A DNA stretch of 62,941 bases, the filler included, from Globobulimina sp. (lineage: Eukaryota), in assembly GCA_003354225.1 (NCBI GenBank). It is 21 parts of 21 records of this genome, joined end to end, with 100 filler letters (N's around TTAATTAATTAA, not from the genome) between each part and the next. Parts side by side here need not be neighbours in the genome. Positions count along the whole stretch, not along the records: positions 36,034 to 38,934 come from PIVH01004430.1; 20 more parts are not named here. One strand, written 5' to 3'. The notes beneath the pieces are model-generated. The model had not been told where the DNA came from and ran no database searches. It saw only the letters and a program-made list of their open reading frames with translations. Within the stretch, counting starts at the first letter, position 1. The number at the start of each line of letters is the position of its first letter. The translations under genes were made by a program, and so were the position numbers. This document shows, piece by piece, positions 1 through 62,941 of this stretch.

Positions 1-1
1 C

Positions 2-883
2 GCCCAATACCACAGCACCTGTACTCGTACACACTGTGATCACGTTTAAAATACTTAATTTGGTGATGATATATCTTAAATGTAACTCTTCCGTATGTTT
101 TCCATTAACATTGCCAATCGCAACAACGTTCTTGGTTTTGTTCAATAATGTATACAATTTACGGATAAATGTTACTGCACAGACAATACTCACAATTTGT
201 TCGTTCATGAATGAAACTACAACGGTCAGTAAAAATGAATCAAAATCACATTCATTAATATTAGTCCAAATCGTCGTAAATAATATAACCATGCTATAGG
301 AGCATACAATGGATCCTATCAGACAGATAAAACAATATTTATTCACTCTAAATACACTGTTTGCGAACGTCCATTTGATGCGCATTAAATAATATATATA
401 CAATAACCATCTTGCGATCAGTCCCAAGCACCAAACAAAAGTAAATATGAAACATGAAGAAGTATAATAAGCGAGGAAGGGGAGCATAATAAGATAAATT
501 ATGGCAATAATAATGGAACAGGAACATAACAATTTCGCTGCAAGGAAAACATCGGGAAGTCCGCGTCGTTTTTGATGATGTTTATGTAATTCAAATTCTA
601 TGTCGGTTGTTGGTGTTGTTGGAGCTGTAGCGGAAGAAACAACTGCATGAGTTGCTGTGGCTGCTTTTGGGGAAGAACTGTTGCCTTTATTTGCAATTGA
701 ACTCATAGACATTGATGATGTAGTATTGATTTTGACTGATTTGCAGCATAAATACCAAAGCCATATAGCAAACAATATTATTTGCAGAAAAACGCATACA
801 AAATATAATATGGCCTCGGATATGTAAGGGATGATAATTTTAGTATCGCCAAGAGTGCCAATAGAAGGGGCAGGTGTTGACAT
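2..883 (-). CDS. Multi-pass (GPCR-like) membrane protein, 3' partial
   Basis: Hand translation gives an open frame from ATG at 883 (MSTPAPSIG) to the contig edge, with several hydrophobic helices and a YYLMRIKWTFANSVF segment. It is absent from the ORF track because it has no stop. Confidence 0.75.
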   Translation of the reverse strand, partial: MSTPAPSIGTLGDTKIIIPYISEAILYFVCVFLQIILFAIWLWYLCCKSVKINTTSSMSMSSIANKGNSSSPKAATATHAVVSSATAPTTPTTDIEFELHKHHQKRRGLPDVFLAAKLLCSCSIIIAIIYLIMLPFLAYYTSSCFIFTFVWCLGLIARWLLYIYYLMRIKWTFANSVFRVNKYCFICLIGSIVCSYSMVILFTTIWTNINECDFDSFLLTVVVSFMNEQIVSIVCAVTFIRKLYTLLNKTKNVVAIGNVNGKHTEELHLRYIITKLSILNVITVCTSTGAVVLG

Positions 884-1091
884 GGTGATACCGTGATAAT
901 GTGGTTCAACTAAAATCAACTAAACTTGAGCAAAGTCATCAGAACTGAAACAATTTCAGCAAAACTGATTGATAATATTTCTTCATCAACAAACAATTAT
1001 TCTAATTATTAATTATTAATTTATAAGACACAGCAAAATTTAAAACAAACATATACAAATTGCAAATATATATTTACATCGGAACTATTAT

Positions 1092-2608
1092 TTAATTTGC
1101 ACGAATCACCAACCAAAATTCAACAATTGAAGGTTTCTTTACATATTTTTCTGAAATGGTATAGCCTGCGTCACCATATATTTGTTGTAACGTTTTTCCT
1201 GCAGAGGACCATAATGAAATTAACCAATTGCCACCTCGTGCTGTGACAGCTATAATAGTCACTACTTTCAATCCATGTCTTTTCATCAAAGATAACAATT
1301 TAAACAATGAAATAGAATATGATTTATCTGCGATGGCATGTTTCCAGGTTGTTCTGATAATAACAGTCTTTACATTTTCCAATACCTTTAACAATCGAGA
1401 ATTAAATAAATTACTACAATCATCCGCACATCTCACCGTTTCATTTGCTGCCTCTTTCTCTTCCATTTCATTCAATATTACATTCCTCATATTTTCATTA
1501 GCTCGTATTAACAGTGATAAATCTAATACAATTTCTTCTTTCTTCAACACAAATGATTTAAATGTGTTGTATACATACTCAGGAAAACGGCTTTCATTTG
1601 GTTCATGTAACACATTTGTCATTACATTATTTATTATTGTTATATCAGTTTCCTTTATTTCTATCTCCCTCAACGATATCGATGCAGTAATCATAGAATC
1701 AAATGCATGGAACGCGTGAAAAAATTCTCTGAAATTTTGATTTGTTTCTATCAATCTCACTCCCTCCAACGCCAAAGGATGACTTCCACCAAAAAACAAT
1801 CTAAACGAATATAAAATGAGTTAAGGTTATAATTATCAAAATAAAGCAGCAGACATTACCTTTCTTCTTCACCTTTAAACTTTGAGATCCATTCACAGTT
1901 AAACGCAGATAAATTATTGTGTCGTTTTGAGTTATTCAATTGCATAATCATACCCTTTTTCTCATCCGTGAACCGCATTGCTACCTCAATGTGCATGCTA
2001 GTTGAAGTTGGTGAGCATAATGTTATGCAGAATTGCGGAACAGTTAAAACAGCAGACATTCCACAATAAAATGGACCCGACAAACATCGATAACACCGCA
2101 CAGACTCTGAATCATAAATACCTTCGCTGGTATTACCATAAATTTCGACACTTTCTTTTAAATATCTACTCAACCAATAATATTCGCTGTTTCTCTCTTT
2201 AACGCTTTGTATTGCTTCCAATGGGTAATTGCGTCTGAATGTGGCTGAGAAATCTGCTGCCAACGCAGTGAAATCAGTATACAGCACTATGGATAACAAA
2301 TGATTAAACGTAATTGGTTCTTTTGCAGTAAGGTCATAACGAAATATTGCAGGTCCGCACCAATCGATATTTGGCAACACTGTTTTAGCATATTCTGACT
2401 TCATATACTTTCGTACTTTGAATGAGACGCTTTTATAATAGATCTGATCAAAATGTTGATATTCAAAAAGTTCCTCTTTAAATGATTGGTATTTTTGGGT
2501 TACGCACAAATTTGAAATTGTGTCACCATCACGACCGTGTTCTGTATTTGAGCTAGAAAATGGCCAATAATCAAATTCTAAACCAACGCTAAAACTCTTT
2601 GACATCAC
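1092..2608 (-). CDS. ADP-ribosyltransferase (R-S-E/ART)-like domain protein, at least two exons
   Basis: A GT-AG intron at 1801-1859 joins ORFs 1856-2608 and 1092-1799 in frame (EEER|LFFGG). Motifs: IVLYTD, FYCG, PTSTS, ISKFKGEEER. The 5' end is uncertain. Confidence 0.65.
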
Positions 2609-2905
2609 TGTTGTTGTTTTTGTTTATTATTTTAGAGTTATACATAGAATAAATTTGCTGTTTAGATAGCAAATTTGCGCTGTATGTATTACAAAAACAA
2701 TCATTACTATCCATCAAAAATAGTGAATTTGAAGGCTTATTTGCATTATTTTTACATTGTAATATGATTAAATCCATATTGATATTGGGAGACGGTTTAT
2801 AATTATTTAATCGATCACCATTTACATTTATATACTCATTGTACGCAATATTATGTTCCCCGAAATAATGAACTTTGATTTTATTTGTTCGTTTATTTAT
2901 TTTTA

Positions 2906-3005
2906 NNNNNNNNNNNNNNNNNNNNNNNNNNNNNNNNNNNNNNNNNNNNTTAATTAATTAANNNNNNNNNNNNNNNNNNNNNNNNNNNNNNNNNNNNNNN
3001 NNNNN
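2906..3005. other. Artificial contig linker N44-TTAATTAATTAA-N44 (first of 20, recurring about every 3 kb)
   Basis: The identical 100-nt spacer, with stops in all six frames, recurs at 5911, 8915, 11919, 14922, 17924, 20926, 23928, 26930, 29932, 32933, 35934, 38935, 41936, 44937, 47938, 50939, 53940, 56941 and 59942. Contig lengths fall from 2905 to 2900. Confidence 0.99.
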
Positions 3006-3701
3006 GCATTTGATCCAGCAATTTGCAATCAAACCTACAATCCAACCAATGAAACTCATAAATGTTCTTCTTCTCCAAATGGAGTTCATGTTTTTGTGGA
3101 GTGTAATAATACGTTATTGTGGAGTGTAATAAGTTGAGTGCATTTGATTCATTTAATTTTATAATAAATATACAAATACACGTACCTATAAATAAGAACA
3201 GGGTGGATCGGATTTGATATTATATTTACGTCAATGGTACAATGCATATTATCCACAACATACCAACACATTGGAAAAAAAGGACGTGTGACATTGCTAT
3301 TTGGCATTATATCCATGATATTTTGCATAATCATATTTCTATCTGAAATTAATTATGTGTTCTTTTTTTTTCTTTTCTTTTATTGCTCATTTTCATTGTC
3401 GTTCATACGTTTTTATTGTTTTAGTAACTTTGCGGATGACTAGTCATAGACGACAATTTTTTACCTTTATTGGCTAGTTTGCGAGCCTTTATCACAGATT
3501 GATTTCTGATCGATGATTTCATTGATACAAACATGTACAGATTTGGTTGAAAATTAAAAGTCCCACCAAAAATGGTATTATTTATACAGGAAATGATGTT
3601 GTTGTACATTTAATGAGTTACGGCGTGTTGTGTGTGCATAAAGTTAATTAATTAAATAAATAGATATACAAATGTCTTTTTTTACACATAACAGATTGTT
3701 G

Positions 3702-5405
3702 TTATCTCCATCCAAGTACAGCAATATTATCATTATGATTAATTGAAGAATAACAATGTTTTGTGATAATATCATTATATTTAAATCTAAATTGTCGATT
3801 ATTTTCAGCGTACATTTGTACATTACATCCGTTTAAAATTTCTGCCATTTGTGTAATTTCCATTTGATTACATTTTTTAATTATGGTACGAATAAATTCT
3901 TCATCTTCAAATACATAATTTGCCATTGACCAAAACATTTTAATCATAAAATCGTCCAAATGGAACTGCATCAAATACCAAAATAAAGTCTTGGTCAATT
4001 CAATCATAACTTCCTTATTCGTATTCTTTGAGTCTTTATCATTTAATCGAAAATACCATCTTTTTTTAAGTTCATTTATATTATAATTTGGTAAAGATTT
4101 TTTGAAAAATAATAGAGTCAATTCCTTGATATTTGCGTTCATTTTGTCAATGAATTGTATATAATTTGTGGTGCCATCTTTCATTCTTTGTATACAATTT
4201 ACAAAATCTACATAGCTGTAAACCATTGTAATATACGGTAAGTAATCAAAAAATTTATGATGTACAATGTCTTGATTTTGCGCGATTTTCGCTCTTAATT
4301 TTGATAAAAACTCATTCACTTTCTTCAAAATGCTATAAATGTTCCAAAAATATGTTTTTCCTTTGATATAATGGATCCAATATATTTGTAATGAGGTTCG
4401 TAAACCAATCAATTCCTCCTCATATTCTCCCCCTTTCTCCGCTGCATTTTCTACATTACATTCATTCAAATGACCAATATATTCATCCAAAACATGAATC
4501 AATTTATCCACTCCAATTTTGCTGGATAACGGATGTAATTTTCTTTGTAAATTGGACGCAAACTCTGATAATAATTTTAATTTCAATTTTTTCCATTTTT
4601 TTAATAATTCATGTGTGGATTCACAAATATTGCATTGACTGTAACATTTTTCTATATCCGCTGGAGACACATCATAAACCAAGAAATAATCCGCAGCATA
4701 CACAAATTGTTCCAAATCTTGAATAGATTTTGTTGCGATTTTTGGTTGGTTGACATCATCATTTTTCTGCTCAGACACATTGCAATATTTTAATAATAAT
4801 TTAAAATGTTTCATGCCAAATGTTGTGACTTTAAAATCAAATTTATAATTTTCTAAATCATCGGAGTCATTGTCGGATTTTGATGGCTTATTTTTATTTC
4901 TTTCTCCGACCTTTCCATGCGATTTTAATTTATGATCACTAATATCCATGGATGGTCGCGCCAATTTCCTGTGAAAATATCCAATATTTCGTAATAAAGT
5001 CATATCAATGTTTTGTGTGCTGCCGTTGAGTGTGATTGCTGCGGTAAGGGCTGTTTGTTGGTTGTCGTTCTTTTTAGTTATTGCTGTTAATATTTGTGAC
5101 TGTGTTTTCTTTTTTCGTGTCGGCGTTTTACCGCTTTTAAGTGATCTCGACGGTGTCTTGATTAATTTTGAATCGTTATTCATAGATTTAACTAAATCAC
5201 TTACACTATTTCTCGATCGCGGAGATGATGCAGATTGAGAATGCATGTTTTCTTTATTCATCTCGGCAGCATTTGTTTTTTGAGATTGTAAGAAATCTTG
5301 AGTTTGCATTTGTGTTTCAAATTGTTCCTCCATTTCAACCCTTCTTTTTTTTGTTGACGGTTGATCTGTTTTTGAACTACTTCCTGGTGACAGGCGTTTA
5401 GTCAT
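3702..5405 (-). CDS. Hypothetical nuclear protein (basic/Ser-rich N-terminus with KKRR NLS-like motif, helical C-terminus)
   Basis: Long intronless ORF. Likely start is MTKRLSPG at 5405. Confidence 0.75.
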   Translation of the reverse strand: MTKRLSPGSSSKTDQPSTKKRRVEMEEQFETQMQTQDFLQSQKTNAAEMNKENMHSQSASSPRSRNSVSDLVKSMNNDSKLIKTPSRSLKSGKTPTRKKKTQSQILTAITKKNDNQQTALTAAITLNGSTQNIDMTLLRNIGYFHRKLARPSMDISDHKLKSHGKVGERNKNKPSKSDNDSDDLENYKFDFKVTTFGMKHFKLLLKYCNVSEQKNDDVNQPKIATKSIQDLEQFVYAADYFLVYDVSPADIEKCYSQCNICESTHELLKKWKKLKLKLLSEFASNLQRKLHPLSSKIGVDKLIHVLDEYIGHLNECNVENAAEKGGEYEEELIGLRTSLQIYWIHYIKGKTYFWNIYSILKKVNEFLSKLRAKIAQNQDIVHHKFFDYLPYITMVYSYVDFVNCIQRMKDGTTNYIQFIDKMNANIKELTLLFFKKSLPNYNINELKKRWYFRLNDKDSKNTNKEVMIELTKTLFWYLMQFHLDDFMIKMFWSMANYVFEDEEFIRTIIKKCNQMEITQMAEILNGCNVQMYAENNRQFRFKYNDIITKHCYSSINHNDNIAVLGWR

Positions 5406-6010
5406 TAAGCTAGACAAGCAATTAAATGCGCAAAACTGTCGGAAAACTAAGAATAGAGCTAAAAACCGAGACTGTTTGCGTAGTCGTTCTTTATCGCAGA
5501 TCATAAAAATAAAGTTACAATTTTGTACATTGAGCAAATGTAGACATCATCGTACACACTAATATGAACAGTATATGACACACACACCGCATAATGACGT
5601 CCGATACTGTCATCTATCTTGGAGTTACCTTTACAAATTCGTTTATTTGTGCATTACTCATATAATCCATTTCATGTTCCAATTTTAAATGTGATTCATT
5701 CATATCACTTACAATGGTCGTCATTAACGCTTCAACTGAACTTATTTGATGATGCAAATTTGCTTCAAATGAAGGCAAAGGAGTACATATATCACCACCA
5801 CCCTCAATGCCACAATCCTCTTCGTACATATATGCGCTCTGCTTTCTATACATAGAGGCATCATTAGAATGAGAATCACCATGATGAGAATCATCCTCAT
5901 TATTTGTATTNNNNNNNNNNNNNNNNNNNNNNNNNNNNNNNNNNNNNNNNNNNNTTAATTAATTAANNNNNNNNNNNNNNNNNNNNNNNNNNNNNNNNNN
6001 NNNNNNNNNN

Positions 6011-6630
6011 CTGCTGTTGTTACTGCCGCCTCTGCCACGGCCACGACCTGATCCGCGACCTCTGCCACGGCCACGGCCACGGCCTCTGCCTCTGCCGCGA
6101 CCACGAAATGTTCCACGACCTCGCCCTCGAATGCCACTTCTTTGCGCAGCTTGATTATGAATTTGGTTCCTAGCTTGAAAAGCACTTTGTGGATTGTGCG
6201 ACATTGATGGTACTGTGTTTGGATTGAAATGTAGACCGGTCGCAGTAGGTTGGTTTGGTGCAACCATCATGATTTGTGCTTGATTTTGGGCCATGCCGGC
6301 CATCATTATCTGTTGTTGTTGCTGTTGTTGTTGTCTTTGTGCTTGAATATAGGCTGCATTTTGTCGCATGGCTAACGAATTTAAACCACTATATACCGGT
6401 AGGTGTGGGTTGGTGGTGGTGGCCGGGTTATATGTATGAAAGGTTGGGTTGACTTGTTGGCGGTATCTATTCATTGATGATTGTAAGTATCCGCCACCAA
6501 CGGAGGTTAATGGGATGGATGTTGATGTTGTTTGTTGTGCTGTTGTCGCTCTGCTTGATGTTGTTGGCTGAACAACATATCTGTGTGGATAGGGTAATGT
6601 ATTTGGTTGTTGATAACCACCGTAAGACAT
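6011..6630 (-). CDS. Low-complexity Q-rich / RG-repeat protein, 3' partial (likely RNA-binding)
   Basis: MSYGGYQQ start, a polyQ tract and an (RG)n tract running into the contig end. Confidence 0.75.
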
Positions 6631-6890
6631 TTTTGTTGGTGAATTCTGACGTGTTATATTAACAGTTCGGAACTTCAAACTTTTTTGTTTTATCGAGATT
6701 CCACACAATCAATCTCAAACCAACGCCATAACAACCTCTCCTAAACTCTTTGCAATTAATCATGTTAACAATGATATTTCAATCATGAATATGTAACCAA
6801 TCAACAAAAAAAATAGGTTGTTTATAATGCAAGAATATTAATTAAAATCATACATTGCGACCCACACAAAAAAAAAACGAAAATCTATAT

Positions 6891-8811
6891 TTATATTTTT
6901 TCATATTGTTGCTTTAAGTTTGAATATGACGATCCACGCCGTAATATTTCTAAACTTATGCCTCGTTTCCTATAATCAATTAATTCGAGATCACCGCCAA
7001 CCTCATTTAATTTTTGAATCATAGTTATTTTGTTTCCCTTTTGTGATTTTGTGAAGCGAATATAACTTTGACTCATTAATAATAATATTTCAATACAGGC
7101 ACAATCCATAACAGTGAACATAGTAAAATTTAATTCATTTTCTTCTTTCTCCACATTAATACACACATTCTCCGGGTGTTTATCCATATTTATTTTATCA
7201 ATTATCGCATTAAATGATTTTGTAATTTTATTTCTTTGAATACACGAAATATTGATTTCTAACACACTTTCTCTTTTAATATATTTTAAATATAATTCAT
7301 ATAACCTATCAAGAAACGTTTCTTTTTTATTTAATAATTGTGATTTGGGCAAGTTTGGAGGTAATTCAATGCGCGAAAATATGGACCCATTTGCATTGAA
7401 TATATAGGATGCAATGCCTGTATTTGTTCGTGTGTCGTTGCGAAAAATACTTGACTTTCTACGTACTTTTTCAATGTGACAATCCACGGTAATATATTCT
7501 TCATCATTTATTGTTTTATTCTCAATATCATCAATTATTGCGTTACTTTGTCTGCGTTTTGCTATTTTTGATTTTGGTTTGGGTATTTTTAATAAATGAT
7601 GGCATTTTAATTGAAATTCGGATTTTATTTGAATATATTCATAAATAAATAATAAGTTCTCAGTGCTAAACTCGTTCACCTAAAATCACATCAACATCAA
7701 CAAAAACACATTAATACAAAACACATGTTTCTGTTGTACATAAATTTCAGAAACATCAACAAATATTATATTTGTTGGTGTTTGCCACAATTATGTACCT
7801 TAAAAACGTTAAAAAAATCAAAAACTAAACTAAATGCATCATGAATCCCTTAAATGTCTGTTCATCGCTCAACACATAAATCATAGTTTTAACACCATGA
7901 CTATGATTAATATGAATATGTTCAGCTTCAGGTATTGGTGTCTGTGCTGCTGCCAATTGTTGAAAGTATAACTTATTATTAGATTTATATTGACTGACCG
8001 GCACAAATATGGATATAAATGACATTAAAAATAATACAATACTTCCCACAAATATACGAATTAACCATTGTATGCGTGATGATATGTCACTAAATAAAAT
8101 ATCAGTGATAAAAACAGCAATATACAGCAACATAACAGCAAATAATATAAAACATTGATATCCAATCTCTTTTTTAATACCAAATATGTCATCGCAAACT
8201 TTTAATTTATAATATAAAATAAACGATGGTATCAATAAAATTAATGATGCAAAAACTAAACAATTATTTGAGATATGTGCGAAATATCGAACTTCAATGT
8301 ATATTTCAACGGTAATGTAGAGAATAAATGGTAAAATTAAGATTTTTAACAAACAATTAAAATTTCCAAATGTATTTTTATGTGAAATATACCATGATTT
8401 ATAATTACAATTAATCTCCTTTTTCCATGTTGATTTGGCCAAAGATTCATGATATCCAATGCTATAAAATAATAACCATATTTTCATAAAAAATAATACA
8501 AAAACACCCCATACAAATATTCCATCACATACATATATTAACCATTGATAATCATTAAATAAACTTATCCGAAATACAGTTACTAAACAAACAAAGAAGC
8601 GTTCAAACATAATTCCCGTAATCGACAATCCGTTTTTCAAAAATACTAATTTAGATTTTCTGTGTTTCATTATTTCTGTGTCTTTTAATTGAATAAATTT
8701 ATACAGGTAACATATTAAAATAGGCACAAATATGAAACAACCAATGCATATAACAATAACACCACAAATATCTATTAAGTCAACATTAAAATTAATAAAA
8801 TCAATCTTCAT
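6891..8811 (-). CDS. 7TM-RGS protein (seven-TM region plus regulator of G-protein signalling domain)
   Basis: Hydrophobic exon 7831-8811, intron 7680-7830, and RGS hallmarks FKGFMMHL|VNEFSTENLLF, LYLKYI..S.LEINIS and SYIRF. Confidence 0.85.
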
Positions 8812-9014
8812 TAGGGTTTTTGCTTTTAGTTCATTTCTTCAATCAACATTTAAATTTTCTATTTTTACTAACATTTGAGTGCTTCACTTTGTAACTAAGT
8901 ATGCTGACCATGGGNNNNNNNNNNNNNNNNNNNNNNNNNNNNNNNNNNNNNNNNNNNNTTAATTAATTAANNNNNNNNNNNNNNNNNNNNNNNNNNNNNN
9001 NNNNNNNNNNNNNN

Positions 9015-9525
9015 ATACAGATTTTTTTTTTGGAGAAACTGAGTTTGGAACTGATTTTTTAGTGCGATTATCATCTAAATCATCATCCAAATTCATGGTA
9101 AATTTTGATTTTTTTTTCTCATTTTTAATTGCTTTTTGATCAATGATATAATCGCTGATTTTCACAGTGGAATCACTAATATTTACAAATGATTTTGGCT
9201 TTACATTGTATGCTTTTTCTAACTCACGAATTAATGAAATGGTTGCTGTGGCTGCTAATAATTCATCTAATTCATTTTGTAACTCCTCATCATTGGGACT
9301 GTCATCAATTTCTTCTTCTAAATCTTCAATTTGTTCGTTGATGGCTACCTTAGCCACTAATGCTTTTTGGGACTCTTTGAATGATGGATATACCGAATTC
9401 GTTTTTGATTTTATAGATTTATACGTTGCTCGCGCTTCTTCGATGGTTACCGACTCGATTGCTTCTTGAGACAGGATAATGAATGTCTTCTCTGTCAAGC
9501 CACGTCTTCTAACTCTTCTTGGCAT
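9015..9525 (-). CDS. Hypothetical protein, 3' partial
   Basis: ORF of about 170 codons from MPRRVRRR to the contig edge, with acidic helical segments. Confidence 0.55.
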
Positions 9526-9869
9526 GGTTCACAGACTGTTGATGAAGCGTTGATAAATGATAATTATTACTGAATCAAGTGTTTTTCAGTAGCTTGCTCA
9601 ATCTGTGAATGCTGGCATTTTTTGTACAGTATACAAACACTGATAATAAGTATACAAACACGAGTACTATAAAACTGCCCATGCTACGATCCGATGCAAC
9701 AAACTTTAAAAAGAAAAACGTACAGTAAAACAAACACATCACAAAAAAAAAACATATGATATAAAATCTTTACATGGGACATACAAAAAACAACGCTAAA
9801 CATTCATTGTTATATTGGTATAACTCTTATCATCCAACATAAAAAAAACAAATAAAAAACATTTTACTC

Positions 9870-11540
9870 TCAATCGCTGTCCTCCTCCTCCTCCACATCC
9901 ACATTCTGTTTGGTTAATTTTCGTAATTGAACCATAATCGCTTTTTTATGTTTGAACGACTTTATGCCGAACCGATCCAAATCCGTTTTATCCAATTCCC
10001 CCAACAACGATCCATGCATCTCCTCATTGGCCAATTTCTTCCGCAACATCTTCTCATATTTCTTATATTTCGTATCCAAACTCAATATCCAATCACAGAT
10101 CGCATCCGATTCCCATTCCTCCCATTCGCTCTCCTCGCTGCTGCTGCTGCTGTTGCTTGCACTGCTATTCACCGCCAACACCGCCCCTTTCTTGGCCCCA
10201 TTCGCCTCATTGCCCTCACTCTCACTCTGCCCATCGCTCTCACTCTCGCTCTCACTGTCCGTCTCCTGCTTTTTCTCCACCGCCTTGTCCTCAGACGACT
10301 TATCACTGTCTTCCCACTTCACAATGCCTATGGCCCCGTTCTTAGGCTCGTCGCGGTCGCGGTCGCGGTCGCCCTCATCAGCCGTGCCATCCTCATACGT
10401 ATCATGGATGTCGTCGTGGTCAAAGCCGTCATCTTTCTCTTTCCCATTCTGTCGGTCTTTGACTGTGCCTCGTTTCCGCAATTCGCTCACTTGCTTTCTC
10501 AGCGCATCGTTCTCTTCATTCAGCACAGCGACCTGTTGTTTGAATAAACTATTTTCATTCTTCAATAAGTCGTATTTCTTCTGGATGAATTCGCTCATTT
10601 TCAGCTGCTTTTTGAGCTCAATGTTCTCTTCTTTCAAGGTCTGCAATTCCCGCACATTTATTGTGGCCTCCATCTTGTTGCTGTCCTTTAATTTGGAAAC
10701 TCGCCGCTTTTGCTTCTCTTTTTTAGCTGTCAAGAGTGAGAAAAAGTAATCTGATACGAAATACAAATCCACATAAACATAAAAAAAGAATGTAGTACAT
10801 ATTTATAAAAAATAACTGGGCGGTTTCTCTTTCTTTTTTGGGGTTTTCTGGCTTTTGGACTTTAGGATTGGCGATGGGTTTGGGCCAAAATCCAAATCGT
10901 TGTCATTATGATGCGGCGGCGCCGGCGCCGACTGCTCAGTTTTGAGCACCTCCGGTTCGTCGACGGCAGTTTTAGTTTTATTCGAAATGCTGTGCCTTTT
11001 TGCTGCCCCTTTTTTGGCGCTCAGTTTGTTTCGCTTCTTCTGCGCAGCTAAGAATTCTTTGTGTTTTTTAAGCGCTTCCGCCTCTTTTTTCTTTTCTGCG
11101 ATTCTTTTTTGTCGAATCTTCTCTTTGATGGCCTTGGTGTTGGCGCGCGATTTGCGAATGTCGTCGTGCTTTATTCCATACTCAATGACATGCGTTGTTT
11201 TATCCGCCGAGTAAATGGCTGTTATGCCCCCGATATGTTCCTTTTTTTTCTTGGTGGCTTCTGGTTTTTTGCTTTTTTTGCTTTTTTTTTTTGATTTTTT
11301 CTCTTCGTTGGAGGGGCTTTTTTCTTTTGATTTTTCGGGTTCTGGCGAGTTGTCGGGAATTGGCGATGGTTTTGGTGATGGTTTGGGCTTTGCCTTTGGT
11401 TTTGGTTTGGGTCTCGGTTTGGGTTTATCTGGAATTGAGTCCCATTCTGCATCAAAGTCAAGATCATTACCTTCTGTTGTCTTCTTTTTGTGCGTATGCT
11501 TTTTTTTATTTTTTTTGCTTGAGCCAAAATTGTTTGACAT
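9870..11540 (-). CDS. Lys/Pro-rich coiled-coil protein with C-terminal SAM domain, two exons
   Basis: A phase-1 intron at 10727-10816 joins ORFs 10803-11603 and 9870-10772. SAM signature: WESDAICDWI...EEMHGSLLGELDKTDLDRFGIKSFKHKKAIM. Confidence 0.8.
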
Positions 11541-11603
11541 GATTGCGAGAGAAGAGTACTGAGCACTGACAAAAAACTTTAAAGATATCAAAAAATATGT
11601 CAT

Positions 11604-11737
11604 ATTCCAAGACTTGAATCTATTATTGCTTAAATATTGAATCTATCCAAGACTTGAATCTATCCGATGGAATATTCAATAATTTGATTCACGTATTTCC
11701 AATATTCAATTCTTTCCATTTCCAATATTCAATATTC
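11604..11737. repeat. Short imperfect direct repeats upstream of the SAM gene
   Basis: tccaagacttgaatctat occurs twice and aatattcaat three times. Confidence 0.5.
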
Positions 11738-12018
11738 GCGCAACTAATACTAATTTTCGGAAGGAAAATAGGTTAATAATAAAATGTTAAAGGTAACATT
11801 TAACTTTTTGCTTTTCAGTTTGAAACATATCAAAACAATATTGGGTATAGCGTGTTTTGTTGAACAATGTCTTATATATTGTTTTGTAATATTCGTAAAA
11901 CTTGGACTTTTTTCGGAGNNNNNNNNNNNNNNNNNNNNNNNNNNNNNNNNNNNNNNNNNNNNTTAATTAATTAANNNNNNNNNNNNNNNNNNNNNNNNNN
12001 NNNNNNNNNNNNNNNNNN

Positions 12019-12366
12019 AAATTGTTTGAATCATTGACATCTTATTTGTATCCAAATTTATATTTTCATATTGTAAATGAAATCGGTATTCAACCATTAA
12101 CCATTGTATTTCCGTGGATATTTACTGCATTTGCTTCTTATTTGAAAAATGATGAAGTTTTAAATATTTGGGATCGGATCATTTCATATAATGATAATGG
12201 CGATGGACTGTTATTATTGCCAATTATTTGTTGCGCTATATTTGGATTTAGAAAGGATAATCTTTTAAAATGCCAGAATTCTGATAATGTACATTGCGTA
12301 TTTCAGGACTTAAGAACAATTAAAGTCATTCCATTATTACAACATTTCCTATTTAGTGCAAGATAA
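12019..12366 (+). CDS. Rab-GAP TBC domain C-terminus (TBC1D19-like), 5' partial
   Basis: PNLYFHI...PLTIVFPWIFTAFASYL...VLNIWDRII is the TBC C-terminal signature. Confidence 0.8.
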   Translation, partial: KLFESLTSYLYPNLYFHIVNEIGIQPLTIVFPWIFTAFASYLKNDEVLNIWDRIISYNDNGDGLLLLPIICCAIFGFRKDNLLKCQNSDNVHCVFQDLRTIKVIPLLQHFLFSAR

Positions 12367-12482
12367 ATTAATATTCTTGTTCACATTCACATTTATATTT
12401 TATATTTAACCAAACGTACTGTCTTAAAATTAATCTGAGTTTTTCCTGCTTGATGAAAAATACATCTTTTTCTTGAGTAATA

Positions 12483-13175
12483 ATGGCAGCGGCTGCAAAT
12501 AGAATTGATTTAAAACAAATTGATAATCTGACCAAATATTTGGTGTTTGGATACATACGCGATATTGAACAACAATTAGTTCATACATCTAATGATACAT
12601 TATTGGCAAGAATACCCCATTCAATTGTTCTATTGTGTTTATTGTATTACGTTTTGAGAGAATGTTTTGAAAACTGTGACAAAAATGTGATTTCGTTGAT
12701 TGATGATAAGCAAACATTTGTTAATGTGACAGGACATGGTTGGACAACAACCTATGGCGCCATCAAAATAGCATCACTTAAAAAAGTAAGATATGAGTGG
12801 AAATTCAAAATTATCAAACGAGCTTCAGCCAATATGGCCATAGGTATCGATGAAGCAAAATATGACTCAAAAAGTAAGTGTTTTGTCAAGCATTCACAAA
12901 CCATAGGATATGGCATATGGTTTGATGGGGACACATTTTCATGGAAAGGTCATGGTATAAAAAACGTTTTTGTTGAGTTGAAGTATAACACCAATGATAT
13001 TGTTGAAATGATTTTGGATTTAAATGAGTGTACTTTGCAATATGCAGTGAATGGGAATGAACCGATAATAGTATTTGACAATATTGAAACTGGCGAGAAT
13101 ATCAATTATTGCATGGCAATATGTACAGGTTCCCAAACGTCAAGTGTGTCGCTGTTGCGTTACTCCGAAAGGTGA
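12483..13175 (+). CDS. SPRY/B30.2 domain protein
   Basis: YEWKFKII, MAIGI and NDIVEMILDLNECTLQYAVNG. The N-terminal LVFGYIR...IP..I..LC motif is typical of foraminiferan expansions. Confidence 0.85.
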   Translation: MAAAANRIDLKQIDNLTKYLVFGYIRDIEQQLVHTSNDTLLARIPHSIVLLCLLYYVLRECFENCDKNVISLIDDKQTFVNVTGHGWTTTYGAIKIASLKKVRYEWKFKIIKRASANMAIGIDEAKYDSKSKCFVKHSQTIGYGIWFDGDTFSWKGHGIKNVFVELKYNTNDIVEMILDLNECTLQYAVNGNEPIIVFDNIETGENINYCMAICTGSQTSSVSLLRYSER

Positions 13176-13224
13176 ACATTAAATTAAAACTTGAACTAAA
13201 AAAAAACTTGTTTGCAAAAGCAAG

Positions 13225-14921
13225 ATGCTGCTCCGTCCAACCAAGCGAATCTGCAACGTCTATCACCATCAATCTCGTTATTTTGCAGCAGCATCGCCCT
13301 TCGAGAGTTTTAATGAACGCATCTCGTCCTTAAAATCGTCGTATCCAAATTTATTCAACAAAGACTCGTTCTTCTCAGAACAAGAGCAATTATTAACAGC
13401 CTACAAATCGTCGTTAAACTCCTTAATATCTTCCTACGATGACACAAGAGAGAAAATAGATGCATCGACCGGCGAAAATGTCTTCCTCAAATTAGATGAA
13501 TCGCTCTTATTAAACGACTTGAATTTTAAAAACAAGCCTTTTTACAAATCCTTCTCCGACAATGCTGAAATTGAAACTAAATTATCCACCGGCCAGCAAT
13601 ATGTAAATCATGCCATCGAATTACAATCCCAACAGTCGCGCGCCTCCACCATCGAAGAACAAAACGTTAAAATGATTGAAATCGCCGACATCGGGGACAA
13701 GATCGATGTGTGGCAGTTATCATTCACTGATCCGATTAACGACTCTTCCGAGCTTGGACTACCTATCTCTGACCAGGTAAATATATATAATTTCATATAC
13801 ATACTATATCCTTGCACTTATATGCGATTTTGCGCTGCGTACTGTATATACGTAGGAAGTGGATCAATGGGTTCGTGAGCAATACCATCACGCTCCGGAT
13901 GAGGTTCGTGAACAGCGAGGTATGACCTATGAGCAACATAAAAGCGTGGAAGAAGCGTGGATGAAGACATTGGATGACGGACTATGCGATTTATTGGCGC
14001 AACGGCACTCAAACTTTGATGAGGGCAAATTCAGGGATTTCTGTACGGCGACCAATGAAATGTTCCATCCCCATTCGATTGATCATTATGCGATGAGTAA
14101 TTATGCCAAATCGTTATTTCGCGCTGCTTTGTGGCAATCTCGCGAGAGATGTAACGGTGTGGAGCAATCTATAGATATTTTAGTGTCGTTGTTGGACGAT
14201 GGACGCGATGATGACAGCAATATTATTCGTGGTTTGTACCAACAAGCTCCAAATACGCGGTTTGCCACATTTGCTGCGTTTCAGTTGAAGTTAACGGATC
14301 CTTTGTTTGCTGCTAAATTGGTACAGGATATACGGCTGAAATTGGAAGAGATTGCCATTGAGAGGGCGCAAAAGGATGTTTTGTATGATTTGCAAGTGCC
14401 GTATTTACGGAATGAAAGGAAAGAGTTAGAGACTGAATTGGAGGAATCGATGAGTACGAACCCTGCGGCCATGTTGCGAGGGATTAAGGTGTTGAAGGAG
14501 GAGGAGGACAGTTATAATGTTGAAGTGCCATCGTTGGAGACTGTGTTGGATGAGATGTTGCCCACTAAATTGTGGCAAAATGATATAGCTGCGGTGAAGA
14601 AAGCGATTATGTCTTATGCAGCGGGTATAATTCCATATGCTTTTGTGATATTATTTGCATTTTATGTATGTTTATGTATTGCATAGGTAATGGTTCATTG
14701 GTTGATATTGATGCTGCCATAGACCGTACGTTGCGTAGTGATGAGGCGTCATCAGATACGAATTTATTATCAGATGAGGAGATATTGGATATTTGTGTAA
14801 AATATCATAATTCTCGATCTGCCAACGTAGAAAATTATAATTTTTCTGATTTTTTGAACAATGCTACATTGCAAAAAGATATTGGATCGATTTTATCAAA
14901 TCGAAGGATGGCAAATAAGAC
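13225..14921 (+). CDS. Probable mitochondrial helical protein, three exons, 3' partial
   Basis: Arg-rich presequence-like N-terminus. Phase-compatible GT-AG introns at 13777-13855 and 14625-14686 join three ORFs. Confidence 0.75.
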
Positions 14922-15090
14922 NNNNNNNNNNNNNNNNNNNNNNNNNNNNNNNNNNNNNNNNNNNNTTAATTAATTAANNNNNNNNNNNNNNNNNNNNNNN
15001 NNNNNNNNNNNNNNNNNNNNNAGTTCGAACTTTGAAACGAATCCTCCAAACAAAAAACACAAAATTATTTGAATTTGCCTAGATTATATA

Positions 15091-15465
15091 TTACGTATTT
15101 GAAGATGATCGCGAACGTAGTTTGTAGTTATTCCGTATGTGGTCCTTTGTTTTTTGATTCTGGTGCTTATCAATTCGTACATTTGCAGAATTTGTAGATA
15201 TAGCCGCTGAACTATATCTTCTTCTGGTTTGAGGACGCGTTGCTAATTTACATATTTGCTGTCTAGCAGTTTGACAATTTGCTTTTAAAACAGATAGAAC
15301 TTGCCGTGGATCATCAACAATTGCATTACTTTCCAATATGAATTCAAAATGCTCCAAATAATTTGTACATATATCATGTAATTCCAGAAATTGTTCTTGC
15401 TTTTCAGGACTCAATGATGAGCCAGACCTTAACCTCACAGCTGTCGGCGTATTACTGTTTCCCAT
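15091..15465 (-). CDS. Small hypothetical protein with N-myristoylation-like start (MGNSNT)
   Basis: 124-aa ORF starting MG-x3-T. Confidence 0.55.
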   Translation of the reverse strand: MGNSNTPTAVRLRSGSSLSPEKQEQFLELHDICTNYLEHFEFILESNAIVDDPRQVLSVLKANCQTARQQICKLATRPQTRRRYSSAAISTNSANVRIDKHQNQKTKDHIRNNYKLRSRSSSNT

Positions 15466-15510
15466 GGTTTGTTAGAGGACTAAAGCTTAAAAACACTTGA
15501 CTTGCCAACC

Positions 15511-16451
15511 ATGTCACAGTCACTGACAGGAGGACTCATACGGAGCGACTTCAGGACGTTATTGGAATTGGACCAACGCTTAGTGGACTTAATGAAAGGA
15601 AAGCGTGACTTTGAATGTCCAGACATCGATCACAAATTGGACGGCAAAGCATACAAAGCAAATACCATTGAAAGGGAATTTACAAGGAAAGCAGCCAACA
15701 TTGCAATGTATAATTTCATTAAATACACAGTTTTTGGTGGCGTTGCAGGCTATGCATTGGCACTCACACGGCCCAGAACAAAAGTAATCTCTGTCTCAGT
15801 TGGTAAATAACGCATATATATCAATTCATTTATGTTTGAATTTTGAAATAATTAAATAAGAAATGACAAAAATAATTAGGTAGCCTGATAGGATCAACAT
15901 TTGGTGTCTCCAAAGCAACCATAGGAATAATGCGAAGGCAAATAGACTTAGAACATTCACCGGTTGCCGTTGAATCGAGGTACCAACTTTGGAAAATTAA
16001 TCCAAATCATTACTGGTTGGAAAACTATGCAAACGATGTAAAGCGATGGAACAGAATAACATATTATGGCGGCACCACTGACGCTGCAATTAATCACAAC
16101 AAAAATGTAAAATTAAATGAACATATTATTCAACAATTAGACAAATATGATCAGGAAAAGGATAACAATGGAAATAAGGTTATTGACAGTGATGATGATG
16201 ATTTTGAACATGTGCAAACACAAAAAAGACAGAGATTTTATCAAAATAGGAAAATGTTAGGACACGAAGATGGATATTCGACGGATGCACATCACAATGA
16301 CCATTTGTATGATTATGAACGAGAGAATAGAACAAAGCGACAAATTGAAAAAAATAGAAACAAAACTAAGGATGACAAGTTCTTTCATTTTCAATCCTCT
16401 CAAAATGACAAACAATTTGTGGAAACTAATGATGAAATAAGCTGGGGTTGA
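15511..16451 (+). CDS. Two-TM membrane protein, two exons
   Basis: An intron at about 15803-15879 links VISVSV|GSLIGSTFG. Two Gly-rich hydrophobic segments and a charged tail. Confidence 0.65.
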
Positions 16452-16486
16452 ACTTGAAATTTGAAAAGTCAAATGTTTTACTTAAG

Positions 16487-17787
16487 TCACACATTTTTAA
16501 AAAACTCCTCCATTCCATCCATGTGACCCACTCCAACCACCGCCACAATAACTTTACCTTTACATTTTTTCAAATTATTTGCCATAATTTCGTCTCTTTC
16601 ATCCACCAAACCCTTCACCAACTTTGGTGCAAATTTCCGAAATTCGCCAAATTTTTCCCTAATTTTATCCCTGTCTTTCATAGCTTCGATAGTGGCCTCA
16701 GTGTTTGTAAAAAGTCCAAATATCTCACTCCAATTAGTTTTAGGTATGTTTTCTCTTTGTTTCTTGGATTCTTCCCAACCTTTTTGCATTGCTTCCCAAA
16801 CACTCATGTTTTCATATTGCGAATATTTTTCTTTATCCGGATTGAACCATCCATTCCATGAATTATCCTCTTCCCGTTTTCCAAATGTTTCTGTTTTACC
16901 GTCATCACTTTTTGTATACCAATCCCCAATCTTTTTTGGTTCACTCTTAAATTCTTGAGTTTTTTCTTTAACATCTGCCCATGTCGACGTCCATGACTTA
17001 CTGAAATTGTCCTTCATGCTGCTATACAGCTCACTCATTCCATCATTTAATTTCTGCATTGTTTCCTTAACATCGCGGTCACCATAAACTATGGAAGCAT
17101 TTATGTTCTCAGCTTCTTCCAATGCCGCATAAAATTCTCCGCCATATACAAACCCGAAGCCTTCTAAAAATTTAAGCATTCGCGTATTTGTGTGCTTAAA
17201 TTGTTTAGCAAATGGTAGTTCATTTAACCATTCTTCACTTGTGATTGGTACTATGTCTTTTTGTGGTTTGCCTTGGTTTTCGCGGATTTTTGTCCATATT
17301 TTCTCTGCGCGGATTGGGCAAAGTTCGACAAAAACAGTATCGGGTTTTATTTGATGGATTACTTTTCGAACTTGCTATATTTATTTGTTATATATATGTT
17401 GGATATTTATGGGAGAAATTTCAGGAAAGTTATATATAGCTTAACGTCAGCGGAGGATGCACTGATATGTGCAGTGCCAATGAGGTATATTTGTTTATCC
17501 CCATATTGGAGCAATGACAGTGTACCATCTGGTTCTAAAGGTGTTACAGTGAAGTTTTGTTTTGAATGATAAGACAGAGATGGTTTAAAAGGATAGCGAT
17601 GGTAGTGATTGTTGTACGATATTGCAGGTATACAGTATTGTGATTTATGAATGATGAAAGTTGTAGATTGGTGGTGATATTGATGGATTGACAGTGCTTG
17701 AATGTGTCTATAATTTGCTTTTATATGGTGGTAATTAATGGTTATTTTAGTTGAGATTGACGTATGCACTCTTTTCAAGTTAAACAT
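16487..17787 (-). CDS. TraB/PrgY family protein (TRABD-like)
   Basis: IYLIGTAHIS; intron 17375-17445; KPDTVFVELC; EFYAA...YGDRD; LVDERDEIM; VAVVGVGHMDG. Confidence 0.9.
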
Positions 17788-18173
17788 GTTTTTTTTTTAA
17801 CTCTTTTATAATGTTTGCAATTCAAAATCCTTTCAAAATGCAATAAAATATTATGAACAATATGAAGAAAACAAAGATAAAAACGCAAATAGTATCATTG
17901 TATTAATTGGCCATAAATTTGGCNNNNNNNNNNNNNNNNNNNNNNNNNNNNNNNNNNNNNNNNNNNNTTAATTAATTAANNNNNNNNNNNNNNNNNNNNN
18001 NNNNNNNNNNNNNNNNNNNNNNNTACTTATGTCTAAGAGGATTGCTTGCCAGCAGCGTGGATTAATAAATAGTCCTCACTCTATTGCCTCTACTGTCTCT
18101 CCATATGGTTTATAATTCATTTGCAAAATAAACCTCCACATAAAAAATGGTAAATGGCAAATGCAACAGAAAT

Positions 18174-18240
18174 GGTCGCATAGCTCAAGCAGAGCACTGG
18201 ATCAATCCAGAAGATACAGGTTCAAATCCTGTGGCGACAG
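18174..18240 (+). tRNA. Degenerate tRNA-like element (pseudo-tRNA, possibly Cys-derived)
   Basis: GGTCGCA-TA-GCTC/GAGC D stem, CTGGA/TCCAG anticodon stem and ACAGG-TTCAAAT-CCTGT T arm. The D loop is only 5 nt, the anticodon loop only 4 nt (TCAA), and the acceptor stem is imperfect. Confidence 0.6.
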
Positions 18241-18649
18241 CGAATCATCATGTAATGGATTTGGATTTTATGGAATGAGATATTTTGGAATTATACAATG
18301 GAATTAATAATATCACATTTTATTCATAATTCAAATGTAAATGTCTATAAATTATGCGTACAGAGATTCTTTCACAATGATATCAAAGCGATGATAATCT
18401 CATTTTATTCTGTGTCCCATCCATAGTTACAAACATTTCGCGTATTAATCTCAACGGCGATATTTGCAAATCCATATTAAATTTATGCAATGAGATCGGC
18501 GTTATGCTAAGCACAAAATTGTTATTTCAACATTTTATCAAAAAATTAAATATTAATGATACAAATGAAATAAATCAACACTAATTATATCAAAGGAGAA
18601 TGCCTCCATTTGTAGACAGTTAATATTCTTATTTCATTATATTTTATGT

Positions 18650-19436
18650 TTGGATCAATATAAAATGCCAAAACAACAGCCGTTAACTAATAATTTTACT
18701 GCATATAAACGCATGTATTCGCAATTCAAAAATCAACAAAATTATTCAAGTTATTATAAGAAATCAAATGATTCAAATCGCAGTGACAAGAATGACGATA
18801 ATAATGATTTAATCTCTAAAGAATTATTAGAGGCCGAACATGTAACAAATGTATGTTATACGTTGTGTTTCTTATAAATATTTGTTACGCAAAATCGCAA
18901 ATAAAATAAAAATTAAATATATAGATATCAATGTTTATGGTCGAGGATCCACAGCGTGCATTGATACAATTTGCGAATCGATAACATCTGACAATGATTT
19001 GATGGAAATATCGATATTATCCCAATTTGCCAATGGTTGCTTAACATTGTTGCGTGCCAATCAATGGCAATAATAAAGCAGTAAATAACCGCAATATTAA
19101 CATTGTAAAATATGCATTATATATATTACGAGCCATGGTAGCGATATTATTAATTTTAGATAATAAGAAAACAGAAATCAGTCAATTTAATTCAGTATTT
19201 TCCAATAATGAGAAACAGTTAAAATTGTAGATTGCTGCAAGATGATTTGTACCCAATTTATGCAGTATTATGGGGATGATCAGCCCATTGAAACTATGCA
19301 AGGGATAAGGAATAGAAATGATATTATTTGTCATATAAAACATTGTAAACGAATTATAAAATTTGGTGCCAAAGGCTTTAAAAATGGCGCAATTAAACGA
19401 TCACTTCAAAATATGTTTTATCGATATCATTTGTAA
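18650..19436 (+). pseudogene. Fragmented coding-like region
   Basis: Successive short ORFs in different frames (18650-18877, 18849-19073, 19242-19436), with an open stretch in a different frame between the last two. Confidence 0.35.
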
Positions 19437-20568
19437 TTAATTTTGTTTTATTTACTTGCGCTTCTCTGACCTTTATAATATTTAACATTTTATAATGAAT
19501 ATCACAATAAATCAATATTATACAAAGTGCAATGCAGCCGGCACCGATTAACGTAATATATCCAAATGTTTGCAATAATCAGATTTCCCAAATACCACAC
19601 AAATACATTGCAATACGCCACACAAAACATACAATGCCGCACAGCCACATCGATACACTTTGTATCCCTTTGCATTACCACGCTTCTTTGGGATAACAAA
19701 CCATTCCATAAATATCACAGCCACCGAACATTACTATCATAACTCCCAAACTCATACAGTACCATCCATACGTTCCTTTCTTTAAATTTAGCGCAAAATC
19801 CCTCGGCCGCTCTGCCTGCAATGCACGGAACGATTTGTCCTCAAAATTCACCCAGAAATTGAAAAAATTAATAAAATGTCCCACGCCATACAACAACAAC
19901 AACGTGTTGAACAGCAATAAGCGCTGTTTCTTGTCATCCAACTTAAATGAGAACTTTTTGAATACCAAATAACTAAACGAGTCATCGTGGTCCTGCTCCT
20001 CAAAATCGGGCATATCCTCGTTACCGCCATATATAATATGATCGCCTGCGGCACCGCTGTTGATATTGCCTTTGGCGCCGATCTTGTTCCTCTCAGTGGG
20101 CGCTGTGTAGATTTTCTTTGGTCTCTTGTAAACAGACGGTGTGGCAATGTCTGCTCCGTACTCAGTGGGCGGCGCAATGATAAATCTCTCGCGCATAGAC
20201 GACTGGGCGCCGATTACATTGTAAGTCATAACTCGACAAATGGATAGCACCACAATGACGAACCAGGTCTGGTGTGACGAATAAGCGCCATCAGCCATGG
20301 GCGAACATAACAGCACCAAAGAAACGGCAAATTCGACATATTTCTTTAGCACTCATTCGTGGTAAAAGCCCTCGCAAATATAAATAATGGCAGTGGCCGC
20401 ACAGATTAACCAAAACGAGGTCTGTGCAAAAGCTCGGTTCGTTGAATTGTTTAATGTATATACGAATAAACGCCGCGAAATAAGCTCAAAATACATAACA
20501 CAAAGCCGCATAATAATAAATCCTGAAATATGCGACTCAAAATAATACGCCATTCCATAAATTCCCAA
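19393..20568 (-). pseudogene. Multi-pass membrane protein frame with three in-frame stops
   Basis: ORFs 20353-20568, 19675-20352 and 19393-19575 share one frame. Internal stops are TGA 20353-55, TAA 19675-77 and TGA 19576-78, and hydrophobic helices continue across each. Confidence 0.65.
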
Positions 20569-20599
20569 CCTTGCGAATCAAAATAATACGTCATTCCAT
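20531..20599. repeat. 28-bp direct repeat x2
   Basis: tgcgactcaaaataatacgccattccat (20531-20558) versus tgcgaatcaaaataatacgtcattccat (20572-20599). Confidence 0.8.
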
Positions 20600-20600
20600 G

Positions 20601-20682
20601 TCACCGCCGTAGGATTCGAACCTACATCCATTTGGTTTGCAATCCATATAAACCAATGCTCTGCCAATTGAGCTAGGCGACC
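20601..20682 (-). tRNA. tRNA-like gene with expanded 15-nt anticodon loop (possible short intron; isotype uncertain)
   Basis: GGTCGCC-TA-GCTC-AATTGGCA-GAGC-A-TTGGT-(15 nt)-ACCAA-ATGGAT-GTAGG-TTCGAAT-CCTAC-GGCGGTG-A. A and B boxes are good; the top of the acceptor stem is weak. Confidence 0.7.
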
Positions 20683-21026
20683 TTCCATATGACTTCCGAA
20701 TGCTTTTTACTTGATTTCAAAAAATGTCGTTTCTTGAAAAAAGTAAATCGGGGCGAGTCGATTTTAGATTGTCCCAAATATGATTTCTGATTCGTCGTAG
20801 AGACTTTTATACGAAATTCTCTCGTAAAAATCATATTTAGGATCGCCAATCTAAAAGACAAGTGTAGACATTGGAGACATGAAATGTAACGGTCTCGAAA
20901 ATCACTTAGTTGGGCATAGTCAATTNNNNNNNNNNNNNNNNNNNNNNNNNNNNNNNNNNNNNNNNNNNNTTAATTAATTAANNNNNNNNNNNNNNNNNNN
21001 NNNNNNNNNNNNNNNNNNNNNNNNNA

Positions 21027-21851
21027 AAGAACAATTTATATAATATAAATGATAATAATACAAAAGTTATTTTTGATATAAATACACATAATAATAAAAA
21101 TTTAATACCAAAATTTATAAAACCCAAAAAAAAATATAATTTTGATGAAGTAAATATTAAACTAATAGAAATATCGCTTCATAAATTTTTTATTGATAAT
21201 GTAGCTAATAATAAATTATTAGAGATAAATACTGAAAGTTTTAAAATAGCTAATAAAATATTCAATAAATATTTTGAATTTAATAATTTTATTTTAGATA
21301 AGGTTTATAATTTAGATATTAATGATAAAACATTAGGAATTCATTATCGTGGAACAGATAAAAACTATGATAAGGGTCAATCAAATTTTATAAAAAGAGA
21401 GGAAATGCTATTGATTGTAAAAGATTATATAGAAAACAATGAAATTGAAAAAATATTTTGTTGTAGTGATGAACAAGCATTTATAAATGAAATTAAAATA
21501 GAATATCCTAATAAAGTAATCGAGTATAATCAAACTAGATCAAATAACTCATCAAATTTTGGGTTTTTTAGAAAAGGAGCAAATAGTAGTTATGTAGATA
21601 GGGACAATCTAACTTATTCAAGTATTATTGATATGTTAGCATTATCTAAATGTAAGACAATTATTAAAACATCAAGCGCTTTATCTGCTTTTTCAAAAAT
21701 AATAAATCCTAATATCAAACTTTATACAGTTTCGGCAATGAAAATGCCATGGTTTCCTGCTGCTGTTGCAGAAAAATATACATCAAATTCAGAGGAAATC
21801 AAAAAAATTTTAAAAAGAACAATGATAAATGACTGTTATAATGAAATTTAA
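21027..21851 (+). CDS. NodZ/FUT8/O-fucosyltransferase-like GT-B enzyme, 5' partial
   Basis: The frame is open from the contig edge. TLGIHYRGTDK matches motif I; also IFCCSD and IDMLALSKCKTIIKTSSALS. Confidence 0.8.
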   Translation, partial: KNNLYNINDNNTKVIFDINTHNNKNLIPKFIKPKKKYNFDEVNIKLIEISLHKFFIDNVANNKLLEINTESFKIANKIFNKYFEFNNFILDKVYNLDINDKTLGIHYRGTDKNYDKGQSNFIKREEMLLIVKDYIENNEIEKIFCCSDEQAFINEIKIEYPNKVIEYNQTRSNNSSNFGFFRKGANSSYVDRDNLTYSSIIDMLALSKCKTIIKTSSALSAFSKIINPNIKLYTVSAMKMPWFPAAVAEKYTSNSEEIKKILKRTMINDCYNEI

Positions 21852-22165
21852 AAAATAATTTAATAAATTATTTAAATTAAAAAAAATTTCCGCAGTAATG
21901 ATAAAATAATACACTTAAACAAGCAACGCAAAGGTAATCTAGTGCTAATGGACCTTTTAATAAAGCTAACTTAGCACTATTAGCTAAAGCTAAATCCTGT
22001 AAGAGATGCACTTTTTGTAAGCATATGACCACTTGTGGACTGAGTATCTAATATTTCAACAGATTCTTTTAAAACTTTACTAACTGATTCTTTTTCAGGT
22101 TTTTTTCCTTTGCGAAGCGGTAAAGATGGCATTTTTTATAATTAATTGTGAGATTTAAATTTTTA

Positions 22166-22945
22166 CTAAAAATTTAATGTAATAGAAATAGGACAATGAT
22201 CGCTTCCTAACACTTCAGGATGGATATTACAATCTTTAATAAATTCTCTGAATGTAGAATTAATTAAGAAATAATCAAGTCGGTATCCTCGATTACTTTG
22301 TCTCATAGATGGTACTCTCTGGTTCCAATATGTATATAAATTTTCATTATTATTAAAAATTCTAAGACAATCTATAAAATTATTGTTAAGAATTGTAGAT
22401 AATCCTTGACGTTCTAGATCAAAGAAACTAGGAATTTTATTTTTAAATTTAATTGGTTCATAAATATCAATATCATTATGACAAACATTTAAATCGCCAC
22501 AAATAATTAAATTTTTCTGAGATGAGAGAAATTTAATATATTCTGTAAATTTTGGATCCCAAAATTGAGTTCTATATAAAAATCTTGGTGACTGTATATC
22601 TTGAGAATTAGGAGTATATACAGTCAATAGATAAAAATTATCAAATTCAATTGTAGTAATTCTACCTTCTGTATCAAATTCTGGTGTTTCTAATTGTTTA
22701 ATTGGTTGAATTTTAGACCAGATAGCTGTACCACTAAAACCTAATTTTTGAGTAGTACCTAAATTAGAATTCCAATATTTAAAAGGAAATTCATTATTAA
22801 GATTTTGTGGAATAATAACCTGATCAGGAGTAGCTTTTGTTTCTTGAAAACAAATAATATCAATATCAGAATTTATAAAGTAATCTAGATAATTTTGTTT
22901 AATTCTGGCACGAATTCCAGCAACATTCCAGCTAATGATTTTCAT
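22166..22945 (-). CDS. xth: Exodeoxyribonuclease III / AP endonuclease
   Basis: ISWNVAGIRA, CFQETK, VYTPNS, CGDLNVCH, YTYW, RLDYF, GSDHCP. Confidence 0.97.
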   Translation of the reverse strand: MKIISWNVAGIRARIKQNYLDYFINSDIDIICFQETKATPDQVIIPQNLNNEFPFKYWNSNLGTTQKLGFSGTAIWSKIQPIKQLETPEFDTEGRITTIEFDNFYLLTVYTPNSQDIQSPRFLYRTQFWDPKFTEYIKFLSSQKNLIICGDLNVCHNDIDIYEPIKFKNKIPSFFDLERQGLSTILNNNFIDCLRIFNNNENLYTYWNQRVPSMRQSNRGYRLDYFLINSTFREFIKDCNIHPEVLGSDHCPISITLNF

Positions 22946-22976
22946 TTTTCATTTTTTTAAAAAATTTATATTTTTG

Positions 22977-22995
22977 TCAATTTTTAAAAAATTGA
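22977..22995. promoter_or_regulatory. Back-to-back AAAATTGA Mimiviridae early-promoter motifs
   Basis: tcaatttt at 22977-84 (minus strand, faces xth) and aaaattga at 22988-95 (plus strand, faces ORF 23030). Each lies about 30-35 nt from its ATG. Confidence 0.75.
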
Positions 22996-23029
22996 AATGA
23001 TAATTAAATAATAAATTAAGACATAAAAG

Positions 23030-23626
23030 ATGACAACAACAAATGATATGTCTGTTCTTTACATCCCAGATTTTGTATTTCCAACGGATGTAGAACTGAT
23101 TAAGGAACGTTTTATGGAGGAAGGTTATGGTGTTGTAGAAGATGTTGAACTTGTAAAACAGTGGGAATGTGAACTAAATGTGGATGATGATCTATATTCA
23201 GCTGCTTTTGTTACAGTTGGTAAGTGGAATGATAATGAAAAGACACAACATTTTAAAAATATGATCCAAGATAAGAATATTGAAGCACGTCTAACTCATG
23301 GAGAAGATGATTATTGGGAATTTGAACTAGCAAATTTTAAGAATACGGTTGATCATGAACATAGTGATCATTCTAATTGTAGTCATAATGAAACTGATAA
23401 TTTTAGTAAATTAGAGGATCTTAATAATCGTATGTATCATTTAGAGAACAATCTTCTATTTTCAACGAATGGTGTTAACTATCTACTAAATGTTAATCGT
23501 GCAAAAGAGATTAAAAAGGAACGAAAAGAGAAGCAGGTTAAGCTTACTAAAGAGCGACGAAAAGCTCAACGAATGTGGAAGGATCGTCTTCGACCTCTAG
23601 ATAAAGTTAAAAAGTGTAAAGACTAA
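23030..23626 (+). CDS. Viral hypothetical protein with RRM-like N-terminal region and coiled-coil tail
   Basis: The VLYIP...IKERF..GYG.V..VELV...AFV...W pattern resembles RRM-like ORFs of Mimiviridae relatives. Confidence 0.6.
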   Translation: MTTTNDMSVLYIPDFVFPTDVELIKERFMEEGYGVVEDVELVKQWECELNVDDDLYSAAFVTVGKWNDNEKTQHFKNMIQDKNIEARLTHGEDDYWEFELANFKNTVDHEHSDHSNCSHNETDNFSKLEDLNNRMYHLENNLLFSTNGVNYLLNVNRAKEIKKERKEKQVKLTKERRKAQRMWKDRLRPLDKVKKCKD

Positions 23627-23654
23627 TTATTAAATAAAATCTAAATATTATATA

Positions 23655-23927
23655 ATGGAAATAAATAAAGATGTAAAAATATTAAATAATTTTTTATTGT
23701 ATAATGGTTTAATTAAATATAAATTGAATGATACAGCATCCAGAGTTTTTACAAATATATATGATAAATTTGAAAAATCTAGAGGGAATATTAATTTAAT
23801 ATCGAGAGATGTTTTTTTGGATAAAAAAAATAAAATTTTACATAATAAATTCCTACCAGAAGATGTAAAATATTTTATAAATAATAATAAAGCAAATGAG
23901 ATTACATATAAATTTAAGGTAGGATTT
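23655..23927 (+). CDS. Viral hypothetical protein, 3' partial
   Basis: ATG 28 nt after the previous stop; open to the contig edge. Confidence 0.65.
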
Positions 23928-24244
23928 NNNNNNNNNNNNNNNNNNNNNNNNNNNNNNNNNNNNNNNNNNNNTTAATTAATTAANNNNNNNNNNNNNNNNN
24001 NNNNNNNNNNNNNNNNNNNNNNNNNNNTCCCCAGAATAAATGCTACCAGCATGATTGTCATCCGATGATGGTGCGCCAGAATAAGTGGCGCGCTTGCCGC
24101 TACGGAATGTCGGCGCAGCTGGTAGACCCGATGACTCAAGAGTGTCTGCAGGTGCCTCTGGTTGTCGACAAGCTCCCGGAGTGGTAAGTGGAGTGCTTGC
24201 AGTCGAGTAGTCTTACATGATCCCCAGGCCTGAGGGCTGTTACA

Positions 24245-25348
24245 GTGTTTGACTCATTGAACGTTGCTGCAAAAATAATAGAATCAATATTAAAATTCAC
24301 ACGAGGCAAATATGAACTAATTGTTGTATTCGATGATGTTGATAATCTATGCATCGATACCATACTTAACTTAGTCACCAATCACCTGCATACACATACA
24401 CTTGACTGCAGACTAGAAATGAATGCAGCAAACGATGCATATCATGTACAAAACACAATAATTTACGATTATTGTATGAATTTTAAAAAAATGTATGAGT
24501 GGAAGAATGAATGTGGCAAATTAGAAAGAATATTATTTATTCGTGCTTGGGGCATTTGGGAGACTTCCAGCAATAATTTGGGAATGTGTCTGTCCTCTGA
24601 AAAGACCAAATATTTCATTCACGTACAAGATGATATGCAAATGACTCAAATCGGATGGAATATAAACATTATATTACCACTCTCTTTATTTTCAAATGAC
24701 ATATTTAGTGTAAGTGCACGATGTGCAAATCCGATACAAAATGCATTCCGGAGTAAGATGAGTGAGATAACATCGAAACAATGGACATATTTGGATTATG
24801 ACACTGCAGAGTCGCATGGCGAGTTATTGGTTGATGCACCATTGCCATTACCGGTGGGTAGATGTGGTGACGATATTGACCAACCATTGAATTATAGAAA
24901 AGATAATGGGTTTATGTATAATAAATCTTTTGTTTATGAACGGAGTAATTCGATTCGAGGGCCTTTTGCTGTGAATGCATCGGATATGAAATATTTGGGT
25001 TTTTTTAACGAGAAATATTTTAAGTTAGGATGGGATATTCCGGAGTTACATTTGCGAGCTATGACTTATTTGCGGAAACATTCTGCATTTTCGCCGTTGC
25101 AGTTTAGATCTGATCTAAGTTGGGGTGGTACGCGAAGGAAACGAAGACAGAAAACACAATCAGAAGAAGAGGAATGCAAAGAATATGAACTGTTTAGGAA
25201 TCACAGGAGAGAGTCCAGCAATGCTTTTATAAATAGTGGGAAAAATAAAAGTATTGCAGATTATACTGGAAAAAGAATAATTACCAATCAAATGATTCAC
25301 AAAATTGATCATTTGTATAATTTTTGTTTTGTGGATTTACAGAAATAA
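24245..25348 (+). CDS. GT2-like glycosyltransferase, 5' end probably missing
   Basis: ELIVVFDD, YFIHVQDDM, RGPFAV...LGFFNEKYF.LGWD. Confidence 0.7.
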   Translation: MFDSLNVAAKIIESILKFTRGKYELIVVFDDVDNLCIDTILNLVTNHLHTHTLDCRLEMNAANDAYHVQNTIIYDYCMNFKKMYEWKNECGKLERILFIRAWGIWETSSNNLGMCLSSEKTKYFIHVQDDMQMTQIGWNINIILPLSLFSNDIFSVSARCANPIQNAFRSKMSEITSKQWTYLDYDTAESHGELLVDAPLPLPVGRCGDDIDQPLNYRKDNGFMYNKSFVYERSNSIRGPFAVNASDMKYLGFFNEKYFKLGWDIPELHLRAMTYLRKHSAFSPLQFRSDLSWGGTRRKRRQKTQSEEEECKEYELFRNHRRESSNAFINSGKNKSIADYTGKRIITNQMIHKIDHLYNFCFVDLQK

Positions 25349-25576
25349 AGTTGAACACACAATTAATAGTAAAAGTTTTTCAGTGGATGAATCTATTGTA
25401 CTTACTGTATACAAATAATATTTGAGTTTTTATCCCATGAATCTGATGTTATTGATTCAGATGTATAATTGTTGCGCTTTTAGCTAACTTCGTTTGTGGT
25501 GTCACTCAATGTTATGTTTCTTTTGGATCACTAATTTATTTAAATGATTTTAAAGTCCCAGTTTAATTTATGCACT

Positions 25577-25676
25577 CACTGCAGACACAAGTCACACAAC
25601 TATTGAGCTAATTTATTATGGTTGGCACCACAATGAAAATTAGCTCAATAGTTGTGAGACTTGTGAGTCTGCAGTG
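25577..25676. repeat. 100-bp hairpin / MITE-like inverted repeat
   Basis: The 38-nt arm 25577-25614 pairs with 25637-25676 (one mismatch, one 2-nt bulge). Termini are CACTG...CAGTG. Confidence 0.85.
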
Positions 25677-25898
25677 CAGCTAAAACTCCAAAAGTTGAAT
25701 GGTAGTGATTTCTTAGTATTTTGAAGGAAAAATTTAAATCAGAAATACAGACCAATAAATATCCGAAACCTAAAAATAGCTACGATTACAATTAACTAAT
25801 TATCACAGAAAAAACATGTTGAAAAAATAAAATTAAACAAATTAAACAAAACAAAACATTCACATAATAATCAATTTCTTAATATAATTATTTTGCAA

Positions 25899-26738
25899 TT
25901 ATTTTGAAAGCACAGATATTGGTTCTTCAGAGTCGCTCATTTCATCAACATTTGCTGCATAATCACTTATTTCACTGAAAGTATTTCCGCCACCTTTATT
26001 GCGCTCAATCTTAAAAAAGCATTTGTAGACAAAACAACATAAACTCAGCCATCCCAAGATTGCAGCCACAAATATCGTGGTTCCAGTTGACGTCGAAATT
26101 ATTATTTTTCTCGAATGCCAACCAATCTTATCTTTATTAGAAATTTCAACATCAAAGATCGCATTCTTTTCGTTTTCAGAAACAGTTTGCATTGCAGTTA
26201 AGTATACATCCTTTCTTTTTTGTAAATGATTTGTATTTACACAGAAACCATTCTCACAAACTCTATTTCTATCACAACAATGAATATCCATCGAACAGCC
26301 GGATTCATTATTTGCAACACAACATGTCCCTATTTTGTGTCCATATTCATCATAATTATGATATATACATTTTAATGATTTTATAGGACGTTGTTTATGA
26401 TCATCACAACATCTATTTGTCAGTGATAAAGCAGATGAACACTCATCACCAGGCATTGCACACGATGCTACGGTTGCAGTTGGTGATGTTGTTGGCGTGT
26501 TATACAGATTGGTGACTGAATCGCATGGTGATTGGTTACATTTGGGATCATTAGGATTGCATTTTGTTTGTGGGTTATCACAATCTGTATAGAAATTGCA
26601 AATTGAATTAATAAAACAGTTTGCCATCGGTTTGCAAATGCAAGAATTGAAATATTTCACTTAACATATTGGATACGATGATGACGATTGCATGGATTTG
26701 AGTGAAATAATTGCTAAAATTATATATATAATTGTCAT
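25899..26738 (-). CDS. Cys-rich type I membrane protein (in-frame TAA after the signal peptide)
   Basis: The signal-like MTIIYIILAIISL at 26738 is in frame with ORF 25899-26660, separated by TAA at 26661-63. Cys-rich ectodomain and C-terminal TM helix. Confidence 0.65.
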
Positions 26739-27029
26739 GATCAAAGTAAGCGAAGAGTTTTAAATTTGTTTTTATCTTTACAGTGAATTCTGCTTAAAAT
26801 TATAATGAATATATATAATATAATATAGCTATAATAAAAGTATACAACTACGTATAGAGACAAAAGCACAGAAACGAAGCTAGAATTATGATAATTATTA
26901 TGTATCATGTCTGTCCTTTTTGATCCGAANNNNNNNNNNNNNNNNNNNNNNNNNNNNNNNNNNNNNNNNNNNNTTAATTAATTAANNNNNNNNNNNNNNN
27001 NNNNNNNNNNNNNNNNNNNNNNNNNNNNN

Positions 27030-29585
27030 ACACAGCCAACCTCGGTTTGCCAAACTCCAAAGCCATTGCAATTTGCATCGACGCCATTAACTACAAAATC
27101 AGAGCCAAATAAACCCGCCAAACTTAATAACTACAACAAGCACAATAAAACACTGCCGTACAATAATTCCGATGTGCAGTTCGCATTGGATTTGGTGGAA
27201 TTAATCTTAACCAATGTACAGAAATTAAACGTCAAGATATCTAAGAAAACGTTAAAATATTTAAATGATGGCAAACAGCATAGAATCGTGATCGAGTCAA
27301 TGTTAATGGCACCGATTATTGCTCATTTAGTGAAATCGTGCATTAATACAAAGAAAATGTATCAGACAAAACAAAATTACCTGCAATTATTTGCTTTTTT
27401 TATCGATTACTTTCAGCAAATTTATCCGCATTTAACTTGGCCAACGGCACAACAACTTATTGTCAATATAGATTTCCATAAAAAATCAGATAACAAACAT
27501 ATACAAATACAAAAACAAAAAAATATACAATCAATTTGCAGGCAAAGTATTGAAATACATAAAAATAAAAAGAAATCAAACGATGATAATAATAATAAAT
27601 TTGACGAGTTCATAAACAAAGTAAATGAGATCGGAAATAAATTTGAAATTCTACAAAAATGTACAAATAACAATAAATCGGAAATTTGTGATAAGATAAC
27701 AGATATTCAACAAAAACAAAAAGAATTTGGTAAACAATTGAATAATAAAAACAAGGAAAATACGCTAATGTCAGAATGGGAGAAATCTCATCATCATTTA
27801 GGTAAAAAACAGCAGGAAAATATCGATTTATTACTACATCAAACCCAAAAATTTGAAAATATTGCCGAAAGAATTAAGAACGCTTTGTCTCAAACTGAGG
27901 ATCCAAAAATATTTGAATCTCGTTTAAATTTTATAACTCAACAAACCAAACATTTGGAAGAAAAATTAGAAAAATCCGCAAAAAATTTAGAAAAATCCGT
28001 TAAAACTGCACTGAATAAATATAATGAAATTGAAAACCTTTCCGATTTAATATCGATTGGTGTCTCTCCGCATAATATTATTGATAATGATAACAAAAAT
28101 AAACAAGAATGTAATCAAACAAATTCAGAAGAAAAGAAATTGTCATTTTTATACAAAATGAATGAAAGTGAGACAGGATTCGATTATAAAAAAAAACAAA
28201 TTGAAATAAAAAATATTATTGAAGATGTTTTAGATTGTAAATGTAAAAGAGATTTTTATAGAAAACCATTAAAAATAAATAAAATAAATGATACAAAGTA
28301 TGACACAACAATTAATATTGAAAATGATCAACAGTTTAGACAACGAATCAAAAACAGAATTGAAAAAATGCAAAATCATACACTAAAAGCCCCGCCATCT
28401 TTGTCTGTACATTGGAGAAATGATACGAATGAAATGGCATTTATTAAAGAAAAGGATGTGAATAAATTAACGACCGTAAAACCAGAAATTTCAATCAGTG
28501 ATCGAATGGTACTTTTGGAGGATAAGATAAATGAGCCATCAATGGATAATATATTAAAAAAAGCGAAAAAAAATATACAATTAAAACAATCAAAAAAAAA
28601 TATTCAATTAAAAAAATCCGAAAAGAAAATACTAAAAAAGCAACCAAATAATATGAGCGCAAACAACATTAAAATTATTAGTCGAACAACGTGCAAACCA
28701 CCGGAACTGCGGTTTAATTCTAAACCAATCCAACCAAAACCTATAATTTATAAAAAACATAAAAAAATTAAAAAGAAAAAGAAAAGGAAAATAAAACAAC
28801 ATATTCATGTTTGCAAGCCTTTGATTTCAACATCGATGCAAACGATGGATATTATTCAAGATTCCATTCAATTGGATATAAAATCGATGGTCAGCGAAAC
28901 CGAGGAAAAGGACACTGTAAATATATTGACTCAGTCTCAAAATAATCTAAATAATTTTTGTGACAATGTGTTAGATAGCTTGCTTAACAAAAATGAAATT
29001 ATAATTAATAAATCACAGCCAATGGAAACACATTTATTATCAACAAATAAAATTATTGAAGATATTATTGATGACATTATCAATAAATCAGTGGTTATGT
29101 CGGAGAACAAAGCAATTCTATGCGTGGAAGAAATGATTAATGAACAAAATATAAAACAAAAATATAAGGAGTTGGATGAAGACATACAAACTATTGTTCA
29201 TATCTCGTCAACCAAACCAATTCAGTCTCCAATTTGCGAAAAATATAATGATAAATTACAAATATGTCCACCACCAAAGATAATTATATCATATCCTGTT
29301 TCATCGACATCTACGTCAACATCTACATCGATGAGCACATCATTGGATTCATCAGTTGCCACATCAATGGTATCCTCATTGGATTCGGCAGAAACAAAAC
29401 AATTATTTCGTAATATTAAAGTTACGGATTCTATTTTAAGTGGAATATCAATATCGGAATCAGATACTATTTGTGGTGACAGTGATAGTGAGAATAGTGA
29501 GGAATTCGATCAGTTAAAAGAATCATTAAATAGACAATGGAGTGAGATTCAATTGGCTTTGGGTACTTTAACATGTACAAATTGA
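27030..29585 (+). CDS. Large coiled-coil, low-complexity protein, 5' partial
   Basis: Intronless ORF of more than 839 codons, K/N/Q-rich. Confidence 0.8.
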   Translation, partial: TQPTSVCQTPKPLQFASTPLTTKSEPNKPAKLNNYNKHNKTLPYNNSDVQFALDLVELILTNVQKLNVKISKKTLKYLNDGKQHRIVIESMLMAPIIAHLVKSCINTKKMYQTKQNYLQLFAFFIDYFQQIYPHLTWPTAQQLIVNIDFHKKSDNKHIQIQKQKNIQSICRQSIEIHKNKKKSNDDNNNKFDEFINKVNEIGNKFEILQKCTNNNKSEICDKITDIQQKQKEFGKQLNNKNKENTLMSEWEKSHHHLGKKQQENIDLLLHQTQKFENIAERIKNALSQTEDPKIFESRLNFITQQTKHLEEKLEKSAKNLEKSVKTALNKYNEIENLSDLISIGVSPHNIIDNDNKNKQECNQTNSEEKKLSFLYKMNESETGFDYKKKQIEIKNIIEDVLDCKCKRDFYRKPLKINKINDTKYDTTINIENDQQFRQRIKNRIEKMQNHTLKAPPSLSVHWRNDTNEMAFIKEKDVNKLTTVKPEISISDRMVLLEDKINEPSMDNILKKAKKNIQLKQSKKNIQLKKSEKKILKKQPNNMSANNIKIISRTTCKPPELRFNSKPIQPKPIIYKKHKKIKKKKKRKIKQHIHVCKPLISTSMQTMDIIQDSIQLDIKSMVSETEEKDTVNILTQSQNNLNNFCDNVLDSLLNKNEIIINKSQPMETHLLSTNKIIEDIIDDIINKSVVMSENKAILCVEEMINEQNIKQKYKELDEDIQTIVHISSTKPIQSPICEKYNDKLQICPPPKIIISYPVSSTSTSTSTSMSTSLDSSVATSMVSSLDSAETKQLFRNIKVTDSILSGISISESDTICGDSDSENSEEFDQLKESLNRQWSEIQLALGTLTCTN

Positions 29586-29719
29586 TTGTTTAATAGTGTG
29601 TGGACATTTTGTTTGTATTTGTCTATTATTTAACGAAGAAACATTAAGTCATTCAACAGAGCACAGCACATCATATCATCCTCAATTACTAGTATCTGCA
29701 TAAAAAATTATAAAATATA

Positions 29720-29931
29720 TTACAAATTATTAGCTTGTTTAAAAATATTAATTTCTTTTTTGAGTTTATCATCATCAAATAACATGAATGACATTTCATC
29801 CTTGCCGTCACACACTTCATTTGTAACTGGTGACTTATGATATTGTTTGAGATATGCTACGATGGCATCTTTATCATATGTATGTCCATCAAATGCAATC
29901 ACCGGATTATCCATAATTTGTTTGGTTAAAC
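29720..29931 (-). CDS. U-box domain C-terminus, 5' partial
   Basis: LTKQIMDNPVIAFDGHTYDKDAIVAYL...SPVTNE. Confidence 0.85.
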
Positions 29932-30068
29932 NNNNNNNNNNNNNNNNNNNNNNNNNNNNNNNNNNNNNNNNNNNNTTAATTAATTAANNNNNNNNNNNNN
30001 NNNNNNNNNNNNNNNNNNNNNNNNNNNNNNNCCATTACCTGTCCAATCTGTGTTCCTTTGATTGCGCA

Positions 30069-32886
30069 GTGGATGGGAATGCTTTATGTAACTTAAATGG
30101 CGGAATGAGTACAGCTCAATGTGTTGGAGCATCATGTGATTGTTTGGCTGGTTTTTATGGCCATTATCATACATGTTTACCATTGCCAACACCCACTGAT
30201 TGCAATGCTGTGGCTCAGAGTCAAACAGCATCAAATACTACGTTTAGTATTGCCGCATGGGACGCTGACACCACATATCTGTACTTTCATTGTGAGGAAC
30301 CAACCGGTTGTATCGGAGCGTATACGTACTCTGAAACAGTTACTTCACTGTTAACATCAATCGTATTTGATCAAGGTACGTTCTCTGCAGATGTTTGACT
30401 TAATTGACACAATGCATGTTAATGTTTGTTAGGAAGAGCATTGAATGCCACTTTAATCACATTACAAGCAATAGGCACCAGTGGCAATGCATGGATATCG
30501 CAGAAAACCGCATGTAAACATGTTACCCGGTCACCAACACCAAATCCAACACAACCACCGACATATTCAATTCCCGCAGTGCCACTGTGTAATATCTCAT
30601 TGTCGTCAGATCTAAAAACATTTGATATTCTGTGGCAAGCCATTTCTCTGCAAATATCCGATACGGCACCACCAAGCAACACATTCCTTGGCTATGTCTA
30701 TTATTATAACAACCAACCTCGATCCACTGCAGCATGCTGCACCGCTACTTCCTCGCCGCCAAACTCTGTGACATTTAATTTGTTTTCTGATTTTGTCGCA
30801 GTGTCTGGACATTGGGATTCTGCATTGAGTGGCATCACTGTGGATGATGAATTACTGAGTGCTACCAAATGCAGAATGAGCACACAAAATCCGACCCAAT
30901 CACCTACAAAAGCACCCACATCACGTCCTACATTGAAACCAAGTATTCAGCCGACATACGCACCAACAATCAGCCCCACATTGGTTGAATTATATGTTGC
31001 TGCGTGCACTGCCACAGGTTTGTTACATGTTTTTTGTTTGTTTATGCATTTATATGTAACATTTTGTTTGTGTGCAATGTAAGTGTTTGGAAGCAGTACA
31101 ATAGTGAATATGACATGGATTACCGCACATTTTGACAGCAATACAGCACCCAAAACAGATACATATTATGTCGTTGAATGGATGTATGACACTGGGAAAG
31201 ACAATGGCTATCAGGAAATATCAGCTATGCAAGACACCCAAAAATTAATTGAAATTGATGACTATTTAAATGTGACATTGTTGCAAATGCATTGTAAATG
31301 GTCCAGTTTTACCCAACAAGGACGCAAAACACACTGCGACTTTTTTACAATGTCTCCAACATTCTCACCAAGCATAGTTCCATCCAAACCACCCACACCC
31401 ACTCCTTTGCGTATTCCCACCACATCACCGATCTCTGTTCCATCCGCCTCACCCACCATGGCACCAACCTATATATTTGATGATGTTACTTGGTGCAATG
31501 CTACATTTTCAGGCAACATATTAGTGCTGGAATGGGGGTTATTGTCTGTCAATGACAGTGCTCCGAGCATACCACCTGCAAATTGGATAAAATATGTTGG
31601 GATCATTGCGAATTATCCAAGCATTGAAGCTGAGCATATTCCTCAAGATATCAGCTGCGATGACATCAACCAGACCAATTGTTGGGGGCAGAAAACTGGA
31701 GAGTATGAACCATCCCCGGTCCTATTTTATGCCAATTATACAGTTACGTACATCTGAATGTCATGTGTTGTAAGATAATTAATATCAAATCGTATCTGCA
31801 AATCTATAGAATAACAATGGAGAGACGGTGTGGAGGACAAATATAATTAATTGCCGCATTGCCACATCAGAGCCAACCCAGAGTCCCAACAATGTTCCGA
31901 CATACTTTCCGAGTGTGAGTCCCAGCATTGGCCCAGTTTCAGTGCATTTGGAGAAGACGGCCTGTTCAGAGGATCGGTGTGGATGTCACACAAATATAGA
32001 GTCTCAATGTTGTTTGCCAGCATGTGATTGGAATGAATTCCCGGCTCCAATTATTATCGTGTCTGAAAAGGACGAGTTGAATACGACATTTTATGTCCGA
32101 CGCAGTATTCAAAATTATCCTTTTCAAATATTGGTCGAATTCAACATATCTGCAGTTACACCACAATTAGCAGACAAGTATGGATTTTATAGTCGCTTAG
32201 CAGTGCTTGAAAGTGGTAATGGCATAAATGTTTCATATGAGATACCGACAGATTGTTATTTTACTGATTGGGACGATGAGGAATGTGAATATTATATCGA
32301 TGACAGTGTTGTAGTGAGATATGACTGTTCTGCGGGCAAACCGAGCAATGACGACAAAAATGCATGTTGGTGGTGTGATTTCTATGGTGAAGCAGGGCCG
32401 CGATGCAATGATATCGTGCCCAATGTTGGGAAGTTTACGATTCCTTTCAGTGATTTGGTGAGTGCGGATGGTGGAACTTTTGAAGAATCTACGTTTGGTT
32501 TATCGATATTGAGAGAGGGTTGTGATTGGGGCTGCGATTGGAAGGGCGAGGTTTTCTTATTGGAGTTGAATAATTGTTCTGTTGTCAGTAATGATGAGGA
32601 TATATTGAACTGTTCATTGGTTTATCCATCGATGGCATATATAATTGTGACTGATCAGGATGCGATAACACGGCAGGAATATATTAAGGTTCCCGATAGC
32701 AAATATGAAGAATGGTTATGGTATGTCATATTGGCTGGAGTTTTTGCGTTGGCCTCGGTCTCCTATGTCATATTTATTTGGTGGCGGAATAAGAAAATAG
32801 CAGAGGCGCATGTTGCCCAAACTGAAAACGATATGGAACCTGTTATTGACGAACAAGAAACATTTATTTACTCCAATCGGATGTAA
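30069..32886 (+). CDS. Multi-exon cell-surface protein with Cys-rich domains, PTxxPT linkers and a C-terminal TM helix
   Basis: Four same-strand ORFs separated by short intron-like gaps. EGF-like CxCxxGFYG motif, repeated PT linkers and TM WLWYVILAGVFALASVSYVIFIWW. Confidence 0.75.
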
Positions 32887-33032
32887 CTATTGGACTCTAT
32901 CAATGTTTATGTGATTGGAACCTCCATTATTTNNNNNNNNNNNNNNNNNNNNNNNNNNNNNNNNNNNNNNNNNNNNTTAATTAATTAANNNNNNNNNNNN
33001 NNNNNNNNNNNNNNNNNNNNNNNNNNNNNNNN

Positions 33033-34533
33033 GCAAAGGACCCGCAATAGTAGCGGAACGCGTGGCGAGACTTACGGTCACCGTTGTGTTAGTGCTAAAG
33101 AAACTTTCAGCGGCGCGCCCGGCTTGCGTCAGGGCTTCGTCGGCTAAACGTCTGTAAATGCGTAACAATTCAGATTTGATGCTATCAGCGTTCGCCATAG
33201 AGCGGCCCGGAATCAAATCGCCTTCCGTTAAACGACTTTGAGCATATACACTTTTCAGCGTGTTATAAATAATCTCACGACAAGCCGAACCAGTATCAAC
33301 ATAGTTTAAATATTTGAAACTGTCGTTAGCATTACCCGCGGCGTCTGTCTGCCATGTGGTAACAAAAGGCCCGGTTATCATTTCGTTTCCGGAGGTGTTA
33401 ACGCCCCAGTAAGAAACCCCGCCGTCCTCTAACGTTTGCTGTTCGTTGAAAGTAAATTGATCGGTCGCAATAGTGACCGGAGTCGACGCCAGAGGCGTAT
33501 TAAAATACGGAAGCGACGCCAAAGCAGGGCCGCCGCGAGAATCAAGCGGGCCGGAAGTGGTCACAATGAAATCAGAAATCGGAGCGCCCGGGGTTAGCCG
33601 TCTCGCTCTTGTGCCTTGGAAATATGCCATTGTCCAGTCTGCGGGCTGTGGGATAATTGGGGTCGTGTCTCGATCATTGCCGCCCATAACTAGGGTCTGA
33701 GTGTTAAGCAATGCGGAGGCAGCGATCAGAGTCGTGGAAGAATCCGACCGTCCCATGAAGCCCACGCCGTCAAAAACGCCGCTCGCTACGTTGAAACGAG
33801 AATCAAGTTCGTCACCTAATAGGCTGAACGTAGAACTTAAATACTCCGGCCAGTTTATGCCCGTGTACCGAACGCCAGATATAGCATTGAATATAGCCGC
33901 CGTGATAGTGGTACCGAAAACTCCGCCGCTAAATTGTGTCGGGGTAATTACCAGATCCTCAACAGTAGCCGCGCCGGTCCCGCCATCGACTAAAATAGAG
34001 TTAAGGTTAGGAAATTCGTTACTATCAACCGCCGTTAATGTGACGGTACTAGTCGCGACTCCGTTAGTCCATGGCTTAGTCCCTGCGAAAGCAGTAAGGG
34101 CGGCGTCGATAGCCGTCGCGACATCGGTCGTCGCGTCCCCCTCTTCGAAATTAACGGTTATATTAAATTGTTCGCCGTCTAAGATGGTCAAAACGAAAGA
34201 ACCATCAGCCGCAGCCGGGCCACCTGACACGACATAGGTCGCCGTCGCCTGAGTGCCTGCCGTTGGCGCGATTGATATAACGTCAAGAGGGCTATAGCCG
34301 CCATTAGCCAAGCGGAAATATTGGATCCGGAAATATAATTCACCAGTACCAAAAAGGGCTTGAAGCTGCGCGTTTGTTAATAAATTGACGTTTTGATTAA
34401 GCGCACCATCTACCGCGGCACCGCCGGAGGCAGTCGCCCCGATGATTAAATCGCGACGGTCGTTAAATGCGTCTACAACGGCAGCCGGTAAAAGCTGGAC
34501 CCCGATGCTTGGTTGTGATATTGGGCTACCCAT
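33033..34533 (-). CDS. Phage contractile tail sheath protein (Mu gpL-like), 3' partial
   Basis: GC-rich contig. The sheath-type layout includes LFGTGEL, the inserted ATATY...ATAIDAA domain, SLPYFNTPL, EQQTLEDGGVS, FVTTW..D..GN..DSFKYLNYVDT and YAQSRL. Confidence 0.85.
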
Positions 34534-34535
34534 GA

Positions 34536-34802
34536 TTACTCACCTCTACTCGTTGACTTAGAAACTTTAGGCTTCGCGGCTTTCACTTTCGTTTTCGCTT
34601 TGGCCTTAGGCTTGATTATCTCCATTACGCCGCCTTTTTTGGCAGAGCGTAACACCTTATTCCATTCGGGCGTCATTGCTCGCCCCTTCTCGTCCGTAAC
34701 AACTTTTTTAGTTCCACCGGGGCCGACCCCATATATTGGCACCGTCGAATTGTTGCGAACAGTTACAAAACTTTTGTTTTCCATCTCTTTACTAGAGAAC
34801 AT
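34536..34802 (-). CDS. Small basic tail-region protein (position of Mu gp38/DUF2635)
   Basis: 88 aa, tightly packed between terminator and sheath genes. TDEKG...W..L motif and Lys-rich tail. Confidence 0.55.
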   Translation of the reverse strand: MFSSKEMENKSFVTVRNNSTVPIYGVGPGGTKKVVTDEKGRAMTPEWNKVLRSAKKGGVMEIIKPKAKAKTKVKAAKPKVSKSTSRGE

Positions 34803-34803
34803 G

Positions 34804-35919
34804 TTATACCGCCTCCGCGTCTAAGTCTACATTAACAGATAATTGCGCCATATCGTCGGCGAATAAATCCCATGTTGAGGAGATATCCCGGAACGCCACC
34901 GTCGGCGCCTGCGCGAAACCATCCTCGAAAGTTATAACCGTCGGAACCTGCCAGTCGTAAACGTGCGCGTAATATGCGCTATTCGTGGCATTTATCCCGG
35001 GGCCGTGTCCTACTGTGACCGTGACATATTGCTGCGCCGTGGTCGGGTCCTCAAATCGGAACCCATAAAGCACATTAAGCAATGCTTGATAAATAGTATT
35101 ATACGCCTCTGACTGAGCATTAAAACCCGCCGTGTCGCCTGCCGCTGTCGGGATAAAGCACGCGACAGTAAAATTTTGCAAAATCGTCTGTTTCTGTAGG
35201 TCCTGCGCGGAGAACGCGGCGACGCCATCGTTTTTCGTGTGCCTATCCTTTGACGCGATTGCGTCGGACATTATCACAAATAAGTAAGGGTCTGTCCCTT
35301 CTTGCTTGGCGTATACCGCCTCGGCTCTCGCATAATCGGCCGCGCCTACCACTCGAACCCCTGTGAGGATTTCAAGCTGCAGAATGTTACCCGTCGGCAA
35401 ACTTGGGATCGAGGCTGGGACGTCAATCGTAAAATTATCAACGCCCGGAACCGTGGCGACTGTTTGCAGTCCTCCGAGCCCGGCGCTACGTTCTTCTATC
35501 AATAGCCCGTTAGTTATTACCGGGGGGACAGTCTCGCCGGCTGGCGTGGCTATCTCGAAAAAGTTCCGATTAGGGATATTATCAATTTGATGTTCTCCGT
35601 CCCATGGCGCGCCAATACCTGAAAGGGTCACCGTCTGGGGGTCGTCCGGGAGTGTCGGCGCGACTAGGTCGTGCTCGTCTACTGTCCCGAATCGAGTCGT
35701 CGTATCTTCGTCAAAATCTACGCTGTCCAAAGCGTTCTCATACAGGCCGTTGACGACGATAATCGTCTGGCCCACGATCAAGCCATGGCCGACCGCATTA
35801 ATCGAAACGACGCCGCCCGCAACGCTTGCGGAGGACGTAGTTATAGTGTCGTGAAACTTATCAGTAACCGCCGGGAGGTAAGTCCTCAAATGTGTGACTA
35901 TGTCGCGAGGTGAAATCAT
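34804..35919 (-). CDS. Phage tail terminator/completion protein with internal beta-domain insertion
   Basis: SD-like AAGGA upstream. N-terminal IVTHLRTYLP; C-terminal PYLFVIM...YAHVYDWQ...VAFRDI. Lies just upstream of the sheath gene. Confidence 0.6.
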   Translation of the reverse strand: MISPRDIVTHLRTYLPAVTDKFHDTITTSSASVAGGVVSINAVGHGLIVGQTIIVVNGLYENALDSVDFDEDTTTRFGTVDEHDLVAPTLPDDPQTVTLSGIGAPWDGEHQIDNIPNRNFFEIATPAGETVPPVITNGLLIEERSAGLGGLQTVATVPGVDNFTIDVPASIPSLPTGNILQLEILTGVRVVGAADYARAEAVYAKQEGTDPYLFVIMSDAIASKDRHTKNDGVAAFSAQDLQKQTILQNFTVACFIPTAAGDTAGFNAQSEAYNTIYQALLNVLYGFRFEDPTTAQQYVTVTVGHGPGINATNSAYYAHVYDWQVPTVITFEDGFAQAPTVAFRDISSTWDLFADDMAQLSVNVDLDAEAV

Positions 35920-36033
35920 TAAAATATCCTTTCNNNNNNNNNNNNNNNNNNNNNNNNNNNNNNNNNNNNNNNNNNNNTTAATTAATTAANNNNNNNNNNN
36001 NNNNNNNNNNNNNNNNNNNNNNNNNNNNNNNNN

Positions 36034-36231
36034 CACCGTATCATCCATTGCCTCACACTGCAAACCGCACACCGTATCATCCATTGCCTCACACTGCAAA
36101 CCGCGCACCGTATCATCCATTGCCTCACACTGCAAACCGCACACCGCATCATCCATTGCCTCACACTGCAAACTGTGCACCGCATCATCCATTGCCTCAC
36201 ACTGCAAACTGCGCAACTTATTATTCATGGC
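36034..36231 (+). repeat. Left arm: 5 x 36-bp tandem repeat plus 18-bp inner cap
   Basis: Unit caccgtatcatccattgcctcacactgcaaaccgca repeated over 36034-36213, followed by caacttattattcatggc. Confidence 0.97.
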
Positions 36232-36309
36232 ATCGCACTGGAACTTATGATCGATATACTGACAAACTATTTATTTTAATTAAATAAGTTTAAATTAACA
36301 AAATAAAAA

Positions 36310-36984
36310 TTAATAATCACTGTTATCACTTTCCATGTTATTGTGATTGTGATTATGTGCATTTGAATAATTTGGTTCATCTTGATCCATTTCTTCCATT
36401 TCCGTTTCATTTTCACTATGATTTCCATCTAAATGTAATAATCGTGTGTCCACCAATTTTGATTTCATTTCCAAATACTCTGATTTTGATATTTTATTAT
36501 TTTTTAATTTATTGTCTAAAATTTTAATTTCAGCTTTAATATCAAAAATAACATTAACAGCTTTGTCAGCTTTTTCTTTTTTTGATCTTATTTTATTGAC
36601 AACTTCATCATTTAACAATGAAATCTTGTCATTTACCTCGTTTTTTGCAATATTTGTGCCTTCTATATATGATCCACAATAATGGACATTCTTGCTCGTT
36701 TTACAACCTTCTGCTTCGCGCTCTGTCGGACTAATAAAAACTAAACCACCTCCACCAATTGTCTCACATATGGATACAGCCTTATTTCTTAGTCCTGTCA
36801 CCATTCCAGCAATGATTGATGTTCTTTTTGAATTATATTCTGGATCGGATTTTGGCGGCAATTGCTTCAGTGACCTATATGAGTGCATATAGATCGTTTT
36901 AAACCTATATGAGTGACTATCAATAATGATACATACTCTGGCTGTCGCGGTGGTTTTTGGCATACTGTTACTTGTGTGAAACAT
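36310..36984 (-). CDS. Orphan protein (possible C-terminal part of the 37454 gene)
   Basis: 224-aa ORF overlapping the upstream ORF by 118 nt in the -1 frame. Coiled-coil and acidic tail. Confidence 0.65.
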   Translation of the reverse strand: MFHTSNSMPKTTATARVCIIIDSHSYRFKTIYMHSYRSLKQLPPKSDPEYNSKRTSIIAGMVTGLRNKAVSICETIGGGGLVFISPTEREAEGCKTSKNVHYCGSYIEGTNIAKNEVNDKISLLNDEVVNKIRSKKEKADKAVNVIFDIKAEIKILDNKLKNNKISKSEYLEMKSKLVDTRLLHLDGNHSENETEMEEMDQDEPNYSNAHNHNHNNMESDNSDY

Positions 36985-37454
36985 TTATTTTCCACAATAG
37001 ATATATCATTATATTCATTAACATGTTCCACAATAACTTTATTTAATTTTTCCGATAATTTATCTCCATTGGCCACAATTGAACGTCTTAATTTTGGATA
37101 AGTTATTGATGCGTTCATTGTTTGCGATACAATATATACTCTCAATAAATGTGATTCAGCGCCTTCATCTGCTTCTTGTTTCTTTTCTTCATTCTCAATT
37201 TGTATATCATTTTCATTATTTTGATTACTATTATTTTCATTGTTATTTTCATCTTCTGATACTATCCAATCTTCCGCTTCAATTTTAGTAAATATTTCTT
37301 TGCCTGCTTTTGAATATAAAGCTTTAATTAATGTGCCTTTGGATTTTGACCCTAATGTGATATTATTATTCTTAGCTAATATCTTAATTTCGCGTAAGGT
37401 GTAGTTTTCCCATATTATAGACAAATTGTCACTTTCACCATTTTCATTATTCAT
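36867..37454 (-). CDS. Orphan protein with HeH/Rho-N/SAP-like nucleic-acid-binding motif
   Basis: Likely start MNNENG at 37454. YTLREIKILAKNNNI...SKGTLIKAL fits the helix-extension-helix pattern. Confidence 0.6.
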   Translation of the reverse strand: MNNENGESDNLSIIWENYTLREIKILAKNNNITLGSKSKGTLIKALYSKAGKEIFTKIEAEDWIVSEDENNNENNSNQNNENDIQIENEEKKQEADEGAESHLLRVYIVSQTMNASITYPKLRRSIVANGDKLSEKLNKVIVEHVNEYNDISIVENKCFTQVTVCQKPPRQPEYVSLLIVTHIGLKRSICTHIGH

Positions 37455-37754
37455 TATGTGTGCTAAGCAAAGAAAAGTTACACTACAACCCACACCCCTG
37501 GTTACATCAACGATATATTCCAAAAGATAACTACCCCCGCTTTCCAAATCCAGAAACTGTTTGTCTTGGGTTTGTTCTGTGTTTGTTATAACTTTGTCTT
37601 GGGTTTGCAAATCCAGCGCAAAGTCAGAACAAATTTATAATCGAATTTTCGGTATACAAAGGGGGTGAGGTTACCTTTTAGAATATGTCGTTCAAACTTT
37701 GCATTGATCAATGAAATTCTTTATCTCTCTAATTAAGCGGCGACGCGATTATGA

Positions 37755-37802
37755 AAAGCGTCAGCTATAGAAAGTGTTGGCTATACAAAGCGTCAGCTGC
37801 AA
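37755..37802. promoter_or_regulatory. Three tandem 16-bp iteron-like repeats in the divergent intergenic region
   Basis: aaagcgtcagctatag / aaagtgttggctatac / aaagcgtcagctgcaa. Confidence 0.55.
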
Positions 37803-37936
37803 AAATGTGTACAGTTTGTATTCCCTTTGCAAACCCAATGCAAATATAATATACATAAATCATACACAAAATATCTACCCGGTGGGGAGGGGGTTATATA
37901 TTGAAACTCATCGTTAAACAACATTTTTGAAATAAC

Positions 37937-38650
37937 ATGACACAGGAGTCATTCAATGATTTCCGTAGCCGTAGTGCAAGATACGGTAGAGTAAGAAAAC
38001 GATATTTGCAACGATCTGATGATGACTCAGAAGAACAAAATGAATTTAAAACCATCAATTTCGGAATATACAAACAAGGCGACAATTATGAACTGAGGAT
38101 AAATTCATTGAAAAAACAAAAAATGCGGAAAAACAAATGGGAGACACGGAGATATGAATTGGGTCAAAAAACAGGATATGTTTTTTGTAAAAAAAGAGCT
38201 CGTTGGAGAACGTTAGCGACAAAAAAATCACACTCAGACAATCCAATCATTACAGTTTATAATATTCAAATCCAATCTCGATATAGCGTAAAATTTGCGA
38301 AATCTATTGTAACTAAAAATAAGTATCGATCAAATGATAGAAATCATTGTTGTGTGAATTTGCCAGTAACAAAAGTGGATGATCAAGGTGATATTGGTAA
38401 ATGTGAGATATTTCTATCAATTATGGAGAATTTCATTAAAAATGATGTAGAAAAATCAATAGATACACACACGTTAATTAAAAAAACGTCAAATGAAATA
38501 AAAAAAGTATTCAACTGCAGACGATTCCCAATCAAATTTGTTGAAAACTCTGCAAATATGAGAGGGGCAAAAAAACAAACAAAAAATAATAAAAAAGAGA
38601 ATATATTGTTACATTTTGATGAGAGTCCAGAAGAATTAATTGTTGAATGA
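37937..38650 (+). CDS. Basic orphan protein
   Basis: 237-aa K/R-rich ORF whose stop lies about 60 nt before the right repeat arm. Confidence 0.75.
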   Translation: MTQESFNDFRSRSARYGRVRKRYLQRSDDDSEEQNEFKTINFGIYKQGDNYELRINSLKKQKMRKNKWETRRYELGQKTGYVFCKKRARWRTLATKKSHSDNPIITVYNIQIQSRYSVKFAKSIVTKNKYRSNDRNHCCVNLPVTKVDDQGDIGKCEIFLSIMENFIKNDVEKSIDTHTLIKKTSNEIKKVFNCRRFPIKFVENSANMRGAKKQTKNNKKENILLHFDESPEELIVE

Positions 38651-38711
38651 ATGACAGTGACTTATTGTGTTTAACTTTTATTTTTCCTATTTAATGATTG
38701 CAACATCCATG

Positions 38712-38934
38712 GCCATGAATAATAAGATGCGCAGTTTGCAGTAAGTGGCTATGGAGGATACAGTGCACAGTTTGCAGTGTGAGGCAATGGATGATACGGT
38801 GTGCGGTTTGCAGTGTGAGGCAATGGATGATGCGGTGCGCGGTTTGCAGTGTGAGGCAATGGATGATACGGTGCGCGGTTAGCAGTGTGAGGCAATGGAT
38901 GATACGGTGCGCAGTTAGCAGTGTGAGGCAATGG
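38712..38934 (-). repeat. Right arm: 18-bp cap plus about 5.7 x 36-bp repeat, inverted
   Basis: gccatgaataataagatg, then units such as cgcggtttgcagtgtgaggcaatggatgatacggtg to the contig end. The innermost unit is degenerate. Confidence 0.97.
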
Positions 38935-39270
38935 NNNNNNNNNNNNNNNNNNNNNNNNNNNNNNNNNNNNNNNNNNNNTTAATTAATTAANNNNNNNNNN
39001 NNNNNNNNNNNNNNNNNNNNNNNNNNNNNNNNNNGTGTGAATAAGTGTTGGATTTCCCTGTGAGGTTTCAAACACAGTCTCATGCCATTTCATCAGCCAT
39101 TCGTTCCACGATGTTGAACTTAATTGCGTTTGGACTGGTTGTAACGCCATTAATATAATACACTTAAAGTTTTTGTAAAGATAAAAGATTTTTAAGCAAA
39201 CAAAAAACAGAGCATGCCTCTTTTCTGTTGATTGTGTGAATTCTGCGCAAAACCAGGTCAAATGATTGCA

Positions 39271-41577
39271 ATGCAATCAGCAATAACTCCCAAAACATTT
39301 AAAAGGACGAAATCAAAAACAAAGACACAAAATATAACTGCTTCCAGTAAAAGGAAATTAGATGAATATGATGCTGATGTCGACACTTATTACAATGAAC
39401 CAAATAATAAGAAAATGAAATTTAATGAAAATAACACAGATAATAAGCAAAATACAGCATTGTTTGAATCCAACTGTTCATTAAAAAAAGAAAATAGTGA
39501 GTTAATAAAAGAGAGAGATCATTATAAACAAGAATGTAATAAATGGAAATCAAAATATACGACTTTATTCTCCAAACTTTGCAAATTAACAGAAGTTGAG
39601 GTCAAGAGTTTAGCCCTAGGCCTAAATGATAACAATATGAGTTATGACGAGTCAGTATCAGATAACAGCAGCATGGAACACAACGATAATGATAACCATA
39701 CCACAAAATATGAGAAAATCCAAGCTCGTTTATTGGAAATGGGCTTTGACAAAAATCAAGTCATAAATAGAATATCCTCCTTTCATGGCTCTGGCGAAAC
39801 TGCACAATTTGTGTTCACGCAAATAATAAATACATTTACCAGGCAGTTGCGATCAAATACAAACACAATTAAAAACACGAAGAGAAATACCAATATGAAT
39901 GAGAGTGATAGCGAGAGCGAGAGTGATAGCGATGTTTCCAGCAACAATGACAGTGAATCATCGTACAATATGTGTGATGAAATGGATGGTCATGATATTA
40001 ATAAAAATAATCATAAATTACATCATTCAAAGATAAAAACGAGCAAAAAATATGTAGCATTTGAAAATAGTTATCATTTCTCCATAAATTGTTACATTTG
40101 CGACAAACATTTTGATGCTTTTAATGTGTACCGAGACCATATTAAGCTCCATTACCAGAACCATCCCAACAAAACATGGAAAAAATGCGAGTTTGGCTGT
40201 AAAACGACCAATAAAGGCGATGATTGTTCGTTTATTGGACACATTGCCACTCATTCAAACACTAAACCTTTTCACTGCGATGTATTGGTTGACGGCGGGA
40301 AATGTGGAGCTTCCTTATCTCGAAAGGCCTTTCTCAAAGATCATTGGAAGCGACATTTCATACAATTGCAAACAGATAAACATAAACACAAAAACAATGC
40401 TGCTGCAAAACATGCAGATTTCGAAGATAATTATCATATATCGGTGCATTGTCATATTTGTAAAATGCACTTTGATGACATTTATGAGTATAAAAGCCAT
40501 TTACAAAGACATTATGCGATGGACTCAACTAAAACGTGGCGACGGTGTGACTTTGGCTGTTCAGAGCAGTTTATTAATTCTATGCAATTTATCTCCCATC
40601 TCGCAAATCAGCATACGAAGGAGAAGCCGTTTCGATGTGATGCAGTGACCAACGGCGTGAAATGTGAGGCCAAACTGTGTCGGAAATTTGATATTCTCCA
40701 ACATTTGAAAAGACATTCTAATCATCAAAACGTTAACAAATCTAAACAATCAAAAGTTGCTGTCGCAAAGGCAATGGTCAGTGTTAATTTTGAAGATAGT
40801 TATTATGTATCAGTTAATTGCCATGTTTGTAAGAAACATTTTGATGATTTTTGTAAATATGGAGAACATATTAAACAACACTACGAAAAGGATCCATTGC
40901 GGACATGGTTGCAATGTGATTTTGGATGTTCCGTTGGTAGACAGCAACCATTATTTTCCAGCTCGTATGGCTTTATGTATCATATTGCGTCGCATACAAA
41001 GCAGCTTCCATTTAAATGCAATTTAAGAATTGACGGACATAAATGTAAAGGCGTTGCTCCCTTAAAAAGTGATCTTAAAAAACATTGGAACAGAAATCAT
41101 AATGTGAAAGCATTGAAAAATAAAAATAAAAACGTTAGTAATGATAATAACAGCGATTCTGATCAAAGTTCAAGTTGCTTTGAATCAGAGTCTGATGATT
41201 CTGATGATGAATATATAGATTTTGAAGAAAGTTATATTTTCTCTGTGGAATGTCATATTTGCAGTACGTATTTTGATGATTTTTGTAAATACAGAGATCA
41301 TATTAAAAAGCATTATGTTAATGATCGAGATAGAAATTGGATGGAATGTGATTTTGGATGTACTAATAAGAATGACTCGAGTATTCCAGTCGTGTCCTCC
41401 AATTCCAGCAACTTTATAACTCATATTGCTATGCATTCGAAGCAAAGACCATATAAATGTGTTATCTCGGTCAATGGCATAAAATGTGCACGGACATCAA
41501 CGACTAAATGTGATATAAAAAATCATTGGAAATTAAATCATTTTAAAGAAAAATCAGATGACAAGTACAGAGAATGA
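39271..41577 (+). CDS. C2H2 zinc-finger protein with four triple-finger modules
   Basis: Four copies of FExxY..S..C.IC...FD....Y..H...HY...W..C.FGC...H....H...PF.C...C...H...H. N-terminal coiled coil and UBA-like LLEMGF. Confidence 0.9.
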   Translation: MQSAITPKTFKRTKSKTKTQNITASSKRKLDEYDADVDTYYNEPNNKKMKFNENNTDNKQNTALFESNCSLKKENSELIKERDHYKQECNKWKSKYTTLFSKLCKLTEVEVKSLALGLNDNNMSYDESVSDNSSMEHNDNDNHTTKYEKIQARLLEMGFDKNQVINRISSFHGSGETAQFVFTQIINTFTRQLRSNTNTIKNTKRNTNMNESDSESESDSDVSSNNDSESSYNMCDEMDGHDINKNNHKLHHSKIKTSKKYVAFENSYHFSINCYICDKHFDAFNVYRDHIKLHYQNHPNKTWKKCEFGCKTTNKGDDCSFIGHIATHSNTKPFHCDVLVDGGKCGASLSRKAFLKDHWKRHFIQLQTDKHKHKNNAAAKHADFEDNYHISVHCHICKMHFDDIYEYKSHLQRHYAMDSTKTWRRCDFGCSEQFINSMQFISHLANQHTKEKPFRCDAVTNGVKCEAKLCRKFDILQHLKRHSNHQNVNKSKQSKVAVAKAMVSVNFEDSYYVSVNCHVCKKHFDDFCKYGEHIKQHYEKDPLRTWLQCDFGCSVGRQQPLFSSSYGFMYHIASHTKQLPFKCNLRIDGHKCKGVAPLKSDLKKHWNRNHNVKALKNKNKNVSNDNNSDSDQSSSCFESESDDSDDEYIDFEESYIFSVECHICSTYFDDFCKYRDHIKKHYVNDRDRNWMECDFGCTNKNDSSIPVVSSNSSNFITHIAMHSKQRPYKCVISVNGIKCARTSTTKCDIKNHWKLNHFKEKSDDKYRE

Positions 41578-41759
41578 AAAGCGTAAAAACAACAATGTTC
41601 TATTACAGAAATCATTATTTGACATGAAACTATATATATATAATTATATCGCCTTACTTGTATAATCCAGATTAGCAGCTTATTTTTTGAACTGTTTTTG
41701 CATGTCTCATTCACTTCAAGGGCATATCCCATACAAGCGTTTGCCGAATCCCCTTGGCG

Positions 41760-41935
41760 ATGGGTGACCCACATTTTGCGATCTAGAATTTTTTTGGTGT
41801 AAATTCTCAAAAATGCAAAGTTTTTTTACTGGATTTAGAAATCAATATTTTTTCATAAAAATATCCATAAAAAACTTTGCATTTTTGAGAATTGACACCA
41901 AAAAAATTCTAGATCGCAAAATGTGGGTCACCCAT
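41760..41935. mobile_element. MITE-like palindrome (about 67-bp inverted arms), reaching the contig end
   Basis: 41760-41826 and 41869-41935 are near-perfect reverse complements around an AT-rich spacer. Confidence 0.75.
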
Positions 41936-42035
41936 NNNNNNNNNNNNNNNNNNNNNNNNNNNNNNNNNNNNNNNNNNNNTTAATTAATTAANNNNNNNNN
42001 NNNNNNNNNNNNNNNNNNNNNNNNNNNNNNNNNNN

Positions 42036-43165
42036 ATCAATTAATGCGTTTTTTGCATCCAACATATTTTCATAATGTTGCGCTGAAACAACAATACATA
42101 TTTTATGACAAATATGCTTTGGATCCGCAATGTATTTATATTTAAACCTACATTTTTGATCATATTTATTGACAAAATAACAACACTTTTGCTCTGTATC
42201 CCATTTAAATACTTTCCAAAATTCATTATATCTTTCTCCCTTTTCATGTGCTCCATGTTTTTCATTGTGTGGTCTTCCAAATAATATGGATATTTTTGCA
42301 TCTTCAATATCAAAATACTTATAACACCAATTATGTTTAAGGTCATTTTCGATATATTTACAAATATATTTTCTACATTCTTCATTTTTTGACCATATCC
42401 AAACATGCCCCATATCACAATTCGTTGTTATTATCGAATATGGTTTGTCATATTTGTCATTACAAAACTCAATCAAATTCAAAAAAGCATCATTCCATTT
42501 GCTGAAATATATTTTCTTATAAATCTCATTACATCGAATATAATCCAGATCTGTTTCTGCAACGGAGTTTATATAATTTCTTATATGCTGTATGCAGCAC
42601 ATTCGATTATATTCATTCTCGCCAAATATGCCAAATTTATTCATTGCATCAAAACACCATATTTTACAGTCATAGTCTTTAGCTATTTTTTTTATATTGT
42701 CTCTGTATTCCGGTCTTCGGAAAATATGTACAGATGGTCTTGCTGTCGGAGATATACTTCGCGAGGCTGACAAATGAAACACCTGTTTTTTGGTATTAAC
42801 CTGTTTTTTATTTATAATTGAAATTAATAGAAATTTCATTTGGAATTAACTGTGGAATGATGGTGAATATGACGCGATAACTCATTGACTTGATTGATTG
42901 TATCCTGATCTTCGGATTCTATAATTAACGCATTTTGCGCTGTATGCTTGCGCCGCATATCATCTTCATACTGAATTGATTGCCGTCTTGTCTTTGCTTT
43001 TGTGGTTGTAAATGTGTTTCTTAGTTTTGGTCGGAGTTCTGTTATTAAACTTGGTGGGAAATTCGTCGTTCTGCTAATTTTATGAGATTTCATTACGACT
43101 GATTGTTTTAACGCATTTGTAGTGTTCAATGCAATTAGTTTGGCCTGAGCTGCCATGGCACTCAT
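42036..43165 (-). CDS. Probable KH-like repeat protein, two exons, 3' partial
   Basis: ORFs 42836-43165 and 41988-42839 with an intron-like gap. IKKIAKDYDCKI...IFG pattern. Confidence 0.45.
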
Positions 43166-43512
43166 TGAGATTTAGTAAAGTGAAACGCCGCACATCCCCA
43201 TAGTTTTCAGGTTACACTAAAATCATTGATCTTAAATAAAAAACAGGTGGAAATTCAACAGAGTTTCGTTTGATTTGCATTGAAAAGTAGACAAATACCA
43301 TTTCGGTGGACAAAAAATCGAAAAACGTTAAACACACATAATTTAACAATAGGGGAAAAAAAGAAAAAACAAATTATATTAATTATACAGAAACAAACAC
43401 AAATTAAACCCACGCCTATATCTATGGATTTTAGATCACGCAATTCCTTCAATTAGTACTTAAATTTGTCAATAATGATTATTTGTACATCCTCTGCGTT
43501 CTTTGTCAGACT

Positions 43513-44556
43513 CTACATATTTATTATAATATAATTATAACACACAGTTAAGAAATACCATACAAACTTAACATTTCGCAGTGATAATGAATTCGAATGT
43601 GAACTATGTAAAGTTGGTTGTTCTTCTTCGCCTTCTGACAATGTACCGGTATACGTATCCAATATCACTAAATCTTGCGTTTCTTTGTTTGAATCATGCT
43701 CAAATCTGATATTATTTCTGCTGTATATCTGATTCTGAGCACTATCATTGTCATAACAATAGTTAATGTGCAATGTATCATCCATTGGCAGCAATTGTTT
43801 GTACACTGAATGCATATTATCAGGCCGGTAATCACTGTCATCATCACTTGCATGTCGTGAATTTGATGCGGATGTATCCATTGCATCTCGTGCATGATCA
43901 GTGTGGTAAAGTGTGGGTGATATATTATAACTGTCATTGACATACCACCTCGGTCTGATACTGGTGGAATAATTAACTGTGAGACTTTCAGAGTGTCGCT
44001 TTGTTTTTGGCGCTATAGAATCAGATATGTGTAATTTAATCGTCGTACTGGAAGCACGCCGCATTTTATTCTTCTCGAACACTTCATGCAGTTTATTTAA
44101 TTGTATTTTTAAATTGGCGATGATCAGTTCTCTCGGTGTTATCTCCGTTACTTTCAGTGCATCGAAGTGCTTTTGAATGTCACTATTATGTTGTTTTAAT
44201 GTCGTGATCTGTCGCTTGCATTGTTTTATTTTTTTTAACAATCTTTCCTTTTCTGCTGTTTCTTCAACCAATGCCTTGCGTTGTTGTTTGTAACCAGTGA
44301 TTTTCGTCTTTAATATATTGTAGTTTGCAGTGAGTTTACTGTGTGATTCATGTAAAGACTGTATTTGAAGCTTGAATCCGTTGATTGCATCTTCATGCTT
44401 AGCCACAAGCAATTTGTAACGAGAGCTGAGGACTTGGTGATCTGATGTGTATTTGTCACATATCTCTGTTAATATACTATTTTTACGTTGTAATATGGTG
44501 TTTTTGACTAGTAACGAGTAGTTTTCTTCTTGTAATTGCTGGTAGTTAATAGACAT
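43513..44556 (-). CDS. Coiled-coil protein
   Basis: 347-aa ORF with a heptad-rich N-terminal half. It probably has a further 3' exon. Confidence 0.7.
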   Translation of the reverse strand: MSINYQQLQEENYSLLVKNTILQRKNSILTEICDKYTSDHQVLSSRYKLLVAKHEDAINGFKLQIQSLHESHSKLTANYNILKTKITGYKQQRKALVEETAEKERLLKKIKQCKRQITTLKQHNSDIQKHFDALKVTEITPRELIIANLKIQLNKLHEVFEKNKMRRASSTTIKLHISDSIAPKTKRHSESLTVNYSTSIRPRWYVNDSYNISPTLYHTDHARDAMDTSASNSRHASDDDSDYRPDNMHSVYKQLLPMDDTLHINYCYDNDSAQNQIYSRNNIRFEHDSNKETQDLVILDTYTGTLSEGEEEQPTLHSSHSNSLSLRNVKFVWYFLTVCYNYIIINM

Positions 44557-44713
44557 TCTTTGATATGATCTTGATATTCAACGTAGTTAAAAAAACAACT
44601 TAGAAAGTTTTCAGTTGTTATTACGATGTTCATGCTGGAGTTGTCTTTTTGAAGCAAATATAATCAAATAAAAGTAACATATACAGTACACGATATAAGC
44701 TAAACAACCCAAC

Positions 44714-44936
44714 ATGTCAGGGACATCAAACGCTATCTTAAATGAAATCCTATACAACAGAACTATCCGTTTCATCACATATGGTGGATTATACTTCTTT
44801 TTATTCCTATTTGTAGGCACAGTCTCATTCATCAAAACCTATCAACACGAAAAAGCCAAATATATAAAAAAACACCACGCCTTTCAAAAAGGTCGAGGCG
44901 AAGTAAAGTCACAGGCGGCTCCCATACACCTCACCG
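44714..44936 (+). CDS. Membrane protein N-terminus, partial
   Basis: One TM helix; open to the contig end. Confidence 0.5.
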
Positions 44937-45437
44937 NNNNNNNNNNNNNNNNNNNNNNNNNNNNNNNNNNNNNNNNNNNNTTAATTAATTAANNNNNNNN
45001 NNNNNNNNNNNNNNNNNNNNNNNNNNNNNNNNNNNNTGCTGACTATATGCTGACGGCACAAAGTTTGCTTTAATTTTTTTATTTTGTTATGTACCTAAAC
45101 CTAAGCTCCGCATACTTCTTTTCAGCACACGTATAAGAACTTCACTTATAACGAAAAACTCTGCTGACGGTGCAGGAGTTGGCTATGTCAGTAATGGCAT
45201 ATATCTCACAACACGCGGCTAACAAAAATGTTAACGTATGAAGCTGTTGATAATGCGTTATGTGCCGTCGATGTACAACGTATCAATTGTAGGGTCAAAA
45301 TCGTGCTCTGAGCCTCTGACAGGATTTCAACAACCGGTGACGCTAAATGACAATTTCTATTGAGGTACAATTTCTATTTTTTAATTTAATTTTTTCATTA
45401 ACAGATACAAATAATTGAAATTTATGGCAAATCCGAT

Positions 45438-46328
45438 GTGTTGAATATTATTTATGGCAAATCGTCAACTATTGGTGTTGAATATTGTATCCATTGTATG
45501 AGTGCCATGTTAATGTGTCGTATCACACATAGCAAGAATAACATATCATTTTGGAATAATGTATTGTGTCAGAAAATGTTACAAGGATTATTTGTATTGA
45601 GTAGTGATGAAATGGGGAACATTCGAAAATTATCATTGAAACAAATCAAAAAGATATTCAAATTATACACAAACAATAATGTACCCAAAATTATTAAACA
45701 TTTAATGCGTTGTTTTATAGAGAGACAAATCCAGGGAATATTAACTGAAAATATTGATAATAATAGCGATAAAGTAATCGATTTAAATGTGATTGGATTT
45801 ATATCTGAGTTATTAATGGAAACATTGGAATATTTAACATTAAAAGAATCGAGTTATATAATAACATTATTGTTTAATATAATCTCACATTGTATGCAAA
45901 CATATGGTAATAATACAATACAAATTAAACATCTCAATTTACAGCAAATGTTTTTAAAATTAATCTATAAATTTATTAAATCATTACCAAATCAATTTAA
46001 GATTGCGAATACAGAAAGCAAATGTAATGAACAGACACAAAATAATGATATGAACATTGATGAGTTAGCAAACCAATTAAAAGATAAGATTGATTTAAAA
46101 CAGTTGGTACATAAAATGAAAATAGATAATATCAACGAAGATATCAATGATAATCATGAGAAAAGAGCCATAAAATATGTTAAATTTATGACTCAGTTAT
46201 TTGATGTCATACAACAATTAAAACCACAAAAAGTTAAAACAAAATATTTATTTATTTTTTGCAATGTAATCAATTGTTGTAAAAACACTCATATTTGGAC
46301 AAATCAATCTCGTAATGATTCTCAATGA
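45438..46328 (+). CDS. HEAT/ARM helical protein, RRP12-like N-terminal region (fragment)
   Basis: W...QKMLQGLFVLSSDEMGNIRK resembles the RRP12 D-x-R-P-K-V-R-K region. Confidence 0.4.
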   Translation: MLNIIYGKSSTIGVEYCIHCMSAMLMCRITHSKNNISFWNNVLCQKMLQGLFVLSSDEMGNIRKLSLKQIKKIFKLYTNNNVPKIIKHLMRCFIERQIQGILTENIDNNSDKVIDLNVIGFISELLMETLEYLTLKESSYIITLLFNIISHCMQTYGNNTIQIKHLNLQQMFLKLIYKFIKSLPNQFKIANTESKCNEQTQNNDMNIDELANQLKDKIDLKQLVHKMKIDNINEDINDNHEKRAIKYVKFMTQLFDVIQQLKPQKVKTKYLFIFCNVINCCKNTHIWTNQSRNDSQ

Positions 46329-46811
46329 CCAAGTTATCCTAAATTTCAAAGGCGAAAAACACCGAAAACACCGAAAACTGAGTTTAATCAAGATGTGTTG
46401 CTGGATAATTTATCATGGTTGAATTGCAAAATGCAGCATGTGCTCCATCAGATAATGCACCAGCAAATAATTGCCAAGGCCCAGCAATATGTTCATTTAG
46501 TTGTAGTGATCACTATGTGATTGAAGAATGGTATCAACGCAGATTTTATTAAAATAATATTTTAAACAAATGAGTAATAACAAAAAGAAACAACCGTTTT
46601 TCATTGATGCACCACAGAAATATTGCAAAACATAATAAACCACATTACATCCTTTGCACAGCACATAGCTACACTTTCCAAACATATATATTGCGTATTA
46701 TGTTAGGCACTGGTGTGTAAACCCTGCAGCTGCTTGTAGAAAATCTTAATTTGGAACAAATTTTGTATTAATAGGATTGGAAACATATTTAGAATATTCA
46801 AATTCAATTTC

Positions 46812-47783
46812 ATGTTGAAAATGAATAGAGCACAACAAAATAAACTAACCATTCCAAAAGTAGTATACTGTACATATAAAAACAAAAAAGGAATACCTGG
46901 GAAAGTATGGAGTAATTTAAATAAATTTGCAAAAGGTTACAAAGTGATATTTTATTCAGATGAAGATTGTATTCAATTTTTATTGAAACATTTTGGAAGT
47001 GTTTATTCTGAAAAATTTAAATCTCTGGGATATGGTTGTCATAAAGCAGATTTATTCAGATATTGTCTGTTGTATATCTATGGAGGTATATATATTGATA
47101 TTGATATGAAACCAATGGAATATTTCGAAAATATATTTGATCATACACAAGAATCAATGCTTTATACATGTTTGTCTTTATCTTGTAATCATACAAGTAA
47201 TCATGCAACTGAATTTGAATCGGAATTGGTCATCAACATCAGCAAAAAGTTCAAACAAGCAATAGATTTTCAACCTCCTGCGATCTTTCAGGCGATATTG
47301 GCAACATATCCAAAGAATACATTTTTTCTAGAGCTGATGAGTGATTTTTTCACCACAAAATATCTCGGACTGAGATCACTAAATATATTCACAATGAAAT
47401 TTTATAATCGTTTATCCATTAAATTCAATAACAATAAATTATATCGAGAACCAGGTCTGCATGTTTCTGAAAAAAATGAGAAATTGTATTTATTTTTGGA
47501 AAGAAATCTTCCTATGAATAATGCAGACAAAAAAGATAGATATGGTTGCCATGGATTTGTTTGTAACACAGAAAATGCGTGTGTCTTATTCAGATCAAGA
47601 TATCATGATTACCCATGGCAAAACAATAATCATGATCAAAATATCTGTGACAAAATTTATAGAACACTTAACATTGAGAGATTGGATAAATATCGCCAGA
47701 AAGCACAAGAGCGCATTTTTTGGTTGTTCGTGTCAATTTTAAAGTTGGTAATCTGGGTTTTTACAATAATCATGCCAAGGTAA
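46812..47783 (+). CDS. GT32 (OCH1/SUR1-like) DXD glycosyltransferase
   Basis: IPKVVYCTY, YSDEDC, KADLFRYCLLYIYGGIYIDID. Confidence 0.9.
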   Translation: MLKMNRAQQNKLTIPKVVYCTYKNKKGIPGKVWSNLNKFAKGYKVIFYSDEDCIQFLLKHFGSVYSEKFKSLGYGCHKADLFRYCLLYIYGGIYIDIDMKPMEYFENIFDHTQESMLYTCLSLSCNHTSNHATEFESELVINISKKFKQAIDFQPPAIFQAILATYPKNTFFLELMSDFFTTKYLGLRSLNIFTMKFYNRLSIKFNNNKLYREPGLHVSEKNEKLYLFLERNLPMNNADKKDRYGCHGFVCNTENACVLFRSRYHDYPWQNNNHDQNICDKIYRTLNIERLDKYRQKAQERIFWLFVSILKLVIWVFTIIMPR

Positions 47784-48037
47784 GAAAAAAGTTGATATAA
47801 ATTTCTCATCATGCAATACTCTCTTAAGACTACCAGTTTTTGTAGAATTTGTATTCAACCAAATACCTACAATATGGTATGCATTTTGCAATACGAACCA
47901 AATACCTACAATATGAAAAATATTTCTTCGTTTTTTTNNNNNNNNNNNNNNNNNNNNNNNNNNNNNNNNNNNNNNNNNNNNTTAATTAATTAANNNNNNN
48001 NNNNNNNNNNNNNNNNNNNNNNNNNNNNNNNNNNNNN

Positions 48038-48170
48038 GGGCAGCTCCACTATGTGATCTTGTTGGGTATACCTTTGAAAATACTCCAACATTGACCTTTT
48101 TTGATGCCTCAATTGCAGCTCTCATGCCTGCTAATCCTGCTCCTACTATTACTACGTCATGAATGATCAT
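48038..48170 (-). CDS. sdhA: Prokaryote-type succinate dehydrogenase/fumarate reductase flavoprotein N-terminus, partial
   Basis: [15 protein letters not shown]...[13 protein letters not shown] (covalent-FAD His motif). SD-like GAGGT lies 5 nt before the ATG and there is no transit peptide. Confidence 0.85.
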
Positions 48171-48343
48171 AAATTACCTCAAACACAATATTGTATGTTG
48201 TATATCATATATTTTCATTAACAGTTGTCTTGTATATATCAATCTAAAACTTATATTTGATTCAATGACAAATCGATATGACGATATCAAACAACTTGAC
48301 ACTGTTAAACAATATATACAAATGACATGTATATAATTAGTAA

Positions 48344-48970
48344 TTACAGATATTTATCCTTTCTCTGCCCAGTTAACCGTAGATACCATCCTCCGATGAT
48401 ACTATAATCCTGTTTCAATGCGAGTTGCTGCATTCTTATAAACAAACCGAGCAATCCACATAAAAATATTACACCAAACAATGAAAACATTTGAGTTTGC
48501 GTATTAAATGCCATCAAAGCATACGCTAACACAGATATTAACAAACATGGAACAGACAGAAATGATGATGCAACCGCAACCCTTCTCACTCCGCTCATAT
48601 CTCGAGCAAATTTAGCAGCTTTCAATGGATGTTTTGATAATAATCGGTTTGTAACATATAATTCTATACTCATAGTTGCGACAGTCATCATATTCAAACA
48701 AAATGAAAAAAAAACACTCATCATAAACCACCAAAATAATATCGGATGCGATTTACCAAATAATTCCTCAAATTCATGGCTACTCATAAAGCGATCAAAT
48801 GAGAATCCGCCCAACACAGCAGATACTTCAATAATTGTAGTTGAACTATTTATTCTATATTCCACTTCCTTCTCTGCTTTCTCTGCATCCAATTCAGACA
48901 ACGGCAACGTGGCTGTTCGTTCAAAGAGTGGCCTCTTTTGCTGTTCTTTCACATTTGTTTTCGACGACAT
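48344..48970 (-). CDS. Four-TM membrane protein
   Basis: 208 aa with four hydrophobic helices and an SAVLGGFS motif. Confidence 0.7.
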   Translation of the reverse strand: MSSKTNVKEQQKRPLFERTATLPLSELDAEKAEKEVEYRINSSTTIIEVSAVLGGFSFDRFMSSHEFEELFGKSHPILFWWFMMSVFFSFCLNMMTVATMSIELYVTNRLLSKHPLKAAKFARDMSGVRRVAVASSFLSVPCLLISVLAYALMAFNTQTQMFSLFGVIFLCGLLGLFIRMQQLALKQDYSIIGGWYLRLTGQRKDKYL

Positions 48971-49040
48971 TGTTTAACAATCACCAAAAGAGACACAAAA
49001 AAACACCGAAGTTTTTGTATTAAAGTTTACAAAAGCTATT

Positions 49041-50429
49041 TCAAGGACGATTGATTAGTCGTAAATGCCATGGTAATGATTCCCACCATGCAACGCCCAA
49101 AACCTCATATAATAAAACATACACACTATGCGGCGTTCCAATTTTTAATTGTTTCATTTGTTTCAATACAAATTCAGCCTTCCTTGCACCCACATCTTGC
49201 GTTAATTTGTTATTTTCAATCGCTTTCCGTAATGCTTTGAATGTAAATTCAAAGGTTTGCATATTTGGTAATGGCGCATCCGGAATACTCATATAATTCC
49301 AATATTTTTTGAACACCAACAACCTCAATATCTTAATACATTCATCAATATCCCCAAACTTGGTTAAAATCTGTAAATATTTATTATAAAAATCAATGGC
49401 CGGTGAATTTACAGTGTAACTTGTAATAATCCGAAATATCCGCGCAATTTCTGAAGAATCATTGGATTCATTTCCTATCATTTCCATTAATAATAACTGT
49501 GTAAATGTATTTGGAATGATGTATCTTTGTTGAATTCCATTATAAAATATTTCAACTGCTTTTATTAAATCTGATTTATTACTTTTCTCACATAAAAACG
49601 CTAAGTAATTGCTATAAATCTCGCTATATTTTTCATTTTGTTTGGCAATGTATTGCTGCGTATATGCGGTCTCTGAGATGACATTTGTTGGTCGTTCTGG
49701 ATCAATCTCATTGATAAATACTTGAAATTCAGTGAATATATTATGCACTTTCTCATATTTATCATTTGATTCACCGCTGCTTTGATTATGATCATTGATA
49801 TATCCATTAAGCATTAAATAATAAGTCTCACAATTTATTAAATTGAATGATTTACACTCATTAAAAAATTGCAACATTGAGTCTGAATCAATAGTTCCAT
49901 TGTTTATATTATTAGTATTGGCAAAGGAACATCGTGCAATACATGAATGATAACCTAATCTTAATACATTGTTTTCAAATTTTTCTAAATTGGTTAGATT
50001 ATAATTGGGGGTCGACGATAATTTATGCTTCAAATTTGTCAAAACTTGTCTCAATTCTTGGGAGGTATTTGCTTTGTTGAATGAGGCTACAAAGTATTGC
50101 TGGAAGAATCGGTCCGAAATTAATGGAATATTCTGTTTATAGTGGTGCTGTTTGCCGGTACCGTCAGTAATATCATATGAGTTTATCATTGATAATAGTT
50201 CCGAATTTAATTGTGAGTTTTTAGCAATGTCAATGTCTGTTATAAGTGATTCCGGTATCACTTTACCAATCTTATTTCTTTGACGCATCCATTTAGTTAA
50301 TGGCATCATTCTGGCTTTTGATTTAATTTGATATCGTGCACGGTAATTACGTGTCGATATCGTGTGGGAATTGAATTGGAATCGTGCGTGACATGAAGCG
50401 CTTAATCGTGTTAGTTTTGCGGATGCCAT
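49041..50429 (-). CDS. Mitochondrial pentatricopeptide-repeat (PPR)-like protein
   Basis: Arg-rich presequence and degenerate PPR units (ETYYLMLNGY, PAIDFYNKYLQILTKFGDIDECIKIL, PNMQTFEFTFKAL). Confidence 0.7.
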   Translation of the reverse strand: MASAKLTRLSASCHARFQFNSHTISTRNYRARYQIKSKARMMPLTKWMRQRNKIGKVIPESLITDIDIAKNSQLNSELLSMINSYDITDGTGKQHHYKQNIPLISDRFFQQYFVASFNKANTSQELRQVLTNLKHKLSSTPNYNLTNLEKFENNVLRLGYHSCIARCSFANTNNINNGTIDSDSMLQFFNECKSFNLINCETYYLMLNGYINDHNQSSGESNDKYEKVHNIFTEFQVFINEIDPERPTNVISETAYTQQYIAKQNEKYSEIYSNYLAFLCEKSNKSDLIKAVEIFYNGIQQRYIIPNTFTQLLLMEMIGNESNDSSEIARIFRIITSYTVNSPAIDFYNKYLQILTKFGDIDECIKILRLLVFKKYWNYMSIPDAPLPNMQTFEFTFKALRKAIENNKLTQDVGARKAEFVLKQMKQLKIGTPHSVYVLLYEVLGVAWWESLPWHLRLINRP

Positions 50430-50526
50430 GGTCAAAAATAAGTCGTAGCTAGTTAATCGGACTAAATCAGTTAATTTAAGATAAAAAATAAAACAAAGTT
50501 ATTTAACAAACAAAAGTTATTAGATT

Positions 50527-50838
50527 TTAAAATTCAACGTCCCAAAAATAGTGCCTAAATAGATCTTGCAAAACAAAAAGGACATATAATGCCATCATAG
50601 AATAACCCATACAATGAGTGAGTGTCCACTTATTGACTAATATAATAACAAATAAACTCGATAGCATTATTATTAACACTATAATCGACAATAACAATCC
50701 ATGCGCATGGACGTCGATTTTTAAATCACCCGCTTCTTCATTAAACATAATGGAATAAGCTAACCATGGTAGCGGTAATCCGACCAATACATCAAATATA
50801 TTGGAACCAATAGACGCAGAAACAGCCATATCCGCCCG
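50527..50838 (-). CDS. Na/Ca-K exchanger (SLC24/NCKX) C-terminal alpha-2 repeat, partial
   Basis: [24 protein letters not shown]. Confidence 0.9.
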
Positions 50839-52052
50839 AGGTTGTTGTGCCTGAGAATGGCTCCCATCCCCAAGGCAGAAGCAATGAACAGATACACCCC
50901 CTGGCTGTGTTAAGAAACGGTATAGTAAGAAACTGGGANNNNNNNNNNNNNNNNNNNNNNNNNNNNNNNNNNNNNNNNNNNNTTAATTAATTAANNNNNN
51001 NNNNNNNNNNNNNNNNNNNNNNNNNNNNNNNNNNNNNNCTTATGGGATATATATTTGCGATCTCTAAAACTTTGCATATGTTGATAGCAAAGTGAAAGCG
51101 GTGTCTAGATGATAACCATTATTTTTAATTTTCACTAAGTTTTAGTAAGCTGGGACATTACTGAATGGTAAAATCTAAAATCCCATAAGTTAAGCATTGG
51201 TATAAGAAAACAGTATTTATATCATTTCAAATGCATATTAATGTCATAATAATAATAAGTTAAACTCTTTGTATGTATACTGCGCTACATTATAGGTTGC
51301 GACATTTTGCGTGATGTTTTTGTATGTTATTTGAAATTATGGTATACACAAAATTACACGGATCAGGTAGTTTATTTATGGATAATGCCATTTGGACCTA
51401 GGATCTAGGAGACTTTTTTTGTGTTTATCTGCTGTCTGTGATCCATATAGTTGTGCTAAATTAGCCTAAATAAGCCCACAACTCAGGTCTAAATTGCAAT
51501 AAATTGCCCCTCCTGGCGATATATAAGAACAACCCCTAACCCCTCCTGGTCGATAAGTTGTATACATTTTATTCAAGTATTCAAGTATTCAGGGAATGTG
51601 TTTCTTGGTTCATCGGTGGTCGTATTGATACAGATGATAGTACTGGTGATTGTGATCCATGCATATCCCAGCTTTACAGCAAAATTATGCCCTAAAATTG
51701 ACGACATCATGGTTGAAATAGACAAAAAACTTCGAAGTCCTGCGTTCTAGCATTCCCAGTTGGTTGGTAAGTGTGTATATAAGTATACGTATATAACTGA
51801 TAACAAATCAATTCCAATCTTTATTTTAAAATGTTAACGACCATAACCAAAAGAAATTGTGCATTATAATTCTATGTTTTGCATTCATCAAAGAGCAGAA
51901 CTGCAGAAGTGTCTAACAACAGAAAATTAAAACTATAATAAAATTATTAAAAATATAAATATGAGAAACATTGGACGATTAACAACCAAAAAAAGGAAAG
52001 AAATCAAAGAATTCAGTAAAAAAATGTATAACAAAATTTTGTTTAATTATAA

Positions 52053-53570
52053 TCATCTCCACGAATCTATCATATATTGATCATTGCCATGCATATCCAC
52101 ACAAACCCCATCCGCGTCAATGGTATCACAATATGCAAAACACTCACTCGCTGTAATAAACTCATAACCAGCAGCCACAAACATATCAATAATATCATCC
52201 AAAATCGCATAAACATTCCTATCATGCATCAATATATTCACACTATCCCCTCCATACAAACTCAAATCAATATAACTCGAAATTTGTGCAAAGTCATTCG
52301 GCGTTCTCCAATCATTGGAATCTATATTCCATAACGAAAGAATATATCCCAGCGCCACAATATACTCCGCCTGAGCTTTGCTTAACGACCCATACGGTGG
52401 CCGGAACACAGTCGGTTCCGCGCCGCCACATCTCACAATTTCTTCCCGCGTTCTCTCTAATTCCTCAAATATCGCTGCATTGCTTAGCGCTGCATTAGCA
52501 AAGTCCGGATGTGACCAGGAATGGCTCTGAATTTCCATGCCGGCATCGTTTAGGGCTTGAAACAGTGGACAGCGCTGATCCAAACTCCATTGGTCGCCGC
52601 CCCACGCAGCAGGGGACACATAAAAGGTGGCTACGATGCCACGCGCAGTCAACTTGTCGATGATTGTTTGGGTTTCGTCACCAACGCCATTGGCGGGTCC
52701 GTCGTCAAACGATAATGACACATATTTGCCGCTGCCACAGCCGCTGATGCTCGATATACGGTAATCGCCTACGTGATTCATGGGGCGGTCACGGGTGGGC
52801 CCATTGGTGGGAGAGGCTGTTGACTGTGTGGGCTGTGCTGTGATGGGTGGTGAGGTTGGCTGTGCTGTGATGGGTGGCAGGGTCGGCATAGTTGGGGCAA
52901 GAGTAGGTGCGGTGGATGGGTCAGTTGGGGCAGCGGTTGGTGTGCCCATTGTGCAGGGCGTTGTGGACAGGTCAGCCCAACAGTTTATGTCTGCTGGATC
53001 AATGGTACAATCTGATGGGAAATTGCAACATTGTCCACATTTTGCATATGCCTCACTCCAACTTGACCCACAACGAGATGTACAGATTGGTGTTGCTGTT
53101 GTCGGTGCTGTAGGCGTTGCCGTGGTAGGATCAGATGTTGTGGGTGTACCTGTGGTGGGTGATGCTGTGGTTGGTGTTTTCGTAGTTGGTGCTTTCGTAG
53201 TAGGTGCTGTAGGCATTGCTGTGGTTGGGTGCAATGTTGTGGGTGGTGATGTGGTTGGCATTGCTGTGGTTGGTGTAGCTGTGGTTGGGTCAGACGTTGT
53301 GGGTGATGTTGTGGTTGGATTAGATGTGGTGGGTGTGGTTGTTGGTGCGTTTGATCCTTCGCATGGTGTTTCACTTAAACCAGTCCAGCAACCCGTATCA
53401 TTCGGATCATCTGTACAATGCCTTGAACGTTTACAACATTGCCCACATTTTGCATTCGCATCACTCCAACTTGATCCACAACGGTTTGGTTGCTTACGTG
53501 GACAATGGGCAGTTTTACCAAAATATATAAGAAATAATAATAATAACGCAATTGATCCGCGTAAATTCAT
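52053..53570 (-). CDS. Secreted CE4 polysaccharide (chitin) deacetylase with two Cys-rich modules and PT linkers
   Basis: Signal peptide; RCGSSWS.A.AKCGQCC occurs twice; NodB motifs SFDDGP, HSWSHP, FRPPYG, DSNDW and LMHD. Confidence 0.92.
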   Translation of the reverse strand: MNLRGSIALLLLFLIYFGKTAHCPRKQPNRCGSSWSDANAKCGQCCKRSRHCTDDPNDTGCWTGLSETPCEGSNAPTTTPTTSNPTTTSPTTSDPTTATPTTAMPTTSPPTTLHPTTAMPTAPTTKAPTTKTPTTASPTTGTPTTSDPTTATPTAPTTATPICTSRCGSSWSEAYAKCGQCCNFPSDCTIDPADINCWADLSTTPCTMGTPTAAPTDPSTAPTLAPTMPTLPPITAQPTSPPITAQPTQSTASPTNGPTRDRPMNHVGDYRISSISGCGSGKYVSLSFDDGPANGVGDETQTIIDKLTARGIVATFYVSPAAWGGDQWSLDQRCPLFQALNDAGMEIQSHSWSHPDFANAALSNAAIFEELERTREEIVRCGGAEPTVFRPPYGSLSKAQAEYIVALGYILSLWNIDSNDWRTPNDFAQISSYIDLSLYGGDSVNILMHDRNVYAILDDIIDMFVAAGYEFITASECFAYCDTIDADGVCVDMHGNDQYMIDSWR

Positions 53571-53717
53571 GGTTGAAACGTGAGTATATAGTGTTACAAA
53601 TGGTATAAACTTGAGTTAGTGTTACAAAAAACTTTAGTAAAAAACTATATTCACTGACTCTTATAATTGAAGATGAAGAGATAGCATAAATAAACCGCGC
53701 GTACCAATAATCAAAAA

Positions 53718-53939
53718 ATGAACTTTCCAGAAATATACACATTAGTATTGATATTAGCATCAATTATTGGTGGTATTATAAACATTTTCCAATTAATTTC
53801 ATTTCTAAAACGATCAAAATCACGTTTTTTACGTTCACGAAATCCCCCATTAATTATATCATTTGCAATTATATCGATAATATCAGCATTTATAACTTCA
53901 CCGTTAGATTTTTATTTGAATATTTTTGATCATCGCGTA
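53718..53939 (+). CDS. Membrane protein N-terminus (7TM-RGS-like), partial
   Basis: TM1, then LRSRNPPLI, then TM2; open to the contig edge. Confidence 0.5.
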
Positions 53940-54074
53940 NNNNNNNNNNNNNNNNNNNNNNNNNNNNNNNNNNNNNNNNNNNNTTAATTAATTAANNNNN
54001 NNNNNNNNNNNNNNNNNNNNNNNNNNNNNNNNNNNNNNNATTTTAGTCGAGCAAAAATCCAATCTTGTTGAGAA

Positions 54075-54989
54075 ATGCAAAACAGCCAAAAACATGAATA
54101 TGACGCAGATCCATCAGCACCTATCATAAACGATGAAGATTTAGATAGAAAATCTGACAGTGGAGAAAACATAACATATTCCACAATACCATATGACAAA
54201 CAACACGACCAATTAGCAACAGATAAGTTTGGTGCTGCGATGATTGCGGAAACACAATTAATTTCGATGGAAACAGATGAAACGAAAAATGTCGTTACAA
54301 AAAAACCATCTGAATTAAACAGACAAACTACTTTTCAAAGAATACATACATTTCGTCAAGATACATTTGACAGAACATCGCAAGGATTTGATCAGATATC
54401 GTCCGGATGTTCAGCTGTTGGTTCATTCGAATTATTATTAATTGTGGCTGTTTTGTTTTGTGTGTCGTGTTATGCCACAGCCATTTATGGCATTTATAGT
54501 GGAAATGAATTACGTTTAATGTGGTCACAATTTACACCTCAAGATATCAATGATGATTGCCAAGGAAAATATCATTCTGAATTCACGTATGTTACTAACA
54601 GGAAACGGAAGGATATTGGCACTAAATTTCTTTACATGGTTATTATGGGAAGTATTGAAATTGCGTCATTTGCTATTTTATGCTGTTTTTCATGTGTTAC
54701 TGAATTATGGCTACGGAATGAGGGTCAGTTCTTGGTAAAGATTAGTATATATACAGTGGTCATGGGATTTGTATGGACTATCTCATGGTTTGTGTTCTTC
54801 ATTTATTGTTTGCAATTTTACAACGATGTGATGGAGTTTTGTGATGAACAAAGTATGATATTTCAAGATACGGAGGAGATATTTTCATGGTTTTATCCGT
54901 TGGTTATTTTTGAGATTGTTAAAGGAACCGTAGTGAGCTGTGTAATGTGTTCATGTTATCTTTGGATCAGAACATGTAAAGAAGATTGA
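54075..54989 (+). CDS. Four-TM membrane protein
   Basis: 304-aa ORF with four hydrophobic segments. Confidence 0.75.
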   Translation: MQNSQKHEYDADPSAPIINDEDLDRKSDSGENITYSTIPYDKQHDQLATDKFGAAMIAETQLISMETDETKNVVTKKPSELNRQTTFQRIHTFRQDTFDRTSQGFDQISSGCSAVGSFELLLIVAVLFCVSCYATAIYGIYSGNELRLMWSQFTPQDINDDCQGKYHSEFTYVTNRKRKDIGTKFLYMVIMGSIEIASFAILCCFSCVTELWLRNEGQFLVKISIYTVVMGFVWTISWFVFFIYCLQFYNDVMEFCDEQSMIFQDTEEIFSWFYPLVIFEIVKGTVVSCVMCSCYLWIRTCKED

Positions 54990-55110
54990 TCACCTTCATT
55001 TGTATAATTTAATTATTACTGTAATTACGCCAATGATAAAGAATTCATATTGATAGTCTTGCACTACTTCAGTTACATGACTTACATCACAAAAATAGCT
55101 ACTTGGGAGC

Positions 55111-56076
55111 ATGTTTTCTGAACAAGAAAGCAAACCAAAAACGCATGTAAATCTGGTTGATTTATTTAAACCGAATGTAGGTTGTACAGATTTAATGTAC
55201 ACTTCATCAGGGGATATTTCATTGGATATACCGTTAGAAATAGGAATCCATCAACATCACCATAAAGATGTTGCGGATTTAAACAGAGATTTGCATTCAA
55301 CAATAAATCATAATGAAAACATTATCCCTCCAAATACATTGCTGCCGTCAGTCACAAGTTTATTTACTAAATCTAATCCGAACCAATTGTCACAAGGATA
55401 TAATCCAGAAATTGATGGTACAGAGATACCACATTTTGCAGTATGTTTGTAAGTGTAAATTGTTTATATTGTTTTATATTAATTTATTTCAACAAATACC
55501 ACAAAAGAAACCAGGCACAAGCAATCCTTTCGAGTTTTGCATTGTCCGCGCTTTGTTGTCAATGGCTATGGGTTATGTTGGTGGCGGTTTTTTTGCTTTA
55601 TTTATCAACGCATTTCAAAATCCGATCCCATGGGAATTACAGGATAAGCTATCTACGAAGGAACAGTTAGTATATTCGTACAAGGATTTGCTAAAAAATA
55701 TGAAAAGATTAGGCAAACAAATGGCACTTATCGGAGGTTTGTACGGTGGAATCGAATGTGTGATAGAACGAGTTAAATAAAATAAAAATAGAATTTTCCA
55801 GTAATTTCTGGCATTGAATGTGTTTTTTAACGTTTTTATAAATAGAAAAGAGCAAAACAAGACATTAATAATCATTTATACACCGGATGTTTAACCGGTG
55901 GTATATTGGGAGCGACGGGTGGACCATGGGCCTCATTGATGGGTTGTGGCGGATTTGCAGGGTTTTCATGGGTCATTGAAATGTATATGGATGCGGAACA
56001 TGAACCGGAACATCAGGATAATCAAAATGCGCGCAATTATCAATACATGTTGAATGATGATTTAAATTGGATCTAG
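55111..56076 (+). CDS. TIM22: Mitochondrial inner membrane translocase Tim22, three exons
   Basis: Phase-0 introns at 55441-55507 and 55772-55845 give GGLYGGIECVIER|KRAKQDINNHLYTGCLTGGILG..GGP..SLMGCGGFAGFS, with a stop at 56076. Confidence 0.88.
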
Positions 56077-56166
56077 ATCTAAACCTTTTGATTGCGCCAT
56101 AAATTAATTTTTTATCAAAACTAGTGTCACTTAAACTTGTTTTAAAAAAGTTTTTAAGCAATTATA

Positions 56167-56940
56167 TTACTGTACGTCATGAATAGAAAATACAATAAGA
56201 TAAGATGGAATACTATGATAATCCCTATTTATAACGAATATATTTGGATTATCTAAATCATCCACAAACGATTCATATTGGGTAACTTTATCTGGTTTAT
56301 AAAATTCATGTTCTTCCATCGTATGTGTACCAATGGTAGAATCCCCTATATATGTTCTACAACATAGCATAAAATACAAATCATCCATACATTCATGCTC
56401 TTCATCTGATTTTTGCTGACTGTAAGCTGCTGCGATGTGAGCAATATTTGAGAAATAACTTCCTTTTCCATAAACATGTCTTTTATTATAATCTCTATTG
56501 AATCCATTGCTAATAATTTCTTTTATTACTTTCAAAGATGATCCATGAAACAACATTGCTTCTTTTTTATTAATTTTTAAACTTAATAATCCATTAAAAA
56601 TCATTTCATTTTCTTTATACTTTTGTTTGATTTTATAAATATTATCCATTCGAACATAAACATCATTAATATGTGATGTATTACTAAATATATTTTTAAC
56701 TTTTTCACATTCTGCACATTCATCTTCATCATTACTACCAATTTCCGATATAATACCATCAATTAGTAATTCATGCAAATGATTTCCAGCAGCAATCATC
56801 ACATAAAAAATAGCATAATCACCAATACGCAATCGTTTTATTGTTATATCATCAGCCAATTCATATCCATCATATATCAATGTTTGTGTTCTGTGGTATC
56901 TTCTCATTTCTTTTTCAATGAATAACTTTATTTGTTGCAC
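56167..56940 (-). CDS. Ubiquitin-like domain plus PARP catalytic domain (mono-ART type), 5' partial
   Basis: QTLIYDGYELADD (UBL); LFHGS, YGKGSYFS, YS and NPNIFVI...PSYLI (PARP). Confidence 0.85.
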   Translation of the reverse strand: MQQIKLFIEKEMRRYHRTQTLIYDGYELADDITIKRLRIGDYAIFYVMIAAGNHLHELLIDGIISEIGSNDEDECAECEKVKNIFSNTSHINDVYVRMDNIYKIKQKYKENEMIFNGLLSLKINKKEAMLFHGSSLKVIKEIISNGFNRDYNKRHVYGKGSYFSNIAHIAAAYSQQKSDEEHECMDDLYFMLCCRTYIGDSTIGTHTMEEHEFYKPDKVTQYESFVDDLDNPNIFVINRDYHSIPSYLIVFSIHDVQ

Positions 56941-58067
56941 NNNNNNNNNNNNNNNNNNNNNNNNNNNNNNNNNNNNNNNNNNNNTTAATTAATTAANNNN
57001 NNNNNNNNNNNNNNNNNNNNNNNNNNNNNNNNNNNNNNNNAGTGTAATTAATGAAGAATTGGATAGCTATGCAATGTATGGCAAAAGATACGAAATTATA
57101 AGTATTTTGTTTCATATTTTTGTAGAATATTATTGTGTGGAGAATCATCATAAAATATGTTCTAAACTACAAAGGTTGAACCATAAAATACCGCTAATTT
57201 ATAACAAAAAGACAAATCAAAATGAGACTCAATTCATTCAACGATGGACGCAACGATATAAAATGATAAAAATATTAAGGAAAAAGCAATATAAATACAA
57301 TATAAGTATAAGCTCGGAATTTTGGAATTTACTCAGTATATTTGACAATGATGCCATTTTTATTAATTCATCACAGCATTAATTTTTATTTGCTTATTTT
57401 TTTTATTCTTTCTTTCACTTTTGTTCAATAATTATTTATTTAAATATTTTTATATAATATCTCATTCAAAAAAACTCTGCTCCATTTTCTACTAAAAACC
57501 TTTCACTTCTCAGCCAAAGTGGCTGGTTCAATGTGTTGTACATATTTGATCGTTGATTTTTTGTGATGCCAAACAGATTATAAATTACACTCATAGCCTG
57601 TTGCAATACCAAACGTGTATAATTTTAACACAGAATTAAAAAAAAAGGAAACCAAAGAGTATCTTAGTTGAGCCTTTCAATTATTATTTTGAACAGGACA
57701 GGGCCCGACAGGCGCTACAATGCATCCGCAAATCCCAAAATCCCAATAATAGCAGGTCCGTTTATAAAGGATCGACATGTTTGTGGTCAACACGACAAAT
57801 CGAAAGGTCATGGCTCTTTGTTTCCTTTCTGTACAAGTACGATGCAGCCAAAAGTATTTGAACCTCATCAATAATACAATTTTTCTATCATGGGCACAAA
57901 CTACAAACTCTAACATTATTTTAAATTCCACTCCGACCAATACAACTCAGTACATGTTAATATATAATCTACAATAACATTTGAATTGATGCCTTTGGTC
58001 ATGTCTTAAAAACAATTCAAAAAATCTCTTCACTTAATATCAATCTACTACTACTACTCTCGCAACA

Positions 58068-59541
58068 ATGGATACCTCAGCAAACAAAGAAAATGACACA
58101 AAAATCGTCAACAAAGTAATAAACGGAGATACAAAAGACGAAGAAATGAAATCCACTTCTTCAAAAACTGAGAATGAAGAAGAATTACTAGCGCAAGCCA
58201 GAGGATTAATGGATGAAAAAAAATATGATTTAGCATCAAATTTGTTGTCTTCTGCCTTACAAATAATTCAATCACAAAATACAGAAAAAGCAATATCAAT
58301 CGAATCGGTAAAATATTATATGGCTTATGGCGAGTCATTACTTCGTTTTGTTCAATCCAGCAATGACTTATTTGCTGCGCCTGTCAGAGAAACCCAACAA
58401 CAACGTATGCTAAAAAACTCCGCTCCGCACTCGGTTTTATCTTTATTTTTTCCTATACATGTACATGCAAACAGTTATTGCAGAACAAGAAGAAGAAACA
58501 GTTGAAGAGCCAACATTGATCACAGACGCAACCGAACCCGAACCCGAAGCAAATCCCAAACCAGCGGACGAAAACAAGGAGGAGAATAATATCAACGTCG
58601 ATGTGGATACGAGCGAAGACCGAGAGATTGTATGGGAAACCTTAGAATATGCACGAACAATACTTGAGGATTATTTAAACAGCGGCAATGAGAATGGCAA
58701 TGCGAATGATAAATACCTTAAAATGTTGGCAATGGCTCATTCATTGTTAGGTGAGCTATTAATTGAAGATGAAAATAACGAGGACGCATTAAAAGAGTTT
58801 GAGAAAGCCTTTGTGATCCAAAATAAATGCAGTGAGGACATCATTGAATGTCGGCAAATTGCATTTGATCGGTTCATGGCGTGTTTAGCTGCGCAGTTTT
58901 GCGGCGATGACCAATGTGCATTGAAACATTGTGATATTGCATTGAAGCAAATATCTAAACGTATTGTGATATTATTAAATAGATTTGAATGTGTGCATGA
59001 TCTGGACGAGTGTAAGGAGAATGAATATGATCATTTAGTACAAGTTGCACAGTTATTTAGTGACACAATGAGTGACACACAAAAAGAAGATATAAATGGT
59101 AAGGAATTGGCGGATTTGGTTGGTTCAATGCAAGACTTAGTTTGTAAATTGGATGAAGTTAAACAAAATATGAAATATAAAAAAGAAAATAAAGGAAATG
59201 AGAATGAGAATAATAAGAATCAGACTGTGGAGAGTAGTGATCCGTTAACTGCATTGATTAATTCATTAACATCAAAATTTGGAATTGATGAACAACAATT
59301 GGCTGAGTTAGAGGCTATGGATAATGATAATAATAAAAATAAAAATAAAAAAGAGGAGGCTAAAGGTCTCACTAGTATTGGTTTTGGTGGTTTTGGTGGT
59401 AACAAGAATGATGATGGTGAGGATGCAGAGGTGTTTGAATTGGGAAGTTTTGGTAAAAGTAAAAATAGAAGAAAAAGAAGTTTGGATGAAGCTGGCTTTG
59501 ACGTTGATGATAGAACGGATGGCAAAAAAATAAAATGTTAA
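58068..59541 (+). CDS. NASP: NASP/Sim3/Hif1 histone H3-H4 chaperone (SHNi-TPR), two exons
   Basis: Phase-1 intron at 58405-58474. YYMAYGESLL, acidic insert, DREIVWETLEYARTI, AHSLLGELLIEDEN..A...F, and a C-terminal NLS. Confidence 0.85.
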
Positions 59542-60041
59542 GTTTATACTGTTGTGTTTTGACACTCTTTTGTTTTATAATTTGTTTTTAGTGAATTCTG
59601 GAGATGCAATGGAGGTAACGAATAATGAAGAAAAATGAGATAATTTATTATTTTTAGATGTGTTGATGGAGATTTGTTTTGACCAATTGATTTTGTGTGG
59701 GATATTGACGTCTTATGTTATTTTTTTTGTGAATTCTTTAATTTACAGTATTTGTGGGGTAATGTTTAATGCAATTTGATTTTACTGCACTGTACGCCAT
59801 CAAACAACGTACTGAGACCGCGCGTTTGTATTTGTTAGTGTAGTGCTGTTGGTTTTTTTTACATCAAAAACGCAAAGCAAAAATTAAACAAAGAAACAAA
59901 AGACAAAAATAAGTCAACAAAACATTTAAACGCACGTTAAANNNNNNNNNNNNNNNNNNNNNNNNNNNNNNNNNNNNNNNNNNNNTTAATTAATTAANNN
60001 NNNNNNNNNNNNNNNNNNNNNNNNNNNNNNNNNNNNNNNNN

Positions 60042-60813
60042 ATTTGCTGCATATTATAAAACAGTGAATGAATATGCAAAGCATGAAATGTTTCCTTTGT
60101 GTTTGGAACAAAGCCAACATACTAATTCGAATACGATTGATTGGCCATTGTATTATCAGTATTATTATTTTTGTAAAAGTAATTTGAATTTAATATTATA
60201 TATATTTCAATACGCATGCCTCACCACAATGGAATTAACTTTTTTACCATGGTTTGCTGCGTATTGTAATGCTAAATATGGCGATAAATCTAATAATATG
60301 ATAACAATGTCCGTATGTTCAGTTGGCATTATTCTGTTGGTAATATGGAGTGCAATTACACCAATTTTATATCAAAAGTATAATAAGTTAAATCAACATA
60401 AAATAAAAATATTATTTCTTTTTTATTTTCTTGGTATTATTGTTTGGTTTTTTATACCATTTGTAAATAACATATATTATTGGTTTATAGCAATGGTTCC
60501 ATTGCAATCATTTTATACCATCGGGTTTGTTACATTGGACTTATTGATTCTTGATATTCAGCCTCCACAGCATGCTGCGAAAATAAATGGATTCAAATTA
60601 GCATTTAAATATCTATTTGGAGCTATTGGTATGGTCTTTATTGGATATATTTGGAATGAATATGATAATTCAAAGGCATTTAAGTATCAAATGTGGATAT
60701 ATGTCTATCAGTCGGTCCCTGTTATCAATACAATATTGCTGCTGTTTATCACATTGATAAATAAATCTAAACTTCATATTCCGGTGTCAGAGACTGAGAT
60801 AGTCACTGAGTAA
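60042..60813 (+). CDS. MFS transporter C-terminal half, 5' partial
   Basis: Six TM helices and the ILDIQPPQHAAKING motif. Confidence 0.7.
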
Positions 60814-61046
60814 TGTAATTTACCATCATTGCCCCATCAATCATGAAGTATCCACCAATTTGAATAAAAATTACAATGAAAAAATTATTTGTTTTTACAA
60901 TTGGATTTGTTGAGCAGAAATACGATTTTACTTTACAATGGAAACAAATCTCACAAAACAATTGCATGTATTATTGTCATTATAATGTACGTAAAGTGGC
61001 ATTATGGTTACGTCAATTAAGCAGTTAACAATTAAGCAATTATATA

Positions 61047-62639
61047 ATGTCCGAATTAGATGTAATTCCACCAATATTTAAATGGGCTGAATCATTATCA
61101 TCAAATTTAGAAAAACTACAAGCTGACATTCAAAACAATGCAGAAAGATTGCAAGAATTTCATGTACAGCAAGATGCAAATACAAATCAAGCAGATATCG
61201 ATACATTAGTAATATCACCCAAATCAACAACAAATTTATCGCCAAAAACAGCAATTTTATCACCATTAAATATAAGCCCACAACATACGACAATAACATT
61301 TGAATCAAATCAAAACCAAAATGAAAACGCAAATAACAATGATAATAAAAATATTAATGAGGAGAAAATGTTTAAAGACCTACCGCAAAATATACATAAT
61401 ACAGCATGTAAAGTTACAAGCGATGGGACGGAAATTATTACCAATGTCGCCAAAAAAATCTGGGGTAAAAATATTCCACAAACCTTCTTAACCGCATTAG
61501 ATATAGAAGTTGAAATAAGTGATGAAGATGGAAAAGATGAAGAAAGTGAGGACTTTTCCTCTGTGTATACAACGTATAGATTACAAATGCATTCACGGCA
61601 AAAATCCAGAACAAAAGAACCGAAACGAAGGTCGATTATATTGCCAGCTTTAGAAGTGACGAAAGAAAAAATACCAAACAATTTGACAGAAAATAATTTA
61701 GGTTTTCCAAACAAAACAAATCCAGATATTTTAATACCGAAAATTATACAAACAACACAATTCGAAAACAATTTGCAAAAGAATATATTTACAAATTGTG
61801 TCATGTCGCATTACAGTGTCGATATAATAGCCGATGCATTTTGGTGGTTTTTAATAAATGAATGGAAGATTAATGAAAATGATAAATACAAAGATACGCA
61901 AAGTATTGTTTTTAAACGAATGTGTAATAATTATGTAAAATTATTTGGGCTGTTTTCCAAAGAAAAGGATAATTTGAAAGATGTAATATTTGATAATTAT
62001 TATGATATATTAAGTCAATCTATTTTTACGTGTTTTATTCAACAATATCCGAAATCAAAACATCTATTTACAGATAATATTAAATTGAAAATATTAAATA
62101 TTACATCAAAATGGACAATGGGATGTATACAATCTTCGTTATCACACAAACATTGGTTAGTGGATAATAATAATCGTCGCAATAATAGGCACGAATGTGT
62201 TGTGAGTAATAATATCCCGACGGCAAATACTAATTTTAGTGTCATCAAAAAAGATGTTACCTTTAAACACAGCGAATTTATACAATATTATTTGAAGCAT
62301 GAATCAAAGATCGAAGTAGGCGACAAAACCACAATCAAAATGAATATGACATTTTGCATACCGAACAATAAATTGTTACCATTTGACAAACTAAAAAACG
62401 AGTCGGCAAAATGTGGCCAACAAACAGAAAATATACGAAAGAAATTTCTTAATTCACAAAAAGAATTAAGTAAAATGATAAAAAAGGATAAAAATGCATT
62501 AAAAGAAAATGAAACTCAGTTACAGCAACAATTGACAATTGCAAAAAAAAATAAAAAGCAATTTATTAAAAATGTTTTAAAACAACTTCTTCCAAATCAT
62601 ATCAATGGTGATGACAGCGAACAAGTTTGTATCATCTAG
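61047..62639 (+). CDS. FAM227-like (FWWh domain) protein
   Basis: IIADAFWWF...VFKRMCNNYVKLF...KDVIFDNYYDILSQSIFTCF...YP.S. Confidence 0.75.
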   Translation: MSELDVIPPIFKWAESLSSNLEKLQADIQNNAERLQEFHVQQDANTNQADIDTLVISPKSTTNLSPKTAILSPLNISPQHTTITFESNQNQNENANNNDNKNINEEKMFKDLPQNIHNTACKVTSDGTEIITNVAKKIWGKNIPQTFLTALDIEVEISDEDGKDEESEDFSSVYTTYRLQMHSRQKSRTKEPKRRSIILPALEVTKEKIPNNLTENNLGFPNKTNPDILIPKIIQTTQFENNLQKNIFTNCVMSHYSVDIIADAFWWFLINEWKINENDKYKDTQSIVFKRMCNNYVKLFGLFSKEKDNLKDVIFDNYYDILSQSIFTCFIQQYPKSKHLFTDNIKLKILNITSKWTMGCIQSSLSHKHWLVDNNNRRNNRHECVVSNNIPTANTNFSVIKKDVTFKHSEFIQYYLKHESKIEVGDKTTIKMNMTFCIPNNKLLPFDKLKNESAKCGQQTENIRKKFLNSQKELSKMIKKDKNALKENETQLQQQLTIAKKNKKQFIKNVLKQLLPNHINGDDSEQVCII

Positions 62640-62941
62640 ATATACTACCTTACAATCATACAATTATGTAAATCATACATGATTTGAATCCGATTTAAAA
62701 TATTTCAATTTAAAAACTATTTATTGTTCGATTTGTATATATTTATTGTTCGATTTAAAAACGTTTCTGGATTTGCAAAGCGTTTCTAGTATAATTGAAA
62801 AAAAAGTATACAATATATCGTTAAGTCATGATCAGGTGTCTCATTATTCACTGCTTTGCTGATCTGACTTGTATTCAGTAATAAAATCTGGTGCATACAA
62901 TAAAACTATATTTGCAATATCATCACACAACACATCAGCTA

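Follow-up and report, generated by a model that had tools for sequence, protein, structure and literature searches.

A divergent gene pair between inverted 36-bp repeat arrays in a Globobulimina-like foraminiferan, best explained as a single-copy nuclear locus

A contig from a Globobulimina-like foraminiferan carries two genes that lie back to back and run outward from its centre, between mirror-image arrays of a 36-bp repeat. What kind of DNA is organized in this way? The explanation that we favour, with about even confidence, is a single-copy nuclear gene pair in which a minisatellite specific to the locus, duplicated in inverted orientation, forms the 3' flanks and the contig ends are assembly breaks; we infer that the locus is chromosomal. 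The window (the whole stretch of DNA that was analysed, 62,941 nucleotides) consists of 21 contigs of 2900-2905 bp each with N/TTAATTAATTAA spacers between them, and the contig in question is a whole one of 2901 bp, at positions 36034-38934 (Table 1). The original prediction was of a small linear extrachromosomal or foldback-like element. Nothing positive was found for it, set against a depth equal to that of the host, arms that are 94% alike, a MITE at the centre and host-like codons. None of the papers listed by literature searches describes such a structure in foraminifera.

Table 1. Features of the contig, in coordinates of the window.
Feature	Position	Strand	Remarks
Left arm, five canonical 36-bp units	36034..36213	.	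Consensus CACCGTATCATCCATTGCCTCACACTGCAAACCGCG; contig start is the first base of unit 1
Left cap	36214..36231	.	First half of the degenerate innermost unit, CAACTTATTATTCATGGC; 17/18 identical to right cap
Left gene, exon 2 (stop codon included)	36310..36874	-	End of globular part, coiled-coil-like stretch, acidic/His-Asn tail
Spliceosomal-type intron, 62 nt	36875..36936	-	GTATGT...CATATAG on minus strand
Left gene, exon 1 (from first ATG)	36937..37454	-	SAP-like motif by eye only, acidic Asn/Glu linker, start of globular part
MITE-like dispersed repeat, 182 bp	37510..37691	.	Terminal inverted repeats of about 30 nt; TCA direct duplication at 37507-37509 and 37692-37694
Three direct copies of a spaced 16-nt motif, intergenic	37750..37805	.	
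Probable fragment of a second, related MITE	37826..37905 (approximate limits)	.	Inverted match to MITE core; TIR-like end GGGGGTTATATATTGAAACTCATCGT
Right gene, 237 codons + stop	37937..38650	+	Small family known from foraminifera; motifs IQSRYSVxFxKS, RNH
Right cap	38712..38729	.	Reverse complement CATCTTATTATTCATGGC
Degenerate unit 5, right arm	38730..38765	.	27/36 identical to its left-arm partner
Right arm, four canonical units + 25 nt of another unit	38766..38934	.	Contig end lies inside the latter

Tandem Repeats Finder (TRF) returned two period-36 arrays, at 36034-36240 and 38728-38934, each with 5.8 copies, 91% matches and a score of 316. The right arm comprises 0.7 of a unit and four canonical units, one degenerate unit and the cap, and the contig stops within an array at both ends, as the original prediction had noted. 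The arms are complementary at 94% over 198 nt, with an in-register match of 186/198, and unit variants follow one another in the same order in both (units 3, 4 and 5 end in CCGCA, CTGTG and CTGCG). Units are more uniform outward and degenerate inward. The arrays give way on the inner side to an 18-nt half-unit cap, CA[A/T]CTTATTATTCATGGC, that matches at 17 of 18 positions between arms; inward of it the similarity breaks off abruptly and the sequences are unrelated. The inverted, TIR-like arrays and their cap are thus as real as first described, and the stop codons of the two diverging genes do lie close to the caps (78 nt for the left gene, 61 nt for the right). The cap read outward as a start codon (GCC ATG AAT AAT AAG) was rejected on account of in-frame stops in the right arm.

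The repeat appears to be confined to this contig within the reach of the search, which was the 20 other contigs of the window and public collections. A 24-nt core of the unit, with up to three mismatches, gave nine matches, five on the plus strand at the left end and four on the minus strand at the right end, and none in the other 20 contigs (none expected from 100 shuffles). A 22-nt core had no exact match in metagenome_contigs or viral_contigs, and no end repeat of any kind is shared among the other 20 contigs.

Depth and junctions were taken from assembled contigs of public runs. In X1, the best DNA-like run, the unique body of the contig has a depth of 5.3-5.8, and X1 contigs from other loci that touch only the MITE have 5.9-8.7; body depth therefore equals that of other loci and there is no sign of amplification. 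The original prediction had allowed that a single locus at single-copy coverage, or an MDA inversion chimera, would speak against it: the depth is indeed single-copy-like, and the chimera is largely refuted. Contigs of X1 and X5, independent runs from different studies, extend from array into unique body at both junctions with zero or one mismatch, and so the junctions are not the artefact of one assembly. Two bins in the arrays correspond in X1 to about 8-18 unit-equivalents, compared with 10.7 assembled. Contigs aligned past the ends of this stretch number one in X1 and one in X5 only, none spans it whole, and none reaches sequence on the far side of the arrays. Short-read assemblies of foraminifera are very fragmented, one published draft having an N50 of 1,797 (PMC6783311); given such fragmentation, a contig with repeats at both of its ends is to be expected.

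The central region holds a MITE-like repeat with every feature of that class: it is short and non-coding, with terminal inverted repeats, a 3-bp target-site duplication and high copy number. In X1 its depth ranges over 1344-9447, where the flanks have about 5, and contigs leave it by many different loose ends. Copies with 80-84% identity occur in L001 and L007, in other gene contexts. The copies inspected were two complete ones and that of L001, in which the left end has decayed; both complete copies have the 3-bp duplication (TCA/TCA in the window, TTA/TTA in L007). We take the 182-bp repeat to be of PIF/Harbinger (Tourist) type, a superfamily link that comes from the length of the target duplication only. 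It resembles Tourist and PIF/Harbinger MITEs in being short, non-coding, very high in copy number and near genes, with terminal inverted repeats of about 30 nt; it differs in the TCA target seen in the window, where TWA is usual for these elements, and in that no autonomous partner was identified. The presence of a high-copy MITE with a 3-bp duplication at the centre indicates that the DNA of this contig has resided in the host nuclear genome. A fragment of a second, related MITE is probable nearby, where the bin 37762-37851 has a depth of 38 in X1 against about 4, with loose ends at 37839 and 37845. Among metagenome contigs a 19-mer of the central repeat was met at 11 loci, nine of them chance matches. 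Rfam gave nothing credible in the centre (best E 0.12, far below the gathering score) and, in the window as a whole, only two tRNAs, both in a different contig; folded as DNA, the centre was unremarkable (z = -1.95).

The left gene was at first considered intronless, which does not hold. It consists of two ORFs in different frames, which become a single ORF of 360 codons on removal of a 62-nt GT..AG intron, and a 1098-nt X5 contig skips exactly these 62 nt (ends CT..AC on the plus strand). A 20-nt intron proposed by eye also restores the frame, and is superseded by the joint in the X5 contig. A similar intron, GTATGC...TATAG, interrupts an HD-domain gene of L007. The left protein was searched as separate ORFs or exons, with its central domain split by the intron. 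Two word-indexed searches among lengths of 94-392 residues yielded 114 and 78 candidates, none at E<=0.01; PDB sequences gave nothing significant, and Pfam and PHROGs only chance-level matches to the exons. The HeH domain of the original prediction found no backing: there was no match to Pfam SAP (PF02037) or Rho_N (PF07498) at E<=1 or even at E<=10, and the protein atlas offered leads only, at 0.79 (a SAP cluster) and 0.78, where the bar of the tool is 0.9. The protein may still have a distant HeH fold.

The right gene, thought to be an orphan, has relatives. Its protein is 99% identical to EukProt EP00483 Globobulimina turgida P002695, and a phmmer search of 1.84 billion representatives found six proteins at E<=0.001, one of them a near-identical copy. 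The other five (E from 6e-21 to 4.7e-4, 28-37% identity) include two from Bolivina argentea, and paralogues and orthologues are ordinary transcripts in that other foraminiferal genus. Similarity within the family is significant over the full length, with 17-18 invariant columns and a third motif, D..M..I.KD..S, beside the two in Table 1. Variants in other runs keep the frame (21 gap letters, a multiple of three), and six of 11 substitutions outside the gap-rich stretch are synonymous. AlphaFold predictions rose from a pLDDT of 33.6 with the single sequence to 68 with eight aligned sequences, with a core at about residues 40-195 mostly at 85-94. The model had no Foldseek match at E<=0.001 among 226 from the PDB or 500 from BFVD. 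Neither the family profile against PDB sequences nor the members against Pfam gave anything, the protein itself had no significant match in Pfam, PHROGs or PDB sequences and no usable one in the protein atlas, and of 47 pattern matches in viral contigs none was confirmed. In line with the original prediction, no transposase, integrase, RT or polymerase family was recognized on the contig in searches of Pfam, PHROGs and PDB sequences.

The codon use of both genes is host-like. Cosine similarity to other AT-rich contigs is 0.88-0.93, compared with 0.53-0.54 to a GC-rich contig; among the comparison ORFs themselves it is 0.91-0.97 for seven of eight and 0.71 for the eighth. A host origin is also supported by the near-identical G. 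turgida protein and by intron ends like those of L007 (GTATGT..ATAG).

Transcription was approached through three runs, X5, X6 and X7; none of the runs listed as containing the sequence is recorded as RNA. X5 appears to be cDNA, as suggested by the missing intron and the absence of intergenic cover, and X6 and X7 are guessed to be RNA; parts left uncovered in these runs were not used as evidence. If X5 is read in this way, both genes are expressed. One X5 contig runs from the spliced left gene to 36182, 59 nt into the array, and another from the right gene to 38792, 65 nt into the array. Array depth in X5 is 1267-1690 against 7-23 for the genes, an excess beyond what the number of units alone would give. 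Contigs of X6 and X7 both end at 38698, 13 nt short of the cap, and neither run has array depth at >=90% likeness, a hint either of some transcripts that terminate short of the array or of other copies without one.

Under the favoured explanation of a single-copy nuclear locus, two unrelated protein-coding genes stand head to head and read outward from about 480 bp of intergenic DNA, into which a host MITE has since inserted. Behind each gene lie an AT-rich trailer of 60-80 nt and a short minisatellite, the cap with about 5-10 of the 36-bp units, which is common to both genes and present as an inverted duplicate. Arms that are alike at 94%, but not identical, are what an inverted duplication of some age in a chromosome should show. 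With diverging genes and inverted arrays, read-through transcripts of both genes would carry the repeat in the same sense; the arrays may thus serve the two genes as a common 3'-flank module, with a part in termination, 3'-end handling or co-regulation. The contig would break off where an assembly of about 5-fold short reads could not pass the 36-bp repeat. Counter to this nuclear-locus explanation, the in-register arms and conserved cap resemble a functional terminal inverted repeat. The excess array depth in X5, the X6 and X7 contigs that end short of the cap, and the scarcity of contigs over the ends also count against it.

A foldback-type DNA transposon, or an immobile relic of one, is an explanation that we regard as unlikely. 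Here the arrays would form the tandem-repeat part of long terminal inverted repeats, to which a transposase encoded elsewhere would bind in trans. The gene pair would make up the middle domain or be cargo, and the outermost domain, with the target-site duplication, would lie beyond the contig ends. Long terminal inverted repeats with internal tandem repeats are present (arms of at least 198 nt, 36-bp units), as is an inner domain, the cap, common to both arms. The plan thereby matches the flanking, tandem-repeat, inner and middle domains of Tetris as outlined by PMC4079207, and is shared in the same outline with Drosophila FB and Galileo, which have long inverted tandem-repeat arms, an inner domain and a middle domain (PMC4079207). 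Structurally complete foldback copies can be few, three in the genome treated in that account (PMC4079207), and the host has active-looking derivatives of DNA transposons, namely the MITE with its 3-bp duplication. The contig is unlike these transposons in that it ends inside the arrays, with no outer flanking domain or target-site duplication in view, and in a middle that is formed by two conserved, host-like genes, apparently expressed and also found in other samples, in place of a transposase or non-coding DNA. Its depth is that of a single copy, searches of Pfam and PHROGs yielded no transposase-like protein, and the core of the unit was found nowhere else in the sequences searched. Traces of mobility or of multiple copies were seen neither in X1 depth nor in the 20 other contigs and two public collections.

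More doubtful still is a free linear molecule of about 3-3.5 kb, either a mini-replicon or a gene-sized nuclear chromosome. The 36-bp arrays would be telomere-like ends, and at least one of the two proteins would help to maintain the molecule, perhaps by attaching to the arrays. In a fuller and equally doubtful version, the contig is nearly the whole molecule, the arrays are unconventional telomeres, the genes are transcribed to or through the ends, and the endoreplicated nucleus keeps the molecule at about one copy for each genome equivalent. It agrees with such a molecule that the contig ends in arrays on both sides, that units are uniform outward and degenerate inward, as at chromosome ends, and that transcripts enter the arrays. 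The number of array units in X1 is small and close to that assembled, and therefore the true ends could be within a few units of the contig ends. Foraminiferal nuclei undergo strong endoreplication and genome remodelling, as described in PMC11606643, which leaves room for unusual chromosome forms.

Several of the findings above weigh against a free molecule. Depth shows no amplification, and the MITE, the host-type intron and the host-type codon use indicate ordinary nuclear DNA. In another genus, paralogues and orthologues of the right gene are ordinary transcripts. Pfam and PHROGs revealed no replication family, whether polymerase, terminal protein, helicase or other. The terminal inverted repeats of linear plasmids and viruses are kept identical through replication, whereas the arms are not. 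Linear plasmids, invertrons and transpovirons are small, have inverted terminal sequences and carry genes that point endward, in all of which the contig is alike. It is unlike them in its spliceosomal intron and host-equal copy number as well as its diverged arms; it had no match in the plasmid collection or among viral contigs, and no protein-primed DNA polymerase or terminal protein was found in the three ORFs or exons by Pfam, PHROGs and PDB sequence searches. The gene-sized macronuclear chromosomes of spirotrich ciliates are similar in their 2-3 kb size, their one or two genes and their inverted end repeats. These nanochromosomes all share the same short simple telomere and are highly amplified; the contig has a 36-bp unit and a depth that is not raised, and none of the 20 other contigs ends in the 36-bp repeat or in any shared one.

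Could the arrays themselves be coding? In this case, which we consider very improbable, they would be the 3' ends of two inverted gene copies that encode a 12-residue repeat (frame HRIIHCLTLQTA) and read inward to a stop just past the cap, the contig being the spacer between two inverted paralogues. In both arms the frame stays open through all units, the degenerate unit and the cap; the left arm reaches a stop 45-50 nt further inward than the cap, and the right arm has one directly behind the cap unit. Of the five positions at which units vary, three (6, 33 and 36) are synonymous third codon positions, and array depth in X5 is far above that of both genes. The unit is open in five of its six frames, however, and therefore openness means little. 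For any single frame, chance alone would put at least three of five sites on third positions in about a fifth of cases, and the X5 contigs connect the arrays to known gene bodies. An assembly artefact, whether by inversion chimera or by a wrong join at a common satellite, could be imagined from a very fragmented source assembly that includes bacterial or phage passengers, but it is already largely refuted and has next to no probability, with near-perfect junctions reproduced by two runs, arms that differ at 12/198 positions and unrelated sequences inside the caps.

Foraminiferal nuclear genomes are almost unexplored. A true free linear mini-chromosome would add a new form of genome to Rhizaria and a new type of chromosome end. 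If the contig is a chromosomal gene pair within an inverted minisatellite, it is a modest curiosity, a foldback-like frame that would put the same repeated 3' tail on both mRNAs. Two by-products come with it: an abundant MITE family with 3-bp target duplications in the host genome, and a small conserved family of foraminiferal proteins, the core of which is predicted with confidence and matches neither a solved structure nor a predicted viral one.

The studied contig (36034-38934) is one entire contig of 2901 bp and 34% G+C; the 62,941-base window comprises 21 separate contigs of 2900-2905 bp each, divided by spacers of N and TTAATTAATTAA. The mirror-image 36-bp arrays described at both of its ends in the original prediction are real, as judged by Tandem Repeats Finder, core counts and a 198-nt alignment of the arms. 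Against a chance expectation of none, the unit's 24-nt core occurs nine times: its five left-end copies read on the plus strand, its four right-end copies on the minus strand. It was found in none of the other 20 contigs of the window, and exact matching of a 22-nt core against metagenome and viral collections found none. The arms (198 nt, 94% complementary) align in register, unit by unit, with 186/198 positions identical. They have a common order of unit variants, in which units 3, 4 and 5, counted from the outside inward, end CCGCA, CTGTG and CTGCG, and both close inward with the half-unit CA[A/T]CTTATTATTCATGGC. This is the common inner cap noticed previously (17/18 identical), and inward of it arm similarity ends abruptly. 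Units are uniform toward the outside and decayed toward the inside, and one degenerate unit of the right arm is 27/36 identical to its left-arm counterpart. The in-register match, common variant order and half-unit together indicate that the arms arose by inverted duplication of a single, particular array and are not two independent satellite blocks.

Features of the contig, in window coordinates
Feature	Coordinates	Strand	Description	Basis
Left array	36034-36240		period 36, 5.8 copies, score 316	Tandem Repeats Finder
Left-gene intron	36875-36936	-	62 nt, GTATGT...CATATAG	X5 contig omits it
MITE	37510-37691		182 bp, inverted ends ~30 nt	alignment and inspection
Second, partial MITE copy (probable)	~37826-37905			
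Right gene	37937-38650	+	237 residues	
Right array	38728-38934		period 36, 5.8 copies, score 316	Tandem Repeats Finder

The two genes between the arrays had been described as intronless orphans, and each term fails for one of them. The two minus-strand ORFs, 36867-37610 and 36310-36984, do not share a frame. A 1098-nt contig of the public run X5 matches 36182-36872 and 36935-37341 with 0 mismatches and omits 62 nt ending CT..AC on the plus strand, i.e., GT..AG on the gene strand. With the intron removed the ORFs fuse into a single 360-codon frame, while the unspliced frame stops after 195 codons; the left gene is thus intron-containing. In L007, a metagenome locus with a relative of the contig's central MITE, an HD-domain gene (1701-3435, minus strand; SAMHD1-like by eye) has a 94-nt intron, GTATGC...TATAG, with ends like those of the left gene's, a local example of host splice signals. 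The left protein has no relative in word-indexed searches and no family match in Pfam or PHROGs, with its separate ORFs or exons as queries. The HeH domain proposed for it is unconfirmed: relaxing the cut-off to E ≤ 10 still brought up neither SAP nor Rho_N, and the sole HeH-type lead, a SAP cluster in the protein atlas, scored 0.79, under the tool's own bar.

Over 221 residues the right protein shares 99% identity with Globobulimina turgida P002695 (EukProt EP00483), and on this ground the host is taken to be a Globobulimina-like foraminiferan. The protein has no match in Pfam, PHROGs or PDB sequences. When phmmer was run exhaustively against 1.84 billion representatives, six proteins passed E ≤ 0.001. 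Besides the near-identical G. turgida entry, these are five divergent relatives, with E from 6e-21 to 4.7e-4 and identities of 28-37%. Bolivina argentea accounts for two of the five, both in EukProt, and the others lie on NCBI, ENA, Logan or JGI contigs of 697-3451 nt, which places the right gene in a small family of at least two foraminiferal genera. The family alignment has 17-18 invariant columns, among them IQSRYSVxFxKS and RNH. AlphaFold gave a pLDDT of 33.6 from the single sequence and a mean of 68 with eight aligned sequences, the core (~residues 40-195) being mostly at 85-94; among the 226 PDB and 500 BFVD matches of this model in Foldseek, none reached E ≤ 0.001. At 38366 the window has G (Val144), and all covering runs (X1, X5 and X6) have C (Leu), as does the EukProt protein; the contig thus either represents a minority variant or differs at this site through assembly or consensus.

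The left and right proteins are unrelated to each other, and their genes stop short of the arms as predicted, 78 nt (left) and 61 nt (right) from the caps. Right-gene variants in contigs of X6 and X7 (both guessed to be RNA runs) stay in frame, with 21 gap letters, a multiple of three, and beyond the gap-rich stretch 6/11 substitutions are synonymous; in left-gene exon 2, variants in other runs are synonymous at 3/9. The kept frame and these shares point to moderate constraint on the right gene and weak constraint on the left.

The remaining contigs of the window are for the most part AT-rich and have long standard-code ORFs, and codon use in both genes is like that of these ORFs and unlike that of the GC-rich contig. 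The latter (33033-35933; 51% G+C), in which one of two long ORFs weakly matches Phage_tail_terminator (E 2.7e-4, under the Pfam cut-off), is probably a bacterial or prophage/phage-derived passenger in the eukaryotic assembly. A Pfam scan covered ten ORFs from the other contigs, and five had no match at all; those at 61047-62639 and 52053-53570 carry, respectively, a eukaryotic FWWh domain (2.3e-27) and a polysaccharide deacetylase domain (1.7e-22), the second adjoining tandem repeats (53104-53342) that are themselves coding. The window's only Rfam matches at gathering score are a pair of tRNA genes on a single 2.9-kb contig (18174-18240, plus strand; 20601-20682, minus strand).

Contigs from four public runs were aligned to 36142-38826 for depth and loose ends. 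In the DNA-like run X1, 37492-37671 has a depth of 1344-9447 against ~5 on either side, such that the MITE stands at ~250-1,700 times its flanks; depth here is 134-492 in X5, 61-192 in X6 and 296-321 in X7, and dozens of differing loose ends flank the block on both sides. A 19-mer of the block occurs in 11 metagenome loci. Nine are chance matches, and two (L001 and L007) hold true relatives of 157-164 nt at 80-84% identity. The L007 copy (~1421-1646) separates a convergent gene pair at its 3' ends, and the L001 copy (~356-507) has divergent ORFs on its two sides. The target duplication is TCA/TCA in the window (37507-37509, 37692-37694) and TTA/TTA in L007. High depth, copies elsewhere and target duplication identify the central repeat as a dispersed MITE, which rules it out as the contig's own promoter or origin. 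The family is abundant in this genome and makes 3-bp target duplications; its presence in the runs guessed to be RNA places it in or near many transcripts, and the insertion with target duplication shows that the contig's DNA shared the nuclear environment in which the family spread. A spaced 16-nt motif, TATGAAAAGCGTCAGC with variants, is present in three direct copies at 37750-37805, in the interval from the MITE to the right gene, and may be a promoter or binding element.

Unique body depth in X1 is 5.3-5.8, like that of other-locus contigs touching only the MITE (5.9 and 8.7), so the body is not amplified relative to them. Two array bins reach 38.4 and 86.8; with unique contigs subtracted and the remainder spread over canonical positions, the arrays amount to ~8-18 unit-equivalents against 10.7 assembled. 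Arrays in the X1 sample are therefore at most about twice as long as assembled, and the 36-mer is no general satellite. We give roughly even chances to the contig being a single-copy chromosomal gene pair whose 3' flanks are the inverted duplicate of a locus-specific minisatellite. Its ends would then be breaks of a short-read assembly at ~5-fold depth; a published foraminiferal draft of similar kind has an N50 of 1,797 (PMC6783311), which makes contigs ending in repeats the rule.

A foldback-type transposon or its relic is unlikely. With TIRs of tandem repeats, an inner domain and a middle domain, the layout agrees with that described for Tetris and Galileo (PMC4079207), but neither copy number nor cargo fits, a transposase is lacking, and an outer domain and target duplication are unseen. 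The short arrays and the contig ends agree with a free linear mini-replicon, yet arms only 94% alike, depth at host level, the MITE and the intron, an end repeat shared by 0/20 other contigs and no replication protein found make this still less probable. That the arrays encode an inward-reading 12-residue repeat, HRIIHCLTLQTA, is improbable: both arms keep this frame open, with 3/5 variable sites synonymous, but 5/6 frames are open in any case. An assembly artefact is very improbable and a chimera, named previously (as an inversion chimera) among possible refutations, is removed as an explanation, since both array/unique-DNA junctions recur, with 0 or 1 mismatch, in contigs of two independent runs from different studies.

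Transcripts bear on what the arrays might do. X5 appears to be cDNA, because the intron is at zero depth, the intergenic region and 5' parts of both genes are bare and the exons are identical to the window. Its array depth (1267-1690 against 7-23 in the genes) would then be explained by the collapse of units, together with 3' bias or read-through. Leaving the gene bodies, X5 contigs enter the arrays for 59 and 65 nt. Speaking against transcripts that carry the arrays, the X6 and X7 contigs, from runs with no array depth at ≥90% likeness, both end at 38698, 13 nt short of the right cap, a weak hint of an RNA end. The literature searched holds no account of such a structure in foraminifera; the inverted arms built of tandem repeats are real and unusual, yet within known kinds. 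As the genes are divergent and the arrays inverted, both RNAs would bear the repeat in the same sense. For the single-copy gene pair, the arrays would probably serve each gene from its 3' flank, in termination or end formation or by regulating the two jointly, the least secure step of this reading.
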